The translations under genes were made by a program, and so were the position numbers. From a virus (lineage: Duplodnaviria > Heunggongvirae > Uroviricota > Caudoviricetes), in IMG/VR virus record IMGVR_UViG_3300028988_000007, positions 1 to 13,667 of that record: a DNA stretch of 13,667 nucleotides, one strand, 5' to 3'. A model generated the notes under the pieces. That model saw only the letters and a list, made by a program, of their open reading frames with translations, was not told the origin of the DNA and did no database searches. Below, one piece after another: positions 1-13,667 of the stretch (position 1 is its first letter; each line of letters opens with the position of its first letter).

Positions 1-623
1 CCCGTTCCGGCGGTCCCCGTCGCCACGGCAATCTGTACGCCCGCTGGCAGCACTTCGCCCCCACCGAAGCCGTAGTAATTGAGGCTGACAGGAATTTCAT
101 TCCCGCAAAGCCCCTTATGACGCGCGGTCAGCGTGACAACACCAGCCGAAGATGAAGCTGTAAACGGCAGAGTCGGAACGGCATTGATGGCATCTTTGAT
201 ACTGCTGGCAATCGTCGTGACGTTATCGCCGTTGGTCACCGGAGCCTGCACGCGGGTACGTCCCACATAGACATTCACCGTGCCGCTTTCGGTTGCTTCC
301 CCGGTCACCGTCAGCGTAACCGTTGCCGCCGCGCCTGTGGCTTCCGGAACGGCAATCACATACAGCTCACCAAACGGGTCGGTCTGGCGATAAGCCTCGA
401 CCATACGCGCCAGCTGACTTCCCGTACCACAAATCTGGCGTGCATAGTCTGCCGACGGCATCAGTACCAGACTGTTGGCAACAATCTCTGCACCGTTATT
501 GGCATGACCAATCAGCAGCGATGCTCCGCTGTCCTGTGCAGTATTCGCCGCCTGATTATCCATTTCCGCATAAAACAGCGGAACCAGCGTATTCGACGGA
601 ATGGTGTTAAAGCTTATCGTCAT
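1..623 (-). CDS. Tail sheath-like structural protein, N-terminal ~207 codons (gene continues beyond window start)
   Basis: Minus-strand ATG at 621-623 with AAGGTG-like RBS upstream; frame stays open to position 1 in my manual translation (MTISFNTIPSNTLVPLFYAEMDNQAANTAQDSGASLLIGHANNG...). N-terminal motif is reminiscent of Mu-type contractile-tail sheath proteins and the gene sits immediately downstream of the neck genes. Absent from the ORF track because it is truncated by the window edge. Confidence 0.5.
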   Translation of the reverse strand, partial: MTISFNTIPSNTLVPLFYAEMDNQAANTAQDSGASLLIGHANNGAEIVANSLVLMPSADYARQICGTGSQLARMVEAYRQTDPFGELYVIAVPEATGAAATVTLTVTGEATESGTVNVYVGRTRVQAPVTNGDNVTTIASSIKDAINAVPTLPFTASSSAGVVTLTARHKGLCGNEIPVSLNYYGFGGGEVLPAGVQIAVATGTAGT

Positions 624-777
624 CGGTGTTCACCTTTTTATTCACGCGCCGGATATCACCCGCTACTTCACGGCGCAGCCAGTAGTTGTTCTCGTCAACA
701 TTTCGCCCTTCGGCGGGCAAAAGGTCGCCGCGGGCAGGGTCAGGAACTGACCGCCCTTTAACAGGTTTGACAAACAT
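607..777 (-). CDS. Small hypothetical protein (56 aa) between neck gene and sheath-like gene
   Basis: Minus-strand ATG at 775-777, 5 nt downstream of a GAGGA that overlaps the stop of the upstream gene (TGAGGATCCTCATG); stop TAA at 607-609; manual translation MFVKPVKGRSVPDPARGDLLPAEGRNVDENNYWLRREVAGDIRRVNKKVNTDDDKL. Below the ORF-track size cutoff. No recognisable family. Confidence 0.35.
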   Translation of the reverse strand: MFVKPVKGRSVPDPARGDLLPAEGRNVDENNYWLRREVAGDIRRVNKKVNTDDDKL

Positions 778-785
778 GAGGATCC

Positions 786-1346
786 TCAGGAAGGAAGGGT
801 TATTTCGGTGTGATGTTCGATATCGCCGTCAGGCCCGTTACCGGGCTCGAGATAATCAACATCAATCGCCAGCGTTTGCAGTTCATCCAGACTGTTCAGA
901 TCATCCTGCTGGCGGGTATCGTCTTCAGTCAGCTCGCTGATGACCGAAAAATCGAACTGATAAATCAGCTCATGACGATTCAGATCCAGCAGCGTGCCGC
1001 CGTCATAGGTAATCGGGTTACCGCACGCTTCCGGGTTCCAGCCCAGCAGGGCCTTAAAGAGCATCTGCCGGACATCGTCCACCACATCATACGAGGCAAA
1101 CTGACCGCGCTCATCACGCCCGTTACTCAGTATGACAACCACGGAGAAGCCCTCTTTCAGCTCCTGCCAGTAGTCGGTCTGGCTTTTGTTTTCTCCCGGA
1201 GAGTCATCACCCGGTACCACATACGCCGCCGGGAGTCTCAGCTTTCCGACCTCCGGCAGATTTTTGAACTGTGCCGCGCCTGCCACCCGGTTTTCAAAAT
1301 ACGGGCAGCGGGCACGCAGCGCAGCAATAACAGGCGTCAGTTTCAT
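786..1346 (-). CDS. Phage neck/tail-completion protein (putative tail terminator; family not confidently recognised)
   Basis: 186-aa ORF whose ATG overlaps the stop of the upstream gene (ATGA at 1343-1346); acidic C-terminal half; position between an HK97 gp10-like gene and the sheath-like gene is where tail terminator/completion proteins lie in Mu-like tail modules. Confidence 0.45.
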   Translation of the reverse strand: MKLTPVIAALRARCPYFENRVAGAAQFKNLPEVGKLRLPAAYVVPGDDSPGENKSQTDYWQELKEGFSVVVILSNGRDERGQFASYDVVDDVRQMLFKALLGWNPEACGNPITYDGGTLLDLNRHELIYQFDFSVISELTEDDTRQQDDLNSLDELQTLAIDVDYLEPGNGPDGDIEHHTEITLPS

Positions 1347-1849
1347 CTGTGTCGTCGCTCCGGCTTCAGTGATTTACGCAATTCCCGCGCCAGAAAATAG
1401 CGTGTCCAGCTGCGGTTCTTTTCAAGAGTTTCCACCATGAAGTTATTACGTGGAGCCAGTCGCCAGCCGCTGCCACCGGATGCACCACGATGATGACTAC
1501 GACGACGTTTTGCTCCTCCCCGGACACCAAAAAACAGAAATGCCGGATAGAAGTCACCAGAGATCATCCGGTTCCCCTTCCCGTTGCGCTGGTTAGGGGC
1601 AATGCGTGTCATAAAACCGGCTCGCTTTTTACTGGCTCTCGGCACCATATAACCAATCGAACGAGCCAGGCGTCCGGTCTGATAACCGGGGTTTTCACCT
1701 GGTGCCGACCGCGCACGGCGCATCACCAGCCGACGGGCATCACGCATATGACGCTGCCCAATCGTGACAAACGCCCGCCGGACACGGGCGCGGTTAAAGC
1801 GCATCTCGGCGGGCTGCTGAACATCAACGTGAAAAAAGGGAGTCGCCAT
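1343..1849 (-). CDS. HK97 gp10-like tail/neck component (very arginine-rich)
   Basis: 168-aa ORF with GGAGG RBS 4-5 nt upstream of ATG at 1847-1849; segment ...RVRRAFVTIGQRHMRDARRLVMRRARSAPGENPGYQTGRLARSI... resembles the conserved core of HK97 gp10-family proteins (...VDTG.LR.SI...); directly follows the head-tail adaptor gene. Confidence 0.5.
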   Translation of the reverse strand: MATPFFHVDVQQPAEMRFNRARVRRAFVTIGQRHMRDARRLVMRRARSAPGENPGYQTGRLARSIGYMVPRASKKRAGFMTRIAPNQRNGKGNRMISGDFYPAFLFFGVRGGAKRRRSHHRGASGGSGWRLAPRNNFMVETLEKNRSWTRYFLARELRKSLKPERRHR

Positions 1850-2234
1850 TGCTGCCTCCGTGACTCTGCCTACATTCGCCCAGCTCCGTACACTCCAGCA
1901 GCAGAAAGCGCCGCGCCCCGTTCAGATCACGCTGACGTTTCACCCGGTACACACTGTCATCACAGACCACCTCATAATCAGCAGTGATCCCCCGGCGGTA
2001 ACGAATGGTGATGTAATGGGTGATGGCGTCCCCGGTCTGCGCGGTTTCCTGCCAGGTGGTGGCACTGGTCTGGATAACCTTCGCCCATGTCCGGAACGTA
2101 ACCGGGTATTGAGGCTCCACGCCAAAGTTATCCGCGGGCATATCCACCCGCTGGCGGATCAGGACGCGTTTATTCAGTTCACCGGGGTCCGGCAGAATGT
2201 AGGTTGCGCTGGTCTGCGCCTGACGAATTTTCAT
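1824..2234 (-). CDS. Head-tail adaptor / head closure protein (Phage_H_T_join-like)
   Basis: 136-aa ORF; ATG overlaps connector stop (ATGA at 2231-2234); C-terminal pattern ...ITIRYRRGITADYEVVCDDSVYRVKRQRDLNGARRFLLLECTEL is typical of head-tail joining proteins; conserved gene order after the gp6-like connector. Confidence 0.7.
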   Translation of the reverse strand: MKIRQAQTSATYILPDPGELNKRVLIRQRVDMPADNFGVEPQYPVTFRTWAKVIQTSATTWQETAQTGDAITHYITIRYRRGITADYEVVCDDSVYRVKRQRDLNGARRFLLLECTELGECRQSHGGSNGDSLFSR

Positions 2235-2554
2235 TGCGGAAAGTACCTGTACGGGCCGACAAGCCAGCCAAAACTCTGCGGCATGTCGAGTTTCTCCACT
2301 TCCGTAACCGACGAGCGGTTTTCGTAAAAATGGCTGATAAGCATCAGCATCCCCAGACGAATATCATCCGGCAGGTGCAGCCCGTCCGGATCGCTGTCCG
2401 GAATGGTTTCATCCGGTGCATAGAGCTTCCGGTTCAGATACGTTTCCGTCCGCTTTTGTGCCGCACAGGCCAGCAGTTGCAGATGGCGGTCATCAGCATC
2501 GAAATCCTCATCCAGCCGGAGTTGGGCTTTAATCTCTTCCATTGTCAGAAGCAT
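2231..2554 (-). CDS. gp6-like head-tail connector protein
   Basis: 107-aa ORF MLLTMEEIKAQLRLDEDFDADD...; AGAGGG RBS 6 nt upstream of ATG at 2552-2554; N-terminal EE(I/V)KAQLR(L/I) motif and size match gp6-like head-tail connector (DNA-packaging) proteins; position after capsid gene. Confidence 0.75.
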   Translation of the reverse strand: MLLTMEEIKAQLRLDEDFDADDRHLQLLACAAQKRTETYLNRKLYAPDETIPDSDPDGLHLPDDIRLGMLMLISHFYENRSSVTEVEKLDMPQSFGWLVGPYRYFPQ

Positions 2555-2556
2555 AC

Positions 2557-2757
2557 TCAGCCCTCTTTACTGGTCGTGGCTTTTTTCTCTTTTGCCGCTT
2601 TACTGCTTTTTGCACTGATTCCGCGCTCTGCTAACCCGGCCTGAAGTGCAATCTCCTGCACCCGGGCAGGAAGTGCCCCGTCGTCATACTCACCGGCCCG
2701 AATGACCTCAACACGCATACCGTCCGGTGACCATTTCAGATCTTGTTTCAGGATCAT
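2557..2757 (-). CDS. Small hypothetical protein (66 aa) with Lys-rich C-terminus, between capsid and connector genes
   Basis: ATG at 2755-2757; stop 2 nt before the connector ATG (tight coupling); sequence MILKQDLKWSPDGMRVEVIRAGEYDDGALPARVQEIALQAGLAERGISAKSSKAAKEKKATTSKEG; weak RBS (GGTGAAGAA). No family recognised. Confidence 0.5.
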   Translation of the reverse strand: MILKQDLKWSPDGMRVEVIRAGEYDDGALPARVQEIALQAGLAERGISAKSSKAAKEKKATTSKEG

Positions 2758-2780
2758 GATTCTTCACCCGTCAGAACAGG

Positions 2781-2798
2781 GGGCGCGGTTCCGCGCCC
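2781..2798 (-). terminator. GC-rich stem-loop immediately 3' of the major capsid gene (putative attenuator/partial terminator or mRNA stabiliser)
   Basis: Perfect inverted repeat GGGCGCGG (2781-2788) / CCGCGCCC (2791-2798) with 2-nt spacer, 8 nt after the capsid stop codon (2807-2809); no strong U-tract follows on the minus strand, so probably only partial termination. Confidence 0.45.
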
Positions 2799-2806
2799 TT
2801 GAGTGA

Positions 2807-4012
2807 TTACGCCGCTGCAATCTTCAGCAGTTTGATGGCCTGCGAATCGACCAGCATCCCGCCGGTGCGCTTGGTGGTATAAAAACCGACAAACGGTTTA
2901 TTGGTGTACGGGTCACGCAGAATGCGGGTGCCGATACGGTCAACGATGGTGTAACCCCGTTTGAAGTTACCAAATGCAATGGCTTTCGCATCAGCGGCGA
3001 TATCCGGCATCTGTTCGTTTTCAGCGATACCGTAACCCGCCAGAGAGGACGGCTGCCCCAGTTCCAGCCCCGGACGCCACAGATAGTTACCCTCGCTGTC
3101 TTTAAGCAGACGGATGGCAAACAGGCTGTTGTTGTTCATCATGAACTTCGCGCCAGTGCGGTGTGCCTTACGCAGCGTGTAAATCAGTTTGATAATGGCG
3201 TCTGCGGTCACCGCGGTCGCTTCGCCGGATACAATATGCTGAAGTTTGCCGAACGCCCGGACCTTGTCGGTTTCATCAGTGGATTCATACGCCAGGAACC
3301 CTTTCGGCTTCTTGGTGCCATCGCCTGAGGTAAAGGCAATTTCTTCCTGTTCGGCAAATTCGGTTGCCAGCTCGCTGTTGATCCAGGCCTCCACGTTGAA
3401 GAAGGCATCGTCCAGCATTTTCTGGGTAGCCTGCGGGTTGCCGTAAATTTCCCCCATGAGAGGTTCAATCAGCTCCAGTCTGGAGGTGGCAGTCTGGGAT
3501 CGCGTATCCGTTTCCCCCACCCATCCGGAAGCCGTACCGCCCAGATTCGCCAGTTTTTTGTAGTCGGAACCGCCAACGGTGATCACCGTGGCTTCCTGAC
3601 GCATCACCACTTCATCTTTCAGCAGGTTAAGAATGTTGCGATCCAGTTCTTCCGGCACGGCGTAGCCACCGTCTTCATCGGTACCCACCTGCAATGCCTT
3701 ACGCTCCAGATCGCGCAGACCGTCTTCACGGCCTTTACGCAGGAAGCCCACAAACGCCTCTTTATGCTCGGTGGCCAGTTTATTTTGCGCTCCACCAGCC
3801 GGACGTTTCAGCTCAAGCAGCTCTTTTTCAAGGTCGCTTTTGAGATTTTCCAGCTCGCTGAGTTTCCCGTTCAGGGTTTCCACCTGCCCGGCAAGCTTGC
3901 CTTTTTCCTGCTCAATCGCATCCACGCGCTTGTCGTTCTTTGCTTTGAAGTCGTCAAACTTCTGCTGCAGCTCCTGCGCGACCTGTTCGACATCTTTAAT
4001 ATCAACCGCCAT
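2807..4012 (-). CDS. Major capsid protein, HK97 family
   Basis: 401-aa ORF; AGGAG RBS 7 nt upstream of ATG; N-terminal coiled-coil-like delta/scaffold domain (KEL..LNGKLSELENLKSDLEKELLELK) followed by a capsid core with ...LLKDSEGNYLWRPG... resembling HK97 gp5; lies directly after the prohead protease gene, as in HK97. Confidence 0.92.
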   Translation of the reverse strand: MAVDIKDVEQVAQELQQKFDDFKAKNDKRVDAIEQEKGKLAGQVETLNGKLSELENLKSDLEKELLELKRPAGGAQNKLATEHKEAFVGFLRKGREDGLRDLERKALQVGTDEDGGYAVPEELDRNILNLLKDEVVMRQEATVITVGGSDYKKLANLGGTASGWVGETDTRSQTATSRLELIEPLMGEIYGNPQATQKMLDDAFFNVEAWINSELATEFAEQEEIAFTSGDGTKKPKGFLAYESTDETDKVRAFGKLQHIVSGEATAVTADAIIKLIYTLRKAHRTGAKFMMNNNSLFAIRLLKDSEGNYLWRPGLELGQPSSLAGYGIAENEQMPDIAADAKAIAFGNFKRGYTIVDRIGTRILRDPYTNKPFVGFYTTKRTGGMLVDSQAIKLLKIAAA

Positions 4013-4026
4013 CGTATTTCTCCTGA

Positions 4027-4677
4027 TTAGAAGTTCAGATTTTTCAGTGCATTCAGTGCAGAGCCCACATCCTCAGCGTCGCGCAGGGACAGTGCGCTAT
4101 AGCCCCCGGCCATGAATGCTTTGGCCTGGGTGCGGGAGAGTCCGACATCACGCAGGACTCTTTCGATTTTTTTCTGTTCGGGGATTTCCCCGCGGGCCAG
4201 TGCGTTCTTGACGTCGCTGATCCGCGCCTCGTCGTTAGACGGGAACGTCACCAGGCTGACTTCCCAGAGGTCGATTTCTTTCAGCAGAAAGGCTTCTTTG
4301 CTCCGGTCGTATTCCCAGTCTTTCAGGACGTACCCAATAGAAAGGCCGGTTAACGAACCGGCCTTCATGTGTGCATGTGCGCGTTTTGCGAGGGGATCAT
4401 CATCAATAAGCAACCGTCCCCTGACGTAAAGCCCGACATCGTCTTCCTTCATTTCGGTGTAAACACCGATGGGTTCATCCATGCGGTGCTGCCAGAGCAG
4501 CGCAGGTAACGCTTTTCTGTCACTCCACGCCCGCAGGGAAGCAGCAAATGCCCCGGACATCACCACATCATCGTGGCTGTCCTTTACACCAAAGACGGAG
4601 CCATACCCTTCAAACTCACCGGAGTCACTGACAGATTTCAGACTCAGCGGTACATCAAGACGTTGTTTCGTCTGCAT
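4027..4677 (-). CDS. Prohead maturation protease, HK97 family (S78/U35-like)
   Basis: ORF track gives 4027..4713 (228 aa); I prefer the internal ATG at 4675-4677 (MQTKQRLDVPL...) because it has an AAGGA RBS about 8 nt upstream, whereas the 4713 ATG has none and would overlap the portal by 59 nt. Motif ...GEFEGYGSVFGVKDSHDDVVMSGAF... is typical of HK97 prohead proteases. Confidence 0.85.
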   Translation of the reverse strand: MQTKQRLDVPLSLKSVSDSGEFEGYGSVFGVKDSHDDVVMSGAFAASLRAWSDRKALPALLWQHRMDEPIGVYTEMKEDDVGLYVRGRLLIDDDPLAKRAHAHMKAGSLTGLSIGYVLKDWEYDRSKEAFLLKEIDLWEVSLVTFPSNDEARISDVKNALARGEIPEQKKIERVLRDVGLSRTQAKAFMAGGYSALSLRDAEDVGSALNALKNLNF

Positions 4678-5896
4678 TGGCGTTATCCTTCTGCTTACCG
4701 GCTTTACTGCCATCGGAGGGTTTCGTGGTCATGTTCATCGGTGTGAGATAGACATCACCACCGGGACGCGGATTCATATCTTCCAGGTCGCGGCAGTCAT
4801 TGGGAGAGTAAATTCCCCAGTTGATCCCGGTGGCGTAGGCTTCAAAACGGGACTTCATATCCCCGCGCAGTAACGCCCCGGCGTTAAATTTGGCGTAATA
4901 AACGCCCTGCTTACTTTTTCGTACCAGTCCGGTGTTGATCCGCTGTTCGATGCGGGTCAGATACGGCACCAGTGAATAGTTGATAAATCCCAGCCCCAGC
5001 TCTTCGATATTGTTGAAGGTGGCGCGATCGGTGTTCTGCACCATGTGCAACGGCACCCGGAACAGACGACAGATTTCTTCAAGCTGAAACTTGCGGGTTT
5101 CCAGGAACTGGCTGTCCTCGGCGTTCAGCGCCATCGACTTCCAGTCCAGCCCCATCTCAAGGATCATCGGGCGGTGAGCATTGCCAAGCCCGGTGTGACG
5201 CTCCTCAAAATCTTTCTTCAGGCGCTCATAAGCCTGATCTGACAGCGTCTGCTCTGTACGCAACACACCCGACGTCACCGCGCCATTGCTGAACAGTCTG
5301 GCCCCGTGCTCTTCGGTCGCAGCTGCCAGCGATATTGCCTCGCGGGCATAGGCGATGGGATTCAGCCCCACCAGTCCGTCCAGCGTCAGCGTGCGCACAT
5401 GCCAGATATCCTCCTGGCTCAGTACATCCGTGGAGCCATCCGGGAATGTGACCTGATAGATCGGCTCCCAGCTACTGTTAAGCTTCGGTACCACACAGCC
5501 GGGATCGACGGGCAGCAGTTCAGCCACTTCGCCAAATGCTTTCACTTTGTAGGCGTAAAAGTTTCCCCGCAGGCACAGACAGGTGACCACCAGCTCCCAG
5601 AACTCCTGCGGCGTCATATAGCCATTGGGATGCGTGGAGATCAGTTTATGCAGACGTTCGCCGGTGGCTCTCTGTTTCAGGCTGCCGTTCAGGTGATACA
5701 GGTTGCAGGGCAACATCCCGACCGACTCCGCCAGCACCCTGACGCAGGAAAAAACCGCCGTCAGTCGCATGGCCCGCTGGCTGCTGATCTGCTTTCCGGT
5801 ATAGGTGTCATATGACAGCCCGATAGCATCCGCCAGCTCTGCTGGCGTGGTCACCGGTGCGTCACTTTTTCGTTGAAATAATCCCGAAAAGAACAC
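4655..5896 (-). CDS. Portal protein, HK97 family
   Basis: 413-aa ORF; the start codon at 5894-5896 is GTG, preceded by a strong GGAGGT RBS with 5-nt spacer; size, position (between terminase and protease) and sequence are consistent with HK97 gp3-like portal proteins. Confidence 0.88.
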   Translation of the reverse strand: MFFSGLFQRKSDAPVTTPAELADAIGLSYDTYTGKQISSQRAMRLTAVFSCVRVLAESVGMLPCNLYHLNGSLKQRATGERLHKLISTHPNGYMTPQEFWELVVTCLCLRGNFYAYKVKAFGEVAELLPVDPGCVVPKLNSSWEPIYQVTFPDGSTDVLSQEDIWHVRTLTLDGLVGLNPIAYAREAISLAAATEEHGARLFSNGAVTSGVLRTEQTLSDQAYERLKKDFEERHTGLGNAHRPMILEMGLDWKSMALNAEDSQFLETRKFQLEEICRLFRVPLHMVQNTDRATFNNIEELGLGFINYSLVPYLTRIEQRINTGLVRKSKQGVYYAKFNAGALLRGDMKSRFEAYATGINWGIYSPNDCRDLEDMNPRPGGDVYLTPMNMTTKPSDGSKAGKQKDNANADETTS

Positions 5897-6078
5897 TATT
5901 TACCTCCGCCGACAGACGGCTGTGTACGGTCGAGATATCGCGCCACCAGCCACGACCAGAACAGGCACAGCGCCCCGGCAACAACAAACCCCGCCGGGGG
6001 ATAAATCAGCCAGGCACCATACGCCAGCAAAAGCGCACCCAGCACGCCCACCAGAGGCGCGAGAATCAGCATGATCAT
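5896..6078 (-). CDS. Small hydrophobic protein (60 aa, two predicted TM helices) inserted between large terminase and portal genes
   Basis: ATG at 6076-6078 with GAGGT RBS about 6 nt upstream; sequence [60 protein letters not shown] is two hydrophobic stretches separated by a PPAG turn; its stop (TAG 5896-5898) overlaps the portal GTG start. Confidence 0.55.
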
Positions 6079-6089
6079 AATTACCTCAG

Positions 6090-7823
6090 TTAAAGCGAGC
6101 GGATCCCATAGGATTCAATGTGGTCAGACAGCGTGTCTTCTTTCTCGTACAGCATGGCTCTGCCAACCGCCATAATCAGCGCAACTGCACCATCGATTTT
6201 GTTTTCCGCCTGCTCTTTGACGGGCTTCACCACATCATCGTTACCCGGAATGGTTTTGCCGACCACGTTGCCGATACACCAGGTCATGATGGGATTGCCA
6301 TCATGATGAAAGCGCCCCGATTCAATTGCCGCTTCCAGCTCTTTCATCGGGTCGGACATGTTGGTGTAGTTCTGAATGATGGTGACGGGGTTCAGGTCTT
6401 CATCAGCAAGGTCATGTGAGAGCCCGGTCGCCCCGAAGGGGTCGATGGGTGACTCGCTGACCGGGCTGATTTTGTTCGCCGCTTTGGCCTCTTCGAGGAT
6501 GTAGCGATAATCCACCTCTGCACCATCGGTAACGGTCAGGACGCCCATTTCCACCCATTTCTGAAAGCGTTCGGCTGTCCGTCGATCTTCATTTTTCTCG
6601 ACGCTGTACACCGTGTCATACGGTACCCAGAAACGCGGGGCCACACTGTAGTAATGCGTTTTACCGTCAATCTCGCGGGTATAAAGTCGCGCCATGCTGT
6701 TCATATCCAGCTTACGCGCCAGGTCAAAGGCCAGAATGCACGGCTGCCCCTCGAACTGCTCAAGGGTCAGTGATTTATCCTCGCAGCTCTGCCAGCTTAC
6801 CAGGTTGAAATACGCCGAACGCGCCGACACCCAGATATTGAGGTGTTTTGTTTTAAAGACGTTTGCCAGACGGGCGTTATTTTTCGCACGCTGCTGCTGA
6901 CTTAACAAAAATTCGCGATAAACCGACACGCCAATATTTGGATTGGCTTTTTCCAGCACCTGCGGGTCGGTCCAGTCGTCACCTTCATCAACGGTATAGA
7001 TGATCCCGAACAGTTCATCGTTGGGTACCGAACCGTTGAGCATCTCGATGACTTCCCGCCGTTTGTCGTAGCACGGCCCCTCAATGTTGTACCCGGCGGT
7101 AGTGATAGCCCACATCAGTGGCTGACGTCGCGCCCCCATCCCGGTAAGCATCGTGGTGTAAAGCGCATCTGTGGCGTGCTCGTGATATTCATCCACCACC
7201 GCACAGTGGGGTGATGAACCATCACCAGGGTTACCGATCAGCGGTTCAAAACGCGCACCATCCTCCGGACGGTTCATGTTTGAGGCGTTAACCTCAATCC
7301 CGAACGCTTCCGTCAGCATGGGTGTGCGTTTACACATCAGTCGTGCCGGACGAAAGACTTCCCACGCCTGTTTCTCCGTCGTGGCACCGGAATACACTTC
7401 CGCGCCAAACTCGTTATCACAGGCAAAACAATACAGGGCAACACCGGCAGAGATTGCCGATTTGCCGTTCTTACGGGGGATTTCGGTATACACCTCCCGG
7501 AAGCGGCGCAATCGGGAGCCTTTATTGACCCAGCCAAACGCACAGCAGATCACAAATAGCTGCCACGGCTCCAGCGTGATGGGCATCCGTTTAAATGCCC
7601 ACTCACCCTTGGTGTGCGGCAACAGCTGAATAAATTTGGCGGCCCGTTCAGCCAGGTCCTTGTCGAAGCGGTAACGAAACGACTTACTTTTTTCCGCCAT
7701 CAGGTCATCAAGATGGCGCTGGCAGGCCTGAATCACAAACTGGCAGGCCACAATCTTTCCGCGCACGACATCACGGGCATACTGATTGGCAGCATTTACG
7801 TTGGGGTAAGATTTCCGGCTCAT
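6090..7823 (-). CDS. Terminase large subunit
   Basis: 577-aa ORF; its ATG overlaps the small-terminase stop (ATGA at 7820-7823); N-terminal ATPase region with Walker A-like [12 protein letters not shown] and C-terminal nuclease region; conserved position upstream of portal. Confidence 0.93.
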
Positions 7824-8314
7824 GATTCGATGATTTTCAGAAACGGGTTAGTGGCTTTCTTCTGCCCCGCCAGGCCAATCAGACGCTGGCGGCTGCTGGG
7901 GTCGAGTCCGAGCATTGCCCCCGTGCTGCTCATCTCGGACTCCTGTTCTTTCTTGGCGGTCAGCTCCGGATTTTTGACCATGCCGCCCATTGCACCGGTG
8001 ATGGTGTTGCCCTGTCTGGCAATATTTTTCACGGCACGTCGCCAGAACTCATAGGCCACGCACCACCGCTCAAGCACTGCGAGGTCAGTCACGCACAGCA
8101 GGCCCTGACCGCAGAGTTCTTTGGTTGTCAGTTGCCACATGATCGTGGCGAGAGGAAGCTCTTCTTCAGCGAACCACTCCGGTGGCTCAACACCTTTGAT
8201 GGGCGTAAAAACAGGTTCATCTTTGTTCAGGGCTCGCTTGCCGGGGTTTCCGGCCAGCGCCTTGCGCGCCGTTGGCTTAGGGCGACGCCCGGAACGCCCC
8301 GCCGTTCCAGCCAT
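7820..8314 (-). CDS. Terminase small subunit, P27 family
   Basis: ORF track starts at an in-frame GTG (8323); I prefer the ATG at 8312-8314 ([29 protein letters not shown]...), which has an AGGAG RBS 8 nt upstream. The N-terminal G(R)RPKPT...GNPGKR motif is characteristic of P27-family TerS. Confidence 0.85.
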
Positions 8315-8323
8315 ATGCGGCAC

Positions 8324-8439
8324 TCCTGGTTAAATTTCATTTTTCGCGGGTATAAAAAAACGATGGGGCGGGCAGTCCGGAAGACGTCAGGTCACAGGGA
8401 TTTGACCCGCCCCTCCCCTCTGGCAGTGGGAACTGGTTC
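8324..8439. other. Candidate cos / packaging-recognition region between HNH endonuclease and terminase genes
   Basis: 116-nt non-coding spacer containing an A7 tract (8354-8360) and an inverted repeat GGGGCGGG (8365-8372) / CCCGCCCC (8406-8413) flanking a GACGTC palindrome (8383-8388). In HK97-like phages cos lies between the HNH gene and terS. Assignment is by position and symmetry only. Confidence 0.35.

Positions 8440-13667: not shown

What the first reader, a model, noticed from the sequence alone, without database searches (positions are those of the whole stretch)
5896..6078. Small two-helix membrane protein gene wedged between large terminase and portal
HK97-type packaging modules normally run terL directly into portal. 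Here a 60-aa ORF with two hydrophobic segments, its own GAGG RBS and a stop overlapping the portal GTG start sits in between. A membrane protein is not expected in a head-assembly operon; small TM proteins at such positions are candidates for morons (for example superinfection exclusion, toxin or holin-like functions), or it may be spurious.
Basis: partly seen in the sequence, partly recalled or inferred. Interest (0 to 1): 0.45.

Follow-up and report, generated by a model that had tools for sequence, protein, structure and literature searches.

The report
YmfR: conserved membrane hairpin beside portal
The small ORF is real: it is ymfR, an already annotated prophage gene of unknown function that encodes a 60-residue two-helix membrane protein, and it is an old, fixed part of the terminase-portal junction in many HK97-like phages, not a recently acquired add-on gene.

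Summary
A 60-codon ORF lies on the minus strand at 5896-6078, 11 nt after the terL stop. It has a GAGGT ribosome-binding site, and its TAG stop shares one base with the portal GTG start.

It is YmfR (E. coli e14 prophage gene; PHROG 502, "membrane protein"), found in about 1,160-1,580 of 5,426 complete E. coli genomes and in phages ST64B, SfI, SfII, SfIV and phiP27.

It is protein-coding and under purifying selection:
- dN/dS is about 0.1-0.4.
- It is intact in 80 of 80 close relatives, with 16 synonymous and 5 non-synonymous variant sites.
- The predicted fold is an N-in/C-in helical hairpin.

The "moron" reading is not supported. No promoter-like site was found, there is no room for a terminator, and the composition matches the neighbouring genes. 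The family sits in the same slot in Alpha-, Beta- and Gammaproteobacteria, Ruminococcaceae and Acidobacteriota. It is present in 65 of 73 diverged portal relatives, always with a 1-nt stop/start overlap with portal, whatever the terL type. HK97 itself lacks it. SfV and PY54 carry unannotated members. Gram-positive Sfi21-like phages have an unrelated 59-residue two-segment protein (DUF1056) in the same slot.

Function is untested. My best guess (about 0.4) is a late, membrane-embedded accessory of portal or prohead initiation.

The parts
5896..6078 (-). ymfR coding sequence (60 codons plus TAG). Member of the YmfR / PHROG 502 family of small two-helix membrane proteins.
   Evidence: ORF and translation. 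RefSeq name 'protein YmfR' in E. coli genomes. phrog_502 E=1.7e-28. dN/dS 0.10-0.40. Intact in 80 of 80 close loci.
6083..6087 (-). Shine-Dalgarno GAGGT, 4 nt upstream of the ymfR ATG (6078-6076).
   Evidence: Read from the sequence. The context TTAACTGAGGTAATT-ATG is identical in 79 of 80 close loci.
6004..6075 (-). Codons 2-25: first transmembrane helix. G14 is invariant, G21 is 98% conserved and G11 53% (L/I/M otherwise).
   Evidence: Hydropathy. AF2 helix 2-25. Column conservation over 106 unique family sequences.
5989..6003 (-). Codons 26-30, Y-P-P-A-G: tight turn on the periplasmic side and the family's signature motif.
   Evidence: Helix break at residue 26. K+R in the loop is 0.05 per sequence, against 1.14 at the N end and 2.45 at the C end, which gives an N-in/C-in topology. 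The terminator-like hairpin flagged here by the scan (6002-5988) is these codons.
5941..5988 (-). Codons 31-46: second transmembrane helix. G35 is invariant, position 42 is S or G in 92% of sequences, and A46-R47 ends the helix.
5899..5940 (-). Codons 47-60: short, variable, basic cytoplasmic tail. Its last codons (G-G-G-K) carry the portal Shine-Dalgarno GGAGG (5903-5907).
   Evidence: Sequence. The family's C-termini are enriched in GGE, GGK, KEG, DEG and the like, which are SD-encoding codons.
5894..5898 (-). TAGTG: the ymfR stop and the portal GTG start share one base (translational coupling).
   Evidence: In all 45 non-redundant hairpin-bearing loci of a diverged portal clade, the candidate portal start codon nearest the hairpin stop overlaps that stop by 1 nt (44 at exact offset 0, one at +1).
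4655..5896 (-). Portal protein gene (HK97 family), the downstream coupled partner.
   Evidence: Pfam Phage_portal E=6e-108.
6090..7823 (-). Large terminase gene, the upstream neighbour. The mosaic boundaries seen in relatives fall in its last ~18-80 nt (at ~6108 and ~6170), so ymfR travels with portal.
   Evidence: Pfam TerL_ATPase + TerL_nuclease. The SfV match ends at about window 6170. The phi467 and 606R7 matches begin at about window 6108.

Best explanation
SHOWN. The ORF is ymfR, a real protein-coding gene. Its product is a 60-residue helical hairpin predicted to sit in the inner membrane with both ends in the cytoplasm. It has a 5-residue periplasmic turn (YPPAG). The two helices probably pack through small residues (G14 with S/G42, G21 with G35).

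The gene has no detectable promoter or terminator of its own. It lies in the late operon in a chain of closely spaced or overlapping genes: terL, an 11-nt gap with an SD, ymfR, a 1-nt stop/start overlap, then portal. It belongs to a large family that occupies this same slot in HK97-type head modules (HNH, terS, terL, X, portal, protease, capsid) across several bacterial phyla. It is inherited together with the portal gene even when the terL type is swapped.

INFERRED (the mechanism I commit to). YmfR is made only during lytic growth, in amounts tied to portal translation. It acts in the membrane as a non-essential accessory of the portal or prohead-initiation step. It would place portal synthesis or assembly at the inner membrane in one of two ways: as a small membrane tether or chaperone, analogous in role to T4 gp40 for the gp20 portal, or simply through co-translational insertion, which drags the coupled portal-translating mRNA to the membrane. 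It is not a lysogenic-conversion or exclusion gene.
For: Identity and reality.

Topology and fold.

No own transcription signals, and native composition. ymfR mRNA is co-induced with other e14 genes under SOS stress: PMC10012262.

Strict synteny. Relatives 58-66% identical in Klebsiella, Enterobacter, Buttiauxella and Yersinia all keep the arrangement. So do distant members in Alpha- and Betaproteobacteria, Lysobacterales, Ruminococcaceae and Vicinamibacterales: of 16 analysed loci, 11 lie between an identified terL and portal, 2 short contigs show portal directly downstream, and 3 are disrupted or degraded.

Portal linkage:
- 65 of 73 portal relatives (37-83% identity) carry a member.
- The terL in those 65 loci is of three different types: 30 window-like, 18 HK97-like, 17 SfV-like.
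- Divergence of the hairpin tracks portal (Spearman 0.71) more than terL (0.54).
- Natural recombinants phi467 and SfV break inside the terL 3' end.

Coupling: the 1-nt overlap is present in all 45 non-redundant loci.

The family was never found in an unrelated context. The two off-context copies are in degraded remnants or unidentifiable surroundings.

Precedent for a viral membrane factor in portal initiation: T4 gp40, gp20 and YidC (PMC9958956).

An unrelated 59-residue protein with two hydrophobic segments (DUF1056) fills the same slot in Streptococcus phage Sfi21. This suggests the slot itself has a function.
Against: No experiment bears on function.

The cytoplasmic parts are short (about 6 residues at the N end and 10 at the C end) and poorly conserved. 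The last codons are constrained by the portal SD. That leaves little surface for specific binding to a soluble portal.

HK97 itself and 8 of 73 relatives lack the gene, with terL abutting portal, so it is dispensable for assembly.

HK97-family portals are known to assemble without membranes (background knowledge).

Co-inheritance with portal could simply reflect the 1-nt overlap leaving no recombination site.

I could not run a multimer structure prediction.
Confidence: 0.4

Rival explanations
1. It is a late membrane effector unrelated to head assembly. The hairpin would oligomerise or bind a host membrane component to tune lysis timing (holin- or antiholin-like), alter membrane potential, or block DNA entry late in infection. 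It would sit in the packaging module only for co-expression.
For: It has the generic class-II-holin-like shape: about 60 aa, two TM helices, N-in/C-in, a basic C-tail, and Gly/Ala/Ser-rich helices in many members. Conservation is concentrated in the membrane-embedded part. One distant member gives a weak hit to an actinobacterial holin family, E=0.098. From background knowledge, T7 places its spanin genes 18.5 and 18.7 between terS and terL, and P2 embeds lysis genes among morphogenesis genes.
Against: The window already has a complete lysis cassette 4.5 kb upstream: P21-type holin S (E=2e-35), phage lysozyme, and Rz with Rz1. No significant Pfam holin hit and no PADLOC hit. A context-independent effector would be expected in other genomic contexts, but the family is essentially confined to the terL-portal slot and follows the portal.
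Confidence: 0.25
2. It is mainly a cis-acting translational device. Translating the ORF delivers ribosomes to the portal start, setting the portal:terL ratio, or targets the late mRNA to the membrane. The peptide itself would be incidental.
For: The 1-nt stop/start overlap is present in all 45 non-redundant loci. The portal SD is embedded in the last codons. In many relatives the hairpin start overlaps the terL stop. Where the ORF is absent, terL is itself coupled to portal: an ATGA-type overlap in 5 of 8 loci.
Against: Strong amino-acid-level constraint across phyla and GC contents: invariant G14 and G35, the YPPAG turn, dN/dS 0.1-0.4, 16 synonymous against 5 non-synonymous sites. Direct terL-portal coupling would achieve the same without 180 nt of extra coding. 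There is no excess RNA structure.
Confidence: 0.1
3. One reading: a moron expressed from the prophage, such as superinfection exclusion, a toxin or another lysogenic-conversion function.
For: It is a small membrane protein. PHROGs files phrog_502 under 'moron, auxiliary metabolic gene and host takeover'. HK97 gp15 is a membrane-protein moron with an exclusion function (background knowledge).
Against: No promoter-like site was found on the coding strand, and there is no terminator, since the stop overlaps the portal start. GC3 equals that of the neighbours. The position is ancient, syntenic and spans phyla. In K-12 it is co-induced with other e14 genes under SOS stress. The window's real moron-like gene is bor, on the opposite strand.
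Confidence: 0.05
4. It is a spurious ORF in a non-coding terL-portal spacer.
For: It is short and there is no Pfam or NCBIfam model. It is unannotated in SfV, SfIV and PY54.
Against: Purifying selection and frame conservation. A family of hundreds of clusters. An SD at the right distance. No RNA signal.
Confidence: 0.01
5. It is a lambda-W-type head-tail joining (adaptor) protein, as several GenBank phage records label it.
For: It has the same position as lambda W, between terL (A) and portal (B). It is labelled 'head-tail joining protein W' in ON470584, ON470603, ON470580 and PQ793804.
Against: BLASTP finds no alignment at E<=100. gpW is hydrophilic with no hydrophobic segment. The window has its own gp6-like connector and head-completion genes downstream.
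Confidence: 0.01

Closest known systems
YmfR (E. coli K-12 e14 prophage, b1150) / PHROG phrog_502 'membrane protein'. Includes ST64B Sb3, phiP27 L37 and SfII_03.
   Same: It is the same gene: 98-100% identical protein, same neighbours, same length.
   Different: Nothing structural. The family has no assigned function. The literature search found only gene lists and one transcriptome table.
phrog_7105: the unannotated 53-aa ORF of phage SfV and its relatives.
   Same: Same slot between terL and portal. Two hydrophobic segments. The start overlaps the terL stop (ATGA). It scores 23.9 bits against the YmfR-family HMM, where 2,000 shuffles reach at most 9.5, and it cross-hits phrog_502 at E=5.7e-6. 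It is intact in 79 of 79 loci.
   Different: It lacks the YPPAG turn motif, is shorter, and goes with a different portal subtype.
Pfam DUF1056 (PF06341) / phrog_1142, e.g. Streptococcus phage Sfi21 orf59c.
   Same: 59 aa with two hydrophobic segments, located exactly between terL and an HK97-family portal in a terS-terL-X-portal-protease-capsid module.
   Different: No detectable homology. hmmscan gives no hit at E<=10 and hhalign probability is 0.2%. The only link is one weak cross-hit, E=1.2e-3. It has an 18-nt gap before portal instead of an overlap. Its function is also unknown, and no paper in the library mentions DUF1056.
T4 gp40 (viral factor for the membrane-bound gp20 portal initiator).
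   Same: It is a precedent for the proposed role. [quoted passage not shown]
   Different: This is an analogy of role only. No sequence comparison was made. T4 gene 40 is not adjacent to the portal gene (background knowledge). T4 has a different portal and capsid lineage.
Lambda gpW (head-tail adaptor encoded between A and B).
   Same: A small gene in the terL-portal slot, with overlapping start and stop codons.
   Different: gpW is soluble and hydrophilic, with no similarity.
Class II holins / pinholin S21 and the HK97 gp15 moron.
   Same: Small inner-membrane phage proteins. S21 has the same two-TM, N-in/C-in layout.
   Different: The window has its own S21-family holin next to the endolysin. 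YmfR hits no holin family and has no moron transcription signals.

Membership tests
YmfR / PHROG phrog_502 | Significant match to the family profile over the full length. | tested here: met
   phrog_502 E=1.7e-28, residues 1-55 of 60. 98-100% identity to proteins that RefSeq names YmfR.
YmfR / PHROG phrog_502 | Position between terL and an HK97-family portal, with stop/start coupling to portal. | tested here: met
Pfam DUF1056 (PF06341) | Match to the Pfam model at or above the gathering score. | tested here: not met
   No hit at E<=10 for YmfR or 8 family members, while Sfi21 orf59c scores 39.5 bits. hhalign probability 0.2%.
Classical moron (Hendrix-type) | Own promoter and terminator flanking the gene. 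| tested here: not met
   No sigma-70-like site on the minus strand in 5500-6600. The stop overlaps the portal start, so no terminator can follow. The consensus scan is not proof of absence.
Classical moron (Hendrix-type) | Base composition different from the neighbours, and sporadic presence among otherwise similar phages. | tested here: not met
   GC3 is 0.69, against 0.64 and 0.68 for the neighbours. The gene is present in 65 of 73 diverged relatives and across phyla.
Classical moron (Hendrix-type) | Expression from the repressed prophage. | not testable with these tools
   The only data are that ymfR mRNA rises (log2 fold change 4.52) together with other e14 genes under an SOS-inducing drug (PMC10012262).
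Holin (class II / pinholin) | Two TM helices, N-in/C-in, charged C-terminal tail. | tested here: met
   This is a generic architecture only.
Holin (class II / pinholin) | Membership of a holin sequence family, and adjacency to the endolysin gene. | tested here: not met
   No Pfam holin hit for YmfR. The endolysin lies 4 kb away and has its own P21-type holin S next to it.
Holin (class II / pinholin) | Triggered hole formation or membrane depolarisation. | not testable with these tools
   Needs expression and membrane-potential assays.
Lambda gpW head-tail joining protein | Sequence or architectural similarity to gpW (soluble, 68 aa). | tested here: not met
   No BLASTP alignment at E<=100. gpW has no hydrophobic segment.
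Anti-phage defence components (PADLOC) | Match to any defence-system protein model. | tested here: not met
   No hit at E<=1 for YmfR, the SfV type or two distant members.
T4 gp40-like portal membrane chaperone (functional class) | Required for, or stimulates, membrane-associated portal assembly. | not testable with these tools
   This is an analogy of role only (PMC9958956). No sequence test was made.

The most novel reading that the evidence does not exclude
A dedicated small membrane-hairpin slot upstream of the portal gene is a widespread, ancient feature of HK97-type head modules. It is filled by the YmfR/phrog_502 superfamily in Gram-negative and some other phyla, and by the unrelated DUF1056 family in streptococcal and lactococcal phages. 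If so, membrane-associated portal or prohead initiation, so far a T4 peculiarity that depends on gp40, would be common among temperate phages.
Probability: 0.25. Interest if true: 0.65.

Novelty: already known. Interest (0 to 1): 0.33.

Why it matters
The gene itself is catalogued: YmfR in E. coli K-12, PHROG 502. The window therefore adds no new entity.

What matters is the reclassification. Databases file the family as a "moron" or mislabel it "head-tail joining protein W". The comparative data instead show a deeply conserved, portal-linked and translationally coupled part of the packaging and head operon.

An uncharacterised membrane protein present in roughly a quarter of complete E. coli genomes, and in model phages that can be manipulated (SfII, SfV, phiP27, PY54), is an easy target for experiments. 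If it does connect portal assembly to the membrane, that would extend a T4-specific idea to HK97-like phages. If instead it tunes lysis or membrane state, it would be a new class of late phage membrane effector.

Tried and rejected
- **Curated models.** Pfam and NCBIfam have no model for YmfR. PADLOC gives no hit. A PDB sequence search gives no hit at E<=1.
- **Fold search.** Foldseek of the AF2 hairpin against BFVD returned only uncharacterised small phage proteins, none at E<=1e-3. A helical hairpin is too simple for fold search to be informative.
- **Homology to DUF1056.** hhalign of the YmfR family against DUF1056 gives probability 0.2%.
- **RNA-level explanations.** The fold z-score is +0.68 and there is no Rfam hit. 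The 'putative rho-independent terminator' annotated inside the SfII homologue, and the terminator-like hairpin at 6002-5988, are coding sequence. The latter is the YPPAGFVV codons, and I did not treat either as functional.
- **Searches that failed or added little.** A genome-contig scan with a 45-sequence alignment failed because no stretch was conserved enough. It was repeated with 12 sequences. The first viral-contig scan with the family alignment returned only 98-100% identical loci, which were useful only for the intactness test. tblastn of family members against cultured phages is crippled by the low-complexity filter.
- **Literature.** Searches for ymfR, DUF1056 and 'between the terminase ... 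portal ... transmembrane' found no functional study.
- **Portal N-termini.** I compared them with and without the hairpin. The hydrophobic-then-basic N-terminal motif appears in both groups, so it does not discriminate.
- **Not attempted.** I did not fold a YmfR-portal fusion, because the tool has no multimer mode and the result would not be trustworthy.
Full report
**1. What is at the coordinates**

The ORF is on the minus strand, 5896-6078, with 60 codons starting at ATG. Upstream on the same strand is terL (6090-7823; Pfam TerL_ATPase and TerL_nuclease). Downstream is an HK97-family portal gene (4655-5896; Phage_portal, E=6e-108). The full module is HNH endonuclease, terS, terL, the small ORF, portal, S78 prohead protease and the HK97-fold capsid gene.

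The terL TAA ends at 6090. GAGGT (6087-6083) lies 4 nt before the ATG. The TAG stop (5898-5896) shares its G with the portal GTG. The portal's GGAGG (5907-5903) lies within the last codons of the small ORF.

**2. Identity**

An 801-nt query spanning the terL 3' end, the ORF and the portal 5' end matches 1,577 of 5,426 complete E. coli genomes, 1,162 of them over at least 80% of its length. RefSeq names the ORF there 'ymfR: protein YmfR', the e14 prophage gene of K-12.

Among cultured phages it occurs in ST64B (sb3), SfI, SfII, SfIV, phiP27 (L37), 118970_sal3 and others. It is mostly annotated '(putative integral) membrane protein', and in four records 'head-tail joining protein W'.

It matches PHROG phrog_502 ('membrane protein', filed under morons) at E=1.7e-28. 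It has no Pfam or NCBIfam model. The library held 14 papers containing the string 'ymfR'. The three I read use it only in gene lists or an expression table, and the other titles are unrelated or refer to a different gene. None addresses function.

**3. It is a real, selected protein-coding gene**

- In 80 close viral contigs the ORF is intact in all 80. The 19 distinct nucleotide sequences carry 16 synonymous and 5 non-synonymous variant sites.
- Against homologues of 58-80% protein identity from Klebsiella, Enterobacter, Buttiauxella, Yersinia, Mangrovibacter, Serratia and Edwardsiella, NG86 dN/dS is 0.10-0.40 at dS of about 0.6-3, mostly above 1. It evolves faster than terL or portal (0.02-0.08 where measurable) but is clearly constrained.
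- An exhaustive profile search of 1.84 billion representative proteins found 374 clusters (50% identity) at E<=1e-3. They are mostly 45-110 aa and share the core [15 protein letters not shown]...W-S-x-x-x-A-R.
- The RNA does not fold better than shuffled sequence (z = +0.68), and no Rfam family matches.

**4. Architecture of the product**

Hydropathy shows two hydrophobic segments. AlphaFold2 on a 62-sequence alignment gives helix 2-25, a break at residue 26, and helix 27-52, with mean pLDDT 75.

Over 106 unique family sequences, basic residues average 1.14 at the N end, 0.05 in the 5-residue turn and 2.45 in the C tail. By the positive-inside rule this is an N-in/C-in hairpin.

G14 and G35 are invariant. 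G21 is conserved in 98% of sequences, G30 in 92%, and position 42 is S or G in 92%. By their distance from the turn, G21 pairs with G35 and G14 with S/G42. This is my inference: the conserved residues are largely explained by tight packing of the two helices and a tight turn.

The cytoplasmic parts are short and variable. The last two or three residues (GGK, GGE, KEG and so on) are dictated by the portal's Shine-Dalgarno sequence.

**5. Not a moron**

- No sigma-70-like promoter is found on the coding strand within 5500-6600.
- The stop overlaps the portal start, so no terminator can follow.
- GC3 (0.69) matches terL (0.64) and portal (0.68).
- In K-12, ymfR mRNA rises (log2 fold change 4.52) together with ymfJ, ymfL, ymfM, ymfQ, xisE, pinE and tfaP under an SOS-inducing compound. 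This is the behaviour of a gene in the induced prophage programme (PMC10012262).
- By contrast, the window does hold a textbook moron-like gene: bor, on the opposite strand between the lysis and packaging genes.

**6. Deep synteny**

All diverged enterobacterial homologues that were looked up keep the arrangement HNH, terS, terL, a 9-12 nt gap, X, a 1-nt overlap, portal, protease, capsid.

A genome scan with a distant-member alignment retrieved 20 loci. They come from:
- Alphaproteobacteria (Shinella, Sulfitobacter, Reyranella, Rhizomicrobium);
- Rhodoferax;
- Lysobacterales;
- Mangrovibacter, Serratia and Edwardsiella;
- Ruminococcaceae MAGs;
- a Vicinamibacterales MAG.

I analysed 16 loci: 15 of these plus one short metagenome contig (L094).
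- In 11 the small ORF lies directly between an identifiable terL and an HK97-family portal.
- On 2 short contigs (L094, L095) a portal follows directly but no terL was identified.
- One locus (L109) has only a terL fragment upstream, though portal follows the ORF directly.
- One (L104) is a degraded remnant: small ORF, then fragments, then prohead protease and tape measure.
- One (L113) has no recognisable neighbours.

I found the family in no unrelated context.

**7. The gene follows the portal, not terL**

I used the portal of the Rhodoferax prophage as a probe and retrieved 75 viral contigs whose portals are 37-83% identical to it.
- Of 73 evaluable loci, 65 (89%) carry a family member (HMM E<1e-5) ending within 12 nt of the portal start.
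- In the other 8, terL abuts portal, with a gap of -10 to +86 nt.
- The terL genes of the 65 positive loci fall into three different best-match types: 30 window-like, 18 HK97-like and 17 SfV-like.
- Across 45 non-redundant loci, hairpin divergence correlates with portal divergence at Spearman 0.71, and with terL divergence at 0.54. Portal against terL gives 0.51. All Mantel p values are <=5e-4.
- In all 45 loci the candidate portal start codon nearest the hairpin stop overlaps that stop by one base (44 at exact offset 0, one at +1).

The same pattern appears close to home. Phages phi467 and vB_EcoM-606R7 combine a different terL with this ymfR and portal, with the boundary about 18 nt before the terL stop. 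SfV combines this terL, up to about 80 nt before its stop, with a different small ORF and portal. The exchanged unit is therefore the terL C-terminal tail, the hairpin and the portal. From background knowledge, the C-terminus of lambda gpA is the prohead-binding part of terminase, which would make that a co-adapted unit. Tight physical linkage alone could also explain it.

The HK97 clade itself lacks the gene: 80 of 80 loci are colinear and ungapped across the HK97 terL/portal junction.

**8. Unannotated and analogous occupants of the slot**

SfV has an unannotated 53-codon ORF (L003:2289-2450). Its ATG overlaps the terL TGA and it has two hydrophobic segments. It scores 23.9 bits against the family HMM, where 2,000 shuffles give mean 0.7, sd 1.8 and maximum 9.5. 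It matches phrog_7105 and cross-hits phrog_502 (E=5.7e-6). It is intact at 53 codons in 79 of 79 related loci. The annotated SfV portal start (2392) lies inside it and is probably too far upstream.

Yersinia phage PY54 has an unannotated 65-codon member (L116:2295-2492).

Streptococcus phage Sfi21 has orf59c, a Pfam DUF1056 protein (E=7e-10). It is 59 aa with two hydrophobic segments and sits between terL and portal. I could not show homology between DUF1056 and the YmfR family.

Lambda's occupant of the slot, gpW, is hydrophilic and unrelated. The 'head-tail joining protein W' labels on YmfR homologues are therefore positional mis-annotations.

**9. Mechanism**

Shown:
- the product is a small hairpin predicted to insert in the membrane;
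- the gene lies in the late operon, where the stop/start overlap implies translational coupling to portal (not tested directly);
- it is confined to this slot;
- it is co-inherited with portal;
- it is dispensable in some lineages.

Inferred: I favour, at about 0.4, a non-essential accessory role at the portal or prohead-initiation step carried out at the inner membrane. This could work through the protein acting as a tether or chaperone, in the way T4 gp40 supports the membrane-bound gp20 initiator (PMC9958956). It could also work through co-translational insertion, which would bring the coupled portal-translating mRNA to the membrane.

The main weakness is the tiny, variable cytoplasmic surface. 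The main rival, at about 0.25, is a late membrane effector that tunes lysis timing or membrane state. It has the generic shape of a class II holin. However, the window already has a complete P21-type holin, lysozyme, Rz and Rz1 cassette, and a free-standing effector would not be expected to stay glued to the portal gene. A purely cis-acting coupling ORF (about 0.1) fits the invariant overlap but not the residue-level conservation. The moron, spurious-ORF and gpW readings are each at most 0.05.

**10. Verdict**

The entity is already known and annotated (YmfR / phrog_502), with its function still unknown. Interest is moderate to low for the window itself. It would be higher if the conserved slot proves to link portal assembly to the membrane.

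Noticed in passing
L003 (phage SfV, U82619.2) 2289-2450: An unannotated 53-codon ORF with two hydrophobic segments lies between terL and portal. The annotated portal start (2392) lies inside it and is probably too far upstream. The in-frame GTG at about 2449, where the small ORF stops, fits better.
   Followed up: yes
L116 (Yersinia phage PY54, AJ564013.1) 2295-2492; also SfIV KC814930.1 2382-2483: Family members are present but not annotated in these GenBank records.
   Followed up: partly
GenBank ON470584.1, ON470603.1, ON470580.1, PQ793804.1: YmfR homologues are labelled 'head-tail joining protein W'. This is a positional mis-annotation, since lambda gpW is hydrophilic and unrelated. DUF1056 proteins likewise carry inconsistent source names: 'scaffold protein', 'phage tail protein', 'polyferredoxin'.
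   Followed up: yes
GenBank OR844959.1 'Enterococcus phage Efm 3-10' (1,764 bp, H18): A record attributed to an Enterococcus faecium phage is 96% identical to this E. coli/Salmonella prophage terL-ymfR-portal DNA. It is probably contamination or mislabelling.
   Followed up: no
window 9640-10810 (-): A complete lysis cassette: P21-type holin S (10595-10810, Pfam E=2e-35), phage lysozyme with a hydrophobic Gly/Ala-rich N-terminus that looks like a SAR signal-anchor (10098-10595), Rz (9640-10113), and an embedded Rz1-like lipoprotein ORF (9699-9881).
   Followed up: partly
window 9267-9608 (+): A Bor lipoprotein gene (Pfam Lambda_Bor, E=1e-30) lies on the opposite strand between the lysis and packaging genes. 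This is the window's real moron-like gene.
   Followed up: partly
window 10999-13587: Upstream of the holin there is no late-regulator gene. Instead there are an AraC-type HTH fragment (10999-11388, -), a 2-thiouracil desulfurase/DUF1722 gene (12080-13039, -) and a lipocalin (Blc-like) gene start (13231-, +). The prophage may end or be truncated near 10.9 kb.
   Followed up: no
window 6093-6170 (terL C-terminal ~26 codons): This stretch differs between the window and SfV, although the rest of terL is about 90% or more identical. The terL C-terminal tail is therefore exchanged together with the small ORF and portal.
   Followed up: partly
L353 (E. coli HS-02, NZ_CP172818.1) 529-690: A decayed e14-like remnant has a shortened 53-codon ymfR between terL and portal pseudogenes. 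In K-12 e14, ymfR is intact although the papers' gene lists show aaaE and beeE flanking it, which are the terminase and portal pseudogenes (background knowledge).
   Followed up: partly
protein 8 (family member from L144/L145): One YmfR-family member gives a weak hit to phrog_1142 (the DUF1056 PHROG), E=1.2e-3. This is either a hint of very distant kinship or shared transmembrane composition.
   Followed up: no
L109 (Reyranella MAG) 1215-3447: terL appears disrupted. A fragment at 1215-2153 is followed by a 266-aa minus-strand ORF (2318-3118) before the hairpin and portal. This may be an insertion.
   Followed up: no
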